Source: Candidatus Hadarchaeota archaeon
GTDB lineage: Archaea > Hadarchaeota > Hadarchaeia > Hadarchaeales > JAGGTB01
Assembly: GCA_964384105.1 (NCBI GenBank)
Contig: CAYLJV010000002.1
Location: 64,001-128,000 of the forward strand
DNA length: 64,000 bases
Direction of reading: 5' to 3'
Shown in pieces: positions 1-64,000 of this stretch (positions are counted from its first letter, which is position 1; every line of letters begins with the position of its first letter). A program made the translations under genes and the position numbers. The notes below the pieces were generated by a model that worked only from the letters and a program-made list of their open reading frames with translations, did no database searches and was not told the origin of the DNA.

Positions 1-226
1 AGCTGGAAAAACTACAAGGAGAAAAAATAGAAGGATTTAAATCCGAAGAGAGAAGCTTCGGAGAAGTAGAATGCTTCCCTGCAAAGATAAACTCAGAAAA
101 AGCAGCTATCGTTCTACCCTCTCGCACTCATCACGAAAAAGATGTAATAGAGATAATCTCACCTGTAAAAATTCGAGATAAATACAATTTAGAAGAGGGA
201 GACGAAATTAAAGTCGAGGTCAAAAT

Positions 227-230
<4 letters not shown>
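1..230 (+). CDS. ribK: CTP-dependent riboflavin kinase, C-terminal part (truncated by window edge)
   Basis: Frame from nt 3 reads LEKLQGEKIEGFKSEERSFGEVECFPAKIN...IVLPSRTHH...IEIISPVKIRDKYNLEEGDEIKVEVKI*; the stop overlaps the ribB ATG. Not in the ORF track. Confidence 0.9.
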
Positions 231-1394
<1,164 letters not shown>

Positions 1395-1398
1395 AAAG

Positions 1399-1809
1399 AT
1401 GGTAAAATTAGGAATTTGTGCTTCTGAATTCCACTGGGACATAGTAGGTCAGATGTTAGAATATGCAAAAAGACACGCTGATTTCCTAGAAGTCGAAGTT
1501 GTAGAAGAGCTGATAGTTCCGGGAACATTTGAACTTCCATTCGCCGCAAAGAAACTGCTAAAAAACGATGAAATCGATGCTGTGGTAGCCCTGGGTGCAG
1601 TAATTGAAGGGGACACAGGACACCACGAAACCGTAATGTCACAGGCCTCGCGGAAAATCATGGATCTCTCGATAGAATCCGGGAAACCCGTTAGTTTAGG
1701 AATATCTGGGCCTGGAGAAACTCGGATGGAAGCCGAGGAAAGAATAAATGAGTACGCCAGACGCGCAGTAGAAGCTGCAGTGAAAACTGTCAAAGAAGTG
1801 AATAAATGA
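1399..1809 (+). CDS. ribH: 6,7-dimethyl-8-ribityllumazine synthase
   Basis: VPGTFELP, ALGAVIEGDTGH, KPVSLGISGPG; SD aggaggtga upstream. Confidence 0.95.
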   Translation: MVKLGICASEFHWDIVGQMLEYAKRHADFLEVEVVEELIVPGTFELPFAAKKLLKNDEIDAVVALGAVIEGDTGHHETVMSQASRKIMDLSIESGKPVSLGISGPGETRMEAEERINEYARRAVEAAVKTVKEVNK

Positions 1810-2471
1810 TGAAAATTGGAATCTTTGCCTTGGGTTCGTACCATGAGCGGCACGGTCCTGCACTCCCGCCCGATACCGACGCCAAAATCGCTGAATACAT
1901 AGCAAAAAAGGTCGCGAAAAAAACTAAGGCAAACTTTCTTGGAACCTTAAAGTCAAGCTATGAACTAGCCGAGATAAAAACAGGAAAACACGACGAAATC
2001 GAAGACCTCACGGAAGAGCTGAAATCAGAAACCGAAAACGCCAAAACCAACGAGTTCACGAACATAGTTCTGATAAATGCTCACGGTGGCAATCAAGAAC
2101 TGGAAAAATTTATTCCAGAAATAGAGGAAGACCTGGGCGTGAGACTGAAGATGAACTCCACTATCTGCAATATCGAGGGTCCACATGCGGGAACTGGAGA
2201 GATTAGCATAGGAAAAATCATCGGAATTACCGACGAAAATAAAATTGAAGAGCAAAATCGGCTAGAAAAATATCCTGAGATCGGTTTTCATGGAATAAAA
2301 GAAGCCAGAAAAAAGTATCGATGGGCAGAAAAACACGCGCAGGAAGTAGAACAAGAAGAGATAAAAATCGATAACGCCACGGGGAAAAAACTCCTCAAGG
2401 AAGCGATAGAGAGCGGGATAAAATCCGTTGAGGAAATAAAAAAAGAACAAAAAAGTAGGTCTAGTCTTTAG
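1806..2471 (+). CDS. arfB: Creatininase-family FAPy deformylase (ArfB-like)
   Basis: GSYHERHGPALPPDTD, INAHGGN, HAGTGE; located in rib operon. Confidence 0.8.
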   Translation: MMKIGIFALGSYHERHGPALPPDTDAKIAEYIAKKVAKKTKANFLGTLKSSYELAEIKTGKHDEIEDLTEELKSETENAKTNEFTNIVLINAHGGNQELEKFIPEIEEDLGVRLKMNSTICNIEGPHAGTGEISIGKIIGITDENKIEEQNRLEKYPEIGFHGIKEARKKYRWAEKHAQEVEQEEIKIDNATGKKLLKEAIESGIKSVEEIKKEQKSRSSL

Positions 2472-2706
2472 ATTTCAAGTGGTCCAGATCTTCCCCAATT
2501 TCCACAAATGCCCAAGCCCAGATCAAAGCCTCGAAGCTCTCGATTAGATCATCGTTCTCAAAAAAGTGATCGGAGTCTTTTCTGTAGGATAAGGCGTTTT
2601 TCAAGATTCTTTCGCCTTCCTTATCCCCGGATCCTAACTTTGCAATTTTTTTATCCAGTTTATCGGACCATTTTTCTATTTCTCGCACTAGCTTATCTCT
2701 CAGCAT
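2461..2706 (-). CDS. DUF357 family protein
   Basis: NALSYRKDSDHFFENDDLIESFEALIWAWAFVE; usual partner downstream of dph5. Confidence 0.75.
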   Translation of the reverse strand: MLRDKLVREIEKWSDKLDKKIAKLGSGDKEGERILKNALSYRKDSDHFFENDDLIESFEALIWAWAFVEIGEDLDHLKSKD

Positions 2707-3484
2707 TTCTATCGATATCCTCCTTGCTAGCTCCTCCAAAAACCTCCAGGGCCTCCGCTTCTAGAAAATGAAGATTTCCGGGAACTATTAAAACGTGCGG
2801 GGGCGGACCGAAATCAAAGTCCTTTAAGTCCTGAGCTAGACCCGCTCGCACTAGTGAATCTGATTCACCGACCCTTGCAACAACAACGCAGAGTGTATCC
2901 TCAGCAAAAATTTCTCTATTTAACTTCTCCTCTAAATCGAACAGATATTTTATAGCTGAATCGGCCGTAAGGTACCTATCCTCCTCAAATTCTATATCAA
3001 GGAGAAACAATGTATGGAGGCCATGTTTTCTATTCTCCTCAAGAACCTCGTAAGGAGACTCAGATGGCTTCTCAGGAAGGGGGATAGTCGCAGTCCGTCC
3101 AAATTTATAGCTTTGAAGTCCGCAGAGCCCGGGAGCCGCACATTGTATAGAAGCTGCATGAACAACTTTAGTCTCGATATCCTTTTTCTTGGCTCTCAAC
3201 CTCAAATCCACATGAGTTGTCGCCACCATAGGGTCTCCTATAACTAAGAGAGCTACCTTGCTTTTTTCAGCTTCCTGCAATATTTCGTCTGAATTCTGCT
3301 CGATGTCCTCTCTCTTTAAAATCCGTATTGAATTTTCGATTAAATCTTCCATTTTTTTGATATCAAAGGAAGGAATCAGGCTTGTATACCTCTCCATGTA
3401 AACTCGATTTGCTTCCTTCGCCTCTCGAAGCCCTTCGAGGGAAATGCCCTCAGAACCCAGCCCTAATCCAATAAATGTCAGCAT
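2693..3484 (-). CDS. dph5: Diphthine synthase
   Basis: MLTFIGLGL, GDPMVATTH, GLQSYKFGRT, GLHTLFLLD, FGPPPH. Confidence 0.95.
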   Translation of the reverse strand: MLTFIGLGLGSEGISLEGLREAKEANRVYMERYTSLIPSFDIKKMEDLIENSIRILKREDIEQNSDEILQEAEKSKVALLVIGDPMVATTHVDLRLRAKKKDIETKVVHAASIQCAAPGLCGLQSYKFGRTATIPLPEKPSESPYEVLEENRKHGLHTLFLLDIEFEEDRYLTADSAIKYLFDLEEKLNREIFAEDTLCVVVARVGESDSLVRAGLAQDLKDFDFGPPPHVLIVPGNLHFLEAEALEVFGGASKEDIDRNAER

Positions 3485-3564
3485 ACTAATCACAACAATC
3501 AAAAAATACGTATTCAGAGATTAAGAATTTAAGTTAAAGAAAAGAGTAGTTGGTTAGATGGTGC

Positions 3565-3641
3565 GGGCCCGTGGCTCAATCTGGCAGAGCAATCGGCTCT
3601 TAACCGATCGGTTGTGGGTTCAAATCCCACCGGGCCCGCCA
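3565..3641 (+). tRNA. tRNA-Lys(CTT)
   Basis: Cloverleaf gggccc...gggccc, anticodon arm atcgg-ctCTTaa-ccgat, T-loop ttcaaat, encoded CCA. Confidence 0.97.
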
Positions 3642-3738
3642 TTAAACTAATACCAAGAAAACTAGTCCTCCTTATTTTCTAACAAAAACAACGAATATTC
3701 TTTTATTCTAGACCTCGACTAACATAAACAGGTAAAAT

Positions 3739-4293
3739 ATGTCTGAAAAAGAGAAAAAAGAAGAAGAGATAGAGGAAGAAGCCGAAGAAACAGAAAAGAC
3801 GGAAGAAGAAGAGGAAGATGAAGAGGTATACGATCAAGAGTTATCTATGGGGGACATTGTAGCCGTCCCAATAATTCTGTGTCCTGAAGATCACGAACCC
3901 ATGGATATAAAGGGAGTCGAAGTAAGAGAAACCGAAGAGAAGAAATTATTCTTTAGATCAAGTACTGAAAAACACGAACATCTAAAATACGAATGTCCCG
4001 CATGCGGTAGATACTATTTCCATGACTTAGAAAGAACGAGAGAAGGATGCTTTATAGCAACTGCAGCTTATGGAACACCATTTGCTCAAGAGATCAATGT
4101 ACTTAGAAATTTCAGGGACTCATATCTAGTCCACAAGAATTGGGGAAGAAAACTGGTTTCCGTATATTACACGCTGTCACCACCAATAGCAGAGAAAATA
4201 AAAAAATCGGAACCACTAAAAAAGGCTGTCAGGACTTTTCTCACTCCAGTGGTGAAATTCTTCAAGAAGAAAGAAGAAAAAGCGAGAAAGTAA
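3739..4293 (+). CDS. Acidic Zn-ribbon protein with CFI-box C-terminal domain
   Basis: Glu-rich N-terminus, CPEDH...CPACG, then GCFIATAAYG...LRNFRD...VYYTLSPPIA. Confidence 0.75.
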   Translation: MSEKEKKEEEIEEEAEETEKTEEEEEDEEVYDQELSMGDIVAVPIILCPEDHEPMDIKGVEVRETEEKKLFFRSSTEKHEHLKYECPACGRYYFHDLERTREGCFIATAAYGTPFAQEINVLRNFRDSYLVHKNWGRKLVSVYYTLSPPIAEKIKKSEPLKKAVRTFLTPVVKFFKKKEEKARK

Positions 4294-4445
4294 TTTAATC
4301 CATCCTCTCCAAAAATCCCTGCGAATTTAGTTAAAATCTTTAAGGAGCTTAAAAGCAAAGGAAATTAGAGTCAGTTACGAAATAAAACATTAAGTAAAAA
4401 ATAAGAAAAACAATTTACATCTATTAGAAGTACTTATTCATCGGT

Positions 4446-4521
4446 AGCCCCGTGGTGTAGGGGTCAAGCATACGGGGTTTTGGTCCCCGCGACGGTGGTT
4501 CGAATCCGCCCGGGGCTACCA
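4446..4521 (+). tRNA. tRNA-Gln(TTG)
   Basis: agcccc...ggggct-a-cca, anticodon arm cgggg-ttTTGgt-ccccg, A1-U72 pair. Confidence 0.97.
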
Positions 4522-4644
4522 TATATCTGATCTATATCCGATCATCCACTCTTTTTTTATACGTAAGCTGAGAATATACGAAAGAAATTTTCTAGATAGT
4601 AAGTAAATTAAAAGCTAATGCACAATCTAAAATAGAAAAATCGA

Positions 4645-4720
4645 AGCCCCGTAGTGTAGTGGTCAATCATGCGAGGTTCTGGTCCTCGTGACGGTGGTTC
4701 GAATCCGCCCGGGGCTACCA
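4645..4720 (+). tRNA. tRNA-Gln(CTG)
   Basis: Anticodon arm cgagg-ttCTGgt-cctcg, T-loop ttcgaat, CCA. Confidence 0.97.
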
Positions 4721-4788
4721 CTAATTTCTGAATCATTACCAATAGACTAACTGTTTCACTTCAAACCAGACAAAAGCTTCAGAGAAGT

Positions 4789-5025
4789 TTACTCTACCAC
4801 TATTGCAGTATTAGAATCCACAACGCCATCGATCTCGCGAATTTCCTCTACCACAGTATTAGTAAGAGTAGACATATCATCAGCCTCGACGAAAACAACT
4901 ATATCGAACGGCCCGGTAACTATCCTAACATCTTTGACGCTACCTAGAGTTTTTATTTTATCGAAAACTTCTCTCACTTTTCCAATGGCCGAAGTCAATA
5001 ATATGTATGCCTCAACCAATTTCAT
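4789..5025 (-). CDS. Stand-alone Lrp/AsnC ligand-binding domain protein
   Basis: AYILL...VTGPFDIVVFVEA...IREIDGVVDSNT. Confidence 0.85.
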   Translation of the reverse strand: MKLVEAYILLTSAIGKVREVFDKIKTLGSVKDVRIVTGPFDIVVFVEADDMSTLTNTVVEEIREIDGVVDSNTAIVVE

Positions 5026-5175
5026 TCCTCCAGCCCATATTTTTGTCTGCTACCCATATAACAGTATGGGAGTTAAATAATTTTAGAAAAATAAAGCCAA
5101 TTCTAAATAAAAAAATAAGCCAAAAATCAAAAGAAGGAATTTGATTCCTTCTTAGGTTGAGTTATTAATGTCGGA

Positions 5176-5367
5176 TTATATTTCCTTTATTTCTAGTTCC
5201 TTATTCAAAACCAGTTCAACCGACCTTACAACAGAACCGCCAGAACCAATAGCCTTAGCAGCCTGTCCCTCGGGGACAAAAACTGTAACTTTGTCTCCTT
5301 CTTCTTCAATATGGTCGATCTCTACATCCAACATTGTTTTCAGTTTCTCTAGGTCTTCTTCCTCCAT
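5176..5367 (-). CDS. Single KH-domain protein (NusA-like)
   Basis: VFVPEGQAAKAIGSGGSVVR with GxxG loop; SD ggagtga. Confidence 0.75.
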   Translation of the reverse strand: MEEEDLEKLKTMLDVEIDHIEEEGDKVTVFVPEGQAAKAIGSGGSVVRSVELVLNKELEIKEI

Positions 5368-5434
5368 TATAGTTCACTCCAGATTTTTTCCTCTTCACAT
5401 TTACATTTGCTACTTAAAAATATATAGACTAATT

Positions 5435-6136
5435 TCACCATTCAAAGCTTATATTATGCCAAGAATCGAATATTCCATCTTCAAAACGCGATTCCATGAT
5501 CTTTGTCAGGCCGGGAATATGACCTGCCCCAACTACACAAAGTATTTTTCCATTTCTTGTCTTTAACAATTCAGTTATTCTATCGGCCATGTATTGATCT
5601 CTCTCCGCTATCAAGACCTCATATGCCGTTTCAGAGAAGTCCCTGAAAGTAGTGATAAGTTCATCGACTACCTCTTCGGAGGTTAAATTTTCTATATCTA
5701 TCTCGTCTTTTGCAAGAAAGAAGGAAAAAATGACTCCAAAAATAATCTTCATCTTCTCCCAAAAACTCATCTTATCCAGCAATCTTTGAAGAGTGAAATT
5801 TATATCGCGATCTATAAGACTGATTTCTATATCATTATCCCCTGCTACGTCGACAGCTGTTAACATTTCCTCCCCAGGTATCATACCGGTCTGCTCACCT
5901 ATTTTCCTCTGAAAATATCTCAAAAATTTTGCAAATAGAACTGTGGAAGAAAACCCGGAAAAATCTTCTTTATCCTCCGATTCGCTAGTAAGTTGAACAT
6001 ATCTATCATAGCAGAGTTCAACACCAACCACTTCGGGACCCTGACTTTGTATAGTATTTCTAACCTCTACCATACTCTTGGGCAATATGTGAGCGACTCC
6101 AACTAGAATCAATCTATTTCCTATCTCTCTAATCAT
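5435..6136 (-). CDS. TraB/PrgY family protein
   Basis: LVGVAHI, VGVELC, PGEEM, LIDRD, LIAERDQYMA, VVGAGH. Confidence 0.9.
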   Translation of the reverse strand: MIREIGNRLILVGVAHILPKSMVEVRNTIQSQGPEVVGVELCYDRYVQLTSESEDKEDFSGFSSTVLFAKFLRYFQRKIGEQTGMIPGEEMLTAVDVAGDNDIEISLIDRDINFTLQRLLDKMSFWEKMKIIFGVIFSFFLAKDEIDIENLTSEEVVDELITTFRDFSETAYEVLIAERDQYMADRITELLKTRNGKILCVVGAGHIPGLTKIMESRFEDGIFDSWHNISFEW

Positions 6137-6788
6137 CCGAGGACTTACCTACCTTGTAAATCAAAAGCAAGTTTTTACCAACTTTTTCACTTTTTTCGAA
6201 CTCTAAATCTATACCTTTAGAAATCTTTCCTGTACCTGTTCCCTCAACTAAGGTCCGAGCGTCCGTTCCACCTATGATTTTTGGACTTATAGCCACCCTA
6301 ATCTCATCGACCAGTCCCTGGCTCAACATGCTCCAGTTTAAAGTAGAACCCCCCTCAAGAAGAATCTTATTTAAACCGTGATCAACTAATTCTTCGACCA
6401 ATTTTTTTAAATCAACCCTATTTCTTCCTGCCACAATAACTTCTGCACCCAAGGATAGAAGACGAGCCACTGTGTCTTTTTCAGCACTCTCAGAAACAGC
6501 CAGAATAGTAGGAGCTGCATCATCTAAAACATTCGCATTCGAAGCGACTCTACCCTTACTGTCAATAACAATCCTAACGGGGTTTTTACCCGAAATCCTT
6601 CTAACAGTAAGACTAGGGTTATCCTGTATCACCGTACCAATTCCAACCATAACTCCATCAACTTCAGCTCTCAATCTATGAGTCCGGTCAAGATCTTCTT
6701 CACAGGATATTTTGCTATCTCCGTTTTTACTGGAAATCTTGCCGTCAAGGGTCATTGCCGCATTCAAAATAACGTAAGGCTTTTTCAT
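6129..6788 (-). CDS. ribD: 2,5-diamino-6-ribosylamino-4(3H)-pyrimidinone 5'-phosphate reductase (RibD C-terminal/ArfC)
   Basis: PYVILNAAMTLDGKI, VGIGTV..DNPSLTVR, LLEGG. Confidence 0.92.
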   Translation of the reverse strand: MKKPYVILNAAMTLDGKISSKNGDSKISCEEDLDRTHRLRAEVDGVMVGIGTVIQDNPSLTVRRISGKNPVRIVIDSKGRVASNANVLDDAAPTILAVSESAEKDTVARLLSLGAEVIVAGRNRVDLKKLVEELVDHGLNKILLEGGSTLNWSMLSQGLVDEIRVAISPKIIGGTDARTLVEGTGTGKISKGIDLEFEKSEKVGKNLLLIYKVGKSSDD

Positions 6789-6916
6789 CTCAATCTTGAT
6801 TTTAATTGAGGGTTAAAAACAATTATTATTAATTAAAGTCTATAAAAAGATAAGAAAATATCAAATCCTAAAAAAGCTTTAAGAATAGTTGTTATAATTC
6901 ACTAGGAGGTGTAATC

Positions 6917-7156
6917 ATGAAAGTTTCCGAATATTATGATATGCCGATATATAGCGACAAAGGACGCTATGTTGGCGAAGTCCAAGACGTAGTTCTAGAC
7001 TTAGACAAAGGAGAAGTTCTCGGTCTGGGGTTTGGAGAAAGAGAAGGAAAAGTCACCACAGTTCCATATGAAAACGTGATGGCAATTGGCGACATAATTC
7101 TCGTTAGAAGTGGCAGAAAAAAGCGCGTTGCTCCAAAAGAAGAAACCGAAGAGTAA
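6917..7156 (+). CDS. PRC-barrel protein (possible CdpB-like cell division factor)
   Basis: [18 protein letters not shown]...[15 protein letters not shown]; SD aggaggtg. Confidence 0.8.
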
Positions 7157-7163
7157 AGCTAAA

Positions 7164-7703
7164 ATGCTTACCGAATTTGAGGGAAAGAAACCCCAGATAC
7201 ACGAATCTGCCTTCATTCATCCTCAATCTACGATTATAGGTAACGTAGAGATAGGGGCAAATTCTAGTGTTTGGCCCGGAGCAATTCTCAGAGGCGATTT
7301 TGCGAAGGTAAAGATCGGCGAAAATACATGCATTCAGGACAATGCGGTGATAAATCCCGCAGATGTCTATTCAAATAAAAAAATAGAATACATACCAGTC
7401 GAAATCGGGGATAACGTAGTAATAGGGCCAAAAGCTCTAATTCATGGAGCTAGGGTTGCCGAAGAATGTATAATCGGAGCTGGTTCGATAGTTTTTGACG
7501 GAGCAGAGATAGAAAAACATTCTTTCGTGGGAATGGGGGCTGTTGTCCTAAAAAATACCAAAGTTTCGTCCAGGACAATCGTCGTAGGTATACCCGCAAG
7601 AACATTAAGAGAAATAGAAAAAAACGAGATAAAACACATACGAAGACAGACAGAAAACTACGTGAAGCTTGCCAAAAAGTACAAAAAAGAACTTAATATC
7701 TAG
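7164..7703 (+). CDS. Gamma-carbonic anhydrase-like hexapeptide-repeat protein
   Basis: [22 protein letters not shown]; two of the three metal-binding His replaced. Confidence 0.85.
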
Positions 7704-7871
7704 AGATAGATTTTCAAAAATTTTAATTTACTATTTAAAATGAGATTATTAGTCTAAGTTTGTTACTCACTTAATTTCTGTAAAACACAAACAACGATAG
7801 AAAGCTTTAAAAACACCATATTTAAATACCCGCTTTTAAATATTTAAATAAACGACTGAGGAGGAAATCTT

Positions 7872-8405
7872 ATGGTTGATGTAAAATACGAAATACAAAA
7901 TATTGTCCTGTCGGTCACCTATGAAGACACCGAATTCGATCTAGAGAGCCTTGCAAGCATGTTAGAAGGTGCACGTTACGATCCTGAAGTTTTTCCGGGA
8001 ATTGCTTATAAATCAATTGATCCAACAGCATCCTTCCTGATATTTGCTTCAGGCAAAATGAACTGCGTAGGAGCCAAGACCATGGAAGGAGCCAAAAAAG
8101 CTATCCAAAAACTAACAGACAAGTTGAGGAACTCCGATGTAGAAATAAAAAGTGATCCGGAAGTAAAGGTCCAGAACATGGTCGCTTCTTTCGACTTCAA
8201 CAGAGAATTTGACCTAGAAAAGATAGCGAGAGGATTCCGAAACACCGAATACGAACCGGAGGTCTTCCCCGGACTAGTGTTTAGGCTTGACGAACCAAAA
8301 GTAGTGGTTCTACTATTTGTCTCTGGAAAAGGAGTCTGTGCAGGTGCTAAAAGCCAAGAGGATATAGAGAGAGCTGCCGAAAGGATAACGGAAGTAATAG
8401 AGTAG
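7872..8405 (+). CDS. tbp: TATA-binding protein
   Basis: Two repeats: IQNIV...YDPEVFPG...IFASGKMNCVGAK and VQNMV...YEPEVFPGL...LFVSGKGVCAGAK. Confidence 0.97.
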   Translation: MVDVKYEIQNIVLSVTYEDTEFDLESLASMLEGARYDPEVFPGIAYKSIDPTASFLIFASGKMNCVGAKTMEGAKKAIQKLTDKLRNSDVEIKSDPEVKVQNMVASFDFNREFDLEKIARGFRNTEYEPEVFPGLVFRLDEPKVVVLLFVSGKGVCAGAKSQEDIERAAERITEVIE

Positions 8406-8443
8406 CGAAAAAGACGAAGTGGACAAATATAAAATCAAAAATC

Positions 8444-8486
8444 GCCTAGGTAAAATCACTAGGCACCGTTTTTTCTTATTTTTTAT
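8444..8486 (+). terminator. Hairpin plus T-tract after tbp
   Basis: gcctag-N9-ctaggc followed by T-rich run. Confidence 0.45.
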
Positions 8487-8581
8487 TAAATTTCAAAGAA
8501 GCTTTAAGACGGATTTTATCAAAATAGAAAATTATCAGTTAAATCAGTTAACCCAGAAAAGAGTAAACTCAATGGGATAAG

Positions 8582-9718
8582 ATGGAAAATGTTGTTATAG
8601 TTAGATACGGGGAATTACCTCTGAAAAGTAAGCCCGTCAGAAGCAAGTTTAAAAAGAAACTAATAAGGAATATAAAATCCATTCTCGGAGAGATTCCTTC
8701 TAAGATAGAAACAGAAAGAGGGAGAATTTTCATAAAAACCCCTAGACCGGAGGAGGTCTCAAAGCTTTTGGCATACGTTCCGGGAATTGTCTCCTCGAGC
8801 CCAGCTAAAAAAACAAAATCCGAAGTAGAAGAAATCGTGGAACTTTCGAAGGGGATATTCAAAGAGAAATCCACAAAAAAGGGAAGTTTTGCAGTTAGAG
8901 CCCGGAGAACCGGTAATCACGAATTCAGTAGTCAAGATCTAAAACGAATCGTTGGATCTGAAATATTAAAAGAGAATCCCAATTTTAACGTGAATCTTGA
9001 CTCACCAGATTACGAACTCTATATAGAGGTCAGAGGAGAAAATGCTTACATATTTACCAAAAAAATAAGGGGAATAGGCGGACTACCAGCAGGGACCCAA
9101 GGGAAAGTATTAGTAATGTATTCAAAGCCAATTAACGCCCTAGTTAGTTCTTATTTAATGTTAAAAAGAGGAGCCACCGTTTATCCAGTCATTTTCAGTT
9201 CAAAAGAAAGGTATAGTAGTTCCAATGTACTCAAAAAAGCAGAAAATATATTAAAAATCCACCCTCGACTGGAGATCAGAACAGTCGAATACACACACTG
9301 CATGGAAAAAATATCCGAAAAGACAATAAGTGGAACAAGTTGGATAATCTCGCAGAAAATAATTTTTGAAATACTGGAAAAAATATCCGAAAAAATAGGG
9401 GCAAAAGCAATCATCTCCGATTCGGATATAGACCAAATAGCCTCTATCTCCCTCGATAATATCAGGATTATAGAGAAAGATATAGAAATACCCGTATTTT
9501 ACCCCTTGATAGGAATAAAAAAGAAAAAGATATCCGAAATCTCGGAAAAAATACTCGGAGAAAAAATATCGGAAAAGACACCAACCCCTTTCAAAATACC
9601 TTCCGATCTAAACAAAGTACACCCAGAAAAGATCCAAAAAGAAGAGAAGAAAATACCAAAAGAATCCTTGATTAAATCTTCCTTAAAATCGATAAAAATA
9701 CAAAGATTAAGGGGTTAA
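8582..9718 (+). CDS. ThiI-like THUMP protein with degenerate PP-loop
   Basis: IVRYGELPLKS, THUMP (SFAVRARRTGNH), GIGGLPAGTQGKV; SGGIDS replaced by SKPINA. Confidence 0.85.
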   Translation: MENVVIVRYGELPLKSKPVRSKFKKKLIRNIKSILGEIPSKIETERGRIFIKTPRPEEVSKLLAYVPGIVSSSPAKKTKSEVEEIVELSKGIFKEKSTKKGSFAVRARRTGNHEFSSQDLKRIVGSEILKENPNFNVNLDSPDYELYIEVRGENAYIFTKKIRGIGGLPAGTQGKVLVMYSKPINALVSSYLMLKRGATVYPVIFSSKERYSSSNVLKKAENILKIHPRLEIRTVEYTHCMEKISEKTISGTSWIISQKIIFEILEKISEKIGAKAIISDSDIDQIASISLDNIRIIEKDIEIPVFYPLIGIKKKKISEISEKILGEKISEKTPTPFKIPSDLNKVHPEKIQKEEKKIPKESLIKSSLKSIKIQRLRG

Positions 9719-9719
9719 A

Positions 9720-10997
9720 ATGGATCTGGAAATAAAAAAAGCCGAAAATATATCTGGAACTATCCAGCCTACTCCTTCAAAATTCTTTACTCAATTCTCA
9801 ACAGCGGTTTCTTTATTAGCAGAAGGAAAGAGTGTGATAAAATCTCCACTTGTGGCAGACGATACACGGTGCCTAGTGAAAGCCATAGAAACAATGGGTG
9901 CAACTACAAAAAGAAGCAAAAAAAGATGGTCAATATGGAGCGAAGGCTCTCCACCATATCCATCAGGCCAAGTACTAGATGCGAAAAAATCAATCACTAG
10001 TCTGAGTCTACTTACCTCCCTATCCGCACTAACTTCTCGGGTAATGGTAATCACCGGAAAGAGTCAGATAAGATCAAAACCAGTAACCCCGCTAATCAAT
10101 TGCCTACAGAAGATGGGAGTCGACGTTCATTCAACCAAAACCGACGACAGTCCCCCGATTATAATCTTTGAAAGTAAAATAAAGGGAGGAAAAATCTCAT
10201 TCGATAAAGATCTTGATCCAAGATTCTTCCCGGCATTTCTAATCTTAACACCACTTGCGGAGGAAGAAGTCGAAATAGATTGTATGCCAGACTTAACTGC
10301 TCCTAACCTGAAGATCGCTATTGAAATAATGAAAAAATGTGGAATAGATATTTCGATAGATGAGGAGAGTTTGAAAATTTCAAAGGGAGAATACACACCT
10401 CTGGAAGTCTCGACTCCATTAGACATGTTCTCAACCCTCCCCTATGTACTCGGAGCAGTCCTAACGAAATCGAGTATAACTATCTCAAAAATCGAAAAAA
10501 GCGTAGGCAAAAAAGAATTCAAAGATATTCTAGAAAAAATGGGCATCAAAACAGAGGAAAAAAGCAAATCCCTAAAAATCAACCCACCCGAAAAACTCGA
10601 AGGAAGTGAAATCGATCTTAAAAAATTTCCCGAGATCCTACCATTCGTTGCTACCTTGGCTTCTATAGCAGAGGGGAAAACGGAAATTTTGAACTGTGAA
10701 AGAGCAAGATACATGAAATCCGACAGAATATCAACAATAACCGAGGGATTACAAAAACTGAATGTCGATATAGAAGAAACTCAAGATGGGGTAATTGTAA
10801 AAGGCCCAGCAGAACTCAAAGGTGTGGAAGTCAACGGATACGAAGATGATGCAATCGTGGCCTCTCTCGCGATAGCCGGATTACAAGCAGAAGGAAGAAC
10901 CATCGTAAAGAACAGAGCAGAGACACTCAGAGAGTCCTATCCCGAATTTGTATCCACCTTCAAAAATCTCGGAGCCGAAATGAGATATAAATCTTGA
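9720..10997 (+). CDS. EPSP synthase-like paralog with degenerate active site
   Basis: Full-length AroA fold (PSK, KSDRI, SYPEF) but lacks GTxxR, SSQF, KE-DR and DHR motifs. Confidence 0.85.
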   Translation: MDLEIKKAENISGTIQPTPSKFFTQFSTAVSLLAEGKSVIKSPLVADDTRCLVKAIETMGATTKRSKKRWSIWSEGSPPYPSGQVLDAKKSITSLSLLTSLSALTSRVMVITGKSQIRSKPVTPLINCLQKMGVDVHSTKTDDSPPIIIFESKIKGGKISFDKDLDPRFFPAFLILTPLAEEEVEIDCMPDLTAPNLKIAIEIMKKCGIDISIDEESLKISKGEYTPLEVSTPLDMFSTLPYVLGAVLTKSSITISKIEKSVGKKEFKDILEKMGIKTEEKSKSLKINPPEKLEGSEIDLKKFPEILPFVATLASIAEGKTEILNCERARYMKSDRISTITEGLQKLNVDIEETQDGVIVKGPAELKGVEVNGYEDDAIVASLAIAGLQAEGRTIVKNRAETLRESYPEFVSTFKNLGAEMRYKS

Positions 10998-11192
10998 GAA
11001 AAGAAAAACCAAAAATTCTAAAGAATAGCCAATATTCCAAAAAATCTACTTCAATAACTTTTTTATACGTACAGTCTTGACTACAGACGCGAAGCAAAGA
11101 AAGCGATGACCCTATATTTTGAAAGAATTCAAAATTTCTACAATATCATCATCCATTAAAGATCTAAAAAAATCAAAAGGAGGTGTTCAATA

Positions 11193-12884
11193 ATGGCAAT
11201 TGGAAATCAAGGAGGCCAACCAATCCTGGTTATGCCCAAAGACACTAAAAGAATCCGAGACAGAGATGCTCAGCAATCTAACATCCGTGCGGCCAGAGTC
11301 GTGAGCGAATCTGTAAGAACTACTCTAGGACCCCGTGGAATGGACAAAATGATGGTAAGCGGCATGGGAGACGTCGTAATAACTAACGACGGCGTGACGA
11401 TACTCGACGAAATGGATATCGAACATCCAGCCGCTAAGATGATCGTGGAAGTCGCCAACACTCAAGAAGAAGAGGTCGGAGACGGCACTACGAGCGCAGT
11501 AGTTCTCGCAGGCTCACTTCTGGAAAAGTCTCAAGAACTACTCGACCAAAGTATCCACTCCTCTATAATCGCATCTGGATTCAGGATGGCGGCTGAAAAA
11601 GCCAACGAAGTCCTGAACGATATCGCGATAGACGTGAGTTTCGAGGACAAAGAAATGCTGGAAAAGGTCGCTATGACTGCAATGACCGGAAAGAAAGCCG
11701 AAGGCGCAAAGAAAGAACTTGCAGAAATGGCCGTAGAGGCCGTTAAAGGAATAGCAGAAGAAACAGAAGACGGATACATAGTCGATACCGACTACATCGG
11801 AACAGAAACAAGAGAAGGCGGAAGCGTCGACGACTCGTACATGGTAAACGGTCTGATAATAAGCAAAGATCGTGTCCATTCTGGAATGCCAAAGAAAGTC
11901 GAGGACGCCAAAATCGCCCTGCTTAATACACCTATAGAAGTCAAAGAAACCGAAACCGACGCGGAAGTACAAGTAACCGATCCAGATCAGCTGAAAGCTT
12001 TCCTCGATCAGGAGGAAAAGACGATAAAGGGATACGTAGACAAAATCACCGAAACCGGAGCTAACGTGGTCCTATGTCAGAAAGGAATCGACGATTTGGC
12101 TCAGCACTACCTAGCCAAAGAAGGAGTATTAGCAGCTCGCAGAGTCAAGAAATCCGACATGGAAAAGCTAGCTAGAGCTACCGGTGGAGAAGTAGTAAGC
12201 AACATCGACGACCTGCAAGAAGCTGATCTAGGTAAAGCAGGAAACGTCGAAGAAAGAAAGGAAGGCGGTCAAGACATGATCTTCGTAGAAGACTGCAAAG
12301 ATCCCAAGGCCGTAAGTCTCATGGTCTGTGGAGGTACAGAACACGTAGTCGATGAAACCAAAAGAGCGATCGAAGATGCTATTCGAGTAGTAGCCACCAC
12401 GATTAAAGATGGACAAGTAGTTGCCGGTGGAGGATCATGCGAGATCGAACTGGCTAAACATCTTAGAGATTACGCAGACAGTGCAGGTGGAAGAGAAGCA
12501 CTAGCTATCAGAACCTTCGCCGACGCTCTAGAAAAGATACCGAGGACCCTAGCCGAAAACGCTGGACTAGATGTTATAGATGCTCTAGTTGATCTAAGGT
12601 CAGAACACGACAGCTCGAATAAAGCTGCTATGGGACTAGCCGTACATGACGGCGGAGTCGCAGATATGCTCGAAGAAGGTGTCGTCGAACCTGTCAGGGT
12701 AAAAACACAGGCAATTCAATCTGGCAGTGAAGCTGCAGAGATGATATTGAGAATCGACGACGTCATAGCTTCAAAGAAGACCGAAGAACCAGCCGGTGGA
12801 CCTGGTGGACCCGGCGGAGCTCCCGGCGGACCAGGAGGCGTCCCAGGTGGAATGCCTGGAGGAATGCCCCCAGGATTGATGTAA
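11193..12884 (+). CDS. thsA: Thermosome subunit (group II chaperonin)
   Basis: [41 protein letters not shown] tail. Confidence 0.98.
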
Positions 12885-12891
12885 AATAAAC

Positions 12892-12931
12892 GGGCTTTAG
12901 ATTCTTTGAAGCCCTAATTTTTCTCTTTTTT
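12892..12931 (+). terminator. Hairpin plus T-tract after thermosome
   Basis: gggctt...aagccc then tttttctctttttt. Confidence 0.6.
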
Positions 12932-12939
12932 ATTTGGGT

Positions 12940-14097
12940 CTATTTTTTTACTATCTGATTGTTTTTCACAGTGTTTGAAACGTAGCTGGACCCTTCTTCC
13001 ATACGGATGGCATCAAAACCAATTTCAGACAGCGTGTTGTTCGAGATGGTGTTATTTATTGAAAAATAGAGGGAAATGCCCACATGTAAATTCTCGATAG
13101 TATTGTTTTCTATCAAGTTACTGTCCGAATTGGAAAGGACGATCCCACCCCAATGTTTTAATCCGGTAATCCTATTTTTCCTAACTATGCTGTTCTCGGT
13201 GGCTTGCATAGTGATCTTTCTCAGTTTCTTCAATCCAGAAATCTCGATTTTATCGCTGTAACCTATCCTTACATGTTCCAAGTTATTAGCTTCCCCAATC
13301 TTCAGGTTGGAACAGTCTGCTATGATAAGTTCTCTAGCCTGAGTAGTGATGGTTTCGTCACTCATACCTTGGCAGTACAGAATTGGGTCTCCGTTGATGG
13401 TGTTATTTTTTATCGTGTGCGTGCAGTAATCTCGAGGTTCGGATTCTCTCGTTATAGTGTCAAGGAAGCAGTTGTCGAATCTATTGTTCAGTATCGAACA
13501 ATCCTCGGACCACCCCAAGGTTACACCCCAAGAATCATCCTTGAAAGTATTACCCTCTAAAATTACTCCCGAGGCCGGTCTTTCCCTGTCTTCAGCAGTT
13601 ATCGTTATTCCAATGTTTTTATTCTCTACAATAGTTCCCGAGATTTTGCAGTCATTTCCGAAAACGTAAATTCCTGTAGAAAATTTCTCGAACGGCCCAC
13701 TTACTGTAAATCCTCTTAGTGCAACGTTCTCCGCTCTTATGGAAAGAACATGACCTTCGGACTCAATAATAGTTTCCTCTGCACCCTCACTGGACCTGAT
13801 AACAAGATTAGGTTTCTCTATCTCCAAAGGATCTTCCCCAATAGAATAATCCCCGGGCATCACGACTATCTCGTTATTTTCCTGAGAATCAGCCTTCATC
13901 ACAGCATTCTCGATACTGTGAAAAGCGTTAATTCCGAAAGACAGCTCCGATGGAACTTCCTCAGAATCTATCCAGTCATTATCCACGTACAGGACATTAC
14001 CACTATATGAGTTCGACCAGACAAAAGTGTCTAGGTAGAAAAATGCCGAAACTACGACTGCAATCAGGGTCACAATTAGAAAAAACTTCCACCTCAA
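12940..14097 (-). CDS. Secreted/anchored parallel beta-helix (NosD/pectin-lyase-like) protein
   Basis: N-terminal TM, IVVMPGDY, LVIRSSEGAEETII, repeated GI.L..S.NN.I.NN motifs. Confidence 0.8.
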   Translation of the reverse strand: MRWKFFLIVTLIAVVVSAFFYLDTFVWSNSYSGNVLYVDNDWIDSEEVPSELSFGINAFHSIENAVMKADSQENNEIVVMPGDYSIGEDPLEIEKPNLVIRSSEGAEETIIESEGHVLSIRAENVALRGFTVSGPFEKFSTGIYVFGNDCKISGTIVENKNIGITITAEDRERPASGVILEGNTFKDDSWGVTLGWSEDCSILNNRFDNCFLDTITRESEPRDYCTHTIKNNTINGDPILYCQGMSDETITTQARELIIADCSNLKIGEANNLEHVRIGYSDKIEISGLKKLRKITMQATENSIVRKNRITGLKHWGGIVLSNSDSNLIENNTIENLHVGISLYFSINNTISNNTLSEIGFDAIRMEEGSSYVSNTVKNNQIVKK

Positions 14098-14235
14098 AAA
14101 AACTCCCCCATTTCAAAAAAGAGACGGATTTTGTTTTAAAAATGTTTTTAAAGGTTCTTTTTAAAAAATTAGATTTCGCCGTCGATACAAAGTTTATTAA
14201 TCGAGATAAAGACGGGAAAAACTGGGGGGTTGCAA

Positions 14236-15537
14236 ATGAAATTATCCAATCGGAGACTACTGACCGCTGTAGTGGTCATCACTGTTGGAGTAGCGGTAGG
14301 AGCTGGGTATGCGGTCGATTCGCTTCTATTTTCCGGCGAAGAATCGAAGTACGCAAAATCCCAATTTATCACTTCAGAGCTCAAGAGGGAAGAAGACCCG
14401 GACGTTTCCGAGGACGACCTCTCAAAACTAGTTGAAGCCAACAACGAATTTGCCCTCGACCTGTATCACAAAATAGATAACGGGGATGGAAACCTATTCT
14501 ACTCTCCTTACAGCATATCCCTCGCACTGGCCATGACATACGCAGGGGCCGAGGGACAGACAGAACAACAGATGGCAGGCACTCTGAATTTTAGTCTTCC
14601 CGAGAAGAAACTTCACAGAGCATTCAACTACCTAGACCAGAGCCTGAGTGACCGAAACGATGAGAACTTCACCCTGAACGTGTCAAACTCGTTCTGGAGT
14701 CAGAAGAACTACCACTTCGAGGAAGAATATCTAGATACCTTGGCGGTGAACTATGGTGCTGGAATCAGGGTCCTAGACTTCTTGAACGAACCCGATTTGA
14801 GTCGAGAGACAATTAACAAATGGGTGGAGAATGAGACGGAGAACAAAATCAAGGACCTGTTACCGAAGGGGGCTGTAACCTCGAAAACTAGAGCGGTTAT
14901 CACTAACGCCATCTATTTCAACGCGTTTTGGAAACTGCCCTTCGAGGAGTCGGCCACCGAATTCAGAAATTTCACTCTCCTTAACGGGAAAGAAAAAGAC
15001 GTGGAGATGATGAGCCAGACAGAGGAGTTCAAGTACGCCCAGGACACCGACTATAAGGCTGTAGAACTTCCCTATCAGGGAAAAAGCAATATGTCGATGC
15101 TGGTAATTTTGCCTAACAGAACCCAGTTCGAAGAATTTGAGAATAAACTAAACATAGAACTATTAGAAGATATCATCGCAAAATTAGAACCCCGAGGAGT
15201 ATCCCTCAAGATACCAAAGTTCGAGTACGAGGCAAAGCTAGATTTGAAGGAAATTCTCAAAGAAATGGGAATGCCCTCAGCATTCAGTTCAAGTGCAAAC
15301 TTTTCTGGCATGACCGGGGATGAATCACTATTTATATCTAAATTCCTGCACAAGGCGTTCGTTTCCGTGGATGAAAAGGGGACGGAAGCCGCGGCAGCCA
15401 CGGCAGTAGGTTTTGAGGAAGAAGCAGTGACCCCACAAGTAGAAATGAACATTGATTCTCCATTCATATTTCTGATTAGAGATAATGAGACAGGTACCAT
15501 ACTGTTCGCGGGAAGGGTCACGAATCCAAGAGTTTGA
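14236..15537 (+). CDS. Membrane-anchored serpin
   Basis: NLFYSPYSISLALAM, INKWVENET, NAIYFNAFW, VDEKGTEAAAAT hinge, DSPFIFLIRD..TGTILFAGRV. Confidence 0.95.
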   Translation: MKLSNRRLLTAVVVITVGVAVGAGYAVDSLLFSGEESKYAKSQFITSELKREEDPDVSEDDLSKLVEANNEFALDLYHKIDNGDGNLFYSPYSISLALAMTYAGAEGQTEQQMAGTLNFSLPEKKLHRAFNYLDQSLSDRNDENFTLNVSNSFWSQKNYHFEEEYLDTLAVNYGAGIRVLDFLNEPDLSRETINKWVENETENKIKDLLPKGAVTSKTRAVITNAIYFNAFWKLPFEESATEFRNFTLLNGKEKDVEMMSQTEEFKYAQDTDYKAVELPYQGKSNMSMLVILPNRTQFEEFENKLNIELLEDIIAKLEPRGVSLKIPKFEYEAKLDLKEILKEMGMPSAFSSSANFSGMTGDESLFISKFLHKAFVSVDEKGTEAAAATAVGFEEEAVTPQVEMNIDSPFIFLIRDNETGTILFAGRVTNPRV

Positions 15538-15610
15538 TTTATTTAGAATTTAATGACTATAGACTTCCGAATTGAATCCCCTGACTCGTCCAAGGAAGTT
15601 TATCTAAATC

Positions 15611-16036
15611 TTATAGAACTTGATCATCCAGATTATTTGACATTTTCCTTAACCTATAAACAGTTACGACCCAAACAACGATGATTATCGCCAAGACTAC
15701 GACTGACATGTACCCTCCGATAATGAAATCGAAGGAGTAAATGTAAGTATCCAATATGATAAAGACAATCGGGATAAGAATTGGAATAAAGAGAGTAACT
15801 ACTACTCCTTCCATAAGAATAATCCATTTATAATCAATTTCTGCAATCCACATAATTAACAAAACGAAAGCTCCCACAGCAAAGAAAGCCCATCCGATTA
15901 TCGTACCTCTTATTAGGTCTTCAGCAAGGTTAAACCATCTCATGCTTATAGCAATAAATAGAAAAAAAGCAACCACTCCAACAGTAAAAACCCTAATTCC
16001 AAGAGATGGATTATCTTGCTCAGAATTTTCTTTCAT
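15611..16036 (-). CDS. Small 4-TM membrane protein
   Basis: Four hydrophobic segments; SD aggaggag. Confidence 0.7.
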   Translation of the reverse strand: MKENSEQDNPSLGIRVFTVGVVAFFLFIAISMRWFNLAEDLIRGTIIGWAFFAVGAFVLLIMWIAEIDYKWIILMEGVVVTLFIPILIPIVFIILDTYIYSFDFIIGGYMSVVVLAIIIVVWVVTVYRLRKMSNNLDDQVL

Positions 16037-16052
16037 CTAACTCCTCCTTGCT

Positions 16053-16334
16053 CTACCGCCCCTTTACGAAATAAACTACGAGAATTACTGTCAAAACAAC
16101 TATTCCCAGAGCCGCTATTTGTACAGTCCACCTTATAAAGAGATTATAGTGGATCCAATCCCCTGGAAGAGCAAGAAAACCGATAGCTGTCAAGATCAAA
16201 ATAAGTCCTATCACCAGTTTTAGCAAAGTATTCTCGCCGTTTTTCAACGTCCTGTAATTATTCTCAGACCCGGCCGACGGGGTGTATCCTTCGCCCTTCC
16301 TAATATTCTTCTCACGTCCTTGCGAAGGTCCTAT
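16053..16334 (-). CDS. Small 2-TM membrane protein (possible ATA start; alternative TTG start at 16247)
   Basis: Open frame from SD ggggaggcgg + ATA through the annotated 2-TM ORF. Confidence 0.55.
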   Translation of the reverse strand: MGPSQGREKNIRKGEGYTPSAGSENNYRTLKNGENTLLKLVIGLILILTAIGFLALPGDWIHYNLFIRWTVQIAALGIVVLTVILVVYFVKGR

Positions 16335-16360
16335 TTTAACCGCCTCCCCTAAACTCGTAG

Positions 16361-16585
16361 TTAGCCGTTATTCTCTCTGAGCTCATACCCGATTATCACC
16401 CAAACAAGAACCAGTAATATAAGCGGGCCAAACACTAAAAATGCAGCAAAAGAATCCGCATAGTGCCAAAGAAGAGAGTCCCAAGTCAAAATACTCAAAG
16501 TAATGACAAATACCGGTGGAAAACTAAACACTATCCCCTTCAAGATAGTAATTAGTTTGTCGTCATCTGAAGATTCTTCATTCAT
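16361..16585 (-). CDS. Small 2-TM membrane protein
   Basis: Acidic N-terminus and two hydrophobic helices; tightly packed in operon. Confidence 0.65.
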   Translation of the reverse strand: MNEESSDDDKLITILKGIVFSFPPVFVITLSILTWDSLLWHYADSFAAFLVFGPLILLVLVWVIIGYELRENNG

Positions 16586-16590
16586 TTTAA

Positions 16591-17061
16591 CTAAACCATC
16601 TCAAAAAGAATTTTGTATGAGATTCTTCCAGAGAAATAACCGAAGATAAAGAGAGGAATAACAGTGACAATCAACACAGATCCGGGACTCTCCGCAGGTA
16701 ACTGTCCTTTAATCAAAAATCCGAGTAAAAAAAATATAAAGAGACTAACCCATGTGATTTTTCCAGCCCATGATTCCGAGTTTTCTTTCTCACTTGGTGG
16801 AGAGAGATATGAGAATAAAATAAGAGTGAATGTAGTGGTAGCAAGGGTAATAAAAAAGGACAAAATTAGTGTAAATCCCGAATTTAACGCCTCACCAATC
16901 CAGTTCCACCAAGTCATTCCAGTGAGATAAACATCGATCCAAGAATAGCCATGTCCTCCTAGAAAGAAGAAAACGCCTGGAAAAATAAACACGAAGAGAT
17001 GAGATAACTGGATAGCTAATACAGAAAATTTAATGGAGTCTGACAGTCTCCTCATGACCAT
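16591..17061 (-). CDS. 4-TM membrane protein
   Basis: Hydrophobic, contains TWWNWI; similar layout to 17471..17962 (SWWGWL). Confidence 0.65.
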   Translation of the reverse strand: MVMRRLSDSIKFSVLAIQLSHLFVFIFPGVFFFLGGHGYSWIDVYLTGMTWWNWIGEALNSGFTLILSFFITLATTTFTLILFSYLSPPSEKENSESWAGKITWVSLFIFFLLGFLIKGQLPAESPGSVLIVTVIPLFIFGYFSGRISYKILFEMV

Positions 17062-17092
17062 CTTTCTTCGGTTAAAATTGGATTGTGCCCGA

Positions 17093-17129
17093 AGTATAAA
17101 TTAAGTCCCAGAATTGAAACCGAATTTAA
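17093..17129. promoter_or_regulatory. Bidirectional promoter/operator, copy 1
   Basis: 33/37 identical to 20580..20616; opposed TATA-like boxes around GTCCC-N6-GAAAC. Confidence 0.7.
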
Positions 17130-17165
17130 ATTTCTTGCCCCAGAGAGTTTTTTCCGAGTAAAACT

Positions 17166-17447
17166 ATGAGTTCTGCTTGTGAACAGGAAAAGAATACTAG
17201 GACTGATAGAAAGTATTCTACCCCTCAAAGCCTAAAATACAAAGAGGATACTGAGGGTAGGAGAAAACAAGAAAACGGAAGTCTGGCTAAGTACTGGTTG
17301 ATCTTAGCTGTTACTTTTCTAATAACATTCTTTTTTGCAAGTTTTGCCTCAGAGACTGGCTGGGCGAGGTGGGATTGGAGAACACTATTTTTCTGGCTAC
17401 TGCTTATAGGAGACTTGTCGGGCTTAAGTCTTCTCCTGTTTTTCTAG
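17166..17447 (+). CDS. Small 2-TM membrane protein
   Basis: Charged N-terminus and two TM helices; downstream of the repeated promoter. Confidence 0.55.
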   Translation: MSSACEQEKNTRTDRKYSTPQSLKYKEDTEGRRKQENGSLAKYWLILAVTFLITFFFASFASETGWARWDWRTLFFWLLLIGDLSGLSLLLFF

Positions 17448-17470
17448 CTCAGGAGGATTTTTGATGAAGT

Positions 17471-17962
17471 TTAGTCCACCGATGGAAATAAATCGTGATA
17501 GAGACTACCCCACAAAAAACACCAGAAGACAATATTCGGAATCCATACTAGAATAACTTTTGGTAGTCGAAAATCATAAGGTGACCCGATGACTAAAATC
17601 CCTATGAAATAATACGGTATTATGCTTAGTAAGGCCAGTAGTCCGCTCTTAAGTCTTCCATCGCTCAAAGGTATTTTTTTCCTCCAGTACGTTAAGATAG
17701 TAAGTATCGCAACAGTCATTAAGACCGGGAGTGCTAACGCTAGAAAATCCTGTAGGAAACTTCCAAAAGATACACCTTCGAATATTATTCTCTGGAGCCA
17801 CCCCCACCAGCTCGCGTAAAGAAGATAAAATTGTTTAGCTATACCATACTGGAACATACCGGTATCAAATTCTTCCAGTAACGGTCCAATAAATGCCGAT
17901 AGATAAGCCATTATAACAGTTGAAAACGCGAACAAGAGAGACTTAAAGCGTCTTCCAAGCAA
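17471..17962 (-). CDS. 4-TM membrane protein
   Basis: Hydrophobic; partial copy of the repeated promoter motif upstream (~18007-18025). Confidence 0.65.
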   Translation of the reverse strand: MLGRRFKSLLFAFSTVIMAYLSAFIGPLLEEFDTGMFQYGIAKQFYLLYASWWGWLQRIIFEGVSFGSFLQDFLALALPVLMTVAILTILTYWRKKIPLSDGRLKSGLLALLSIIPYYFIGILVIGSPYDFRLPKVILVWIPNIVFWCFLWGSLYHDLFPSVD

Positions 17963-18069
17963 CTTCCTACAAGACCCCTAACAAAATTTGTATTAGAAAA
18001 TATACTTAAATTAAGTCCAAAAACTTTAAAAAAGGTAGATTTTAGAAATCATTTATCGGGGGGAGCTCG

Positions 18070-19515
18070 ATTCGACGGAAATCATTACCGTTTCAACATA
18101 CGGCTATAGTTTTAATCTTCATCATAGTAGTCTCTTCGATCCCCATCCCGATAACAAAGGCATTACAGACGGCAGGGAACAGAGAGACCCCCGAAGAGGT
18201 AGCCAGACCTCTGATTACCCACGATATATTTCATATTACCGAAAATATTTTCGTTCCAAGTGGTCCGATAAGGTACAACATAACTGGCGGAATACGAGGT
18301 AACGATCCCGAGATAGCTCTCACGGAAGCTGGGAAAAAAGTGTCGGTAAGTCTCTTTTCATCAAGCCCACACGAGGGACCAATCGAAATCCCGGGTATAC
18401 TGGAGTTTATGCTAGTTGAGGTCGACCAGGTTGGCAATTTTATTAGGGTAGTAGATAGGAAAACGGAGAACGTGGAAAATCTTGGGAGTATGATATGGAG
18501 CACTAGACTGCCAGAAAATAAAGTGGCCAGATACAAATTAGGAGCGATCATTCGGGATGAAGATGGAGATATACGTGGTAAAATAGTATCAACGGTTAAA
18601 TCAATGATACTCGATCTAGATCTAACAGTCAACAAAAAGAGACTTCCCATTGGGGAAAAACTAGAATACAGTATTCACAATAATGGATCAGTCGAAGTTT
18701 CTTATGGATTCCCACCTCACAGAATCAGTTATTGGGAAAACGATGAGTGGATATATGCAAAATGGTTCCACCCTCTTGCAGATTCAGAATTACATAGTCT
18801 CAGATCCGGTAAAACTAGTACATATATCGTAAATTTATCCACTGACTCAATCTCAAATCGGTACTTTAAACTGCTCTACCCACACCTTGTCAATCCCGTT
18901 CCCTTGGGAAATTATAGAGTATCAGTAGGTATTACAGAAGCTGAAGACCAAACAAGTGGAGCACATAAGGATATTTCAATTAGGTTATCAGAGACTTTTG
19001 AGATAACAACTGAAGGCAGTCTTGAGCCAGAGATCATTTTAGATAAAGGGGAATTCCGACCTGGAGAGAATTTTAACTACGCTTTAGTAAATCGAGGAGC
19101 TGCCGAGCTAACTTTTACGAAAGACCCAGACCCCCACGTGATCCAGATGCCCCAGACTATCGAATACTGGAATATGAAAGAATGGGTGAAACCATATTGG
19201 TTGGAAGAATCAGATAAAGAGAACCTTCGAGTTCCTATTAACTATAGCTACAAGGGTCCCCACTACTACAATACAGGATTTGACAATTATAATCACAATA
19301 TCGATCTTTCTGAATTCCGTCCAGGTAAGTATAGACTTAAAATAGAGAACGTTTATGCATTGGGAACGAACGTATCCACCACTGTTATGAAAGAATTCAA
19401 TGTCGAGCCAAAAAATAGTTTATTCTCTAGATTATTAATCATCTTAGGGTTAATTATAGTCGGAAGCGGAATATTTGTCATAATTTTCAAATCTCGAAAT
19501 AAGACTAATCTTTAG
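18070..19515 (+). CDS. Cell-surface protein with Ig-like repeats and C-terminal TM anchor (probable ATT start)
   Basis: Frame open from 18046; signal-peptide-like IRRKSLPFQHTAIVLIFIIVVSSIPIPITKA after a G-rich SD; two GE...Y...N.G...YW...EW...G.YR repeats; C-terminal TM plus basic tail. Confidence 0.7.
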   Translation: MRRKSLPFQHTAIVLIFIIVVSSIPIPITKALQTAGNRETPEEVARPLITHDIFHITENIFVPSGPIRYNITGGIRGNDPEIALTEAGKKVSVSLFSSSPHEGPIEIPGILEFMLVEVDQVGNFIRVVDRKTENVENLGSMIWSTRLPENKVARYKLGAIIRDEDGDIRGKIVSTVKSMILDLDLTVNKKRLPIGEKLEYSIHNNGSVEVSYGFPPHRISYWENDEWIYAKWFHPLADSELHSLRSGKTSTYIVNLSTDSISNRYFKLLYPHLVNPVPLGNYRVSVGITEAEDQTSGAHKDISIRLSETFEITTEGSLEPEIILDKGEFRPGENFNYALVNRGAAELTFTKDPDPHVIQMPQTIEYWNMKEWVKPYWLEESDKENLRVPINYSYKGPHYYNTGFDNYNHNIDLSEFRPGKYRLKIENVYALGTNVSTTVMKEFNVEPKNSLFSRLLIILGLIIVGSGIFVIIFKSRNKTNL

Positions 19516-19673
19516 ACTCTTAGCAGTTGAAACACCCGTTGTGCATTCTATTCCCTTTTTACTATCACTTACAAGGGCCTTGTGCAAATCTCAATTTTTC
19601 AGTAATTACTAAAAGAATAGGAAGTTGCACAAAATATCTTGATCTACAAATAAAAAAACTAATTCTGGGAATT

Positions 19674-20540
19674 TCAATTCAAAGACTGGACAGTTACTGT
19701 TTCTTGAGGCAGATAAAGTTCTCCCTCTCCAGTGGCGATTACAAGTTTAGGTTCGTCTACCTCCTCAGGGCAAGAATGGGCTACTTCTATCGGTAACGAT
19801 TCTATATTTTCCATATAAATTGGGCGTCCATCCGTCTCCCTATCCCAAGGAGGACGTAGAGAGACTTCTATCTTTTCTGAGGATCTACCAGAAACTATAC
19901 CTAAGTCCCACCGGGGATAGTCAAGATAAACAGTGTGCTTTTCGGGTGTGTAAATACATGCATATAACCTCGGCGGGTCAGTATGTCTGGAGAACAAGAA
20001 ATCATTTTTAACTTCAAGTGTTCCTATGGGTATCGATTCCTCTCCACCTTCCCAAGCTCCTTCGAAACTGACTCTATCCTGAAAATCCAACTCGTAGGAT
20101 GGTTGCGATCCTATTACGTCGAAGGAAACAAAAGCTAGAATAATAATTAACAGAGAAACCAATATTCCTCGCTTCAATCCTTTGCTGATTTTTAATCCTC
20201 TCTGCCACTGATAACCCATTCCAATAAACAAGATCGAGGAGACTACAAGAGCCAAAAATACCGCGTTTGTTCCCAGACTAAAGGTATCAATAATATACCA
20301 AAGGAAGACGATGTAGGATAGCACTGATAACACGTAAAAGAACTTGTCCAGGATTCTCTTATTTATCAGATTACCAGAAACAAGAAAAGTAGGGAACGCT
20401 ATCAACAGAATTATCGATTTTATAGTCGGTGAAAGATCGGCTATTATCTCTCGACCAAAGTAAACAACAGCGACTACACCAAGAGCTATACCCACAATAT
20501 AAAGCAAATCGGAAGCATCAATATCGAAGTCAAGAGCCAA
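19674..20540 (-). CDS. Multi-TM membrane protein with extracytoplasmic C-terminal domain
   Basis: Five hydrophobic segments, then a soluble domain with two Cys; SD gaggagg before TTG. Confidence 0.75.
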   Translation of the reverse strand: MALDFDIDASDLLYIVGIALGVVAVVYFGREIIADLSPTIKSIILLIAFPTFLVSGNLINKRILDKFFYVLSVLSYIVFLWYIIDTFSLGTNAVFLALVVSSILFIGMGYQWQRGLKISKGLKRGILVSLLIIILAFVSFDVIGSQPSYELDFQDRVSFEGAWEGGEESIPIGTLEVKNDFLFSRHTDPPRLYACIYTPEKHTVYLDYPRWDLGIVSGRSSEKIEVSLRPPWDRETDGRPIYMENIESLPIEVAHSCPEEVDEPKLVIATGEGELYLPQETVTVQSLN

Positions 20541-20579
20541 TTTAGATACCTCCTCGATTTTTAATTAGACGGATATTGT

Positions 20580-20616
20580 AGTATAAATTAAGTTCCAGAA
20601 CTGAAACGAAATTTAA
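20580..20616. promoter_or_regulatory. Bidirectional promoter/operator, copy 2
   Basis: agtataaattaagttccagaactgaaacgaaatttaa between divergent genes. Confidence 0.7.
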
Positions 20617-20643
20617 GTAACTTATACAAGATAGAATTTCACG

Positions 20644-21342
20644 ATGGGTATCCGAGGAAAAAAGTACTGGATAATTGCGATAATTGTATCATTAGTCGTA
20701 GGACTGGGAACTTACTCTATAGTCAACTCCCTCTCAGAGGAAGAATCGAGGGAACTATTCATAAAAGAGGGTGGAAAACAGGTCGAGCTGGAGAACGTAA
20801 AATACTCGGTCGAAAGAGTCGAGAACTTAATCAAAGAGCACGCCTACCGTTTGGAACTTCGAATTAAGAAGGAGTTCGAGGATATAGAAAATCTTCCCAA
20901 AACTCTGAACTTGAAAATATCGGAAAGCGTCTATCTAAGATCTCTCGAGAATTCGATACTCTACAGAGAAACCAACGAAAGAACAGTAGGTTCCCTGGAC
21001 TGGCTCTTCTCTCCGATCGCATCTGGAGCGGTTTTCGCCGCACTAGCAGCAATTAGACTTCGAAAGCCCGAGACACGAGGACAAGCCGCAACCCTACTTC
21101 TCGAAAATGGATGGGAACAGGCGAGAGTCCGGGACGTGGAATTGTTAGCAGCAATAATCAAGATGAAAAGATTCACTATCCCTGAACTTATGAGTCGTGT
21201 CGGAACTTCGAAGAGCACAACCTATCGGACCGTCAGAGAACTTGCCGAACTGGGTTTAATCGAAGAGACTGAGGAAGAGAAAACTCCTGACAGCGTAAGA
21301 GGAAAACCAAGTAAGGTTTACAGATACACAGAAACCGGTTAA
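20644..21342 (+). CDS. Membrane-anchored winged-HTH transcriptional regulator
   Basis: TM, soluble loop, TM, then FTIPELMSRVGTSKSTTYRTVRELAELGLIEE...RGKPSKVY. Confidence 0.8.
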   Translation: MGIRGKKYWIIAIIVSLVVGLGTYSIVNSLSEEESRELFIKEGGKQVELENVKYSVERVENLIKEHAYRLELRIKKEFEDIENLPKTLNLKISESVYLRSLENSILYRETNERTVGSLDWLFSPIASGAVFAALAAIRLRKPETRGQAATLLLENGWEQARVRDVELLAAIIKMKRFTIPELMSRVGTSKSTTYRTVRELAELGLIEETEEEKTPDSVRGKPSKVYRYTETG

Positions 21343-21351
21343 AATCAATTA

Positions 21352-21554
21352 TTTTTTGTTATGGGTGTAACAAAAAGCCGGGTTAGTAAAAAATATTGAT
21401 TTTGAAGAACTTTTTAAAAAGTTACAGTCAATTGAGTCCAGTCTCAAATTATAGGTGACCTATATTAAATCCCTAAATATTGATTTAATTTGGAATCAAA
21501 AGCTAATTCGGCGTTTTCTTTTACAAAATTTTTTGTTACGGGCATAACAAAAAA
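21352..21554. repeat. Pair of palindromic, mutually inverted ~25 bp repeats
   Basis: ttttttgttatgggtgtaacaaaaa (21352-21376) and ttttttgttacgggcataacaaaaaa (21529-21554). Confidence 0.7.
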
Positions 21555-21676
21555 CTCTCTCTAATCCTGTATTAATGTGTCAGCCACCACCAATAGGTTA
21601 TTTAAATTTTGTTTCCCGATCGAAACAAAGCCTAAATAGACTCTAACCTCATACCGTCTGGAAATGGAGACTTTTT

Positions 21677-22309
21677 ATGAAATTAAAAGATATTTTCCGG
21701 AAAAAATCCTTCAAATACCCGCTTATTGCGATTATAATACTCTTTTTCCTCTCAATAGTTCTCATAAACGCTAATTTTAACGCCACTAAGAGTAAAACAT
21801 CTATAAACACATCTAAAGAATCCTTTTCGGTTTCTGAATCTGAAATTGAAACGGATCTTAGAGAAAGAGTATTTCTTTATGTAGAAGACCAGTCACTCAA
21901 CGGAACTCTTGATAAAAATCTCCAAGAGTTTTTAAAAGAAACCAGTTCAGATGTCAAATCTTTCTTGAATTTAAAGGAGAGTTTTGGTGGTCCGACTATC
22001 GCTGTTAAAATACTTCGTGAGAAAATTGACTACATCCCACTTTATTCGATGGGTGAAATTGATGTCCTGTTCTTCTATTCCTCATCCGGTGAAACTTCTT
22101 ACTTCGAAAAATTCGTAAGAGAAGAATTTGGCGGGCCTAATGTGACAGTTATTTTTGAATCTTCTGACGGACCCCAAAAAATAGTTAGGGGAAAATTGAC
22201 TCTCAGGGACATCAGTTACGGGATCACGACACCAGGAGGATACAAAAACCGATTGGCGGAACAGATAGCGAGGAGAGTTTCAAACGAAATTAAAGAAATT
22301 TCTTTCTAG
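21677..22309 (+). CDS. Hypothetical membrane-anchored protein
   Basis: Basic N-terminus, one TM, soluble domain; palindrome tttgtttc-N6-gaaacaaa upstream (21608-21629). Confidence 0.7.
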   Translation: MKLKDIFRKKSFKYPLIAIIILFFLSIVLINANFNATKSKTSINTSKESFSVSESEIETDLRERVFLYVEDQSLNGTLDKNLQEFLKETSSDVKSFLNLKESFGGPTIAVKILREKIDYIPLYSMGEIDVLFFYSSSGETSYFEKFVREEFGGPNVTVIFESSDGPQKIVRGKLTLRDISYGITTPGGYKNRLAEQIARRVSNEIKEISF

Positions 22310-22414
22310 TCCCTCAGTAATTAAATGGAGTACTTTTGCAGCTAACCTATGCCTGTAAAAAATACAAAATATCTCCCGATGAAATTTCATAGAAAAATTA
22401 ACTGATACACAAAA

Positions 22415-23236
22415 TCAACGAGATTCCCGGTAACCTTCCACACTCCCTTGCTTTATCTCCCTCGCGAATTCCCCAATATCAGACAAAGTACTCTCCGGAT
22501 CTTCCAAATTCCGTCCGTATATCCTGCCAAGAGCACTCCCAGTTATAACTCCATCAGCCCCAGCCGAAACAATTGCTCTGGCGTGCTCCCTTCGAGATAT
22601 TCCAAAGCCAGCCATCATTGGTATACCTGTACGGTCTCTCACCCTCTCGATCAGTTCAATTGTAGAACTCGGAAGAGAGTCCCTGGCCCCTGTAACTCCC
22701 TCAACATTTATAATGTAAATAAAGCCTGAGGCAGAATCAAGAATTTTATCCAACCGATTCTCCGAGGTATTCGGCGTTACCTGCAAGATAACATCTATAT
22801 CGTTCTTCCCCCCAGCATCCAACACTTCTTGGATTTCTTCAACCGGTAAATTGGGAATTATCACACCCTGAGCTCCGGCCTCACTTATATCCTCAAAAAA
22901 TTTCTCTAAACCATAGACATACGGTATGTTATAGTAAGTAGTGACTATCAATGGAACCTTCAAACCTTCAGCCCTCAACTTCCTTATTCCTTCAATGCAC
23001 CTCGCTGGCGTAATCCCATTCTTTAAGGCTCTCTCGCAAGCCGACTGAAAGACCGGTCCATCGGCTGTAGGATCGGAGAAAGGAATTCCAAATTCGATGA
23101 AGTCCGCCCCGTTTTCAACTAATTCCTTCACTTGTTTCAAAGAAAACTGTTCGCTTGGGTCTCCATAGTATATATGGGGCATATAGGCCCCTTCTCTCTT
23201 TTCTTTCAGATCCTCAAACCTTTCATCTATTCTCAT
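22415..23236 (-). CDS. trpA: Tryptophan synthase alpha chain
   Basis: IEFGIPFSDPTADGP, GVTGAR, GFGIS, ADGVITGSA. Confidence 0.95.
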   Translation of the reverse strand: MRIDERFEDLKEKREGAYMPHIYYGDPSEQFSLKQVKELVENGADFIEFGIPFSDPTADGPVFQSACERALKNGITPARCIEGIRKLRAEGLKVPLIVTTYYNIPYVYGLEKFFEDISEAGAQGVIIPNLPVEEIQEVLDAGGKNDIDVILQVTPNTSENRLDKILDSASGFIYIINVEGVTGARDSLPSSTIELIERVRDRTGIPMMAGFGISRREHARAIVSAGADGVITGSALGRIYGRNLEDPESTLSDIGEFAREIKQGSVEGYRESR

Positions 23237-24428
23237 TTTTTACATACTCCAAAATCGTTTCCAAATCTTTCTCCCCTCTACCCGAGAAATTAAGCACGAC
23301 TATCTCATCCCTCTCGAACTCCTCCTGGTGGTTTATCATGTAGGCTACAGCATGAGCGGTTTCCAGAGCCGGAATCAGACCTTCAGACTTCGCCATGACT
23401 TTCACGGCTTCGAAGACCTCTTTATCGAACGCATAGCAGGCATTTATCCTGTCGATATCGTAGAGATGGGATAGCTCCGGACCCCTCGCCGGGTAGTTCA
23501 GGCCCGCACTTCTTGTCTTTGAGGGTTTTATCTGCCCGTTCTCATCTTGCAGAGTGTACATCAGAGCCCCGTGGATAACGCCCGGACTTCCCAGCTGGAA
23601 AGCCGCAGCACTGTTATCTGCGTCCAGGCTCTCCCCTCCACCCTCGACAAAGTAGAGTCTAACATCCTCGTCCACAAAAGGCCTAAAGGCACCCAGAGCA
23701 TTACTTCCACCACTACCACAGGCAACTATCGCATCGGGAAGCGTTCCCTCCCTCTCGAGAATCTGACTCTTTATCTCTTTCCCAATCACACTCTGGAAAC
23801 TGGCCACTATCTCCGGAAAAGGATGTGGCCCAACCGTCGAACCCATCAGATAATGGGTCGTGTTGGAACACGAGGCCCACTCTCTCAAAGTATCCGAAAC
23901 AGCGTCCTTCAAAACACCTCCACCAATATTTACGGGTCGTATATCAGCCCCAAGCAACTTCATTCTATCGACGTTCGAAGGTTGCCTCTTAATATCGTGA
24001 ACTCCCATGAAAACTTCGACTTCCAGATTGCAGACATTGCCTGCCATTGTACTCGCAACACCGTGCATCCCCGCCGCGGTCTCCGTTATCAATCGGGACT
24101 TACCCATCTCCTTGGCCAAAAGCGCCTGTCCCAGAGTGTTATTGAGTTTATGAGATCCACCGTACGTGATATCCTCACGTTTCAGATAGACCTTACATCC
24201 AATCTTCTCGCTGAATTTTTCGGCATGGTAAAGAGGTGTGGGTCTCCCACCAAAGTTCTTTAGTAAGTTCTGGTACTCCTTCTGAAATTTTGGGTCCGGA
24301 TAAAGTCTCTCGAACTTCTCTTCGAGTTCGAGGAGAGCCGGCATCAGCATTTCATTTACGTATCTTCCACCGAACCTGCCGAAACGACCCTTTTCATCAA
24401 CCGATCTTTCTAAGAGATTTTCTACCAC
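23223..24428 (-). CDS. trpB: Tryptophan synthase beta chain (TrpB1-type, divergent)
   Basis: GRFGGRY, GRPTPL, LKRED..GGSHKLNN, GPHPFP, ALETAHA, NFSGRGEKD. Confidence 0.93.
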   Translation of the reverse strand: MVENLLERSVDEKGRFGRFGGRYVNEMLMPALLELEEKFERLYPDPKFQKEYQNLLKNFGGRPTPLYHAEKFSEKIGCKVYLKREDITYGGSHKLNNTLGQALLAKEMGKSRLITETAAGMHGVASTMAGNVCNLEVEVFMGVHDIKRQPSNVDRMKLLGADIRPVNIGGGVLKDAVSDTLREWASCSNTTHYLMGSTVGPHPFPEIVASFQSVIGKEIKSQILEREGTLPDAIVACGSGGSNALGAFRPFVDEDVRLYFVEGGGESLDADNSAAAFQLGSPGVIHGALMYTLQDENGQIKPSKTRSAGLNYPARGPELSHLYDIDRINACYAFDKEVFEAVKVMAKSEGLIPALETAHAVAYMINHQEEFERDEIVVLNFSGRGEKDLETILEYVKNENR

Positions 24429-24430
24429 AA

Positions 24431-25081
24431 TTACCCACCTACCTCTCTTACAAATTCTTCCATAAGCTTATGATCTTTCTTACCAGGTTCAGATTCAACA
24501 CCACTAGAGACATCGACGGCGAAAGGTCGGACCTTTTCGATAGCCAAGCGGACGTTTGAAGGATTGAGACCACCTGCTAAGATTATCGGAACTTTCAGGT
24601 TATCCCTTATCATAGAACTAACTTCCCAATCATGTGTCTCTCCAGTTCCACCACCAGAACCCAGTTTGGTATCTAATAACAACCTGTCCGAAACAGCGGC
24701 AATATCTCTAGCCTCCGAGACCACCTCCGCGGACTCCTCAAAATCTTTAGATACATGAAAGACACCAATAACTTTGATTTTCTCGCGAATCTCCTCCATC
24801 TCTCGACCGTACATTCTATTATGTACCTGCAAAAAGTCTGGATTCAATTCATTCACCAGATCCTCTGCTTCATTTACATTTTCAGGAGTCGTAACTACTA
24901 CTCTCTCTACACCCTCCGGTACACTGTCAAACACCCTAGCCGCCTGTTCAACAGTAATATTCCTAGGAGTAGGGACGTTAACATTAACGACAACTCCTAC
25001 CATGTCCACCCCGATATCACAGGCCACCTTGGCATCCTCGGAGTTTGTAAATCCACATATCTTAGTTTTAACCACTTCCAT
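24431..25081 (-). CDS. trpF: Phosphoribosylanthranilate isomerase
   Basis: KICG, LQVH, LLLD, GGTG..HDW, LAGGL...NV, VDVSSGVE. Confidence 0.95.
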   Translation of the reverse strand: MEVVKTKICGFTNSEDAKVACDIGVDMVGVVVNVNVPTPRNITVEQAARVFDSVPEGVERVVVTTPENVNEAEDLVNELNPDFLQVHNRMYGREMEEIREKIKVIGVFHVSKDFEESAEVVSEARDIAAVSDRLLLDTKLGSGGGTGETHDWEVSSMIRDNLKVPIILAGGLNPSNVRLAIEKVRPFAVDVSSGVESEPGKKDHKLMEEFVREVGG

Positions 25082-25847
25082 CACCAAAAACAAGTTCACG
25101 AACCTTCCCCTCAACGTTATTGGACTTCATTATAGAAGTACCTACGAGAACAGCATCAGCCCCTGCCTCGAGGATCTTTTCAACATCCGCTCTATTCTTT
25201 ATACCACTCTCACTCAGAAGAACAGTATCCTCGGGAATATACCTGGAAATCCTCTCTGTTCTAGACAAGTCGATCTCCATAGTTCTCAGGTCCCTATTGT
25301 TTATGCCTATAATATCCGCATCAACAGAAGTTGCGAATTTTGCCTGATCTTTATCCCTGACTTCTACCAACGTCTCTAACTCAAGCTCCTTAGATTTATT
25401 AACAAATTTAGGAAGGGTGTCTCCCAAAACCTCAGTTATAAGTAAAACTGCATCGGCACCGTACTTCTTAGCTTGATAAAGCTGATATTCGTCTACAATG
25501 AAATCCTTTCGGAGGATTGGTACTTCAACTGTGTCATGAACCGTTCTCAGATATTCCAATTTACCCCTAAACCGATTGGATTCAGTTAATACCGAAATTC
25601 CTACAACTCCACCGTTGACCAAAGATATGGCAAGTCCATCAACCTCAAAATCGGACCTTATCAAACCCTCAGAAGGCGATGCGCGTTTAAGTTCCCCGAT
25701 CACCGGAGCATTTGACTCTTTCTTTATAGATTCGAGTAAACTTCTTTTCTCAAAATTTTCAAGATCCGGAAAGTCGATAGGATTAACTTTCTTCTCTCTC
25801 TCCACATCAGTACGGACATCTTCAACTATATCTTCCAGAATACTCAA
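25068..25847 (-). CDS. trpC: Indole-3-glycerol phosphate synthase
   Basis: ELKRASPSEG, SVLTE, LRKDFI, GINNRDL, SESGI. Confidence 0.96.
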   Translation of the reverse strand: MSILEDIVEDVRTDVEREKKVNPIDFPDLENFEKRSLLESIKKESNAPVIGELKRASPSEGLIRSDFEVDGLAISLVNGGVVGISVLTESNRFRGKLEYLRTVHDTVEVPILRKDFIVDEYQLYQAKKYGADAVLLITEVLGDTLPKFVNKSKELELETLVEVRDKDQAKFATSVDADIIGINNRDLRTMEIDLSRTERISRYIPEDTVLLSESGIKNRADVEKILEAGADAVLVGTSIMKSNNVEGKVRELVFGDGSG

Positions 25848-26899
25848 ATTGATTCCTCCAATTTTTCGATTTTAGTCATACTCCCACCACTGGCCCTCAC
25901 CAGTTGATCAAGTTTTTCATAAGCTCTACCGGAATCAACTGCTTCTCTAGCAATTTCTAAACCTTCTTCCAAATCCGTCGATTCGTCCCCAACAAAAATA
26001 GCGGCGGCGGCGTTCAACAGGGTTATATCTCTACAAGACCCACTCTCCCCATGCAATATCCTCAGCAGTATTCGAGCATTTTCCTTGGCATCCCCACCTG
26101 AAAGATCTTCTGGCTTTGCTTTGTGTATTCCCAAATCTCCAGGTTGAATACTGTAAGTCCTTATTTCATCGTCGATGAGCTCGGAAACTCGGGTCCTACC
26201 CAAAGTCGATATTTCATCAAGTCCATCCAACCCATTGAAAACCATAGCTCTCTCTGTCTCCAGTTTCTTCAATACCTCGGCTATCTTCTCTGTCAGAGAA
26301 TGATCGTATATGCCAACGGCTTGTGCTTTGGCTCCCGCCGGATTTGTCAGAGGACCCAAAAGATTGAAGACTGTCCTCAGCTTGATCTCTTTCCTCGGTC
26401 CAATGGCGTGCTTCATGGCTTTATGAAAAATTGGGGCGAACATAAAACCAATACCTATCCGCTCTATTGATTTTTCAACTTTGTCAGGGGCAAGCTCGAT
26501 ATTCACACCCAAAGCCTCGAGTACATCCGCGCTCCCAGATTTACTGGTGACAGAGCGATTGCCATGCTTCGCTATCGGGACGCCTGCACCTGCTGCCACG
26601 AACATCGCCGAAGTGCTTATATTAAACGTATTCAATCTGTCGCCCCCCGTTCCACAAGTGTCAACTAAAAACCCATCTACGTCGGGATGTATTCTAGTAG
26701 CAAACTTTTGCATCGCCCTGGCAAAGGATGCCATTTCAGTGGGTGTTTCACCCTTCATTCTCAAAGCGGCTAGAAGTGCCCCTATCTGAGCGGGAGTCGC
26801 TTCACCTGACATTATTTTTTCCATGACTCTCTCAGATTCATCTTCGGCAAGATCATCTCTCTCTATCAACTTGTTTATAGCCGTCTGTATAGTGCTCAA
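25844..26899 (-). CDS. trpD: Anthranilate phosphoribosyltransferase
   Basis: DTCGTGGD, NIST, KHGNRSVTSKSGSADVLE, RTVFNLLGPLTNP. Confidence 0.97.
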   Translation of the reverse strand: MSTIQTAINKLIERDDLAEDESERVMEKIMSGEATPAQIGALLAALRMKGETPTEMASFARAMQKFATRIHPDVDGFLVDTCGTGGDRLNTFNISTSAMFVAAGAGVPIAKHGNRSVTSKSGSADVLEALGVNIELAPDKVEKSIERIGIGFMFAPIFHKAMKHAIGPRKEIKLRTVFNLLGPLTNPAGAKAQAVGIYDHSLTEKIAEVLKKLETERAMVFNGLDGLDEISTLGRTRVSELIDDEIRTYSIQPGDLGIHKAKPEDLSGGDAKENARILLRILHGESGSCRDITLLNAAAAIFVGDESTDLEEGLEIAREAVDSGRAYEKLDQLVRASGGSMTKIEKLEESI

Positions 26900-27474
26900 T
26901 CTCCTCCAACCTCCAGAAAATTCTTTATAATTTTTTTTCCTTCCGAGGTCAAAATCGACTCGGGATGGAACTGTAAACCAAATAATGGGTAGTCTCTATG
27001 CTGTATCCCCATTATCTCCCCGCTGTCATCCAAGGTCCTAGAAGTAACCCGAAAACAGTCGGGAAGAGAAGAGCTATCGACTACAAGAGAATGATATCTA
27101 GTTGCTTCAAGAGGATTTGAAATATTTCTATAGAGAAAGCTTCCGTCATGCTCTATCATAGAGGTTTTACCATGCATTATCTCTCTGGCGTACGAAATCC
27201 TAGCGTCGAAGGCGTATGCTATGACCTGATGACCGAGGCAAACACCCAAAATAGGTATCTTAAGGCCAAGACTTCTCACTACTTCTAGAGAAATTCCTGA
27301 ATCCTCTGGCCTTCCCGGACCTGGAGAAATCACTATCCTGTCAGGATCTTCTTTTTCGATATCTTCTAAATTAGAATCATTTCGGAATACTACCGGATCT
27401 GCTCCTAACTCACCGACATATTGAACGAGATTATAGACAAAGGAATCAATATTATCAATTACAGCTACTTTCAA
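26896..27474 (-). CDS. trpG: Anthranilate synthase component II
   Basis: IDNIDSFVYNL, SPGPG, LGVCLGHQ, RYHSL, QFHPES. Confidence 0.96.
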   Translation of the reverse strand: MKVAVIDNIDSFVYNLVQYVGELGADPVVFRNDSNLEDIEKEDPDRIVISPGPGRPEDSGISLEVVRSLGLKIPILGVCLGHQVIAYAFDARISYAREIMHGKTSMIEHDGSFLYRNISNPLEATRYHSLVVDSSSLPDCFRVTSRTLDDSGEIMGIQHRDYPLFGLQFHPESILTSEGKKIIKNFLEVGGD

Positions 27475-28961
27475 CCGATACACCCTCCTGCCCTTAGCAA
27501 AGATCTCGCTTTACTCTCCGTTTCATGGTACTCTTTCTCGGGAACAGAATCTGCAACTATCCCTGCTCCAACTTGAATATGCGCTTCCTCACCGTCCGAA
27601 GTAAGAGTTCGAATAGCAATTGCAAAATCAGCATCACCGGTATAACTGAAGGAACCGACAGCACCTGAATAAATTCCCCTACAGGTTGGCTCAAGCTCTT
27701 GAATTATCTCCATCGCCCTAACCTTCGGGGCACCTGTTACAGTTCCTGCAGGAAAAACAGCACGAAAGGCATCAAATGCATCACACGTTTCCTTGATATC
27801 ACCGGTAACTGTGCTTACTATATGCTGGACATCTCCATATTTCTCTATCTCCATGAATTCGGGGGTCTCAACCGAGCCAAATTTAGAGACCTTGCCGATA
27901 TCGTTACGCCCTAAATCCACTAGCATAACATGCTCGGCTCTCTCCTTCTCGTCGGCCAGAAGTTCCGTTTCCATCGCCTTATCCGACTCATAGTCCTTTC
28001 CTCTAGACCTAGTTCCAGCGATTGGTCGGGTCATAACCTTCCCATCGTTTACTCTAACCAAAGACTCCGGACTTGACCCTACAACCTTCTGTTCCTGAAA
28101 ATCTAGGAAATACATATACGGCGAAGGATTGATCTCCCTGAGCTTTAAATAGAAATCACCCAAGGGCGGAGATGGGTCTAAGTCAATCCTTCTTGAGAGT
28201 ACGGTCTGAATAACTTCACCCTCCCGAATATAGTCCTTTATCTTGCCAACACCTTCTTCAAAACCCTCTTTTTCTAGATTAGATTCCAAATGAACAGTTC
28301 TCTCAGACTCAGTCGGATAATTCATTTTCTCCGAAAAAATTTCTTCAAGTCTTTCCTTAGCCTCCTGATGAAACTCCTCAAATTCTCTTTCCCTCGTTAG
28401 AAGGAGCAGGGAAGCATAATATGTCACATTCTTGAGGTGGTCAAAAACGATTACGATTGAAGGCAACATGAACTCCATAGTGGGGTGATCCAAATCATTC
28501 GCTTCGCTGGTTTCTATCCCAAAAAGAGAAGAAACATAATCGTAACTTATGTATCCAGTCACTCCGAGAATGTACCGGGGAACATTGAGACCCACAAAAT
28601 GCAACTCATCAAAAAGCATGGATTTTCTTAAGATTTCCAAACTGTCCGTCTCTTCATTATCCTCGCTTAAGGACAAATTTGCCTCTTTCACTAATTCTGG
28701 AGAACCGCTAATCTCTCTTTTCCCATTTCTGATCTTTAGATTCAGTAAAGGAAGAGCACCAATAACCGAATATCTAGAGCTATTTTTTGGACCGGTCAAA
28801 GACTCCAAGAGGTATGAAGGTTCATACTTCTCCCTTAACCCGAGATATGCCTTCGCAGGATCTTTGCAACCTTCTTCAGTTGCCACTAACGGAATTAAAC
28901 ACGGACGTCCCATCTCCTCAGCCAATGTTTTTGCATCTTCTTTACAGGGCATAATTTCCAT
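27471..28961 (-). CDS. trpE: Anthranilate synthase component I
   Basis: LLES, NPSPYM, PIAGT, EHVMLVDLGRND, TGAPKVRAM, GAGIVADS. Confidence 0.96.
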   Translation of the reverse strand: MEIMPCKEDAKTLAEEMGRPCLIPLVATEEGCKDPAKAYLGLREKYEPSYLLESLTGPKNSSRYSVIGALPLLNLKIRNGKREISGSPELVKEANLSLSEDNEETDSLEILRKSMLFDELHFVGLNVPRYILGVTGYISYDYVSSLFGIETSEANDLDHPTMEFMLPSIVIVFDHLKNVTYYASLLLLTREREFEEFHQEAKERLEEIFSEKMNYPTESERTVHLESNLEKEGFEEGVGKIKDYIREGEVIQTVLSRRIDLDPSPPLGDFYLKLREINPSPYMYFLDFQEQKVVGSSPESLVRVNDGKVMTRPIAGTRSRGKDYESDKAMETELLADEKERAEHVMLVDLGRNDIGKVSKFGSVETPEFMEIEKYGDVQHIVSTVTGDIKETCDAFDAFRAVFPAGTVTGAPKVRAMEIIQELEPTCRGIYSGAVGSFSYTGDADFAIAIRTLTSDGEEAHIQVGAGIVADSVPEKEYHETESKARSLLRAGGCIG

Positions 28962-28998
28962 TAAGAAAACCTCAAAACTGTTAGTTTGATAAAAGCTT

Positions 28999-29034
28999 TG
29001 TACTATTTAAAACCTTGCAGTACAATAATGTACA
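28999..29034. promoter_or_regulatory. TRP boxes (TrpY operator) flanking the trpE TATA box
   Basis: TGTACT 28999-29004; AGTACA-ataa-TGTACA 29019-29034; minus-strand TTTTAAATA at ~29004-29012. Confidence 0.8.
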
Positions 29035-29050
29035 AAAAACTGGAGGAGAT

Positions 29051-29347
29051 TTAAATATCTAAATCCAATTTTTGGAATAACTCTTCGGGAGAAACACTTC
29101 GAACAAATATCTTTTTATTCCTAGATTTTTGTCCAGAAACTATCTCTATATCCCTGCCTATGATCTCTTGGAATTTTTCCAATAATTCTCTATTTGCTTT
29201 GCCTCGTCTAGGCTCAGAGACAACATAAACTTGCAATTGATTTCTCCAAGAGTCTACTTCACCAACTTCAAAACTTGTCGAACCGGTTGTAACCCTTAAA
29301 TCCAGTAGAATACCGTTATCTCTCTTTTCGAAAAAACTCCCAGACAT
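29051..29347 (-). CDS. DUF167/UPF0235 (YggU-like) protein
   Basis: V...P..GKANREL, IVSGQKSRNK. Confidence 0.85.
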   Translation of the reverse strand: MSGSFFEKRDNGILLDLRVTTGSTSFEVGEVDSWRNQLQVYVVSEPRRGKANRELLEKFQEIIGRDIEIVSGQKSRNKKIFVRSVSPEELFQKLDLDI

Positions 29348-29359
29348 TTAGACACAAAC

Positions 29360-30148
29360 TCAGTATACAATAACACTCTCAACGCTAGGCAATTCTCTCA
29401 ACTCCTCGATTATCGCGCCACTGACGGGTTCTCCCGTTATTATCGTTAACTTAGGCTGAGCGGCAAAATAAGGGTCATCCGCAACAGACTGTCTAATGCT
29501 CAGTTTATGGTTTGAGATAACATTAGTAACTTCACTTATTATACCAGATCTAGAAGCATCAGAGGGTATTATCTCAATAACTCCCAAGTTAAGTTGTTGA
29601 GCTACGGCTTTCAAGTAAGGAATTGGTCTCAAGTTAGAAAACAGCTCCCTTAAATCATCATCTTTGACTATAGTTTCAGCAGTTGCATCAACGGCTCTTC
29701 GGTCTACTCCAGCTTCTTTACCAATCTGAACAGCGGGAACTCGAATATCCCCACAAACAACGTCTCCATTTTCTTTGACTCTAAGACCGTATTTGTAAAG
29801 TACTCTAGCAACCTTGAGCTGTGCAGGATTTCCAGAAAATATTTTCTGTATTTTCCCCCACATACTTGGCTCACCCACCTTTTCCCTCTCCTCTGCAACA
29901 CTGCGAGAGATTACCAATCTCATAACATCTTCAGCGAAGTCTGGATCAAGTCCCTTTTCTTCCGCCAGTTCCCTCGTCTTCTCTATCACTTTCATTTCTC
30001 GTTTCCTGTCCCTAACCTTTTTACCGGATTTCTTCTTCGATTCGAGTATCTTTTCTACCACGGCCATCCTTCTCGACAGGACATCTAGCAATTCCTCGTT
30101 AATTTTGTCTATTTCAGCGCGTAGATCTCCTAAATCTCCATTATTCAT
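29360..30148 (-). CDS. AroQ chorismate mutase fused to TrpY-type (HTH-ACT) regulator
   Basis: N-terminal LRAEIDKIN..LL..LSRR...K...VRD..RE; C-terminal MWGKI...GLRV...CGDI...GVDRRAV...SIRQ...DP...LTIIT. Confidence 0.88.
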   Translation of the reverse strand: MNNGDLGDLRAEIDKINEELLDVLSRRMAVVEKILESKKKSGKKVRDRKREMKVIEKTRELAEEKGLDPDFAEDVMRLVISRSVAEEREKVGEPSMWGKIQKIFSGNPAQLKVARVLYKYGLRVKENGDVVCGDIRVPAVQIGKEAGVDRRAVDATAETIVKDDDLRELFSNLRPIPYLKAVAQQLNLGVIEIIPSDASRSGIISEVTNVISNHKLSIRQSVADDPYFAAQPKLTIITGEPVSGAIIEELRELPSVESVIVY

Positions 30149-31010
30149 TTTCTACTCTCGCTCCCATACTAGATGGTCTAGTTTTGATGACCTCTCCATT
30201 TTCGAGATCCCAACCATCCATTATTTTCTCTGTATTTTTAGCTCTGGTTATGGCTACGGTAGCCGGGCCAGTCCCGGTTAGGCCCGCGCCTTCCGCCCCA
30301 TTAGACAAGGCCTCCAAAGCCGGCTCTGGATCGTAACCAAGAACCGAAGAATAGAGAAGCCCGTTAACCGTCTGAGCACCATAAATATTTCCCTCGATAG
30401 CCTTTTCTTGAGCAACCTCAACCAAATCGCTAATGAGTTTAGTTCGTTGAACATCCACTTCTTTTGTGTAAGATCGCTCAGGAGGTAGGTATATAAGTAC
30501 AATTAGATCAGATGGCACCTCAAATCTTCTTAAAATTTCGTTCTTCTTGTTATCCGTAACAACTCCACCACCCAAATATGAGGCCGAAGCATCATCAAAA
30601 GCTCCCGTGATGGTAGTGCCGGCCTCGAAAGCTGCTTCTATTCCAACAGTAACCGCATCTAATGGATCAGGTTCTACACCTAAAGCGGAATAAGTCGCTA
30701 GAACGGTGGCATTTGCAGCAGCGCTACTACTTGAGAGACCTACCGCTATAGGAAGATCCGTCGTGGTTTCCACCCTTCCTCCATACTCATCCAATAAATC
30801 CAGCTTCTCAAGAACTTTCTTCACGGATATTTCGATCAACTCGGAATCCTCATCAGTGTCACCAACTTTACCCGAAATCTCTGAAGAATCCCGAATCAAC
30901 TCTACGGTTGACTGAACTCTAAGGTCAATTGCAAAAGCAGAACCTACCCCCGTAGAAATAGCATTTATTACAGTCGCAGAACCACATGCCGAGGCAATTC
31001 CTCTCTCCAT
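30141..31010 (-). CDS. aroK: Archaeal (GHMP) shikimate kinase
   Basis: ATVINAISTGVGSA, GLSSSSAAANA, TITGAFDDA, GLTGTGP. Confidence 0.93.
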   Translation of the reverse strand: MERGIASACGSATVINAISTGVGSAFAIDLRVQSTVELIRDSSEISGKVGDTDEDSELIEISVKKVLEKLDLLDEYGGRVETTTDLPIAVGLSSSSAAANATVLATYSALGVEPDPLDAVTVGIEAAFEAGTTITGAFDDASASYLGGGVVTDNKKNEILRRFEVPSDLIVLIYLPPERSYTKEVDVQRTKLISDLVEVAQEKAIEGNIYGAQTVNGLLYSSVLGYDPEPALEALSNGAEGAGLTGTGPATVAITRAKNTEKIMDGWDLENGEVIKTRPSSMGARVENE

Positions 31011-31017
31011 ACCCCCC

Positions 31018-32124
31018 TCAACTCCTGAATCCAATATTATCAGGTTTTATCTTTCCTGACCTCAACATCATATCGGCCAGAACTATAGCAAGCATAGATT
31101 CTGCTACGGGAACCATCCTCGGACATATATTTGGATCATGACGGCCCTTCAATTCAATCTTCGTTTCCTCCATAGTCTCCAGGTCGACGGTTTTCTGAAG
31201 TTTAGAAATCGAAGACGGCGGCTTAACCGCTATCCTAACCACTATCTGCGCACCGGTGCTAATCCCTCCCAGAACTCCGCCAGCTCTATTTGTCTCTGGT
31301 TTGATCTCACCGTCCACTACCTTGAAACTATCGTTTACTTCCGACCCACGAGCTCTAGCTGATTCGAATCCTAAACCGAATTCTACTCCTTTAACGGCAC
31401 CCACCGACATCAGGGCATGAGCAATCTTAGCTTCAAGTTTATCAAATATCGGTTCACCCAGTCCAGAGGGTACGTTTTTAGCAACTATCTCTACGATCCC
31501 TCCAGTGCTGTCACCATCCTCCTTAGCCTCTAAAACAGCAGATTCCATTTCTTCTGCGACCTCTGGATCCGCACATCTCATCGGATTTTTACCCACATTG
31601 CGTTCTATTTCTTCAAAACTTACTTCCTTATCTAAACCAATTCCAGCGGCCTCTATCGTGTGAGCCAAAACTTTCACGTTACGAAGTGAAATCAATTTTT
31701 TTGCTATAGCTCCAGCTGCGACCCTTCCTACTGTTTCCCGTCCCGAAGCTCTAGAACCTCCTCGATAATCCACGTGGCTATATTTTAACCTATACGTCAA
31801 ATCGGCATGTCCAGGTCGTGGTTTAAACATCATATCTTCATAAGGTTTTGAATCCACATCTTTGTTCCAAACTAACATCTGAATCGGCGTGCCAATCGTC
31901 TTATCCTCAAAAACTCCCGAGAGTATTTCAACTTCGTCCCTTTCACTTCTTTTAGTCTCCACTTTGGATTTCCCAGGACGGCGACGGTCAAGGTCAGCCT
32001 GAATATCTGATTTCCTTAATTCAAGACCCGCTGGAACCCCATCGACGACGACCCCAACTGCTTTGCCATGGCTCTCTCCAAAGGTCGTAATTCGAAATAT
32101 TTTACCAAAACTATTTCCACCCAT
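31018..32124 (-). CDS. aroC: Chorismate synthase
   Basis: TFGESHG, RPGHAD, RASGRET, GGISTG, GRHDP. Confidence 0.97.
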
Positions 32125-32471
32125 TACAAACGCCCGACCATTCATAAATTGGTCTATAAATCCTTTAAAACCAGCTAGTTATAAAAATACCTGAAAAAGT
32201 AGAATTTTAAAATTTTTATTACAGAAATCTAGAAAAATAAAGATATTTTAAGTGCATTCACATCGTTTTTTGGCTAACAATAAAATCGACTTAATGTCCT
32301 TAAAAATTGAGATAAATCTTTAAAAACGGAAATGATCATTTAAAAAAACCAAAAAAATAGAAGCCACTAATATCATTAATAAATCTAGCAGTAGAAAAAA
32401 CCTATGAATAGACATATCAAGAGTTTAATTCCAGAAAGATAATAGAAAAATGGCGTGAGTGCAATAGTTGA

Positions 32472-33467
32472 TTGATTATTATGGACTCAAACGGTTTAAA
32501 ATTCCCAATTTTTGCACTAGTATCCATAGTAGTCGTAGGAACAATCGGATTTCACTTTATAGAAGACATAAGCTTAATCAGATCAGTATACTGGACGATA
32601 GTAACAATCACCACAGTAGGATACGGGGATATAGTTCCACAGACCGAACTAGGATTGGTTTTTTCAATTGCGCTAATGACAATAGGGATAGGCACTATAC
32701 TTTATGTACTAACAACCGTCGGGAAAAACATTGTAGAGGGTAAAGTTTGGGGATTCTTCATGAGAGCCGAAAAAGAAGAGGAAGTAGAAGAATTAGAGGA
32801 TCATCTTGTCGTATGTGGATATGGAGACCTCGGACAAACCATAACACAAGAACTTCTTCTGGGCAATAAGGACCTTGTCATAATAGACAGAAACGAGGAA
32901 ATTCTCAGAGAGAAAGCGGCCGACCTACCATATATAGTTGGAGACGCAACCAGCGAAGAAGTGCTCGAAAAAGCACAGATAACAAAGGCAAATGGTCTTT
33001 TTGCAGCACTAAGCGAAGATTCTGAAAATATTTTACTAACCCTAATTGCCAAAGATATTAATCCAAAAGTAAGAGTAATAACTAGAGCTGATACTAGCGA
33101 AGGTGCAAAACATCTACGCAGAGCGGGGGCTGAGGCAGTTATACTCCCCGACCGAGAAGGCGGAATAAGGATGGCAAGATCTTTCTTACATCCGGAGATT
33201 ACAAGCTTATATGATCATCTACTTATGGGAGACGTTGGTAGGGCCGGAGTCGTAAATGTTCCATATGAAGGAAAATTAGATGGAGTAACAATCAAAGAGT
33301 CTAACATAAGAGGGGAAATAGGTGTCTCAGTAATTGCAATAAAACGAGATGAAGAATTAATCACCAATCCAAAGCTCGACCAAGAAATACAAGGTGGAGA
33401 TTCACTGATCGTAATGGGAACACTCTCACAGATAAAAAAATTGAGAGAATGGCTATCTGAAGAATAA
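32472..33467 (+). CDS. 2-TM potassium channel with RCK domains (MthK/Kch-like)
   Basis: TITTVGYGD selectivity filter; VVCGYGDLG RCK-N; RCK-C. Confidence 0.92.
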   Translation: MIIMDSNGLKFPIFALVSIVVVGTIGFHFIEDISLIRSVYWTIVTITTVGYGDIVPQTELGLVFSIALMTIGIGTILYVLTTVGKNIVEGKVWGFFMRAEKEEEVEELEDHLVVCGYGDLGQTITQELLLGNKDLVIIDRNEEILREKAADLPYIVGDATSEEVLEKAQITKANGLFAALSEDSENILLTLIAKDINPKVRVITRADTSEGAKHLRRAGAEAVILPDREGGIRMARSFLHPEITSLYDHLLMGDVGRAGVVNVPYEGKLDGVTIKESNIRGEIGVSVIAIKRDEELITNPKLDQEIQGGDSLIVMGTLSQIKKLREWLSEE

Positions 33468-33479
33468 ATTTCAGAAAAT

Positions 33480-34769
33480 CTATTTTTGAACACTCATCTT
33501 TGCTCCAAGTCCCTGCATATCTTTAACAAATCCGGGGTAAGATATCCCAATATTCTCGGCACCTTTTATTTTAACAGTTTTATCAGCGGATAATCCAGCA
33601 ATTGCAAAAGCCATGGCCATTCTATGATCCCCATAGGAATCCACAGTTCCACCCCTCAAACTCGGGCTCCCCCGAATTTTAAGTTCGTCTTCTGACTCCT
33701 CAATTTCTGCACCAAGCTTCTTTAATTCACTAGTTAGAACACTCAGCCGATCTACTTCCTTATATCTCAAATGTGATATATTATAGAGTCTTGTTCGACC
33801 CTCAGCCACCGAACCCAAAACAGCTAGAACAGGGACTAAATCGGGAGTATTTAAACAATCTGCTTCGATTCCCTGCAACTGCTGTTTTCCAGATACTTTT
33901 ATCTCCTTACCTTTGACTTCCAAATCAGCTCCAAAATCCTCCAAAAGCTGAATAATCTTTTTATCTCCTTGAGCATCCTTAGGATCCAGATTCTTAACCA
34001 CCACTTCTTTGCCCGCTAAAGCGCCGGCACCCAACAAAAACGCTGCTGAAGAAAAATCACCTGGAACAGTGAATTCAAATGGCTTGAAAATCTGCTTACC
34101 CGGGATACTATAATTCATTAAAGAAGAAACGATTTCAATATCGGCACCTACAAGTTCCAACGCTCTAAGAGTCATAAGAACATAGGGTTTTGACTTAAGT
34201 TCATCCTCTACTTCTATATCAGCTCCAACTTCTGAATAGGGGGTTGCAATTAAGAGAGCGGAGACAAACTGAGAGCTTATTTTACCGGTTATAGTAGTTT
34301 CACCTCCTTCCAAACCACCGCCTACAACCACCGGCGGCCTACCATTTCTACCTCGAGCTTCCGCATCAGCTCCTAGGTCCACTAATGAACTTATCAGTGG
34401 GCCCATTGGTCTCTTCAAAATAGATTCATCCCCAGTCAGCAGAACTCGCTCGGAGGATAACGCGGAAATCGCCGTCATTAATCTCAGAGTTGTACCAGAA
34501 TTACGAACATCAATCTTATTCTTCCGTGGTCTAATCTTCCCTCCAGTTCCCGAGATAATTACACTATTCTCTTCGTATTGAACCTGACCGCCCAAGGTCT
34601 CAACCGCTTCCATAGTCGCCCGAGTATCCAAACTCAAAAGAGGTTTTCGTATCGTACTCTTACCATCTGCTAATAAAGCCACTGATAATAACCTATGAGT
34701 GTAACTCTTCGAAGAAGGAGCCTCAATCTCCCCGTCCAGATCAGACGGTCTAACTATTAACCAGCTCAT
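33480..34769 (-). CDS. aroA: EPSP synthase (canonical)
   Basis: SSKSYTHR, NSGTTLR, RPM, SSQF, PGDFSSA, PD, KEVDR, DHRMAM. Confidence 0.97.
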   Translation of the reverse strand: MSWLIVRPSDLDGEIEAPSSKSYTHRLLSVALLADGKSTIRKPLLSLDTRATMEAVETLGGQVQYEENSVIISGTGGKIRPRKNKIDVRNSGTTLRLMTAISALSSERVLLTGDESILKRPMGPLISSLVDLGADAEARGRNGRPPVVVGGGLEGGETTITGKISSQFVSALLIATPYSEVGADIEVEDELKSKPYVLMTLRALELVGADIEIVSSLMNYSIPGKQIFKPFEFTVPGDFSSAAFLLGAGALAGKEVVVKNLDPKDAQGDKKIIQLLEDFGADLEVKGKEIKVSGKQQLQGIEADCLNTPDLVPVLAVLGSVAEGRTRLYNISHLRYKEVDRLSVLTSELKKLGAEIEESEDELKIRGSPSLRGGTVDSYGDHRMAMAFAIAGLSADKTVKIKGAENIGISYPGFVKDMQGLGAKMSVQK

Positions 34770-34881
34770 AAAACTCTATTAAGAAATTCTCATACGATGG
34801 ATTTAAGAACTTTTGTTCTTCGGAAGAAATTTACGATTAATTTTTAATTGCATGATAACAATATTCATCGAGGAGTCAAAA

Positions 34882-35676
34882 ATGTCTGAAATAGGTAAAG
34901 AAATAAGAATGGAAAGAATCACCAATCGAGAAACAGGAAGAACAATAATCGTTCCAATGGATCACGGAATAACGATGGGTCCCATAGACGGATTAAGAGA
35001 CATGACTGGTGCAGTCAACAAGGTAGCCGAAGGCGGAGCCAATGCGGTTCTAGTCCACAAGGGTATAGTGAGAGCAGGCCATAGAGGCTATGGACAGGAT
35101 ATAGGTCTAATAATACACCTGTCTGCTAGCACTGTCCTAGGACCAGATCCTAACAAAAAAGTAGCTGTCACCTCCGTAGAAGAAGCCGTTTCTTTGGGGG
35201 CAGATGCTGTATCTGTTCACGTAAATGTAGGGGCTGAAAATGAGTCCGAGCAACTTAGAGAAATGGGCCGAATCTCGGAAGATTGTGCAGCTTGGGGTAT
35301 GCCTTTAATCGCTATGATGTACCCTAGAGGCAAAAAAGTCGAGGACCAACATGATGTTGAAGCAGTAGCACATGCAGCAAGAGTCGGAGCTGAACTTGGA
35401 GCGGATATAATAAAAACAAACTTCACAGGAACATCCTCTTCTTTCAGAGAGGTAACTGATGGCTGTCCGGTTCCGGTCGTAATTGCCGGCGGACCAAAAG
35501 CGGATACTGATATGGATATCTTAGAAATGGTCTCGAAATCGATACGGGTTGGAGGAGCTGGCGTATCTATAGGTCGTAATGTCTTTCAACACAAAAACCC
35601 AACCGCTATGATACGAGCGCTCTCGAGAATAATTAACGAAGGCGCATCCGCTAAAGAAGCCGCGGAAGAGTTATAG
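34882..35676 (+). CDS. aroA': 2-amino-3,7-dideoxy-D-threo-hept-6-ulosonate synthase
   Basis: [38 protein letters not shown]; precedes DHQ synthase II. Confidence 0.9.
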
Positions 35677-35679
35677 GTC

Positions 35680-36789
35680 GTGAATCTCATGCGGAAAGAA
35701 GCATGGGTCAAAGCAGATTGGAATGAATCTTGGGACAAAAGAAAAAAATACATAACGTCCGCCCTAGAGGCGGGTGCCGATGGCCTAATAATCCCACCAG
35801 ACGACATAGAAAAGACCCGAAAATTAGGAAATATCAAAGTAATTTCAAGCTCAAAAGAAGCCGATGTACTCCTGATAAAGGCGTCGACCACCGATGAAGT
35901 AGATCAAGCTCTAGAAGAAATTGAAGAAAAAGAAAATGAAGTAGCCCTCTACATTGAGATTACTGGAAAAGAGCTTGAGAGAGCAGCTGTCGAAGCAGGA
36001 GATAGCGTTGACTTCCTTATCACCATAGCCAAAGATTGGAAAGTTATACCTCTAGAAAACATAATAGCAGAGCTGCAAGACTCAAAAGCTAAGATATTTG
36101 CCGGAGTTAAAGATTCTAAAGAAGCTAAAACGGCAATTGAAACACTGGAAGTAGGTGCAGACGGAGTAGTTTTGGACCCACGAGAGAAAGGTATCGAAGA
36201 AATCAGGAAAACCTGTGAAACCTTGGAGGACTTAGAGACCGAAAAATTCCAGTTAGCCCCAGCTAAAATCACAAAAGTAGAACCAAGTGGAATGGGAGAC
36301 AGAGTTTGCGTAGACACTACATCTCTCATGAAACTCGGAGAAGGAATGCTTGTCGGAAGCCAATCAAACGGCATGTTTCTCGTACATTCTGAAACACTCG
36401 AAAGCGAATACGTTTCGTCCAGACCATTCAGAGTAAACGCCGGCGCAGTCCATGCCTACATACAAGTGCCAGGTGGTAAAACAAAATATTTATCAGAATT
36501 AGAAAGTGGTGAGAAAGTCCTAATAGTAAACTCAGAAGGTGAATCCAAAGAAGCAACAGTAGGACGTGTAAAGATAGAAAGAAGGCCTATGCTTCTAATA
36601 GAAGCGGAAACCGAAGGAAGGAAAATAAGAACCTTACTTCAAAATGCGGAAACAATAAACCTGGTAGATAAGGAAGGCAATCCGATCTCAGTTTCAGAAT
36701 TAGAACCAGGAGACGAAGTTTTAACAAATCTTCAAAAAGGTGGACGTCACTTCGGAGCTCAAGTAGAAGAAACACTCGTTGAAAAGTAA
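35680..36789 (+). CDS. aroB': 3-dehydroquinate synthase II
   Basis: DWKVIPLEN, GDRVCVDT, RPFRVNAGAVHAY, LQNAETI, GRHFG. Confidence 0.95.
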   Translation: MNLMRKEAWVKADWNESWDKRKKYITSALEAGADGLIIPPDDIEKTRKLGNIKVISSSKEADVLLIKASTTDEVDQALEEIEEKENEVALYIEITGKELERAAVEAGDSVDFLITIAKDWKVIPLENIIAELQDSKAKIFAGVKDSKEAKTAIETLEVGADGVVLDPREKGIEEIRKTCETLEDLETEKFQLAPAKITKVEPSGMGDRVCVDTTSLMKLGEGMLVGSQSNGMFLVHSETLESEYVSSRPFRVNAGAVHAYIQVPGGKTKYLSELESGEKVLIVNSEGESKEATVGRVKIERRPMLLIEAETEGRKIRTLLQNAETINLVDKEGNPISVSELEPGDEVLTNLQKGGRHFGAQVEETLVEK

Positions 36790-36973
36790 TTCCAAAAACT
36801 CCTATTTTCTTTTATTTATCAAAGAAATCCAATCTGGGTTGAGAATTTTTGTTAAATTTAAATATTTGAGTTAAAAAGGTTAAAACGAACTCGCCCCTCT
36901 TAAAGTAAATTCTGTTTAATTAATAGGCGTTAAAATGATTATATCCAAAAACCAGAAATCAGGAGGGGGAAAT

Positions 36974-37684
36974 TTGATCGACTTTGGGAAACTCAAAATC
37001 CAGACGCCTGCCGTCTGTGCATCAGTGATCGGAACCGATTTAGACTCCATGAAAGATTCCTTAGAGAAAGCCATCAAAGCAGGAGCCGATATAGTAGAAT
37101 TAAGATTGGATAGATTAGAAAAAATCAGAGGATGGGAAGAATTACTCAAACACAATATACCAAAAATAGTGACTGTAAGATCAAAAAAAGAAGGTGGATT
37201 TTTTGAAGGAAAAGAAAAAGAGCGAATCGAAATCTTGATAGATGCAATAAACAGAGGAGTGGACTGCATCGATATCTCGCTCACGACACCCCAGATAGAA
37301 AAAAAGAATGTTTTAAAAAATGCAAAAAAGGCTGGTTCAAGTATTATACTATCCTTTCACGACTTTGAAAAAACGCCGACTTACGAAGAACTGAAGAAAA
37401 AAGCAGAAGAAATGAAAAAAAATGGGGCAGACTTCGCAAAAATAATAGGATTCGCCAGATCACCCGAAGATTCAATCGACATTCTAAAATTCCTTATCTT
37501 AGCCCGAAAAGAGGTCGAAATTCCTCTAATAGCCTTTGCAATGGGTGAAGAAGGAAAGTTCACAAGAGTCTCTGCACCTCTTTTAGGTTCACCTTTGACA
37601 TACTCTTCGGTCGGAGAAAAAGCCGCCCCGGGACAGATGGACGTTGAAGAAGTCATAGAAATACTAGATAAATTTAGAAAATAG
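36974..37684 (+). CDS. aroD: Type I 3-dehydroquinate dehydratase
   Basis: ELRLD, TVR...EGG, SFHDF..TP, AMGEEG..TR, APGQ. Confidence 0.95.
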   Translation: MIDFGKLKIQTPAVCASVIGTDLDSMKDSLEKAIKAGADIVELRLDRLEKIRGWEELLKHNIPKIVTVRSKKEGGFFEGKEKERIEILIDAINRGVDCIDISLTTPQIEKKNVLKNAKKAGSSIILSFHDFEKTPTYEELKKKAEEMKKNGADFAKIIGFARSPEDSIDILKFLILARKEVEIPLIAFAMGEEGKFTRVSAPLLGSPLTYSSVGEKAAPGQMDVEEVIEILDKFRK

Positions 37685-37738
37685 AATCAGTTACAAAGGA
37701 GTTTTTTACTAATAAGCATATTTTCAACTGGGAATAGG

Positions 37739-38593
37739 ATGATTAAGGGAAGTACAAAAGTTATAGCTTTATTAGGCGACCCAGTAGAACACAGCATATC
37801 TCCCGAAATGCAAAACGCTGCATTGGAAAAGAAAAAACTGGATTTTGTTTATGTGGCTTTTAAAGTACCTGAAAAATACGTCGAAGAATCGATTAAGGGA
37901 ATAAAATCCCTCGGTCTCAAAGGAGCGAACGTTACTATCCCTCACAAATCGGCCGTTATGAAATATCTTGACGAACTAGATGAAATCTCTCAGAAAATTG
38001 GAGCTGTAAACACAATAAATGAAGAAAATGGAAAGCTAAAAGGATACAATACGGACGGAAAAGGAGCTCTTAGAGCTCTAAGACGGAAAATCGGTGAAAT
38101 TCGCGGAAAAGAAGTGCTAATACTTGGAGCAGGCGGGGCTGCAAGGGCCATAGCCTTCACACTAATCGAATCAGGAGCCAATTTAAAAATCTCAAATCGT
38201 ACAGAAACTAAAGCCAATGATCTCGCGGCGGAATTAAAAGATAAGACTGGAAAATCTGTAACCCAAATACCCCAGAAAAGTAGAGAACTAGAAAATTCAA
38301 TAAAAGAATCAGATATCTTAATCAACTCAACATCAGTAGGGATGCATCCGAAAACCGACGAAACCATAGTAGACTCAGAAATGATGCATTCAAATCTTAC
38401 AGTTATGGATATCGTATACAACCCTCTAAAAACGCTATTGCTTCGAGAAGCAGATAAAGCCGGAGCAAAAACAATAAGCGGTATCGAAATGCTGATCCAG
38501 CAAGGTGCAGAATCCTTCGAAATCTGGACAGGTAAGAAAGCCCCAATCAACGTCATGCGAGATTATGCCATCAAAGCTATGGAGAGAAGATAA
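37739..38593 (+). CDS. aroE: Shikimate dehydrogenase
   Basis: GDPVEHSISP, NVTIPHK, GAVNT, NTDG, GAGGAA, DIVYNP. Confidence 0.96.
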   Translation: MIKGSTKVIALLGDPVEHSISPEMQNAALEKKKLDFVYVAFKVPEKYVEESIKGIKSLGLKGANVTIPHKSAVMKYLDELDEISQKIGAVNTINEENGKLKGYNTDGKGALRALRRKIGEIRGKEVLILGAGGAARAIAFTLIESGANLKISNRTETKANDLAAELKDKTGKSVTQIPQKSRELENSIKESDILINSTSVGMHPKTDETIVDSEMMHSNLTVMDIVYNPLKTLLLREADKAGAKTISGIEMLIQQGAESFEIWTGKKAPINVMRDYAIKAMERR

Positions 38594-38594
38594 A

Positions 38595-39455
38595 GTGAAG
38601 ATAGCAATCTTGGGGGCTGGATCTATGGGTAAGTGGTTTGCGAGATTTGCTAAAGAGAGAAGTTGGGAGATATCCATCTATGATATTAATAAGAAAAAAG
38701 GAAGAAAAATCTCAAAAGAACTAGGACTGGAATTTTCACCAAATAAAGAAGATGCTGTAGAAAATGCAGACGTAATTTTGATTTCTGTACCCATAACGGA
38801 AACTCCCAAACTGATAAAAGAGGCTTCAGAATCCGTAAAAGAAGGGTCTCTGCTAATAGACATTGCCTCGGTAAAGGAAAGAGCAGTAGAATCCATGAAA
38901 GAAGTGAAAAAAAGAATGGAATTAGTTTCAATACACCCTCTTTTCGGTCCAGGGGCCAAGAATCTGGATAATAAAAATATAATATCTATTCCTGTAGAAA
39001 AAGGAGAAAAATATCAACGATTAAAGAGCGAGTTTTCAGAACTTGGTGCAAAAATAGTAGAAATGGAAGCAGAAAAACATGACAAGCTTATGGCAGTTAT
39101 ACAATCTCTAACTCACTTCTCCCTCCTGACCCATTTTTCGGCATTCACCTCCATGGACTATAGTGACGAAGCAGAAAAATTTGAAACTCCCATATTCAAG
39201 AATTTATTCGATCTAACCAAAGCGTTCATGTACGAAAATCCTAAACTCTGTGCGGATATTCAGAGAGAAAACAGATACTCGGAGATAGCTAGGAATTCTA
39301 TAATAGAGGCTTCTAGAAACCTGAATGAGACGTTAGAATCAGGAGATATCAAAAAGATAGAAGAAATTTTCGACGAAGCCAGGGAAAAGATTGGCCCAGA
39401 AAAAATAGAGGCAGCTTATAAAAAAATTTACGCAAAGAAGGGAAATGAAAAATGA
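38595..39455 (+). CDS. tyrA: Prephenate dehydrogenase
   Basis: GAGSMG, DIASVK, HPLFGP, HDKLMA..Q.LTH; GTG start just after aroE. Confidence 0.93.
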   Translation: MKIAILGAGSMGKWFARFAKERSWEISIYDINKKKGRKISKELGLEFSPNKEDAVENADVILISVPITETPKLIKEASESVKEGSLLIDIASVKERAVESMKEVKKRMELVSIHPLFGPGAKNLDNKNIISIPVEKGEKYQRLKSEFSELGAKIVEMEAEKHDKLMAVIQSLTHFSLLTHFSAFTSMDYSDEAEKFETPIFKNLFDLTKAFMYENPKLCADIQRENRYSEIARNSIIEASRNLNETLESGDIKKIEEIFDEAREKIGPEKIEAAYKKIYAKKGNEK

Positions 39456-40273
39456 AAGTGGGAATATTAGGACCTCGTGGAACTTACAGCGAAATAGCAG
39501 CTAAAAATTACTTTAAAGAAGAAATAGAGATAGTGACATACTCCTTAATAACAGAAGTAGCAGAGAGTGTTGAAAAAGGAGAAATACCCGCAGGTGTAGT
39601 ACCAGTAGAAAGCCTCAGAGAAGGCTCCGTAGGGGAAACTTTAGATGCGCTAGCGTGGTTGGACGTGAAAATAAAGGCCGAAATAGTGATAGAAGTAACC
39701 CATAATCTATTGGGAACTAAAGGTTCTAAAATAGAAGACATAAGACAAGTTCTATCTCACCCCCAAGCACTGGCTCAATGTAGACAGTTCCTTCGAAAGA
39801 AACTACCCGAAGCTGAGTTAATAAGCGTAAAAAGTACAGCAAAAGCGGCGAAGCAAGTCAGCAAGGTAGAAAAGCCTTTCATGGCAGCCATAGGATCCCA
39901 AGATTTAGCAGATTTATACGATCTAGAAATTATCGAAGAAAACATTCAAATAGGCAAGAAAGATGAAACGAGATTTTTAATCTTGGGAAAAGAAGATAGC
40001 GAACCTACTGGAAAAGACAAAACTTCGATAGTTTTCTATACTCGAAAGGACGAACCAGGAATACTATATAAAATACTAAAAGAATTCGGAGAAAGAAAAA
40101 TAAACCTGACAAGAGTGGAATCAAGACCATCGAAAGAGGCTTTAGGAGATTATCTATTTTTTGTCGATTTTGAAGGCCACAGAAAGGATAATAAGATAAA
40201 ACAAGCACTTGAAAAAATCAAACCAAAGGTTGCAACTCTCAAGATTATAGGCTCCTATCCTAAGATATTTTGA
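39452..40273 (+). CDS. pheA: Prephenate dehydratase
   Basis: LGPRGTYS, SHPQALAQC, TRF, ACT domain with NLTRVESRP. Confidence 0.95.
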   Translation: MKVGILGPRGTYSEIAAKNYFKEEIEIVTYSLITEVAESVEKGEIPAGVVPVESLREGSVGETLDALAWLDVKIKAEIVIEVTHNLLGTKGSKIEDIRQVLSHPQALAQCRQFLRKKLPEAELISVKSTAKAAKQVSKVEKPFMAAIGSQDLADLYDLEIIEENIQIGKKDETRFLILGKEDSEPTGKDKTSIVFYTRKDEPGILYKILKEFGERKINLTRVESRPSKEALGDYLFFVDFEGHRKDNKIKQALEKIKPKVATLKIIGSYPKIF

Positions 40274-40282
40274 GGCTGAAAA

Positions 40283-41083
40283 ATGGAAAAATCTGAGATA
40301 ATCGAAGAAGCTCTAAAATTTGATTCAAAAAAAGCCAAGGAAAAAATAGTCGATTTCATCAGGGAAATAGTAAAGAAGGCGGGTGCCAAAGGGATCGTAC
40401 TCGGCCTAAGCGGAGGATTAGATTCCTCAACTACAGCATACCTATGCGTTGAAGCGCTCGATAAAGACCGTTTTACAGCTATATTCATGCCAGAAGAAGA
40501 TGTCACTAGAAAACAGAGCGTAAAAGACGCCCACAAGGTAGCCGAAGATCTCGGAATAGAACTAAAAGAGACCGAGATATCCCGCATAATAAAAACTTTC
40601 GAGAAAGAATTAGACTTCAAAAAAGAGAAAAGGATTGCAACAGCGAATTTAAAGGCCAGAACCCGGATGGTGATAACCTACTACTACGCAAATCTATATA
40701 ACCATCTGGTAGTCGGTGGAAGTAATAAAACAGAAATCAAGGCAGGCTACTTTACAAAATACGGCGACGGAGCCTGTGACTTCAAACCTTTAGGATCACT
40801 CTACAAAACCCAGGTTAGGGAATTAGCAAGAGAACTAGGTGTTCCCGAAGGAATAATCAAAAAGGAACCCACCGCGGACTTATGGCGAGGACAAAAGGAT
40901 GAAGACGAACTGGGACTCCCCTACGACAAGATCGATCGTATATTTATCGGATTAGAAAAAAATTTAGAAATAGAAGAAATCGCTGAGATCGTCAAAGTGA
41001 GTAAATCTAAAGTTCAAGAATTTATCAAACGAGAAAAGAATTCACAACATAAAATTCGGCCGGTACCTATTCCAGACCTATAA
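40283..41083 (+). CDS. nadE: NH3-dependent NAD synthetase
   Basis: GLSGGLDS, NLKARTRM, GYFTKYGDG, LYKTQV, PTADLW.GQ.DE. Confidence 0.95.
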   Translation: MEKSEIIEEALKFDSKKAKEKIVDFIREIVKKAGAKGIVLGLSGGLDSSTTAYLCVEALDKDRFTAIFMPEEDVTRKQSVKDAHKVAEDLGIELKETEISRIIKTFEKELDFKKEKRIATANLKARTRMVITYYYANLYNHLVVGGSNKTEIKAGYFTKYGDGACDFKPLGSLYKTQVRELARELGVPEGIIKKEPTADLWRGQKDEDELGLPYDKIDRIFIGLEKNLEIEEIAEIVKVSKSKVQEFIKREKNSQHKIRPVPIPDL

Positions 41084-41090
41084 AAAATCA

Positions 41091-42335
41091 CTACTTCTTA
41101 ACTAGATCCACACATATACCGGCGGCTATCGTTTTACCGCCATGTCTAATAGCGAATCTTCCAAGTTCGGGGATATCGCTGGCTTTCTCCATAACCATTG
41201 GTTTAGTGGGCTTTACCCTGATAACTCCTGCTTCACCTTTTTTCAAGAAGTCTGGATTCTCTTCTATTACTTCTCCTGTTTTAGAGTTAATTTTTTGAAC
41301 TATCTCCACTATCTCTCCGGGCACATGCTCTGATTGGCAGTGGAACAATGGGGTAAAACCAGAGGTTATGTAAGTAGGAGTATCCAGAATGATCACCTTC
41401 CCCGTAAATTCCTTTACCACGGTTGGTGGGTCGCTAGGATGGCCCGCCACATCTCCACGCATTATTTGATCCTTAGAAACACCCCTCACGTTAAATCCTA
41501 CATTATCACCTGGGCCAGCTTTCTCTATCTCCTCATGATGCATCTCTATAGATTTGACTTTACCCTTCACACCAGCAGGATTGAAGATAACCTCATCACC
41601 AATCTTCAATGTTCCCGTCTCTATTCGACCTATGGGGACAGTCCCAACCCCCGTAACAGAGTAAACGTCCTGAATAGGTATCCGCAAAGGTTTATCAACG
41701 GGTTTTTCACTCTCTCTCAACTCTTTAAGAGCATCTAAAATCGTGGGTCCACTGTACCAATCTAAATCCTCACTTGGTTCAGCTACGTTTTTTCCTTGAT
41801 AAGCTGAAATAGGAACGAAATGAAAGTCAGAAACACCCCTATAGCCAATATTTTTCAGCAGGGGGATAATATCCTCCCTCAACTTCTCGTAAACCTCCTG
41901 ATCGTAATTCACTTTGTCCATTTTATTGATGGCCAATATCAACTGGTCGACTCCTAGAGTATAGGCTAACGCTGCATGTTCTCTGGTCTGAGGCATTATT
42001 CCATCGTCGGCAGCCACTACCAAAATCGCTGCATCTGCCTGACTAGCTCCAGTAATCATATTTTTAACAAAATCTTGATGACCCGGGGCATCGATAATAG
42101 TCAGCATATTCTCGGAGGTTTCTAGCTTTTGATAGGCAACATCGATAGTGAGGCCCCGCTCTCTTTCCTCTTTAAGATGATCGAGGACCCAAGCAAACTT
42201 GAAAGTATCCGCCTCCTCGGACAGATCCTCTGGTTTTATCACTCCGGTTTCCAGAAGCAACCTTCCCACGAGTGTAGATTTCCCGTGGTCAACGTGTCCA
42301 ATTACAGCCAGATTTATGTGAGGTTTATCAGCCAT
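41091..42335 (-). CDS. tuf: Elongation factor 1-alpha (divergent)
   Basis: GHVDHGKST, EERERGLTID, DAPGH, NKMD, PLRIPIQDVY, PGDNVGFNV. Confidence 0.9.
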   Translation of the reverse strand: MADKPHINLAVIGHVDHGKSTLVGRLLLETGVIKPEDLSEEADTFKFAWVLDHLKEERERGLTIDVAYQKLETSENMLTIIDAPGHQDFVKNMITGASQADAAILVVAADDGIMPQTREHAALAYTLGVDQLILAINKMDKVNYDQEVYEKLREDIIPLLKNIGYRGVSDFHFVPISAYQGKNVAEPSEDLDWYSGPTILDALKELRESEKPVDKPLRIPIQDVYSVTGVGTVPIGRIETGTLKIGDEVIFNPAGVKGKVKSIEMHHEEIEKAGPGDNVGFNVRGVSKDQIMRGDVAGHPSDPPTVVKEFTGKVIILDTPTYITSGFTPLFHCQSEHVPGEIVEIVQKINSKTGEVIEENPDFLKKGEAGVIRVKPTKPMVMEKASDIPELGRFAIRHGGKTIAAGICVDLVKK

Positions 42336-42478
42336 TGAACTCCCTCATTCTATTCATCGACTAGATTTAAGTTCTTTTCATTAAATAAGACCTTTCACAA
42401 ATATTAGAAAAAGAGCATCCCGACCATCTCTTATCCGTATTTATAAACAAAGCTGGAAAATGTAGTTTGGTTTTGAAA

Positions 42479-43240
42479 ATGAAGGAGATAGAGCCAGACC
42501 ACCCCCGAGCGGAGTCACTTAGAATAAGAAAGAAAATAGCTGAAGGTTTCAAAAAAGAACTAGTAACTCCCGAAGGGCTATCCGCCCATGGTCGAGGTGA
42601 AGCCTTCGACTATCTGCTTGGAGAGAAAACTACAGAATGGGCAAAAAAAGCAATAAGAGCAGGAGCCGCAAAAATACTCCTAGCAAAAGAGCCAGTTTTT
42701 TCTGTGAATGGAAATGTTGCTGCACTAGTTCCAAAAGAAATAGCAAAACTGGAGAAAATAATCGATGTCAAAATCGAAGTCAACCTTTTTCATAAATCCA
42801 AAAATCGAGCGAAGAGAATAGCAAAGCACCTAAAGAAAAATGGTGTTTCTAAAGTACTAGGTATAGATAAAGAACATTACACCTCGATTCCCGAAATAAA
42901 AAGTCATAGAAAAACAGTCGATAAGAGAGGTATAAAGAAAGCGGATTTGATTCTGGTACCACTAGAAGATGGAGACCGAAGCGAAGCACTGAAAAAAATA
43001 GGAAAAACGATAGTTACAGTAGACCTAAATCCACTATCTCGAACTGCCAAAGCTGCGGACGTTACAATCGTGGACAACGTAGTCAGGACACTACCAGCGC
43101 TGATCAAAGAAATAAATGAACTAAAAGACTACCCCCGAGAAAAACTTGAAGATATTTATGATAATTTTGATAATGAAAAAAATCTGAAATCTATGATCAA
43201 AAATATACTGAATCGATTAGAGGAACTCTCGGGAGTCTAG
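42479..43240 (+). CDS. pps: 4-phosphopantoate-beta-alanine ligase (phosphopantothenate synthetase)
   Basis: HPRAESL, AHGRGEAFDYLLGE, SVNGN, VPLEDGDR, DLNPLSRT. Confidence 0.95.
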   Translation: MKEIEPDHPRAESLRIRKKIAEGFKKELVTPEGLSAHGRGEAFDYLLGEKTTEWAKKAIRAGAAKILLAKEPVFSVNGNVAALVPKEIAKLEKIIDVKIEVNLFHKSKNRAKRIAKHLKKNGVSKVLGIDKEHYTSIPEIKSHRKTVDKRGIKKADLILVPLEDGDRSEALKKIGKTIVTVDLNPLSRTAKAADVTIVDNVVRTLPALIKEINELKDYPREKLEDIYDNFDNEKNLKSMIKNILNRLEELSGV

Positions 43241-45694
43241 TTAATCTTTTTTGGATTCTCTTATCTCTCTAAGAATTCTAGAAGTCGTCTCCTTTGGATT
43301 TGAAGAATTATAGATAGCACTACCTACAACACATATATCTGCTCCTGCCTTTGCTACTTCCTTAGCAACTCCCTCTTTGATACCACCAGCAACCGCTAGT
43401 TTAAAATCTCCAGCAATTTTCCTAGCTTCGGCCAGCAGCTTTTTCTTTTCATAAATCCCTCGTCCCTTAAGCTGCTCACTGATTCCCCTATGAATACAGA
43501 AAATAACCCGATCTTCATAGCCCTTCAACTCCTTAACAAGTTCACTCAACTTCTCTAAAGGATCAGAACAATCTATAAAATCTATCAGAATAGCTCCATC
43601 ACGCTGGACCGACTCACTCAGGGCTTCTGTTATTTTGTTTTTACCCCCAATTGCCAGAACAGCAGAAATATCTGCGCCAGGCCTAAAAGCAATCCTAGCC
43701 TCTAAACCACCAACATCCATCGTCTTGAGATCAGCCAAAATCAAAGCTTCTGGCGCAACTTCCCGTAAAGGAGGAATAAGATTATCCACTCCATGTCTTT
43801 TAATCGCCGGAGTACCCGCCTCGATTATACGTGCGCCTGCCTCATAAGACTGTTCAGCAATCTCACAGATTGTATCTATGTCAGCATCCATATCAAGTGC
43901 TACCTGAACTTGAGGATAGTTTATCCTATCTAGAGGACTAACGAACACATCTATTTTCTCAAACTTTTTGGGCTCACATAGAGGAACACCCTCTATCGGA
44001 ACACCATTTTCAGCCCACCCTCTCTCCTCATAATACTTTTTCAGCAAATCACCCAGATCAACCTCAAAACCCTCAGGTAACACATCTTGATCGTAATCAA
44101 ATCCCTCTCGAGCATTGAAAAGCCGTTCTAAAGTATAGATCCGAGAACCAATTTCTTTAAGATCCTCATTACTCCACTCAAATCCCGTCAGAGCAGAAAG
44201 AAGATTGGCGATATCGTCGAGTTCATAGTCAATCGTTGAAAAGAGAGCAATCCCATGAAATTTGCAAGCAATCATGCTGTCGTAAACCGCATAAGCATCC
44301 TGCATTTTTTTGACGAGTTCGGGTTTTCCTTCCTCCTTAGCCGGATCAACGAATTCCGGATTACTAATTATTTCGGGTAAGATCGTAAAGGCTCGCAAAT
44401 GGCAACCGCCTCTATTAGAAGTGGCATAAGCGAGGGCTATACCTTTAGCCCCTCTAGGATCATAAGCAGGTATTTCAAGTCCCTTGACATGAAAGGCTCT
44501 ATCTTCTTTTCCAAACTCCTCCGCAGCTTTAGCTACTCCCTTCGAAAAGACTGTCTTTCCTTTTCCAATATCTTTGATAAGCTTCTTAGCTTCCTTCAAG
44601 TCAGAAACTTCGCCTACTTCCCTTGCAAAACCAAGAATGTTCCCTACAGAAATGGTATCCAATCCAAATTCTTCACAAAGTTCTGACAGAGGCATGATCT
44701 CATTTTCGTAATCGTAGAAACCTGAATTTGGGCCGAGCATAGCAACCGATTCATACTCCGGCCCTTTCGTCTCCCCACTACCAATATTCACTATTCGTCC
44801 ACATCCAGTGGGGCAAGCGAAACACGCCTTCTGATCGGTTAGATACTCTTCATAAACCGTCTCCCCCGAAAAAGGATCTACCTGATCAAAATCCAACGGT
44901 TCACCCGAAAAATTATCCTTCGGAACCATCCCTGCAGCGGTTATCCTATGTACTAAAAGAGAAGTTCCAAATCTCGAGAGAGTCCCATCAGAACCGGTTA
45001 TAGGATTAGTTTTTACGGTCTGCTTAATCTTTTTTAGAACTTTGTTAAATTCTTCCTCGTGGGATATCTCCAAACTATTATTTCCCCTAACTACAATAGC
45101 CTTCAATTTCTTCGATCCCATCACCGCGCCCAAACCACCTCTACCAGCAGCGCGAGTCTCTGAAAGTAAACATGATACATTGACCAAATTTTCCCCAGCA
45201 GGGCCTATCTCAACCACTCTAGAATTCTTATAAGAATCTCTCAAACGCTTCTCAACATCCGAGGTTTTCTTACCCCAAAGCTCCGAAGCATCCTTCAAAG
45301 AAACATCTCCATCGTCGATAAGTAAATACATCGGGCCCTCCGATTTCCCTTCTATAATAACTCCATCAAAGCCTGCCTTCTTTAGGTACGCTCCAAAAGA
45401 CCCACCCATAGAGCAGTCAAAAATCGTTCCAGTTAGAGGAGACTTAGAACATATAGATATCCTACCAGCACCAGGAAAAGTGGTTCCAGTGAGAGGACCG
45501 GTCATGAAAATTAATTTATTTTCTTCAGAAAGAGGATCCACATTAGCCTCTAGTTCATCGTAAAGAACACTACATCCGTATCCTCTACCACCCAGATAGT
45601 TGTATGCTCTCTTTTCATCCAAATTTTCGACTTCAATTTTCTTATCAGCAAGATTAACTCTCAGAACCTTACCTACATATCCACCTAGTTTCAT
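43241..45694 (-). CDS. Aldehyde:ferredoxin oxidoreductase fused to C-terminal 3-hexulose-6-phosphate synthase domain
   Basis: AOR motifs (SPLTG, AAGRGGLGAVMGSK, CFACPTGC, PEYE, DTIS, AYDPR, RGGCH, C) then HPS motifs (QVALD, IEAGTP, ADLKTMD, HRG, AVAGGI, VVGSAI) in one ORF. Confidence 0.9.
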   Translation of the reverse strand: MKLGGYVGKVLRVNLADKKIEVENLDEKRAYNYLGGRGYGCSVLYDELEANVDPLSEENKLIFMTGPLTGTTFPGAGRISICSKSPLTGTIFDCSMGGSFGAYLKKAGFDGVIIEGKSEGPMYLLIDDGDVSLKDASELWGKKTSDVEKRLRDSYKNSRVVEIGPAGENLVNVSCLLSETRAAGRGGLGAVMGSKKLKAIVVRGNNSLEISHEEEFNKVLKKIKQTVKTNPITGSDGTLSRFGTSLLVHRITAAGMVPKDNFSGEPLDFDQVDPFSGETVYEEYLTDQKACFACPTGCGRIVNIGSGETKGPEYESVAMLGPNSGFYDYENEIMPLSELCEEFGLDTISVGNILGFAREVGEVSDLKEAKKLIKDIGKGKTVFSKGVAKAAEEFGKEDRAFHVKGLEIPAYDPRGAKGIALAYATSNRGGCHLRAFTILPEIISNPEFVDPAKEEGKPELVKKMQDAYAVYDSMIACKFHGIALFSTIDYELDDIANLLSALTGFEWSNEDLKEIGSRIYTLERLFNAREGFDYDQDVLPEGFEVDLGDLLKKYYEERGWAENGVPIEGVPLCEPKKFEKIDVFVSPLDRINYPQVQVALDMDADIDTICEIAEQSYEAGARIIEAGTPAIKRHGVDNLIPPLREVAPEALILADLKTMDVGGLEARIAFRPGADISAVLAIGGKNKITEALSESVQRDGAILIDFIDCSDPLEKLSELVKELKGYEDRVIFCIHRGISEQLKGRGIYEKKKLLAEARKIAGDFKLAVAGGIKEGVAKEVAKAGADICVVGSAIYNSSNPKETTSRILREIRESKKD

Positions 45695-45828
45695 TTGAAG
45701 ACCATCTCTATTGATAAAATAACCCAATAAATAATTATTATTCTACTAATAAACTCTGAGTCTCTATATTGGCAATACTTTAAGAGCTGAAAAGAGTTGA
45801 GTAAAAAACAGACAAAAGGTTACCCAAA

Positions 45829-46677
45829 ATGAATAAAGATAAGATAACAGTACAAAATTTCCAAAAAATGAAGGAAAATAAAGAAAAAATCTCAATGTTA
45901 ACTGCTTACGATTATCCAACAGCAAAGTTAATCGAAGAATCAAATATAGAAGCAGTTTTGGTAGGCGATTCACTGGGAAATATAATTCTGGGCTATAAAA
46001 ACACCCTTCCTGTAACTCTAGAGGACATATTGCATCACACAAAAGCCGTAGCAAGAGGGATAGACCATTCCATGCTAATCGCAGATATGCCTTTTAACTC
46101 GTACCAAAGCAGTACAGAAGAGGCTATAAAAAACGCTGGTAAACTCATAAAGGAGGGAAATGCCGAAGCAATCAAGATAGAAGGAGGAAAAGAATCCCTT
46201 AAACAGATAAAAGGAATTTTAGAAACCGGCATCCCTGTAATGGGACATTTAGGCTTAACACCCCAAAAAATACTCCAGTTTGGGGAATACAAAGTTCGAG
46301 GAAAAACAGGAAAAGAAGCCTATAGGATTTTTGAAGAAGCCAAAATGCTGGAGGAAGCTGGTGTGTTCAGCCTAGTTTTAGAAGCTATACCCTGGGAACT
46401 AGGAGAAATAATAACCAAAAACCTTGAAATTCCTACTATTGGAATCGGTGCAGGTCCACACTGTGACGGTCAAATATTGGTTCTTCATGACATTTTAGGA
46501 CTTAGCAGTTTTTCTCCAAAATTTGCCAAAAAATACGCAGATTTAAATTCATCAATAAAGAAAGCTGTTAAAAATTTCTCAGAAGAAGTAAAAGATAAAA
46601 AATTCCCAGATTCAAAACACACATACAGTATGAAAGAAGAAGAATTCAAGAAATTTAAAGAATTGATCAAAAAATAG
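45829..46677 (+). CDS. panB: Ketopantoate hydroxymethyltransferase
   Basis: LTAYD, LVGDSLG, ADMPF, KIEGG, GHLGLTPQ, IGIGAG..CDGQILV. Confidence 0.97.
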   Translation: MNKDKITVQNFQKMKENKEKISMLTAYDYPTAKLIEESNIEAVLVGDSLGNIILGYKNTLPVTLEDILHHTKAVARGIDHSMLIADMPFNSYQSSTEEAIKNAGKLIKEGNAEAIKIEGGKESLKQIKGILETGIPVMGHLGLTPQKILQFGEYKVRGKTGKEAYRIFEEAKMLEEAGVFSLVLEAIPWELGEIITKNLEIPTIGIGAGPHCDGQILVLHDILGLSSFSPKFAKKYADLNSSIKKAVKNFSEEVKDKKFPDSKHTYSMKEEEFKKFKELIKK

Positions 46678-46775
46678 GTATTTTTTAAGTAAATACAAGC
46701 TCTAAACAACGAATTTTAAATAAATTCAAGTTCACGTTTAATCTGTACGAATATCCCATTAGGAGGTGAATATGT

Positions 46776-46970
46776 ATGGCTGAACTTCCAAAAGCAACAA
46801 TCAAAAGAGTTTTCACAGACGCTGGAGCTGAGAGAGTTTCCGGAGATGTTCCCGACGCAGTAAATAAGATAGTAGAAGAAATAGCAAAAGGTGCAATTAA
46901 ATCATGCGAAGCAGACGGACGAAAAACGGTTAGTGCTGATGATTTAAGACTAGTCGTAGTGGTACAATAG
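46776..46970 (+). CDS. Archaeal histone variant
   Basis: ELPKATIKR..AGAERVS...GRKTV..DD; strong SD aggaggtga. Confidence 0.9.
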   Translation: MAELPKATIKRVFTDAGAERVSGDVPDAVNKIVEEIAKGAIKSCEADGRKTVSADDLRLVVVVQ

Positions 46971-47011
46971 GAAATTAATAACTAATTTTTTGTTTTTATC
47001 AAAAACCTATC

Positions 47012-47407
47012 TTAAAAACTTCTTTTATCTACAATTTTTTTCCTATTCAGAGACTCTACATATTCCACTTCATCTCCCTCTTCAACTTCGCCTCTAAGCT
47101 CCAGAGGAATTGGGAGTTCAAAAGTTTCATAAGTAGAAAGATCCATAAGCTGAGCACTATCCCTGATTATCGCTACTATCTGGGCGTTTTTACTTTCAAC
47201 CTCTGGTACTGTAACCTCATCATCCAAATTCTTTACCATAGTCCTTTTTTGGCCATCGAAAAGACCCTCAACATATACCTTTTCTTTCTTCGGATCGCTA
47301 CTCTTAGTTGACGAGGAGGTCTTTTTTGTAATTACACAGGGGTCGCCATTAACAACTATATACTCTCCGACTTTAAGATCTCCAATCTTTGCTTTTTGTT
47401 TTGCCAT
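47012..47407 (-). CDS. aIF5A-like protein lacking the GKHG hypusine motif
   Basis: LKVG.YI..GDPC, GLFDGQKR, VP, AQ, QLMDLSTYETFELPIP, VEY. Confidence 0.85.
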   Translation of the reverse strand: MAKQKAKIGDLKVGEYIVVNGDPCVITKKTSSSTKSSDPKKEKVYVEGLFDGQKRTMVKNLDDEVTVPEVESKNAQIVAIIRDSAQLMDLSTYETFELPIPLELRGEVEEGDEVEYVESLNRKKIVDKRSF

Positions 47408-47501
47408 GAAAACACCATTTTCCTTTGTTAAGAACTTCTTTAAATCCTTAGCAAAAAAACTTACTACTAGCTTTACAGTAAAATTTAACGGAGATATTTA
47501 G

Positions 47502-48302
47502 ATGAAAATCGGTATAGTTTCTCGATTGGATTCACAAAAAGCTCTTGACCTGGCCGCAGAAATAGAAAATTTTCTTTCAGAAGAGGAGGTCTTTTTAGAA
47601 AAGGGACTAGCGGAAAAGCTCGGAAAAGAAAAAACATCTATAGAAGAAATGAATGTAGACTCAATAATAACGGTAGGTGGTGATGGAACTGTTCTATACA
47701 CCCTTCAAAGATCTCCGGAAACACCGATATTAGGAATTAATATGGGAGGAATGGGGTTTTTAGCAGACGTTAAACCCGCTGAGTCCTACGATGCCATCGA
47801 AAAACTCACTAGAGGACAGTTAAAAATAGTTGAAAGAGAGCGACTCGCAGTGGAAATATCTGGAGAACAACTAGCCATAGCCCTGAACGAGGGGGTAATA
47901 AGATCCCAAGAACCAAGCAGAATTCTCTCTTTTAGCGTTAGCATAGACGGAGAAGAAGTAGAAAAGAATAGAGGAGACGGTATAATAGTCGCTACTCCAA
48001 CTGGAAGCACAGCCTACGCTATGTCCGCCGGGGGCCCTATACTTGACCCCAAAGTGAAAGCATTTGTAGCAGTTCCTTTGAATACCCACAGATTAAGAGC
48101 CATGCCCCTAGTATATCCAATGTCCTCCACACTTCAAATCAAACTCCTAGAATCAAAAAGAAAAGCAGACGTTACAGTAGACGGACAAGTAACTAAAGAA
48201 GCAGACCAAGACGACGTAATAAGTTTCAAACATTCAGATAAGAGCGCAAAATTTTACGATTGGAATGAAAATCTCTATAAAAAGATCGGGGAGAAATTTT
48301 AA
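47502..48302 (+). CDS. nadK: NAD kinase
   Basis: GGDGT, GINMG..GFL, LNE, GDG..VATPTGSTAYAMSAGGP. Confidence 0.95.
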   Translation: MKIGIVSRLDSQKALDLAAEIENFLSEEEVFLEKGLAEKLGKEKTSIEEMNVDSIITVGGDGTVLYTLQRSPETPILGINMGGMGFLADVKPAESYDAIEKLTRGQLKIVERERLAVEISGEQLAIALNEGVIRSQEPSRILSFSVSIDGEEVEKNRGDGIIVATPTGSTAYAMSAGGPILDPKVKAFVAVPLNTHRLRAMPLVYPMSSTLQIKLLESKRKADVTVDGQVTKEADQDDVISFKHSDKSAKFYDWNENLYKKIGEKF

Positions 48303-48303
48303 A

Positions 48304-48798
48304 TTGGAAGAAAAAGTCCTAGTTCCGGATACTTCAGCCCTAATTGCCGGATTCACACCTAGCCTAGAAAAAAGAAAACAATACATAGTTCCAAAAGTTC
48401 TAGATGAAGCACGGAGTATGCCTTTAAAATTAAAACTTGAAACGGCAATGAACTCAGGACAGGTGAGGATGCAACAACCTTCTCAAGAGTTCGTAGAAAA
48501 GGTAGAAAATAAAGTCGAAAAAACCAAGGATCACGTTTCTCCTACCGATATCCAAATATTGGCCTTAGCCAAAGAACTACAAAAAGCTGGAAAGGACCCA
48601 GAAATAATAACCGATGACTATGCGATTCAAAATCTCGCCGAGCTACTGAATATAAAATACTCACATGTAGCCAAACCAGGAATAAGTGAAGTATATGAAT
48701 GGGAAAGAAAATGCCTTGCATGTGGAAGAAGATACAGTGAAGATATAGAAAAATGCAGAATCTGTGGATCTAAACTAATAAGGAAACCAAAGGACTAA
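48304..48798 (+). CDS. nob1: Nob1-type PIN endonuclease with Zn ribbon
   Basis: DTSALI, S.TD..ILALA, TDDYAIQN, CLACG...CRICGS. Confidence 0.9.
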   Translation: MEEKVLVPDTSALIAGFTPSLEKRKQYIVPKVLDEARSMPLKLKLETAMNSGQVRMQQPSQEFVEKVENKVEKTKDHVSPTDIQILALAKELQKAGKDPEIITDDYAIQNLAELLNIKYSHVAKPGISEVYEWERKCLACGRRYSEDIEKCRICGSKLIRKPKD

Positions 48799-49826
48799 GA
48801 TTCCCAAGTTTTAGAGAGTTTTATACCTGACCATGCTATTCCGGTAGCGCTGAAGAGACTAGTAAACCAGAAAGAAACACCCCTATCCAAAAGAGCAGCA
48901 CTTAAGGCCACACCAGCCGGTACCCCCGCCGCTTTAAATATAACGATATATGCTCCTTCTACTACCCCCAAACCCCCGGGTATGGGAACTATTTGAAGAA
49001 CCAACCCGAGAGTGAGTGCCAATACCACGGTAACTAGAGAAACGGGCTCACCCAGAGCCAAAAAAACTATCCACATACGCAATATAGATAAAAACCAGTA
49101 TATACTTGAAAGAGCGACCGCAGGACCTGCATACCTCTTATTACCAAGTATGCGCGGGGATCCTTCTGCAAATCCTTCCATAAACTCTTCTACTTTTCTC
49201 TCCACATACTCAATAGGCCTAAATTTAGTAATTATTCTCCTCAATTTTTGAATGAGCCACTGGATAAAGCTCTTAGCGGGTTTAGGGCGAATAGAAACAT
49301 ACAAAAAAGCGATTAGCACTATTATCACAAAAATAGACGTGATTAAAAGTACTATCGTCAAATACAGAGATATATCCCAAATGAAAATGGCTGTAGAGAG
49401 AGAAGCGAGTATAATAAAGATAAATGGTATCCCATCAACCGCCCTATCCGCAACAACTGTAGCAAAACTCTTTCCAATCGGAACTTCACCAAGCTCAGAG
49501 AACATATACGCTCTTAGGGGGTCTCCACCAACATTGCCGCTTGGAACCACCGTATTCACGAAAATACCGGACAAAAGAATAGGAAACATTCTCCTCGCTC
49601 CAACATTCAAACCAATCGCTTGAGTAAGAATCTTCCACTTAGAAAGCCAGATCATAATAGCCAAGACCTGAACTACAAAGGCCAAAGCATAGATAGAACT
49701 ATTTGTCTTGGAAATGGCCTCCAATATTCTGTCGATACCAGTAATCAGAGTTAGCGCAAAAATGATGACTACTCCGATCAAAAAAAACGGAATGGCCTTT
49801 TTAAGAGAGAAACGCGAATCGAACAC
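48795..49826 (-). CDS. UPF0104/lysylphosphatidylglycerol synthase TM (flippase-like) protein
   Basis: P.G..GGDPLR, DR..D, PIPGGLGVVEG, LLDR..SFW. Confidence 0.88.
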   Translation of the reverse strand: MFDSRFSLKKAIPFFLIGVVIIFALTLITGIDRILEAISKTNSSIYALAFVVQVLAIMIWLSKWKILTQAIGLNVGARRMFPILLSGIFVNTVVPSGNVGGDPLRAYMFSELGEVPIGKSFATVVADRAVDGIPFIFIILASLSTAIFIWDISLYLTIVLLITSIFVIIVLIAFLYVSIRPKPAKSFIQWLIQKLRRIITKFRPIEYVERKVEEFMEGFAEGSPRILGNKRYAGPAVALSSIYWFLSILRMWIVFLALGEPVSLVTVVLALTLGLVLQIVPIPGGLGVVEGAYIVIFKAAGVPAGVALSAALLDRGVSFWFTSLFSATGIAWSGIKLSKTWES

Positions 49827-49896
49827 AGTTATCCCTATCCATTTAATCTTAAAAAACGCTTAAAAGCTCCTACCATTAATCAAGATATGGAAGCAA

Positions 49897-50607
49897 ATGG
49901 ACCTTTTTAAAATCGGTTTTATTCCCATAGGTGGAAAAAAGGAAGAGAAAACATTCGAAATCCTAGTAGTACTCTCCAAAACTGTAGTGAAATGTGTAGA
50001 AAAATTCCGAGATGGAGTAAACGAATTCTCTAAAAACAATCTTGAGAAAGGTCGGGAAATATTAAGTGAAGTGGAGAAACTCGAATCAGAAGCAGACGAA
50101 CACAACTTTAAGTTCAAGTCCAGACTAGGCGGGGGAGCATTTCTTCCCACTTACAGAGGAGACCTATCAAAACTCTCCGAGTCCATTGACGACATAGCAG
50201 ATGTGGCAGAAAGATCAATTAGAGAAATAAACCGAAGGCCTCGAGTATTTGAAGATCTTAAAAAAGCCGAAAAGAAAAACGAAAAAGCAGAATTTCTCAG
50301 ACTAGGACTCGTAGATCTGGCCGAGAAAGCAGTAAAATCCACAAGGGCGCTAGACAAAGCCACCTCTGTCCTTATGAAAAATATGGACGAAGCAGCGAAA
50401 AGAGCAGAAGGAATTCACAAACGAGAACAAGAATCAGATAGAAAAGAAAACGAACTAGCAATGGAGCTTTATAAGCACGAAGATTTATTGAACCCCATAA
50501 CCGTGATGCAAATAAAAGAATTAATCAAGAGCTTTGGTCAGATATCGGACGCAGCTGAAGATTCCGGAAATATACTTTCCGCAATGGTATATTCAATAAA
50601 AGCTTGA
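49897..50607 (+). CDS. DUF47 (PhoU-like) phosphate transport regulator
   Basis: LESEADE, FLPTYRGDL, IDDIAD, ISDAAED; adjacent to PiT. Confidence 0.85.
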   Translation: MDLFKIGFIPIGGKKEEKTFEILVVLSKTVVKCVEKFRDGVNEFSKNNLEKGREILSEVEKLESEADEHNFKFKSRLGGGAFLPTYRGDLSKLSESIDDIADVAERSIREINRRPRVFEDLKKAEKKNEKAEFLRLGLVDLAEKAVKSTRALDKATSVLMKNMDEAAKRAEGIHKREQESDRKENELAMELYKHEDLLNPITVMQIKELIKSFGQISDAAEDSGNILSAMVYSIKA

Positions 50608-50625
50608 ATTACAACTTATCGAATC

Positions 50626-51654
50626 CTAAAATACAACAAAAGAAATCCAACCAAAGAAAAAGGAGAGTGCTGCAGCAACTAGTGGTGTTACAATCCAAGT
50701 CAATGCTATTCGGCCAACTTTACCCTTACTCACAGTAGCCAAACCCTTTACAAGCCCTACTCCTATTATACCACCTACTATCGCCTGAGAAGTCGAAACA
50801 GGGATTCCAAACTGATTAAAACTCCAAACGGTGATAGCAGCTCCTATCTGGGCCGAAGAAGCGGTAATAGAATCCAACCTCGTTATCCCGAAACCTACAG
50901 TCTGCATAACCCTGCGACTATATGTCACAGCTCCGACAATTAAGGCAACGCCGCCGAATAATGCTACGACTTGATGAGACCAAATTGCCTGTTTCCCTAA
51001 AACAACGCTTAGAACCCCCATTCCCGCACCAACATCGTTAGTTCCTAAAGTATATGCCGTGAAACAACCGGCCACTACGGAAAGAAAGCCAAAAACCCGA
51101 TTAATAGTTATGAGATTTTTTATCCAAGATAAGGCACTTGAAAAAATTCTATAGAAGATAAAAGCCAGCGCAATGGCACCTAAAGGTGATAATATCCAGC
51201 TCAAGGCTATAGTTCCTAGTCTACCGAATTGAACACTCGCAGTAGTTCCATTTATCGGACCAAGAACAGATATTAAAATCCCGGACCCCATAACCGCCCC
51301 CAATATCGACTGAGACGTAGAAACGGGGAACCCAAAAGTTGTTGCTATAGTAACCCATATCCCCGCCGCTAGTAATGTAAGAATAGCTATTAGCGGGAGC
51401 TGAGATAGAGGGTTACTCTCTCCAGGAGGTGGCACTATAATATCTTCACCAATCGTCTTCATAACCGCTCCACCTTCCAAGACGGCACCCAAAATAACGA
51501 ATATAATGAGTATCAGGATCGCTTTTCTGTAACTTAGGACACCACCACCCACTGGCGCTCCCATCGCATTAGCCGCATCATTAGCACCGATGTTCCATGC
51601 TAGGTAGAACCCCACTAACAAGGAGAGCCACAGAATATAATCGATTAAAACCAC
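50626..51654 (-). CDS. pit: PiT-family inorganic phosphate transporter
   Basis: GANDAAN, PVSTSQ twice, GTNDVG. Confidence 0.92.
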   Translation of the reverse strand: MVLIDYILWLSLLVGFYLAWNIGANDAANAMGAPVGGGVLSYRKAILILIIFVILGAVLEGGAVMKTIGEDIIVPPPGESNPLSQLPLIAILTLLAAGIWVTIATTFGFPVSTSQSILGAVMGSGILISVLGPINGTTASVQFGRLGTIALSWILSPLGAIALAFIFYRIFSSALSWIKNLITINRVFGFLSVVAGCFTAYTLGTNDVGAGMGVLSVVLGKQAIWSHQVVALFGGVALIVGAVTYSRRVMQTVGFGITRLDSITASSAQIGAAITVWSFNQFGIPVSTSQAIVGGIIGVGLVKGLATVSKGKVGRIALTWIVTPLVAAALSFFFGWISFVVF

Positions 51655-51702
51655 CTAATCATATTACCAAACAAAAATTCTAACCTTAGAAAGGATAAAA
51701 AT

Positions 51703-52191
51703 CTATATTCTCAATATTTCTACGTCTAATTTTTTGGTATCAAGTAAACCTACCGTTCTTTCTTCGGCTAAATATCCCGATACGGCTCCGGGATTTATCA
51801 CTAGCGGATTTTCTTTAATTCCAGACTTGTGGGTGTGGCCCCTGACTACAACATCGTACTTTCCACTCGCAGCTAGCGATTCAACAATCTCCTCATTCTC
51901 GCCATGGAACAAAGCGATATTATGATCATCTATCTCAATAGATTCAAAACTTCCGGCCGGTTCTATACCAATTTCCTCGAACTTTTTAAGAATATGCAGC
52001 CTGTCTCCCTCATTATTTCCCCAAACGTAATGAAGCTTAGCATCCAGATCAGAAAGCTTCGAAATCACGAAAGGTGATACCAAATCACCAGCATGTAGAA
52101 CGCGATCGACACTTACGTCATTGAATATCTTGACCGCTTTTTCAGTAGCATCAAGGTTATCGTGAGTATCCGACATCAAACCAACTTTCAA
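51703..52191 (-). CDS. YfcE/MJ0936-type metallophosphoesterase
   Basis: SDTHDN, HAGD, GNNE, HG, GHTH, INPG. Confidence 0.9.
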   Translation of the reverse strand: MKVGLMSDTHDNLDATEKAVKIFNDVSVDRVLHAGDLVSPFVISKLSDLDAKLHYVWGNNEGDRLHILKKFEEIGIEPAGSFESIEIDDHNIALFHGENEEIVESLAASGKYDVVVRGHTHKSGIKENPLVINPGAVSGYLAEERTVGLLDTKKLDVEILRI

Positions 52192-52214
52192 GTAATCACC
52201 CCCATAACACTCAA

Positions 52215-53381
52215 TCAGTGGGAATTAACAGATTCATTCATTTCAATACCAATCAATTCTAAAATTAATCTCCCTGTCCTCTCAATATTTTCAACTTTGA
52301 TATTGTCCGGAACATCCTCCCTGGTATGGATATTGGAATTTAATCTCAAACAAACATTTGAAAGATTGAAAACTCTTTCAAGAAACTCGTGGAATTTCTC
52401 TTTTTCCTCCGGATCAAGGGAAGTCAAGGTTGTTGCCTTTATGCCTTTTTCAACGAAAGGAATATGATCATGGTAAGAAATAGGAGCCCAGAAACTTTCC
52501 GTGCTTATTTTATCCTCAATTTCTTTATTTAACTGAGTAGCTGTAAACTTCTTCATGAGAGTTCCGTTTCCGCGCACTAACGCCAGTTTTTCTCCACTTC
52601 CCAAAGAATCTAGATTCAAGAAGAAATCCGCACTGTCAACTTCTTTGGAAAACTCCTTGGAACCGGCCAAATTCTGCTCTTCACCTCCAAAAGCAACAAA
52701 AACTAGCTCTGTATCCCCAGGCTTCACCTCTGAAGCGACCCTAGCTACTTCAAGCATTACAGAAACTCCTGAAGCATTATCATTAGCACCAGGAGAAACC
52801 AAGCTCTCGTAGGCCCAAAAGAGGAATCCAGAAAGAAAAATATAGGGGATTAAAATTCCAATCCAGCCCACAAGCCAAGCTGTATATCCTATGGAAAAAC
52901 GGAAAATTGAAAGTGCCAAGAAAGCAGCGAGAAGTATGGGGAACCCAATTTTAAAAAAATAAATCCATTTTAAGCTCTTTACGCAGCGAGCCGAATCGTA
53001 ATGGGCCCCAACTATTATTTTTCTATTAACTTTATCTTCAGGAACTAATCTCGAAATTACGTTTCTATCTCTTTTCTTCGGGATAATCCAAGACAGAGAA
53101 TAGACGGAAACATAACCGGCTATGAGAATAAAAAATGAATAAAGTGAACTAAGAAACGGAGCGACTACGAATATTCCGGCTAATATCAAGACCATAAGAC
53201 GATTCTTCAAAACTTCATCAACAAAACGGAAATCCTGAAATCTCGTCTTCAAATCAAAACTTTCAAATTGTTCCCCTATGTATTCGGCTGCCTTTTTCGA
53301 CCTTTTCCCACCAGCCAATCTTGGGCCTATCTCATATGTTAGATTATCGATATGCTCAAAAACCTTTTTAGACTCGATCAA
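52215..53381 (-). CDS. Membrane-associated M28 metallopeptidase
   Basis: GAHYDS, GANDNASG, GEE, NLD, DH, IHT..D; TM segments. Confidence 0.88.
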   Translation of the reverse strand: MIESKKVFEHIDNLTYEIGPRLAGGKRSKKAAEYIGEQFESFDLKTRFQDFRFVDEVLKNRLMVLILAGIFVVAPFLSSLYSFFILIAGYVSVYSLSWIIPKKRDRNVISRLVPEDKVNRKIIVGAHYDSARCVKSLKWIYFFKIGFPILLAAFLALSIFRFSIGYTAWLVGWIGILIPYIFLSGFLFWAYESLVSPGANDNASGVSVMLEVARVASEVKPGDTELVFVAFGGEEQNLAGSKEFSKEVDSADFFLNLDSLGSGEKLALVRGNGTLMKKFTATQLNKEIEDKISTESFWAPISYHDHIPFVEKGIKATTLTSLDPEEKEKFHEFLERVFNLSNVCLRLNSNIHTREDVPDNIKVENIERTGRLILELIGIEMNESVNSH

Positions 53382-53513
53382 ACTCTCACCAAAATTTTAC
53401 TAACGATTATACTTTTACACAAATTCTCTATGGCTCAAACAAAGGTATAAAAAGTTGGTAAGTGTCACCTTCAAATATTATTTATCAGTAATTAATCCAA
53501 TGATTAGATGCCT

Positions 53514-53601
53514 GCGGGGGTTGCCGAGCCAGGTCAAAGGCGAGGGACTCAAGATCCCTTCTCGTAGGAGTTCGAGGGTTCGAAGCCCTCCCCCCGCACC
53601 A
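53514..53601 (+). tRNA. tRNA-Leu(CAA)
   Basis: gcggggg...cccccgc-a-cca, anticodon arm aggga-ctCAAga-tccct, long variable arm. Confidence 0.96.
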
Positions 53602-53827
53602 CTCTTTGCCTGACTCAAAAAGGCCTAAAAGTTCCCTAATTCCATTTTCAAGGAATTTAATAATTTTAATCCCCCCACTCTAGCTTTCTACTGATCGAGT
53701 AACAACTCAAGGGTCAGGGCACTCGGATCTATAACCAGTAGAAACATCAGACTTTCTAAATAATCTACATAATTTTCATAAAAGGAGATACGGGTTTCAT
53801 AAGGAGACTTTGAAAACCAGAAAAAAA

Positions 53828-54136
53828 TCATAAATTAGAACTGTCAATACTTTCCTTCAATTTCATTATTTTACTGTCAATCCGTTGTACTCTCCGTATA
53901 GACCTGACTATTAGATAAGCTCCCAATAATATCAGTCCAATACAGATAATCAAGAGAAATATGAAAAGATATAGAACTTCGCTTATATTATAGTACTGAG
54001 AAGCTGCAGTCAAAATAGTAAAAACTGATATCGGTATAGTAAATAGAGCTAGACCAGTTCTCAAAACTGACAGAGAAGTTCTTTTTTCTGAAAGCAAAAC
54101 CCTAATTTCATTAAAAAGAGTAGATTTATCATCCAT
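53828..54136 (-). CDS. DUF202/YidH-like small membrane protein
   Basis: LLSEKRTSLSVLRTGLAL then two TMs; own BRE-TATA at ~54196-54207. Confidence 0.75.
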   Translation of the reverse strand: MDDKSTLFNEIRVLLSEKRTSLSVLRTGLALFTIPISVFTILTAASQYYNISEVLYLFIFLLIICIGLILLGAYLIVRSIRRVQRIDSKIMKLKESIDSSNL

Positions 54137-54280
54137 TTTTGGTCCTACCACATAATGTCCCCCATCAGGCCGAAGATACACATCACATTTGTTGATTATA
54201 AATTTTCACTTTAGGTTAAAACATAATCATCAGAAACCAAAGAAAAATCAACTAACAGAGATATTCACGCTCTGAAAATC

Positions 54281-54390
54281 AAAAAGGGGAGGAGACACTG
54301 TACTTCCCCCTTGGAGGTGAGAATACCAGTCAACTGAAATTGTTGAAAGTAACAAGAACACTTTCAAGAATTCACATTCTCCTCCCTTTC
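54281..54390 (-). ncRNA. Putative structured small RNA (three-way junction)
   Basis: 9-bp closing stem, two internal hairpins, upstream BRE/TATA-like gaaaattttatga, 3' TTTTT. Confidence 0.5.
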
Positions 54391-54627
54391 ATTGATTGTG
54401 TTACCCATCAATCATAAAATTTTCTAAATCTAGAAGATGAAGAAACGAAATTTCGGCCAATATTTTTTGAAAAGTCTCAAAGTGAATATTTCTAGTTTTA
54501 GTTAAAAACAATATTTCAAAAGGAATTTAGAATGAATTAACCGTTCATCCCTAAATATCCCCCAAGAATAGTTGAAGATTTACAAAACATTTTTTTATCT
54601 CTCAGAAAAAGAATTAGTGGTGGAAAT

Positions 54628-55065
54628 ATGCCTACGAAACAGGAATTATTGGAAGAAAAGACCGTAAAAGAATTGACTCAAATGGCTAGAGACAAGGATC
54701 TATCGGGCTATTCCCAGATGAACAAGCCCGGACTAGTAGACTTAATCAAATCAAATTACACAAAAGCGGAAATACAGGATTGGCCTAAGAAAAAAGAAAA
54801 AACCAAAAAAGAAACTAAAAAAGAAAAGAAGACCAAAGAACCAGAAGCCCCGAAAGAAACTGAAGAAACAGAGACAACCGAAATTAGCAAAGAAGAACTT
54901 AAAAAACCGAAAAGCGTTGAAACCGTGGAAGTCGAAGGAGATTTCGAAAGAGTACCTCGACCCCAGCCTAAAAAAACAACGACAAAAAACCGATGGCCGA
55001 TTATCGCCGTAATAATTGTATTGGTAATAATAGCTATTGCCCTAATCGCTTGGGCAGTCGTATAA
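54628..55065 (+). CDS. Rho_N/HeH-domain protein with K/E-rich linker and C-terminal TM anchor
   Basis: LEEKTVKELTQMARDKDLSGYSQMNKPGLVDLI; tail WPIIAVIIVLVIIAIALIAWAVV. Confidence 0.8.
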   Translation: MPTKQELLEEKTVKELTQMARDKDLSGYSQMNKPGLVDLIKSNYTKAEIQDWPKKKEKTKKETKKEKKTKEPEAPKETEETETTEISKEELKKPKSVETVEVEGDFERVPRPQPKKTTTKNRWPIIAVIIVLVIIAIALIAWAVV

Positions 55066-55132
55066 AACGATTTCAGAGTTATCAGAGCAGAACAAAGCCA
55101 TGAAAGTCTAGCTGTAGCTTTCGAGAATTTGG

Positions 55133-55792
55133 CTAAGATACCTTCAACTTTAATAAATCTAAAAATATCCTTAATCCACTAGCTATAGTAGTACCCGACG
55201 CCTTAGAATATTCAGTAAAAATACCTTTTATGGGAATCGCTTGGAAACGTAAATTCTCCATCCCGACCTGTATTACTATCTCAGAAGACACAGCATAACG
55301 ATCACTCCTGATTTCGATTTTTTCCAAAGCCCGAGGACCAAAAGCCCTGAACCCTGATTGAGAATCAGTCAAAACTCCTCCTAACATATACGTAATAACA
55401 TCTAATCCATAATTTCCAATTCTCTTATTCAAAGGCATCTGATCCCGATCCCGCTCTCCCACAGCGAAATCTGCACCATCTAATGCATCCACCAACCGGT
55501 CAATGTCTGTAGGATCATGCTGACCATCAGCGTCAAAAGTAACTACTACCTCAGCGCCTTTATCCCGCGCCTTGTTTAAACCAGTTCTAATCGCAGCCCC
55601 CAGACCACGATTTTCTTCGTGAATAACGACCTCTGCTCCGAAATCACGAGAAATATCGGCCGTCCTATCCTGAGAACCATCGTCAACCACTATTATTTTC
55701 TCGTATTCCTCTTTCCTCAATCCCTCTAAAACAGAGCCTATACTCTTTTCCTCTTCATATGCAGGTATAACGATCCAAATATCCTTCGACAT
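55133..55792 (-). CDS. GT2 glycosyltransferase (DPM1-like)
   Basis: VIPAYEE, VDDGSQD, NRGLG, DADGQHDP, DSQSGFRA. Confidence 0.92.
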   Translation of the reverse strand: MSKDIWIVIPAYEEEKSIGSVLEGLRKEEYEKIIVVDDGSQDRTADISRDFGAEVVIHEENRGLGAAIRTGLNKARDKGAEVVVTFDADGQHDPTDIDRLVDALDGADFAVGERDRDQMPLNKRIGNYGLDVITYMLGGVLTDSQSGFRAFGPRALEKIEIRSDRYAVSSEIVIQVGMENLRFQAIPIKGIFTEYSKASGTTIASGLRIFLDLLKLKVS

Positions 55793-55899
55793 CGAAATTA
55801 TAATTGATTAGTTATAAATAAAGTCTATTCCCAAATATCCGAATCTAAAGCCCAAACAAAAGCTTAAGATAAAGCAACGGTTTTAAGCATGAACAATCA

Positions 55900-56817
55900 A
55901 TGAGAACTGAAACCATGCAAGACATATTAGTAACTGGTGGAGCAGGATTTATCGGTTCCAACCTGGTCAGGAAGCTTTTAGAAAATGGAAAAAATGTCAC
56001 CGTAATTGACAATCTATCCACAGGAGCTCCAGAAAATCTTGGTGATTTAATAGACAAAATAGAACTGATAAAAAAGCCTTGTTCTGAAATTCCAACTCTG
56101 GATTTAGAGAACATCGATTCAATCTTCCATATTGGAATACCCTCAAGCTCACCTATGTATAGAGACAATCCTTTACTAGTAGGAAGCGCCATCAATGAAT
56201 TTATAAAAATTATGGAACTTGCTAAAAAGACCGATTCTAAAGTGGTCTATGCCTCTAGCTCAAGCTTATACGGGAGATGCGAACCCCCTCACCAGGAAAA
56301 CATGGAAATAGAAGCCTTCGACTACTACACAGAAGCTAGACTAGCTATGGAAAGACTCGCTAAAGTATACCATGAACTCCATGAAGTAAATTCTGTAGGA
56401 ACACGATTTTTTTCCGTCTATGGTCCTCATGAAAAGAATAAAGGAAAATACGCAAACATTGTATCACAGTTTTATTGGAAGCTAAAAGAAGGGGAAAAGC
56501 CGAAGATTTACGGGGACGGGGAGCAGACCAGAGACTTTACTCACGTCAGCGATATTGTAAATATCTGCCTAAAAGCTATGGAAAAGAATCTTGGATACGA
56601 AATATTAAACGCAGGAACTGGAAAAGAAACGAGTTTCAATCAAGTGGTGGCTATTCTAAACGAAAAACTCGGAAAATCTATAGAACCAATCCACGTAGAA
56701 AATCCAATAGAAAACTACGTACCTAGAACTTGTGCAGACTTAACTAAAATGAAAAAACTATTGGAATACGAACCTCAGGTAGAATTAAGAAAAGGGATAG
56801 AAAGTATAATGAATTAA
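55900..56817 (+). CDS. NAD-dependent nucleotide-sugar epimerase/dehydratase
   Basis: VTGGAGFIGS, ASSS..YG, RFFSVYGP, GDGEQTRDF. Confidence 0.92.
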   Translation: MRTETMQDILVTGGAGFIGSNLVRKLLENGKNVTVIDNLSTGAPENLGDLIDKIELIKKPCSEIPTLDLENIDSIFHIGIPSSSPMYRDNPLLVGSAINEFIKIMELAKKTDSKVVYASSSSLYGRCEPPHQENMEIEAFDYYTEARLAMERLAKVYHELHEVNSVGTRFFSVYGPHEKNKGKYANIVSQFYWKLKEGEKPKIYGDGEQTRDFTHVSDIVNICLKAMEKNLGYEILNAGTGKETSFNQVVAILNEKLGKSIEPIHVENPIENYVPRTCADLTKMKKLLEYEPQVELRKGIESIMN

Positions 56818-56877
56818 TTTCTTCCCAAAAACAACTAATATTCAAAATTAAAGAACATCAAGAGGTGATGGTGAAAT

Positions 56878-57291
56878 ATGAAAATACATTCTAAGGAAAT
56901 AACTTTCTCTACAAATAGTCATAGAGAAGTCATCGATATGACTGACAAAGTAATGAACATCGCTAGAGAATCTGAAATAGAAAATGGAATACTAGTAGCC
57001 CAACTTCCCCATGCTACAGCCATGCTCGTACTGAATGAAAACGAGAGCGGGGTTAAAAAAGACCTCTTAAATAAATTAGATGAGTTTGCACCGCCACAAG
57101 CGGGATACAAACACGATAGAATTGACAGCAACGCTCATGCACATTTAAAAGCCGCACTTGTCGGATCCTCAAGAGTACTTCCTATAGTAGATGGGAAAGT
57201 CATAAAAGGCACCTGGCAGAGCTTCCTAGTAATAGAACAAGATGGCCCTCGTTCAAGACGAACTCTGTCAGTTCTAGTGATGGGAGAATAG
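56878..57291 (+). CDS. yjbQ: YjbQ/UPF0047 family protein
   Basis: HATA...NENE, YKHD..D.NAHAHLK, GTWQ, DGPR. Confidence 0.9.
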   Translation: MKIHSKEITFSTNSHREVIDMTDKVMNIARESEIENGILVAQLPHATAMLVLNENESGVKKDLLNKLDEFAPPQAGYKHDRIDSNAHAHLKAALVGSSRVLPIVDGKVIKGTWQSFLVIEQDGPRSRRTLSVLVMGE

Positions 57292-57315
57292 GGAAATCGG
57301 TTTCAGTTGGTTTTG

Positions 57316-57912
57316 ATGGAGAGTTTAGAGAAACTTAATGAAAAGATTGTAAACTGCACAATGTGCGACCTGCACAAAAACCGCACTAATGCAGTTCCTG
57401 GAGAAGGTCCAGAAGACGCTGATATAATGCTTATAGGGGAAGGACCTGGTTATCATGAGGATCAAAAAGGAAGACCGTTCGTGGGGAAAGCCGGCGAAGT
57501 TCTCACCGATCTGTTGGAAAAATCAAATCTAGAAAGAGAGGACGTTTTTATCGGGAATGTAATAAAATGCAGACCACCCGACAACAGAGACCCAACTAAA
57601 GAAGAAATTAAAAAATGCTCTCCATACTTAAAAAAGCAAATCCAACACATTAAGCCAAAACTCATAATTACACTAGGGCGGTTCGCATCTAAATTACTGT
57701 TAGGCCGTTCGGTAAAGGTAAGCAAGGAACATGGAAAACTGTTAGACTGTGATTACGCTGGACTAAAATGTAAACTCTTTATTTCTTACCACCCAGCTGC
57801 GGCTCTTTATGGACCCGGTGCGGGAGAGAAGCTAGAAAAAGATTTCGGAAAACTAAAAGATATCCTAGAGGAACTAAAAGACTTCAAACCAACCCAACAG
57901 ATGACTTTCTAG
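57316..57912 (+). CDS. udg: Family 4 uracil-DNA glycosylase
   Basis: CTMCDL, GEGPG..ED..GRPFVG, KCRPP.NR.P, YHPAA. Confidence 0.95.
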   Translation: MESLEKLNEKIVNCTMCDLHKNRTNAVPGEGPEDADIMLIGEGPGYHEDQKGRPFVGKAGEVLTDLLEKSNLEREDVFIGNVIKCRPPDNRDPTKEEIKKCSPYLKKQIQHIKPKLIITLGRFASKLLLGRSVKVSKEHGKLLDCDYAGLKCKLFISYHPAAALYGPGAGEKLEKDFGKLKDILEELKDFKPTQQMTF

Positions 57913-58002
57913 ATTAGATTTTTTGAACCCTGTTGAGATCTTTAATTAGAACTCTCATTCCAAAGAAAAAAACGTCTGGCTGAATCAATAGAAAATCTGA
58001 AA

Positions 58003-58665
58003 TTATATATTAGTTAAATCCAAAAGATTTGCCTCTGTTTTTCTCACGATCTCCGAAGGAATGTCCAAAACCCTATCTGAACGCTCTATTATAATCCGAT
58101 CACTTGAAGCAGAAACATCGACACCCCAGACTTCCGCATCCGTTCCTTTAGTAGTTCTCGCGCCACCTCCAAGACCTCTGTTCTCTAACTCTCTTCTTAT
58201 TAAACCGGCCAACTCTCCACTTTTGCTAACCTGTTTATCGAAAAAGAAAAACACCTTTGCAGGTTTTAAATCCTCAAGAATATCAAGAATTTTAAAAACT
58301 GCGGGTTCAGTTGAATCAGATATTTTATATTTACCAAAGATAGCCTGTAAATCTCTTATAAATCCATCATCGCATTTTACTACCCTCTCCCCACTCATGA
58401 CGCTTTCAACAGTAATTAGAACATTATAACCGTCGATACCTACATTGCGACCTTCCATCTCTCCAGGCTTAACCAGCCTTTTTCTATGGTCGTTAATCTC
58501 ATCTTCAGAAAACACACATCTAGTTAACAAGTGTCTATCATCCAAAACCAATTGATAATGGTCTGCTACGAACTTCACTGCCGAGCTCCGAGGATAACCC
58601 CTATTAAGTAAACATCTGAGATCCCGAATTGCTCTTTTTAGCTCATCTGAAAGCATCATTTTCAT
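58003..58665 (-). CDS. DUF434 family protein
   Basis: LLNRGYPR, IDGYNVLITVES, DGFIRD, SKSGELA. Confidence 0.88.
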   Translation of the reverse strand: MKMMLSDELKRAIRDLRCLLNRGYPRSSAVKFVADHYQLVLDDRHLLTRCVFSEDEINDHRKRLVKPGEMEGRNVGIDGYNVLITVESVMSGERVVKCDDGFIRDLQAIFGKYKISDSTEPAVFKILDILEDLKPAKVFFFFDKQVSKSGELAGLIRRELENRGLGGGARTTKGTDAEVWGVDVSASSDRIIIERSDRVLDIPSEIVRKTEANLLDLTNI

Positions 58666-58674
58666 TTAAAGAGG

Positions 58675-61572
58675 CTATTCAACATAAATAGCCGGCTTAT
58701 AGGGGAGAGACTTCCTCGCTTTGTTTTGAGGATCGTAACAGTTTGGATCATCTGCTTTGAAAACTTCAACTTTTTTAGCTCCGAATTTTCCTCTTATGAA
58801 ATCTGTCGCATCAGAAATAATCTCAAACTCATCTATGTCCTTTTCAGATATGATAGAGAGCTTATCTCTCGGCACCTGTCTGACCTCTTTAACAGCATCT
58901 TTGAAGAAATCAACCAAATCCTTAGGTGGAACATCCGAGAATTTCTCTCTTCCTACCTCCATCAATTCTCCTATGTTCACCTTACCTTCTCGAACCTGAT
59001 CCATCACTACCTCATAAGCTTCTCGTTTCCATTCCTCGGAAATGTAAATGTAAATCCCATCGGGATCTTCAATTCTCGTAACTTCCAAAATCTTTCCAAT
59101 ATCCTTGCTTATATTATCCAGATAATCCTCACTGAACTCAGCAACTTTGTCAACGAACTCTTCTTCGACATCGGGCCACTTAGCTTTGGAAACAAAACCT
59201 TCTTTTCCCATTTGACTCCAGATTTCCTCGCATATATGAGGTACAAATGGAGCAAGTAATCTAACCCAAGAGTCAAATATTTTATTCAAAACCCAGTCTC
59301 GGGATTCTCCCTCATCTATTCTATTCAAATACCATCTAAGATCCTGCATCATTAAGAAAAAAGCATGTTGGGATGCCTTCCGAGTTTCAAAGTTCTCTAA
59401 TCCATCCGTGGCCTTCCGAATATGAGTCTGCAACCGGCTTAAGATCCAGAGATCAGGAAGTTCAAGGTCCGGTTTTTCATCAAAATTCGATTTCATCACC
59501 ATTCGAGAATAATTGTAAAATCTGTCGAGGTGCTTTACCATCGCTTTCGCTTCTTGGACCTGCCAGTCAAAATCCTGCCAAGGTTCTACTCCAGAAGCAA
59601 GGTACAACCTCACCGCATCCGCCCCATATTGACTAGTTGCTTCATTTATGGGAATTATATTACCCTTTGAAGAAGACATTTTTTTGCCTTCAAGCAAAGC
59701 CATCCCGAAAGAAACTATACCTCTCGGCCACTTATCGGGATTGAAAAGAGCGACGTGATGGAATATATGGAAAGTTAGATGGTTGGATATAAGTTCGTAA
59801 GCTGAAAGACGATAATCCAATGGGTACCAATATTCAACCTGTTCCCTCATTTTTCCCAGCTTTTCCTTTTCTATTCCCAAATTCTCCGATATTTCCTCTG
59901 GATAACCGATTCCCAAAAAGGTATAATCAAAAAATTCATCAGTTAACTTCTCCGGTTCAATGTCTTCCAGAATATGGGAAATAGTATAGAATATCATATA
60001 GATAGTAGAATCACTTAATGATTCGATTATCCAGCTCTGGTCCCAAGGAGCGGGGGTTCCCATTCCAACTCTTCGGGTGCAAGGCCACTCTTCGAGCCAA
60101 TCGATTGTATACTCAAACTGAGCCCTGGTTTTCGAAGGCACCAGATCCATTTCAGACAGACAATCCTTCGCTTTCATTTTCCAGCCTTCGTTCGAATAAT
60201 TCAAAAACCACTGATCCTCGACCACTTTAACTAGACACTTTGTTCCACAACGACAGATAACAGGTTTTTTGGAAAACTCATACATCGACGAACCTTCACC
60301 AGAAATAGAGAGTTCACTATGAACCTCATCCTTAGCTTCGGATACACTCATACCGGAATAATCCGGCACCCAACCTCTAAGTACACCTTCGGAAAATTCC
60401 TTTTGGTAAACTTCCTCAGTAGCCTCTTTTAGGCGAGGGTCATCCTGGCTTTCTATCCCCTCTCTTTTAACAACATCAACCGCTGGAGATTCCCCATAAT
60501 CTGGGTGTTCTATTAAAGAAATTGGCTCAATATTCCCAATATCTTCCGGACTTAACTCAAATTTCTCCAAAAAATCAGGATCCTTCTGAAGTTCAACCAA
60601 AGCGATATAATCATAGGGTGCATGAGCTGGAACCGAATAAACGATTCCGGTCGCATTGCCCGGATCAACGAATCTAGCCGGCAATATTGGTATCTTCCTA
60701 TCTATTAAAGGGGCCTCAGCTTCTTTTCCAATTAACTGGTCTTGAAGCTTTTCGACATTTCCTATATCAAAACCCTGATTTTCCAACTTCGTTAAGCCTT
60801 CTTCACTCACTACCCACTTCTCAGAATTAACCTCAGCAACCACATAATCTACTTCCGGGTTCATCCAAAGATTAGTGACCCCAAAAATAGTTTCGGGACG
60901 AAGGGTAGCTGCGGGAAGTATATATTCATCGACCTTGTATTTGAGCAAAGAATACTCAACTATGTCCACCCCCTCACCTTCTAATAAATCGTGATCGGTA
61001 ACAGGATTCTCATCACTAGGACACCACTTGACGGGGTGAGCCCCCTTACTGACTAAATCCATATCCATCAACTTATGATATTGCCACGTGATGAACTTCT
61101 TGTAATGTTCATCGATCGTTCTGAATTCTCGACGCCAGTCTATAGAATAACCAAGCATCTTCATGCCACTTTTATAACTCAAGGTGCTTTTCTCTGCGAA
61201 GTAGTCCCCAAAATATTCGGGATCCTCGAACTTTGGAATCTCTTCTTCATTGACCCCGTAGAGTCCAGTAAGAGTATCCAAGAGATCTTTGTCTCTGTTC
61301 TCAACTCTTTTAGAAGCCCCAACTAAAGGAGTCCCAGTATAATGAAACGCCATTGGGAAAAGAACATTAAATCCTTGCATTCTCTTGTATCTAGCGATTA
61401 TATCTGGGATAGTATACGTTCTGGCGTGACCAACATGCATAGGACCGGAAACATAAGGATAGGCAACTGTTAGAAAGAACTTAGGTTTATCACTATCTGG
61501 TTCGGCCTCAAAAGCATTCTTCTCTTTCCAGACATTTTGCCATTTTTTATCTACTTCTTTCCAATTAACCAT
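58675..61572 (-). CDS. leuS: Leucyl-tRNA synthetase
   Basis: YPYVSGPMHVGH, TLRPET, SVPAHAPYD, IESLSDSTIY, KMSSS. Confidence 0.97.
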   Translation of the reverse strand: MVNWKEVDKKWQNVWKEKNAFEAEPDSDKPKFFLTVAYPYVSGPMHVGHARTYTIPDIIARYKRMQGFNVLFPMAFHYTGTPLVGASKRVENRDKDLLDTLTGLYGVNEEEIPKFEDPEYFGDYFAEKSTLSYKSGMKMLGYSIDWRREFRTIDEHYKKFITWQYHKLMDMDLVSKGAHPVKWCPSDENPVTDHDLLEGEGVDIVEYSLLKYKVDEYILPAATLRPETIFGVTNLWMNPEVDYVVAEVNSEKWVVSEEGLTKLENQGFDIGNVEKLQDQLIGKEAEAPLIDRKIPILPARFVDPGNATGIVYSVPAHAPYDYIALVELQKDPDFLEKFELSPEDIGNIEPISLIEHPDYGESPAVDVVKREGIESQDDPRLKEATEEVYQKEFSEGVLRGWVPDYSGMSVSEAKDEVHSELSISGEGSSMYEFSKKPVICRCGTKCLVKVVEDQWFLNYSNEGWKMKAKDCLSEMDLVPSKTRAQFEYTIDWLEEWPCTRRVGMGTPAPWDQSWIIESLSDSTIYMIFYTISHILEDIEPEKLTDEFFDYTFLGIGYPEEISENLGIEKEKLGKMREQVEYWYPLDYRLSAYELISNHLTFHIFHHVALFNPDKWPRGIVSFGMALLEGKKMSSSKGNIIPINEATSQYGADAVRLYLASGVEPWQDFDWQVQEAKAMVKHLDRFYNYSRMVMKSNFDEKPDLELPDLWILSRLQTHIRKATDGLENFETRKASQHAFFLMMQDLRWYLNRIDEGESRDWVLNKIFDSWVRLLAPFVPHICEEIWSQMGKEGFVSKAKWPDVEEEFVDKVAEFSEDYLDNISKDIGKILEVTRIEDPDGIYIYISEEWKREAYEVVMDQVREGKVNIGELMEVGREKFSDVPPKDLVDFFKDAVKEVRQVPRDKLSIISEKDIDEFEIISDATDFIRGKFGAKKVEVFKADDPNCYDPQNKARKSLPYKPAIYVE

Positions 61573-64000
61573 CTAACTACCTCTCAACTGTCTCTTACAG
61601 ATATCAAACGCTTTTTTAGTAGCTTCTTCAAGTTTTTCTACCTTATCACCGCCACCCTGTCCCATCGAAGGCTTTCCACCTCCGCCTCCGCCGAGTATTT
61701 TTGCAGCATCCGAGGCAATTTCTCCGCAATTTACCCCTTTTTCGAGAGCACCTTCACCAGCCATTACTAATATAGTAGCCGATTCATTCGCAGTTCCCAA
61801 TATTACAACCATATCTTTATTTTCTTTGGTAAGAATCTCTCCGATCTCGACCAGTTCATCGATATCCCCGCTTTCGAGAGCCTCTACTACTACTTTAGTA
61901 TCTCCCACCGCTCTAGAGGCTGATTTCAGCTCCTTTGCCCTAATTTCGGCCAGCCTGCTTTTGAGAGAATCTATCTCTTTTTCAGCAGATTTCCACTGAT
62001 CAAAAAGCTTCTTAACAGCAGAATCTACTTCTCCAGGACTTGATCTCAGAACCTCCGAGGCTTCTTTGACTTTTTGTTCTTGATCCTGGATAGCTTCCAG
62101 AACGGGCTTCCCCGAAGCGAAAATCAATCTTTCAACACCATCCTGTATTCTTTCCCTACCGATTATCTTTATCAGCCCTACTTCCCCGGTCTTAGTACAG
62201 TGGGTTCCAGCGCAAGCTTGGGCATTCCAATCGACTATATCAACTATCCTTATTTCCCTACCCGGAACTACCCCACCCTGATACAGAGAATGACCGTACT
62301 CTCGCTCTGCCTCGTTCCGTTCCATCCAAAAAGAATTGACATCTCTGTTCTCGAAAACGATCTCGTTAGCCAATTTCTCTACTTCTCTAAGCTCATCATC
62401 AGAAATCCTCTTGAAATGAGTTACATCCAATCTAGAACTTTCCTCACCCTTTTGCACACCGTGCTGCCAGACGTGGTCTCCCAGAAGATGTCTTAGTGCA
62501 CCCAAAAGTATGTGGGTAGCCGTATGATGTCTCATGAAAGCACTTCTTCTCTCCCAATCCAACTCCCCCTCTACATTCTGACCGTTCTTTATTTCATTCG
62601 AATCTACTTTATGCAAAACGATATTATCCTTCTTCTGGACATCTAAAACTTCAAATTCCATCCCATCTATTCTTAAAACCCCTTTATCGGCGGGTTGACC
62701 GCCACCTTCGGGATAAAAAGCGGTCCGGTCTAATACCACATAACCTTCCTGCACATCAAGAATCTTTGCTTCAAATTTCTTTTTATGCGGGTTACTATAA
62801 TAGAGAGCTTCTGTATCAGGTAAATCCGTTAAATCTATATTCTTTGGAAGTTTAGATTTATCTTCAATTGATTTCTCAGAATGAGAATGGGACTCAGCTA
62901 CTTTAGCGTAGAAATCATCCTTTAGATCAACATCAACCCCCTCCTCGTTAGCTACTTCTTTAACTATCTCAGGGGGAAGTCCATGACTATCATAGAGCTC
63001 AATTAATTTCTCCGAGGGTATGATAGACTTATTTTTTTTCTTTAAGGAAGAAGACAACCTTTTAACTCTCCTCCTCCCCTGTTCCAAAGTGTCGAAATAT
63101 CTTTGTTCCTCCAAATCAACGACTTCCAGAATATAATCTTTCTTTTGGTCAAGTTCGGGAAAATCCGGAACCAACTGTTTTAGCTCCATAGCCATCAATT
63201 CCGACAGTGGCTCTTCTAAATCCAAATCTTGCATCAGCCTCATGGTGCGTCTGAGTACCAGCCGGGACAGATAACCTCCTCCTTCGTTACTGGGCGTGAT
63301 ACCATCCCCGAACATAAAAGCTAGGCATCTGAGATGGTCCGCTATAGCGTAAACATTTTCCAACGGAACCAGTAACCGGTTTAGCTCTTCGACTTCAACA
63401 CCTGTGGCCTCACTAACTCTTGAGCGAAGCATATTCAGGTCACGGCCTGTTTCTATATCCATAAGTCCAGCGAGCTTGGAATGTTTTTCTAAAATATCTT
63501 CGGGCGGTAGTGAAACTCCCGCTATCTCCCTTAAATCAGAAACAATAGGACCAAAGATAGCTTCATAACTAGTTGGAGTACCCTGAGAAGCCCAAACCAA
63601 TCTCTCAATACCGTAACCAGTATCCACTATCTTCAAGGGCAATTCGTAGCGTTCCCCATTTTCTATCCCATAGTGCATGAACACTAGAGTCGACAGTTCC
63701 AACCCCGACACATTGACCTCTAAGTCCTCTCCGGCATTGCCTCCTCCCTCCCAAAAATCTTCGACATATGTTATCTCAACCGGATCTATTCCCAAAGCCC
63801 CTGTAAGAAACTCGTGACAAAAAGCCACCGTTTCATCTGTCCAATAAACGTGATTATTCTTGGAATTGAAAGCATGGTGACCGCCCATAAAAAAAAGCGT
63901 AGTATGTCTCCCAGATCTTCCCACATTATCTATATCATTAAGTCGAATGCTGGGCTGGCTTATCACCAAAGGATTGGCGGGAGGGGGAGCTTCTCCACTA
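61573..64000 (-). CDS. alaS: Alanyl-tRNA synthetase (5' end outside window)
   Basis: QPSIR, DTGYGIER, ADH.R, YDSHG, FYPEGGGQ, HTATH, CAGTH, GGGGGK. Confidence 0.97.
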   Translation of the reverse strand, partial: SGEAPPPANPLVISQPSIRLNDIDNVGRSGRHTTLFFMGGHHAFNSKNNHVYWTDETVAFCHEFLTGALGIDPVEITYVEDFWEGGGNAGEDLEVNVSGLELSTLVFMHYGIENGERYELPLKIVDTGYGIERLVWASQGTPTSYEAIFGPIVSDLREIAGVSLPPEDILEKHSKLAGLMDIETGRDLNMLRSRVSEATGVEVEELNRLLVPLENVYAIADHLRCLAFMFGDGITPSNEGGGYLSRLVLRRTMRLMQDLDLEEPLSELMAMELKQLVPDFPELDQKKDYILEVVDLEEQRYFDTLEQGRRRVKRLSSSLKKKNKSIIPSEKLIELYDSHGLPPEIVKEVANEEGVDVDLKDDFYAKVAESHSHSEKSIEDKSKLPKNIDLTDLPDTEALYYSNPHKKKFEAKILDVQEGYVVLDRTAFYPEGGGQPADKGVLRIDGMEFEVLDVQKKDNIVLHKVDSNEIKNGQNVEGELDWERRSAFMRHHTATHILLGALRHLLGDHVWQHGVQKGEESSRLDVTHFKRISDDELREVEKLANEIVFENRDVNSFWMERNEAEREYGHSLYQGGVVPGREIRIVDIVDWNAQACAGTHCTKTGEVGLIKIIGRERIQDGVERLIFASGKPVLEAIQDQEQKVKEASEVLRSSPGEVDSAVKKLFDQWKSAEKEIDSLKSRLAEIRAKELKSASRAVGDTKVVVEALESGDIDELVEIGEILTKENKDMVVILGTANESATILVMAGEGALEKGVNCGEIASDAAKILGGGGGGKPSMGQGGGDKVEKLEEATKKAFDICKRQLRGS

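Follow-up and report, generated by a model that had tools for sequence, protein, structure and literature searches.

In the window, which is the whole stretch of 64,000 nucleotides analysed here from Candidatus Hadarchaeota archaeon (GCA_964384105.1 CAYLJV010000002.1:64001-128000), a single open reading frame (ORF) of the minus strand encodes a chorismate mutase (CM) of the AroQ type followed in frame by a TrpY-type regulator. The gene, here designated CM::TrpY, lies inside a cluster of aro genes and shares 8 nt with the end of the shikimate kinase gene, whose stop it overlaps with its start (ATGAATAA). The genes and protein features of the locus are the following:

31018-32145, minus strand: chorismate synthase gene, upstream of the kinase gene
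30141-31034, minus strand: shikimate kinase gene, archaeal GHMP-type, overlapping the fusion gene
29360..30148, minus strand: CM::TrpY fusion gene, an ORF of 262 aa, AroQ CM and then TrpY in frame
29888..30130, minus strand: AroQ chorismate mutase domain, residues 7-87, from profile matches and the alignment of 41 orthologs
29861..29887, minus strand: linker or junction, residues 88-96 (EKVGEPSM), including the Met96 ATG at 29863-29861
29372..29860, minus strand: complete TrpY-family regulator, residues 97-259, from the NF053754 match
29663-29734, minus strand: helix-turn-helix, residues ~139-162, with the invariant D149, R150 and R151
29366-29584, minus strand: ACT-like ligand domain, residues ~189-261, from the AlphaFold2 model and Foldseek
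29051..29347, minus strand: DUF167/YggU gene, downstream of the fusion gene and ahead of the trpE operator
22415..28961, minus strand: trpEGDCFBA operon, the presumed target, with trpE at 27471-28961 and then trpG, trpD, trpC, trpF, trpB and trpA

Domain architecture of the fusion protein

Both halves of the protein were recognized by family profiles. Pfam CM_2 matched residues 9-87 (E 4e-22, 78.7 bits against a cut-off of 27), the NCBIfam equivalog-domain profile TIGR01791 (CM_archaeal) scored 69.6 bits against a cut-off of 66.95, and the NCBIfam profile NF053754 (TrpY_fam) matched residues 97-259 over profile positions 1-163 of 163, with 206.2 bits against a cut-off of 180. The first-pass annotation of this DNA had described an AroQ CM at residues ~1-90, a TrpY of full length from MWGKIQ onward, a helix-turn-helix (HTH) at GVDRRAV and a C-terminal ACT domain, and all four elements were recovered: the two CM profiles lie above their cut-offs, MWGKIQ begins at residue 96 and opens a TrpY sequence that is complete by profile and gap-free by alignment, GVDRRAV is found in the TrpY half, and the C-terminus takes the ACT topology in the structure model, the Pfam ACT profile scoring 17.6 bits there, below threshold. 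As to the domain architecture that it had proposed to check, the CM_2 and TrpY-family profiles both lie above cut-off on one ORF. This ORF is a genuine in-frame fusion of chorismate mutase to a complete TrpY regulator, and CM::TrpY is a new architecture assembled from known parts, in which catalytic and DNA-binding-type domains are found within one polypeptide, as in trigger enzymes.

The chorismate mutase half

Chorismate mutase sends chorismate towards phenylalanine and tyrosine, in competition with anthranilate synthase. In the host genome (G000, 90% complete), the single CM_2 match above cut-off was the fusion gene, and no CM of the CM_1/AroH type was found in this genome. Likewise, the fused copy was the only CM_2 match above cut-off in 41/41 genomes, with an additional sub-threshold match of 19.3 bits in one (G007) and the same copy on two contigs in another (G015); in the latter, the fusion gene and the trpE beside it each occur in two copies of equal score (C6:47567-48334 and C18:6257-7024), probably as an assembly or binning duplicate. 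The enzymes that follow CM are encoded separately, prephenate dehydratase at 39458-39997 and prephenate dehydrogenase at 38637-39059 of the window.

Residues R10, R27, K38, D47, R50 and E51 were invariant in the alignment of 41 orthologs. Residues 8-89 of the solved chain 1ecm_A align with residues 7-88 of the query, an offset of +1 that assumes no internal gaps, and at this offset the invariant residues match R11', R28, K39, D48 and E52, active-site residues of E. coli AroQ. The position equivalent to Gln88 is occupied by E in the window protein and by E or Q in the orthologs read. Judged by these residues, the CM half looks functional, and catalysis itself is predicted.

The TrpY half

Aligned by hhalign with a profile of 20 stand-alone TrpYs, the TrpY half covered 168 columns with no gaps (E 3.5e-79), and the fusion was the only TrpY_fam match in G000. 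Residues D149, R150 and R151 of the GVDRR HTH, together with many residues of the ACT region, were invariant in the 41 orthologs; a search for solved structures related to TrpY by sequence returned none at E up to 0.01. The TrpY half looks functional by its sequence, with DNA binding as a predicted activity. Very few archaeal transcription regulators are understood, TrpY being among the best-studied repressors. According to one source (PMC6737238), TrpY is the trp repressor in Methanothermobacter thermautotrophicus, where TRP boxes exist, and the TrpY homolog of Thermococcus kodakarensis does not regulate trp; because of the latter, membership of the family is by itself no proof of role.

Conservation of the fusion and database status

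The fused frame runs without a stop in 41/41 relatives of the order (5 families, 17 genera), which are kin and not independent, so that fewer independent observations underlie this and the other conservation counts than their numbers suggest. At the level of the phylum (66 genomes), a match was obtained in 61, of which 60 were full-length and one (G043) ended at a contig edge with the junction spanned; four genomes of the same order (56-89% complete) and G041, the sole genome of another order among the 66, gave no fusion match. Across the 41 orthologs, which share 41-68% identity with the window protein, residues 8-262 displayed zero insertion columns and one 1-residue gap, and the length of the linker was constant.

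Contigs assembled from other sequencing runs contained no insertion or deletion across the CM-TrpY junction. One of them (X2 record 2) matches 29689-30238 with 0 differences, though it stems from the study to which the likely source belongs, and another (X4 record 5), from a different study, covers 29608-29925 with 8 substitutions; window stretches that have no contig cover carry no meaning in this comparison. A stop or a frameshift between the domains, which the first-pass annotation had named as the observation that would speak against it, was seen neither in the 41 relatives nor in the contigs that cover the junction. A contig of 154 nt from an RNA library covers 29858-30008, and is of a kind that cannot show transcription, strand or ends.

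Homologs with a named source are labelled Hadarchaeia or Hadesarchaea, and the architecture is visible in databases through the names of three JGI entries. The present finding corrects annotation: the NCBI and nr names listed give "chorismate mutase" alone, and some of the gene calls are limited to the regulator half. No description of a CM::TrpY fusion was found in the literature on TrpY/COG2150, archaeal Trp repression, Hadesarchaea chorismate or trigger enzymes, and a survey of archaeal fusions does not include it in the portions searched of its main text and seven supplements (PMC11237513). A search among proteins longer than 294 aa with a TrpY domain found no other TrpY fusion, which is weak evidence, and 0/80 stand-alone trpY loci of Methanosarcinales were fused to CM.

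Gene context

In the aro neighbourhood, the shikimate kinase gene lies directly ahead of CM::TrpY in 41/41 loci, and the chorismate synthase gene ahead of the kinase in 40/40 of those loci that reach that far. In the window, the 326 nt that precede the aro cluster (32146-32471) are free of GTAC. Given this and the position within the aro cluster, the fusion protein is probably made together with the enzymes of the common pathway and is not autoregulated.

On its downstream side, the gene is followed in the window by the DUF167/YggU gene and, after an intergenic region of 89 nt, by trpE. Among the 41 loci, a DUF167/YggU gene at this spot was seen in G000 only, and it looks like a recent insertion. 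In 7/41 loci, belonging to three or more families, trpE lies within 1.5 kb downstream on the same strand with the operator between both genes; in the remaining genomes it is kilobases off or on another contig. Beyond the end of the trp operon, the window contains a 232-aa ORF on the plus strand (20644-21342) with a C-terminal HTH of the TrmB/IclR type, another candidate regulator, and a 210-aa ORF (21677-22309) between this and the operon.

The trpE operator and the predicted regulon

The promoter of trpE displays the following elements:

28999..29034, minus strand: trpE operator/promoter, three GTACA boxes flanking BRE/TATA
29034-29029, minus strand: box 1, TGTACA
29024-29019, minus strand: box 2, TGTACT
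29012-29004, minus strand: TATA box, TTTTAAATA
29004-28999, minus strand: box 3, AGTACA

A Shine-Dalgarno (SD) sequence of trpE, GAGGT, follows at 28973-28969. Successive boxes lie 10 and 20 nt from each other, and hence straddle BRE/TATA as repressor sites do. The TRP-box consensus of M. thermautotrophicus is TGTACA, and the boxes at the trpE of the window are of this type. TRP boxes had been placed within 28990-29040 by the earlier reading, and the TGTACA-type boxes in this interval are real, conserved across the order and also present at trpB2.

For the comparison among relatives, trpE upstream regions were taken from 30 loci, 28 of which were placed by an anchor search. The GTACA/TATA/GTACA layout was found, free of gaps, in 27/30 loci (27/28 of those anchored), with the consensus TGTACAaaaaTGTACactAAAGtcTTAAATAGTACAa. 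In L060, the remaining one of the 28, the anchor had fallen on an unrelated site; its genome carries several trpE-like genes. In the two loci that gave no anchor (L071 and L075), the upstream stretches end in an apparent box 1, and the starts assigned to these genes are probably too far upstream.

A matrix of 37 nt, derived from the 27 trpE sites, was then scanned on both strands of the 1.6 Mb of G000, where only two matches exceeded 12 bits, namely the trpE promoter (48.9 bits) and the trpB2 promoter (20.8 bits). The trpB2 site (C1:455240-455276 of G000, 441-477 of L076), TGTACActttcGTACTccaaagccTTAAATA, is devoid of the third box, and the gene that begins 60 nt downstream is TrpB-like (TIGR01415 trpB_rel, 668.9 bits against 518.85). 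Among the trpB2 loci of the relatives, 12/30 had a site scoring more than 10 bits, located at -56 to -72 relative to the start; they comprise every one of the 9 loci from the window's family other than G000 itself, plus G028, G034 and G017; by matrix score, the site was absent or different in the other 18/30. In many of the relatives devoid of the GTACA-type site, with L087-L095, L098, L100, L103 and L105 as the loci concerned, the TATA box of trpB2 follows another conserved stretch, roughly cattttgt.cc.tgatgaac, perhaps an operator that has diverged or a site for a different regulator. No further match to the matrix was found in the 41 fusion loci.

Clustering of GTAC alone yielded 13 clusters (at least 3 within 50 nt) in G000, which is about chance level, and the case for the operator therefore rests on position, conservation and the matrix scan. 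In the stand-alone trpY genes of Methanosarcinales, TGTACA occurs at most 140 nt upstream of 13/80, several of the 13 being close kin, where its density in these loci, 0.18 per kb, would predict ~2; this independent check supports the link between TrpY and such boxes.

In M. thermautotrophicus, TrpY controls trpEGCFBAD, trpY and trpB2. The regulon predicted here from the operator sequences, trpEGDCFBA plus trpB2, matches the TrpY regulon of Methanothermobacter, and such a prediction becomes available for organisms that cannot be grown. A regulator other than CM::TrpY could bind the boxes.

A separate observation concerns a 5-kb contig of a brine metagenome (X5 record 8, depth 299), which matches the window at 28996-29034 (39 nt) and at 29507-29547 (41 nt). 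The two pieces are 880 nt apart in the contig and 472 in the window, and the contig probably derives from an abundant relative in which another gene fills the spacer.

Structure models

The AlphaFold2 (AF2) model of the monomer reached a pLDDT of 85.3 and a pTM of 0.52, the latter leaving the orientation of the domains uncertain. It contains three CM helices, a 4-residue break at 92-95, a helical HTH region (helices 139-146 and 150-162, the second being the recognition helix) and an ACT-like unit at 189-261 with the topology beta-alpha-beta-beta-alpha-beta; the linker block has a pLDDT of ~67-70. Foldseek matches were ACT domains (3k5p, 1psd, 3ibw) and, at low TM-score, Lrp/AsnC-type regulators.

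A two-copy model obtained an ipSAE of 0.60 (0.60, 0.61 and 0.60 in the runs) against 0.00 for the best control, a mark that was reached by 20/30 proteins solved as same-chain pairs and by 1/23 solved as single chains, and that the CM half may pass by its likeness to solved AroQ dimers. At least 89% of the contacts agreed among the dimer runs, and the partner pLDDT was at least 78. The modeled interface comprises CM residues 5-82 as well as TrpY residues 116-223.

A candidate enzyme-repressor

The best reading of CM::TrpY, and in our judgment a probable one, is that of a bifunctional enzyme-repressor, one polypeptide of 262 aa with two jobs. As an enzyme, it would be the cell's only chorismate mutase, feeding the stand-alone prephenate dehydratase and dehydrogenase. 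As a TrpY-type repressor, it would bind as a homodimer to the three GTACA boxes that bracket the BRE/TATA of trpEGDCFBA, and to the related site at trpB2, when tryptophan occupies the C-terminal ACT-like domain, and transcription initiation would be blocked by analogy with the TrpY of Methanothermobacter. For CM::TrpY, it is DNA binding, the response to tryptophan and repression that we infer.

The enzyme-repressor need not be more than the sum of its parts. Both halves might work independently in a passive fusion, with co-expression or an extra dimerisation clamp, provided by the CM dimer, as the only gain; this is a sub-case of the preferred reading from which coupling is absent, and we give it slightly less than an even chance. 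The low pLDDT of the linker and the pTM of the monomer agree with such an arrangement, and no sign of contacts between the CM and ACT domains was seen. Against it stands the alignment of residues 8-262, almost free of gaps at the identities given above, because a linker of fixed length is unusual for a passive tether and makes a free one less expected.

Coupling of the two activities of the enzyme-repressor, by tryptophan binding or by occupancy of the CM site, is a more tentative proposal, for which the invariant linker length in the 41 orthologs and a dimer model that involves both halves are indirect hints. In a rigid dimer, tryptophan at the ACT-like domain might close the trp promoters and at the same time raise CM activity, and/or chorismate or prephenate might tune operator binding, a scheme that we consider possible and somewhat doubtful. 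If true, a single protein would divide chorismate between the Trp and the Phe/Tyr branches by expression and by catalysis, in an order of uncultured subsurface and brine archaea in which TrpY has been joined to the enzyme that competes with anthranilate synthase. With one soluble protein of 30 kDa as the full-length product, a predicted operator of 37 bp and three candidate ligands, the system is compact and testable, and could reveal cross-talk, if any, between an enzyme and the repressor of the branch it competes with.

The proposed internal start at Met96

The first-pass annotation had also proposed that free TrpY may be made from an internal start. The ATG at 29863-29861 and the SD-like GGGTGA at 29876-29871, 7 nt upstream, are as it described them, but the proposed function fared less well, the codon being unconserved and the SD-like match within chance. 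A stronger version holds that two products are made, the fusion and a free 167-aa TrpY starting at Met96, with the free form as the real repressor, and this we regard as unlikely, as we do a free TrpY isoform in this one organism.

Several observations do point towards such a start. Met96 aligns with Met1 of the stand-alone TrpYs, which begin with MW, and the fusion has therefore kept the ancestral TrpY initiator. The GGTGA within the SD-like element pairs with the 3' end of the 16S rRNA (...GATCACCTCCT), and at such spacing GGTGA stands ahead of 5.4% of the first and 1.0% of the internal ATGs. Moreover, database calls of 167 aa begin exactly at Met96 in four relatives named MSBL1 (66-79% identical).

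Nevertheless, in the 41 orthologs the codon at position 96 is ATG in 21, GTG in 1, GTC in 6, GTT in 1, TGG in 6, TTC in 3, ATA in 1, GGC in 1 and CTG in 1; 19/41 are counted as non-start codons, including the GTC of G002, a member of the same genus. SD-like matches of at least 5 nt are no commoner where a start codon exists (2/22 start-capable vs 3/19 non-start orthologs), with AGGTGA before GTC and GGAGGTG before GTC as examples of the latter, and in G000 an anti-SD match of at least 5 nt precedes 7.7% of 6188 internal in-frame ATGs as compared to 22.3% of the first ATGs of 1194 long ORFs. From the codons involved, the SD-like matches look like by-products of the Gly, Glu and Val codons of the linker. 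Furthermore, no TATA-like element was seen in the CM coding region when read by eye, and the search found no separate short relative consisting of CM only.

Short database calls that cover the TrpY half only (P0088-P0090, P0097 and P0100-P0102, of 167 and 152 aa) carry the name "amino acid-binding protein" or are hypothetical. One of these, P0101 (152 aa), is identical to part of the open 290-codon fused frame of L025 and is therefore a truncated call, which speaks against a free product; the short TrpY-only entries in general are probably truncated too. A contig scan with P0088, a 167-aa MSBL1 call, found no relative.

Comparison with known systems

The TrpY of M. thermautotrophicus was reportedly the subject of a study by Xie and Reeve in 2005. 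CM::TrpY resembles it in belonging to the NF053754 family with an HTH and ACT-like architecture of full length, and in having TGTACA-type boxes over the trpE promoter and trpB2 as a second target. Unlike it, CM::TrpY sits behind a chorismate mutase and is encoded in the aro cluster. The divergent trpY-trpE arrangement with autoregulation was not found for this gene, which shares its strand with trpE in the 7/41 loci where trpE is near; no boxes precede its own operon in G000, and autoregulation is not apparent.

Yeast Aro7 is a chorismate mutase activated by Trp and inhibited by Tyr. The logic proposed for CM::TrpY is alike, with Trp pushing chorismate into the Phe/Tyr branch; in Aro7, however, Trp is sensed in the CM fold, and in CM::TrpY the hypothetical effect would pass through a separate ACT-like domain. 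PutA, BirA and NadR are trigger enzymes or enzyme-repressors, single polypeptides that catalyse a step of a pathway and, by binding DNA, control related genes, and CM::TrpY is comparable to them in uniting catalysis and predicted DNA binding in one polypeptide, with different folds and pathways. To our knowledge, no case in archaea has been described in which an enzyme at a branch point of amino-acid synthesis is fused to the repressor of the branch it competes with.

In E. coli, the P-protein consists of an AroQ CM, a prephenate dehydratase and an ACT domain, and the T-protein of an AroQ CM and a prephenate dehydrogenase. CM::TrpY shares with both the AroQ CM at the N-terminus of a fusion, and with the P-protein a C-terminal ACT domain, which in the P-protein senses an aromatic amino acid. 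Conversely, the partner of the CM in CM::TrpY is a DNA-binding-type regulator and not the next enzyme, and its expected ligand, Trp, belongs to the competing branch. By extension of the P-protein, the TrpY half might have ceased to bind DNA and serve as an ACT-type allosteric module for aromatic control of CM, as the ACT fold of the C-terminus, the common use of ACT domains to regulate fused enzymes and the T. kodakarensis homolog that is not a trp regulator (PMC6737238) would allow, but we deem this very improbable, given an HTH as conserved as in the stand-alone TrpYs and order-wide operators of the TRP-box type that need a binder, the fusion being the sole TrpY-family gene of G000.

A further aromatic-amino-acid regulator, Tar (TK0271) of T. 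kodakarensis, is described in the same source as an activator that binds TGGACA-N8-TGTCCA upstream of BRE/TATA (PMC6737238). Tar is likewise encoded inside an aro operon; it differs from CM::TrpY in being unfused and an activator, whereas the boxes attributed to CM::TrpY straddle the TATA box, the geometry of a repressor.

Follow-up and report, generated by a model that had tools for sequence, protein, structure and literature searches.

[quoted passage not shown] This AOR-HPS fusion is confirmed as real: it is a single frame, and both modules are intact. Many archaea obtain their pentoses from the RuMP pathway run in reverse, in which one formaldehyde is released per pentose. On balance, we think it probable that AOR-HPS is a bifunctional enzyme, combining reverse-RuMP pentose synthesis with the oxidation of formaldehyde to formate. 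The fusion is apparently undescribed; the initial annotation took it to be uncharacterized, and the literature that we searched yielded no description of it.

Architecture of the fusion protein

The complete gene lies at positions 43241..45694 on the minus strand and encodes 817 amino acids, with its stop codon at 43241-43243 (open reading frame, Pfam and NCBIfam). Upstream, the frame stays open as far as an in-frame TTG at 45727 (43241..45727, minus strand; 828 amino acids), which is the alternative start. We prefer the ATG at 45694 because it agrees with the homologues, whose lengths are 815-822 amino acids and whose N-terminal consensus is 'GGYxGKILRV'. AFOR_N, AFOR_C and an HPS-type barrel were all found in the 817-residue frame, as expected from the earlier description of an uninterrupted frame joining a complete AOR to HPS.

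The N-terminal module is predicted to be a tungsten- or molybdenum-pterin, [4Fe-4S] aldehyde:ferredoxin oxidoreductase. Both of its Pfam profiles are covered nearly in full and score far above their gathering values: AFOR_N (45083..45673, minus strand; residues 8-204) matches PF02730 over positions 1-198 of 199, with 274 bits vs 29.8, and AFOR_C domains 2 and 3 (43994..45043, minus strand; residues 218-567) match PF01314 over positions 1-376 of 385, with 326 bits vs 27. The [4Fe-4S] cysteines, C291/C294/C298/C477, are in AFOR_C, the first three within CFACPTGC (residues 291-298) and the distal one within IACK (475-478). The same region carries PEYE (312-315), GLDTIS (345-349, with DTIS at 346-349), AYDPRG (410-415, with YDPR at 411-414) and GGCH (429-432). 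Across 24 fusions from several phyla, of 43-70% identity, C291, C294, C298, C477, E313, E315, D346 and H432 are unchanged in all 24; we take their roles as cysteine ligands, pterin-binding and catalytic residues from the P. furiosus AOR literature.

Among solved structures, the best relatives of this module are 1aor (423 bits), 9mqx (414 bits) and 9g7j (396 bits), with the formaldehyde-oxidizing FOR, 1b25, at 300 bits; the identity is 39% to AOR 1aor and 34% to FOR 1b25. The initial annotation pointed to FOR-type AORs as oxidizers of formaldehyde. Judged from these PDB bit scores, by which the subfamily was assigned, the module is nearer to the P. furiosus AOR than to FOR. Specificity for formaldehyde would therefore have to be deduced from the fusion partner and not from subfamily membership.

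The C-terminal module is an HPS-type (beta/alpha)8 barrel (43244..43915, minus strand; residues 594-817), assigned by TIGR03128, alignments to solved HPS and Foldseek; its span agrees with the earlier estimate of about 43241-43920. Pfam OMPdecase/HUMPS (PF00215) matches residues 594-806 with 80.7 bits. Among NCBIfam models, the domain scores 134.4 bits with the HPS model TIGR03128, vs 50 for KGPDC and 39 for OMPDC. Its HPS motifs are QVALD (597-601), EAGTP (625-629), DLKTMD (655-660) and HRG (735-737); with these, all of the motifs listed in the initial annotation (CFACPTGC, PEYE, DTIS, YDPR and the distal cysteine in the AOR module, and these four in the barrel) are where it had put them. D601, E625, D655, K657, D660, D705, H735, I738 and A769-G771 are unchanged in 24 of the 24 fusions. 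The module aligns over its full length to solved HPS enzymes (9lj9, 99.9 bits; 3ajx, 84.4 bits), and Foldseek gives TM scores (target) of 0.89-0.91 against HPS 3f4w and 3ajx. The mutations E112D/R139V/T169A raise the HPS activity of KGPDC, and D705, I738 and A769 are common to 9lj9, 3ajx and this triple mutant. By profile scores and residues, the barrel is therefore intact-looking and of the HPS type, not KGPDC or OMPDC, as had been claimed. It is predicted to be a Mg-dependent 3-hexulose-6-phosphate synthase and, like other barrels of the OMPDC suprafamily, would be expected to dimerize.

Between the Pfam domain limits, a linker (43916..43993, minus strand; residues 568-593) leads from the AOR C-terminus (…ERGWAENGVP) to the first strand of the barrel. 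It is partly conserved among the fusions, with the consensus 'L.L.PL.R…P.LQVALD', and residues 561-590 have pLDDT values of 77-84 in the model. The monomer model of the whole protein has a mean pLDDT of 91.8 and a pTM of 0.89, from which the predicted placement of the AOR and HPS modules relative to each other appears confident. A complex prediction with AOR (residues 1-572) and HPS (588-817) as separate chains, each with a 24-row alignment, gave scores of 0.09 and 0.02 (mark 0.32), and counts neither way on docking.

A search for the domain architecture, suggested in the initial annotation together with a read check at the junction, returned PF02730, PF01314 and PF00215 in single proteins of ~800-860 amino acids in 117 of the 120 top-scoring relatives in the database, from independent assemblies. 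The read check was answered in part: a 354-base contig of run X2 (43742-44095) bridges the junction without differences, and counts for little by itself because X2 and the probable source belong to one study. Together with run X4 (another study, 90-99% alike), X2 covers most of the gene, with the X2 contig alone spanning the junction and the uncovered parts carrying no meaning. Contigs from the RNA libraries X8 and X9 (95-99% alike) match the AOR half only, at 44375-44572 and 45347-45684, and are not counted as expression because DNA can be present in libraries of this kind and a relative may be the origin of the contigs. In three metagenome contigs a TAG stands between the modules; even so, the two parts remain adjacent and in frame with each other.

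Gene content, distribution and phylogeny

The source genome, G000, is 90.2% complete, and all absences from it are relative to that completeness. The fusion is its sole HPS-like gene, the next match scoring 41.8 bits. A standalone PHI is encoded at C1:546777-547337 (TIGR03127, 204 bits; cut-off 160), as is RpiA; neither Transketolase_N nor 6PGD, and neither Fae nor Mch, was found in the 90.2% of the genome available. The initial annotation had proposed looking for phi and for the absence of fae or of a separate hps; phi is indeed a gene of its own, and neither fae nor a second hps was found. With this HPS as the only one, with PHI and RpiA, and without transketolase, 6PGD, Fae or Mch, ribulose-5-P most likely comes from reverse RuMP, which is the only pentose route detectable in the genome. 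The window also encodes DHQS-II, an erythrose-4-P-independent route to aromatic amino acids. PurP, present twice (199.8 and 132.5 bits), was the only one found of the formate sinks sought. The genome also has SHMT, to make a methylene-pterin donor, and eight further AOR paralogues.

Beyond this genome, the fusion gene is present in 74 of 80 loci, from many archaeal phyla. Carriers include Hadarchaeota, Bathyarchaeia, Methanomethylicia (including the cultured Methanosuratincola), Nezhaarchaeota, several Asgard groups and Hydrothermarchaeota, as well as the MAG B48_G17, which PMC8065059 places among Brockarchaeota.

Within the phylum of the window, 21 of 66 genomes carry the fusion, namely 20 with frames of at least 600 amino acids and G029, in which the gene is cut by the contig start. 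A canonical HPS scoring above the cut-off is absent from all of these. Standalone PHI is found in 19 of the 21, vs 4 of the 24 genomes without an HPS match; Fae occurs in one (G058, as Fae-HPS), and Mch in none, vs 6 of the 7 Fae-HPS genomes. The genus of the window itself is divided in this manner, with two genomes that have AOR-HPS and no Mch, and five that have Fae-HPS and Mch. These co-occurrence counts overstate the support, since related genomes are not independent samples. Among 30 fusion genomes from other phyla, unfused PHI is found in 24 and Fae in 4; 9 of the 30 also have Mch, and 9 of the 30 have a second HPS of 433-462 amino acids, the one checked being HPS-RraA-like. In view of this coexistence with Mch and a second HPS outside the phylum, the fusion is not simply a substitute for the H4MPT route.

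In the AOR tree, the fused domains fall into two clades, each with a support of 1.0, joined at a node with a support of 0.76; 12 long-branch unfused representatives fall among them. The eight other AOR paralogues of the source genome are 2.6-3.2 substitutions per site away. This grouping and this distance mark the fused AORs as a lineage of their own, specialized and not general-purpose. In the HPS-domain tree, the second fused clade groups with canonical HPS, whereas the AOR tree joins both fused clades at the node just mentioned; in that sister fused clade, the HPS domain reaches the TIGR03128 cut-off in 17 of 29 fused genes. Three relatives (G044, G028 and G052) lack the AOR module but retain an HPS of 58-70% identity, and nest at three separate places within the fused clade. 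No fusion-type AOR was found elsewhere in these three genomes, and G044 has no AOR match at all at E<=1e-40. That is, the AOR module is dispensable and was lost in three relatives.

Downstream, a gene for an archaeal phosphopantothenate synthetase (42467..43240, plus strand; NF010324, 348 bits) is convergent with the fusion and abuts its stop codon; on the other side, panB, for ketopantoate hydroxymethyltransferase (45829..46677, plus strand; TIGR00222, 333 bits), is divergent from it. panB adjoins the fusion in 12 of 75 loci, and also the HPS-only variants at L095 and L096, while the synthetase keeps its position in L096 and L098; among the AOR-less genomes, the HPS gene of G028 is at this panB/phosphopantothenate synthetase locus, and that of G044 is beside panB. 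Both neighbors are lineage-level synteny, outside the mechanism claimed below. A reading in which formaldehyde from HPS feeds ketopantoate synthesis was rejected as the main one, given that the adjacency is confined to the phylum and that SHMT is present. Recurrent neighbors over the 75 loci are lineage-specific: a ThiS/MoaD-like gene (26 loci), fumarase subunits (19 and 13), a methyltransferase (19) and panB. The ThiS/MoaD-like neighbor fits a pterin-cofactor enzyme.

Proposed function and alternative readings

In the mechanism that we favor, PHI would convert fructose-6-P to hexulose-6-P, the HPS module would cleave the latter to ribulose-5-P and formaldehyde, and RpiA would convert ribulose-5-P to ribose-5-P. 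The fused AOR module probably oxidizes the released formaldehyde to formate, removing the toxic product as it is formed, with two electrons passing to ferredoxin as the presumed acceptor. This oxidation would also pull the HPS cleavage forward. The AOR module would thereby be the counterpart of Fae in Fae-HPS, with no need for tetrahydromethanopterin, and a possible destination of the formate is PurP, which acts in formate-dependent purine synthesis. What the analysis shows is the architecture, the conservation of the two active sites, the gene content of the genome and the distribution among relatives, whereas we infer which way the flux runs, that formaldehyde is the AOR substrate and ferredoxin the acceptor, and any channelling from site to site.

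The oxidation of HPS-released formaldehyde to formate had been put forward in the initial annotation. It gains from the intact modules and from the gene content, and loses from an AOR module that is nearer to AOR than to FOR and is dispensable. Several further observations count against it. The TIGR03128 score is below the 200-bit equivalog cut-off. Nothing in the AOR-module sequence points specifically to formaldehyde. In the source genome, no formate dehydrogenase scored above its cut-off (best FDH-alpha, 77.5 bits vs 666), and FocA and PurT were not found in the search for formate sinks. Beside the fusion, no conserved operon with phi, ferredoxin, formate or pentose genes was found in the 75 loci. 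The coexistence with Mch in other phyla and the loss of the AOR module in three relatives are to be added to these points. If the favored mechanism is nevertheless correct, AOR-HPS would be a third, redox-coupled answer to reverse-RuMP formaldehyde, for organisms without Fae and tetrahydromethanopterin, and genome annotation would also be affected. If reversible, it would offer a natural template for the formate-to-formaldehyde assimilation modules sought by synthetic C1 metabolism.

An alternative is that the two modules are metabolically uncoupled, with the AOR acting on other aldehydes or contributing to protein stability, and the fusion reflecting co-expression or chance. Aldehydes from amino-acid breakdown are example substrates. 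The nearness of the module to broad-specificity AORs would fit, as would its loss from three lineages that retained HPS, and the lack of a conserved pathway operon. We consider this alternative unlikely, however, because the fusion, with both active sites invariant, extends across many phyla, because the fused AORs are a lineage of their own, apart from the eight general paralogues, and because the TAG-split modules of the three metagenome contigs remain contiguous and share one frame. Moreover, the sole aldehyde of the HPS reaction is formaldehyde.

A bolder version of the favored mechanism, and one that we hold to be quite unlikely, is that the fusion links formate with sugar phosphates as a one-carbon gate that can work either way, supplying PurP in one direction and assimilating formate in the other. 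If so, the pentose mode would turn C1 of hexose into formate, giving archaea without a tetrahydromethanopterin C1 route a dedicated source of formate for PurP; nucleotides would then owe their ribose and their C1 units alike to a single enzyme. Lineages that regenerate ribulose-5-P would run the sequence from formate through bound formaldehyde to hexulose-6-P, driven by ferredoxin.

It is also conceivable, if distinctly improbable, that the enzyme is reductive and assimilatory: AOR would reduce formate with reduced ferredoxin, and HPS would condense the formaldehyde with ribulose-5-P, feeding hexose phosphate. AOR-family enzymes can run in the acid-reducing direction, and HPS favors condensation, both of which speak for this reading; the fusion would hold free formaldehyde very low, as such a coupling needs, and the other HPS forms found beside it in 9 of the 30 genomes of other phyla leave room for a second role. 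A formate-to-formaldehyde-to-RuMP route with other enzymes has been proposed for a crenarchaeon (PMC7143981). Against the reductive reading, the source genome lacks Transketolase_N and 6PGD, so it has no detected source of ribulose-5-P; its only HPS must thus run in the cleavage direction to provide pentoses. Nor was a FocA-type formate transporter found in it.

That the barrel belongs elsewhere in the OMPDC suprafamily, for instance as a KGPDC-like decarboxylase or some other aldolase, is very improbable. The shortfall of 134 bits vs the 200-bit cut-off and the separation of its clade from canonical HPS in the domain tree would be in keeping with it. However, HPS models score far above the KGPDC and OMPDC models, and the metal-binding and catalytic residues, along with the three positions at which HPS and KGPDC differ, are all of the HPS type. 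The barrel is also the only HPS candidate in a genome with PHI, RpiA and no other detected pentose route, and in the sister fused clade the corresponding domain scores above the cut-off for 17 of 29 genomes.

Finally, the chance that an assembly or gene-calling artefact joined two neighboring genes is negligible, as nothing was found in its favor beyond the in-frame TAG at the junction of some relatives, and it conflicts with the occurrence of all three domains in one protein in 117 of the 120 top-scoring relatives, whose many independent assemblies include two complete chromosomes, and with the X2 contig, from another sample, that bridges the junction without difference.

Comparison with known systems

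The closest functional parallel to the proposed bifunctional AOR-HPS is Fae-HPS (NF009833), from methanogens and their relatives, in which HPS is likewise fused to a formaldehyde consumer in a way that suits reverse-RuMP pentose synthesis. The two fusions largely replace each other within the phylum, G058 being the only one of the 21 fusion genomes with both. Fae is non-redox, needs tetrahydromethanopterin and yields methylene-H4MPT, whereas the partner in AOR-HPS is a predicted pterin/[4Fe-4S] oxidoreductase, whose products would be formate and reduced ferredoxin. AOR-HPS has no Fae domain, as NF009833 matches it by the HPS half only (positions 171-381), and the HPS domains of the two fusions belong to different clades.

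The HPS-PHI fusion of Thermococcales (NF041755; 9lj9) agrees with the HPS module in its catalytic residues, is the highest-scoring solved structure for that module, and shares the presumed reverse-RuMP role. It joins consecutive steps of the pathway, whereas the partner in AOR-HPS would act on the by-product and PHI is a separate gene. Fae-Hps and Hps-Phi were the fusions listed in the initial annotation; both are indeed known, but the list was incomplete, since NCBIfam holds a third, HPS-RraA-like (NF005442). This one occurs beside AOR-HPS in some genomes, an example being the second HPS of G078 (655 bits vs a cut-off of 593). Its partner is a C-terminal RraA/aldolase-like domain, with no redox module, unlike AOR-HPS.

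The individual modules can be compared with stand-alone enzymes. The N-terminal 570 residues match P. furiosus AOR (1aor) and FOR (1b25) over their full length, with the same cysteine ligands and pterin motifs and with Foldseek TM scores (target) of 0.87 to AOR and 0.86 to FOR. Those enzymes are of about 605-619 amino acids; in the fusion, the last ~13 residues are replaced by the linker and the HPS barrel. Stand-alone HPS (M. gastri 3ajx; TIGR03128) has the fold, metal ligands and catalytic residues of the HPS module, which differs from it in being fused and divergent, as its sub-cut-off TIGR03128 score reflects.

An uninterrupted AOR-HPS frame conserved across archaea

The gene at window 43241-45694 (-) joins an N-terminal aldehyde oxidoreductase (AOR) module to a C-terminal hexulose-phosphate synthase (HPS) module. 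Its open frame runs uninterrupted over 43241-45727 (-). Counted from the ATG at 45694, the product (P0001) has 817 residues; a TTG lies in frame 11 codons 5' of this ATG (45695-45727) and extends the frame to 828 aa. Going by the N-termini of homologues, we favour the ATG rather than the upstream TTG as the start. Three Pfam domains are found in P0001, namely AFOR_N (residues 8-204, 274 bits), AFOR_C (residues 218-567, 326 bits) and OMPdecase/HUMPS (residues 594-806, 80.7 bits). The single frame and these three domains bear out the initial annotation, which had read one ORF joining an AOR to an HPS, and every motif that it named was found in its place.

The fusion is not an assembly artefact. 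A different sample from what is probably the source study yielded a 354-base contig that bridges its domain junction with zero differences. The three Pfam families occur together in 117 of the 120 best relatives among 8000 scored candidates, in proteins of roughly 800-860 residues from many independent assemblies, with Hadarchaeota, Hodarchaeales, Bathyarchaeia, Nezhaarchaeales, Methanomethylicaceae and 'Thaumarchaeota' among the source names. A locus scan with one genome per species gave 455 confirmed stretches; in 74 of the best 80 loci, plus the window, the fusion gene is longer than 650 aa. Among the carriers at these loci are two Methanosuratincola species with complete chromosomes, a number of Asgard groups, Hydrothermarchaeota and the MAG B48_G17. 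When clustered at 50%, the relatives of the AOR half number 11475, and the top of that list is formed by a few fusion representatives, i.e., P0063 (826 aa), P0115 (832 aa) and P0124 (992 aa), below which stand ordinary AORs of about 600 aa with identities of at most 46%.

Variants of this layout were also seen. P0124 is a longer form with an AOR part followed by two HPS-type stretches, and at G094:C64:6375-7526 (locus L093) HPS matches of 111.8 and 184.3 bits fall within one 994-aa frame. The 'unfused' top match P0122 (562 aa) is encoded in three metagenome contigs (L101, L102 and L103, 95-99% alike) where AOR and then HPS follow in the same frame; a single TAG, with a TTG directly after it (L101 6687-6692), lies within the conserved 'RGW…G.P' tail (…RGWV*LDGIP…). 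Three readings of this TAG are conceivable: a genuine split with re-initiation, read-through, or recoding of TAG.

Assignment of the two modules

In NCBIfam the C-terminal domain scores 134.4 bits against the HPS model TIGR03128, short of its 200-bit equivalog cut-off, and 126-139 bits against the HPS halves of the HPS-PHI, Fae-HPS and HPS-RraA models; KGPDC and OMPDC reach 50 and 39 bits. NCBIfam thus ranks the domain as an HPS. Among solved structures, the HPS-PHI 9lj9 (99.9 bits) and the M. gastri HPS 3ajx (84.4 bits) match the whole length of the HPS half, and KGPDC gives at most 34 bits. The HPS residues D601, E625, D655, K657, D660, D705, H735 and A769-G771 do not vary among 24 aligned fusions that share 43-70% identity with P0001. 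A KGPDC variant, E112D/R139V/T169A, is known from structure entry titles, and its mutations were reportedly made in order to raise HPS activity; the three positions are D705, I738 and A769 in P0001, the same as in both solved HPSs.

Solved AORs match the AOR half along its entire length, with 423 bits for P. furiosus AOR (1aor), 414 and 396 bits for two bacterial AORs, 300 bits for the formaldehyde-type enzyme FOR (1b25) and 172 bits for WOR5. By these scores it is AOR-like, not FOR-like. Across the 24 aligned fusions there is no variation at its four cluster cysteines or at E313/E315, D346 and H432.

An AlphaFold2 model of P0001, built from the 24-row alignment, has a mean pLDDT of 91.8 and a pTM of 0.89; pLDDT falls below 50 in loop 738-748 only, and is 77-84 in the linker region. 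Foldseek matched the AOR half to AORs (target TM 0.86-0.89) and the HPS half to HPSs (0.89-0.91), and returned no solved chain spanning both. Dimerisation is obligate in the OMPDC suprafamily and P. furiosus AOR is dimeric, so the fusion protein is probably at least dimeric.

Genomic context, distribution and loss of the AOR module

The genome holding the window (G000; 1.62-Mb assembly, 12 contigs, 90.2% complete) has the fusion as its sole credible HPS gene (next match 41.8 bits), PHI as a separate gene over its cut-off (204 bits), and RpiA. In this 90.2% complete assembly Fae, Mch (a marker of the H4MPT route), Transketolase_N, 6PGD, FocA and PurT were not found, and no FDH-alpha match was over the cut-off. 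The missing transketolase accords with an aromatic amino-acid cluster at window 35680-40273 (+), comprising DHQS-II, type I dehydroquinase, shikimate dehydrogenase, prephenate dehydrogenase and prephenate dehydratase, since the archaeal DHQS-II route needs no erythrose-4-P. PHI, the fusion and RpiA are thus the only pentose-phosphate route detected in a genome 90% complete, so that the HPS module would have to cleave, releasing formaldehyde.

Across 66 genomes of the phylum, four HPS forms were told apart: canonical stand-alone HPS over the cut-off (11/66), Fae-HPS (7/66), AOR-HPS (21/66, i.e., 20 with frames of at least 600 aa, plus G029, counted although a contig start cuts its gene) and a fusion-type HPS-only form (3/66: G044, G028 and G052). 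Beyond these counts, G006 and G046 gave partial HPS matches, and four matches of about 60 bits probably represent another family. None of the 21 fusion genomes has a canonical HPS, and one (G058) carries Fae-HPS alongside. Stand-alone PHI is present in 19 of the 21, the two others being 70% and 86% complete, and in 4 of the 24 phylum genomes without any HPS match. Mch occurs in none of the 21 fusion genomes, versus six of the seven with Fae-HPS. In the window's genus, AOR-HPS without Mch is seen in G000 and G049, and Fae-HPS with Mch in five other species. Such a pattern would be expected if the AOR module does, in organisms lacking H4MPT, the job of Fae elsewhere; because related genomes are not independent, we take it as suggestive only.

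Thirty fusion-bearing genomes of other phyla were reached via their loci. The HPS match lies within a frame of at least 731 aa in 29 of them, the 30th locus being cut by a contig end, and exceeds the 200-bit cut-off in 17 of these 29. Unfused PHI is present in 24/30, Fae in 4/30, Mch in 9/30, and a second HPS of 433-462 aa in 9/30; the one examined, from G078, is an HPS-RraA-like fusion (NF005442). The Mch and second-HPS counts indicate that the fusion is not confined to H4MPT-less organisms and can coexist with another HPS.

The AOR module has been lost at least three times with HPS retained, as the HPS-only genes of G044, G028 and G052 nest within the fused clade at three separate spots in the HPS tree, and no fusion-type AOR was found elsewhere in these genomes. 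The best AOR matches there are 46% (G028) and 36% (G052) identical, and G044 (95% complete, 9 contigs) has zero AOR-family matches to the window's AOR module at E<=1e-40; in the control genomes G027 and G043 the fused gene was recovered at 65% and 58% identity. The 233-aa HPS of G028, 70% identical to residues 592-816 and devoid of the AOR part, sits between panB and a phosphopantothenate synthetase gene, the position of the window's fusion, and that of G044 adjoins panB. G044 also has PHI, yet Fae and Mch were not found in its genome.

The order panB, (AOR-)HPS, phosphopantothenate synthetase is kept in the phylum with or without the AOR part (window 42467-46677; L095, L096, L098), which places a RuMP gene between two coenzyme-A genes. 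panB adjoins the fusion in 12 of 75 fusion loci, and we read this neighbourhood as lineage synteny. A C1 link from the fusion to panB is conceivable, but the SHMT encoded in G000 counts against it. In 26 of the 75 loci (L015-L094) the fusion has beside it, mostly upstream, a small ThiS/MoaD-like gene of about 93 aa; no such gene was seen next to the window's fusion.

In an AOR tree (FastTree LG+gamma, 178 sequences, 595 columns, midpoint root, four odd-length representatives left out), the fused domains form two clades that both have support 1.0. The node uniting them (support 0.76) includes 12 long-branch unfused representatives, and the eight further AOR paralogues of G000 lie at 2.6-3.2 substitutions per site. 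For the HPS domain, the tree recovers the window's clade as monophyletic (support 0.90) and places the other fused clade with canonical and RraA-fused HPS (0.98). The trees are compatible with either one fusion event or two.

Proposed function and comparison with known systems

We consider it fairly likely that AOR-HPS acts as an HPS in the reverse RuMP pathway and carries its own module for oxidising formaldehyde. PHI would convert F6P to hexulose-6-P, the HPS module would cleave this to Ru5P and formaldehyde, the AOR module would oxidise the formaldehyde to formate while reducing ferredoxin, and RpiA would convert Ru5P to R5P. The domain layout, its conservation, the genes present and the spread among relatives are observed here; the AOR substrate, its electron acceptor and the direction of flux are putative, as is any tunnel between the two sites. 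Since HPS runs unfavourably in the cleavage direction and ferredoxin-linked oxidation of aldehydes by AOR is favourable, joining the two would draw the cleavage forward as well as remove its toxic product. PurP could use the formate, two tandem PF06973 genes at G000:C1:87756-89550 (-) (199.8 and 132.5 bits) being possible consumers.

No description of an AOR-HPS fusion was found in the full-text literature searched, although supplementary tables might list the gene, and the available portions of PMC10321748 and PMC4725937 make no mention of it. HPS-PHI, Fae-HPS and AORs are handled as separate in the available portions of PMC11291895 and PMC6946796, and a route from formate via formaldehyde to RuMP is put forward, with other enzymes, in that of PMC7143981. 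In the portion available of PMC8065059, HPS, PHI and AFOR are listed separately as functions of Brockarchaeota MAGs, among them B48_G17, whose locus (L081) carries an HPS domain of 216.9 bits in an 831-aa frame with an AOR part; published reconstructions may thus score one fused gene as two enzymes. As a bifunctional architecture, AOR-HPS is real and conserved, has apparently not been characterised, and would represent a third type of formaldehyde-handling HPS fusion.
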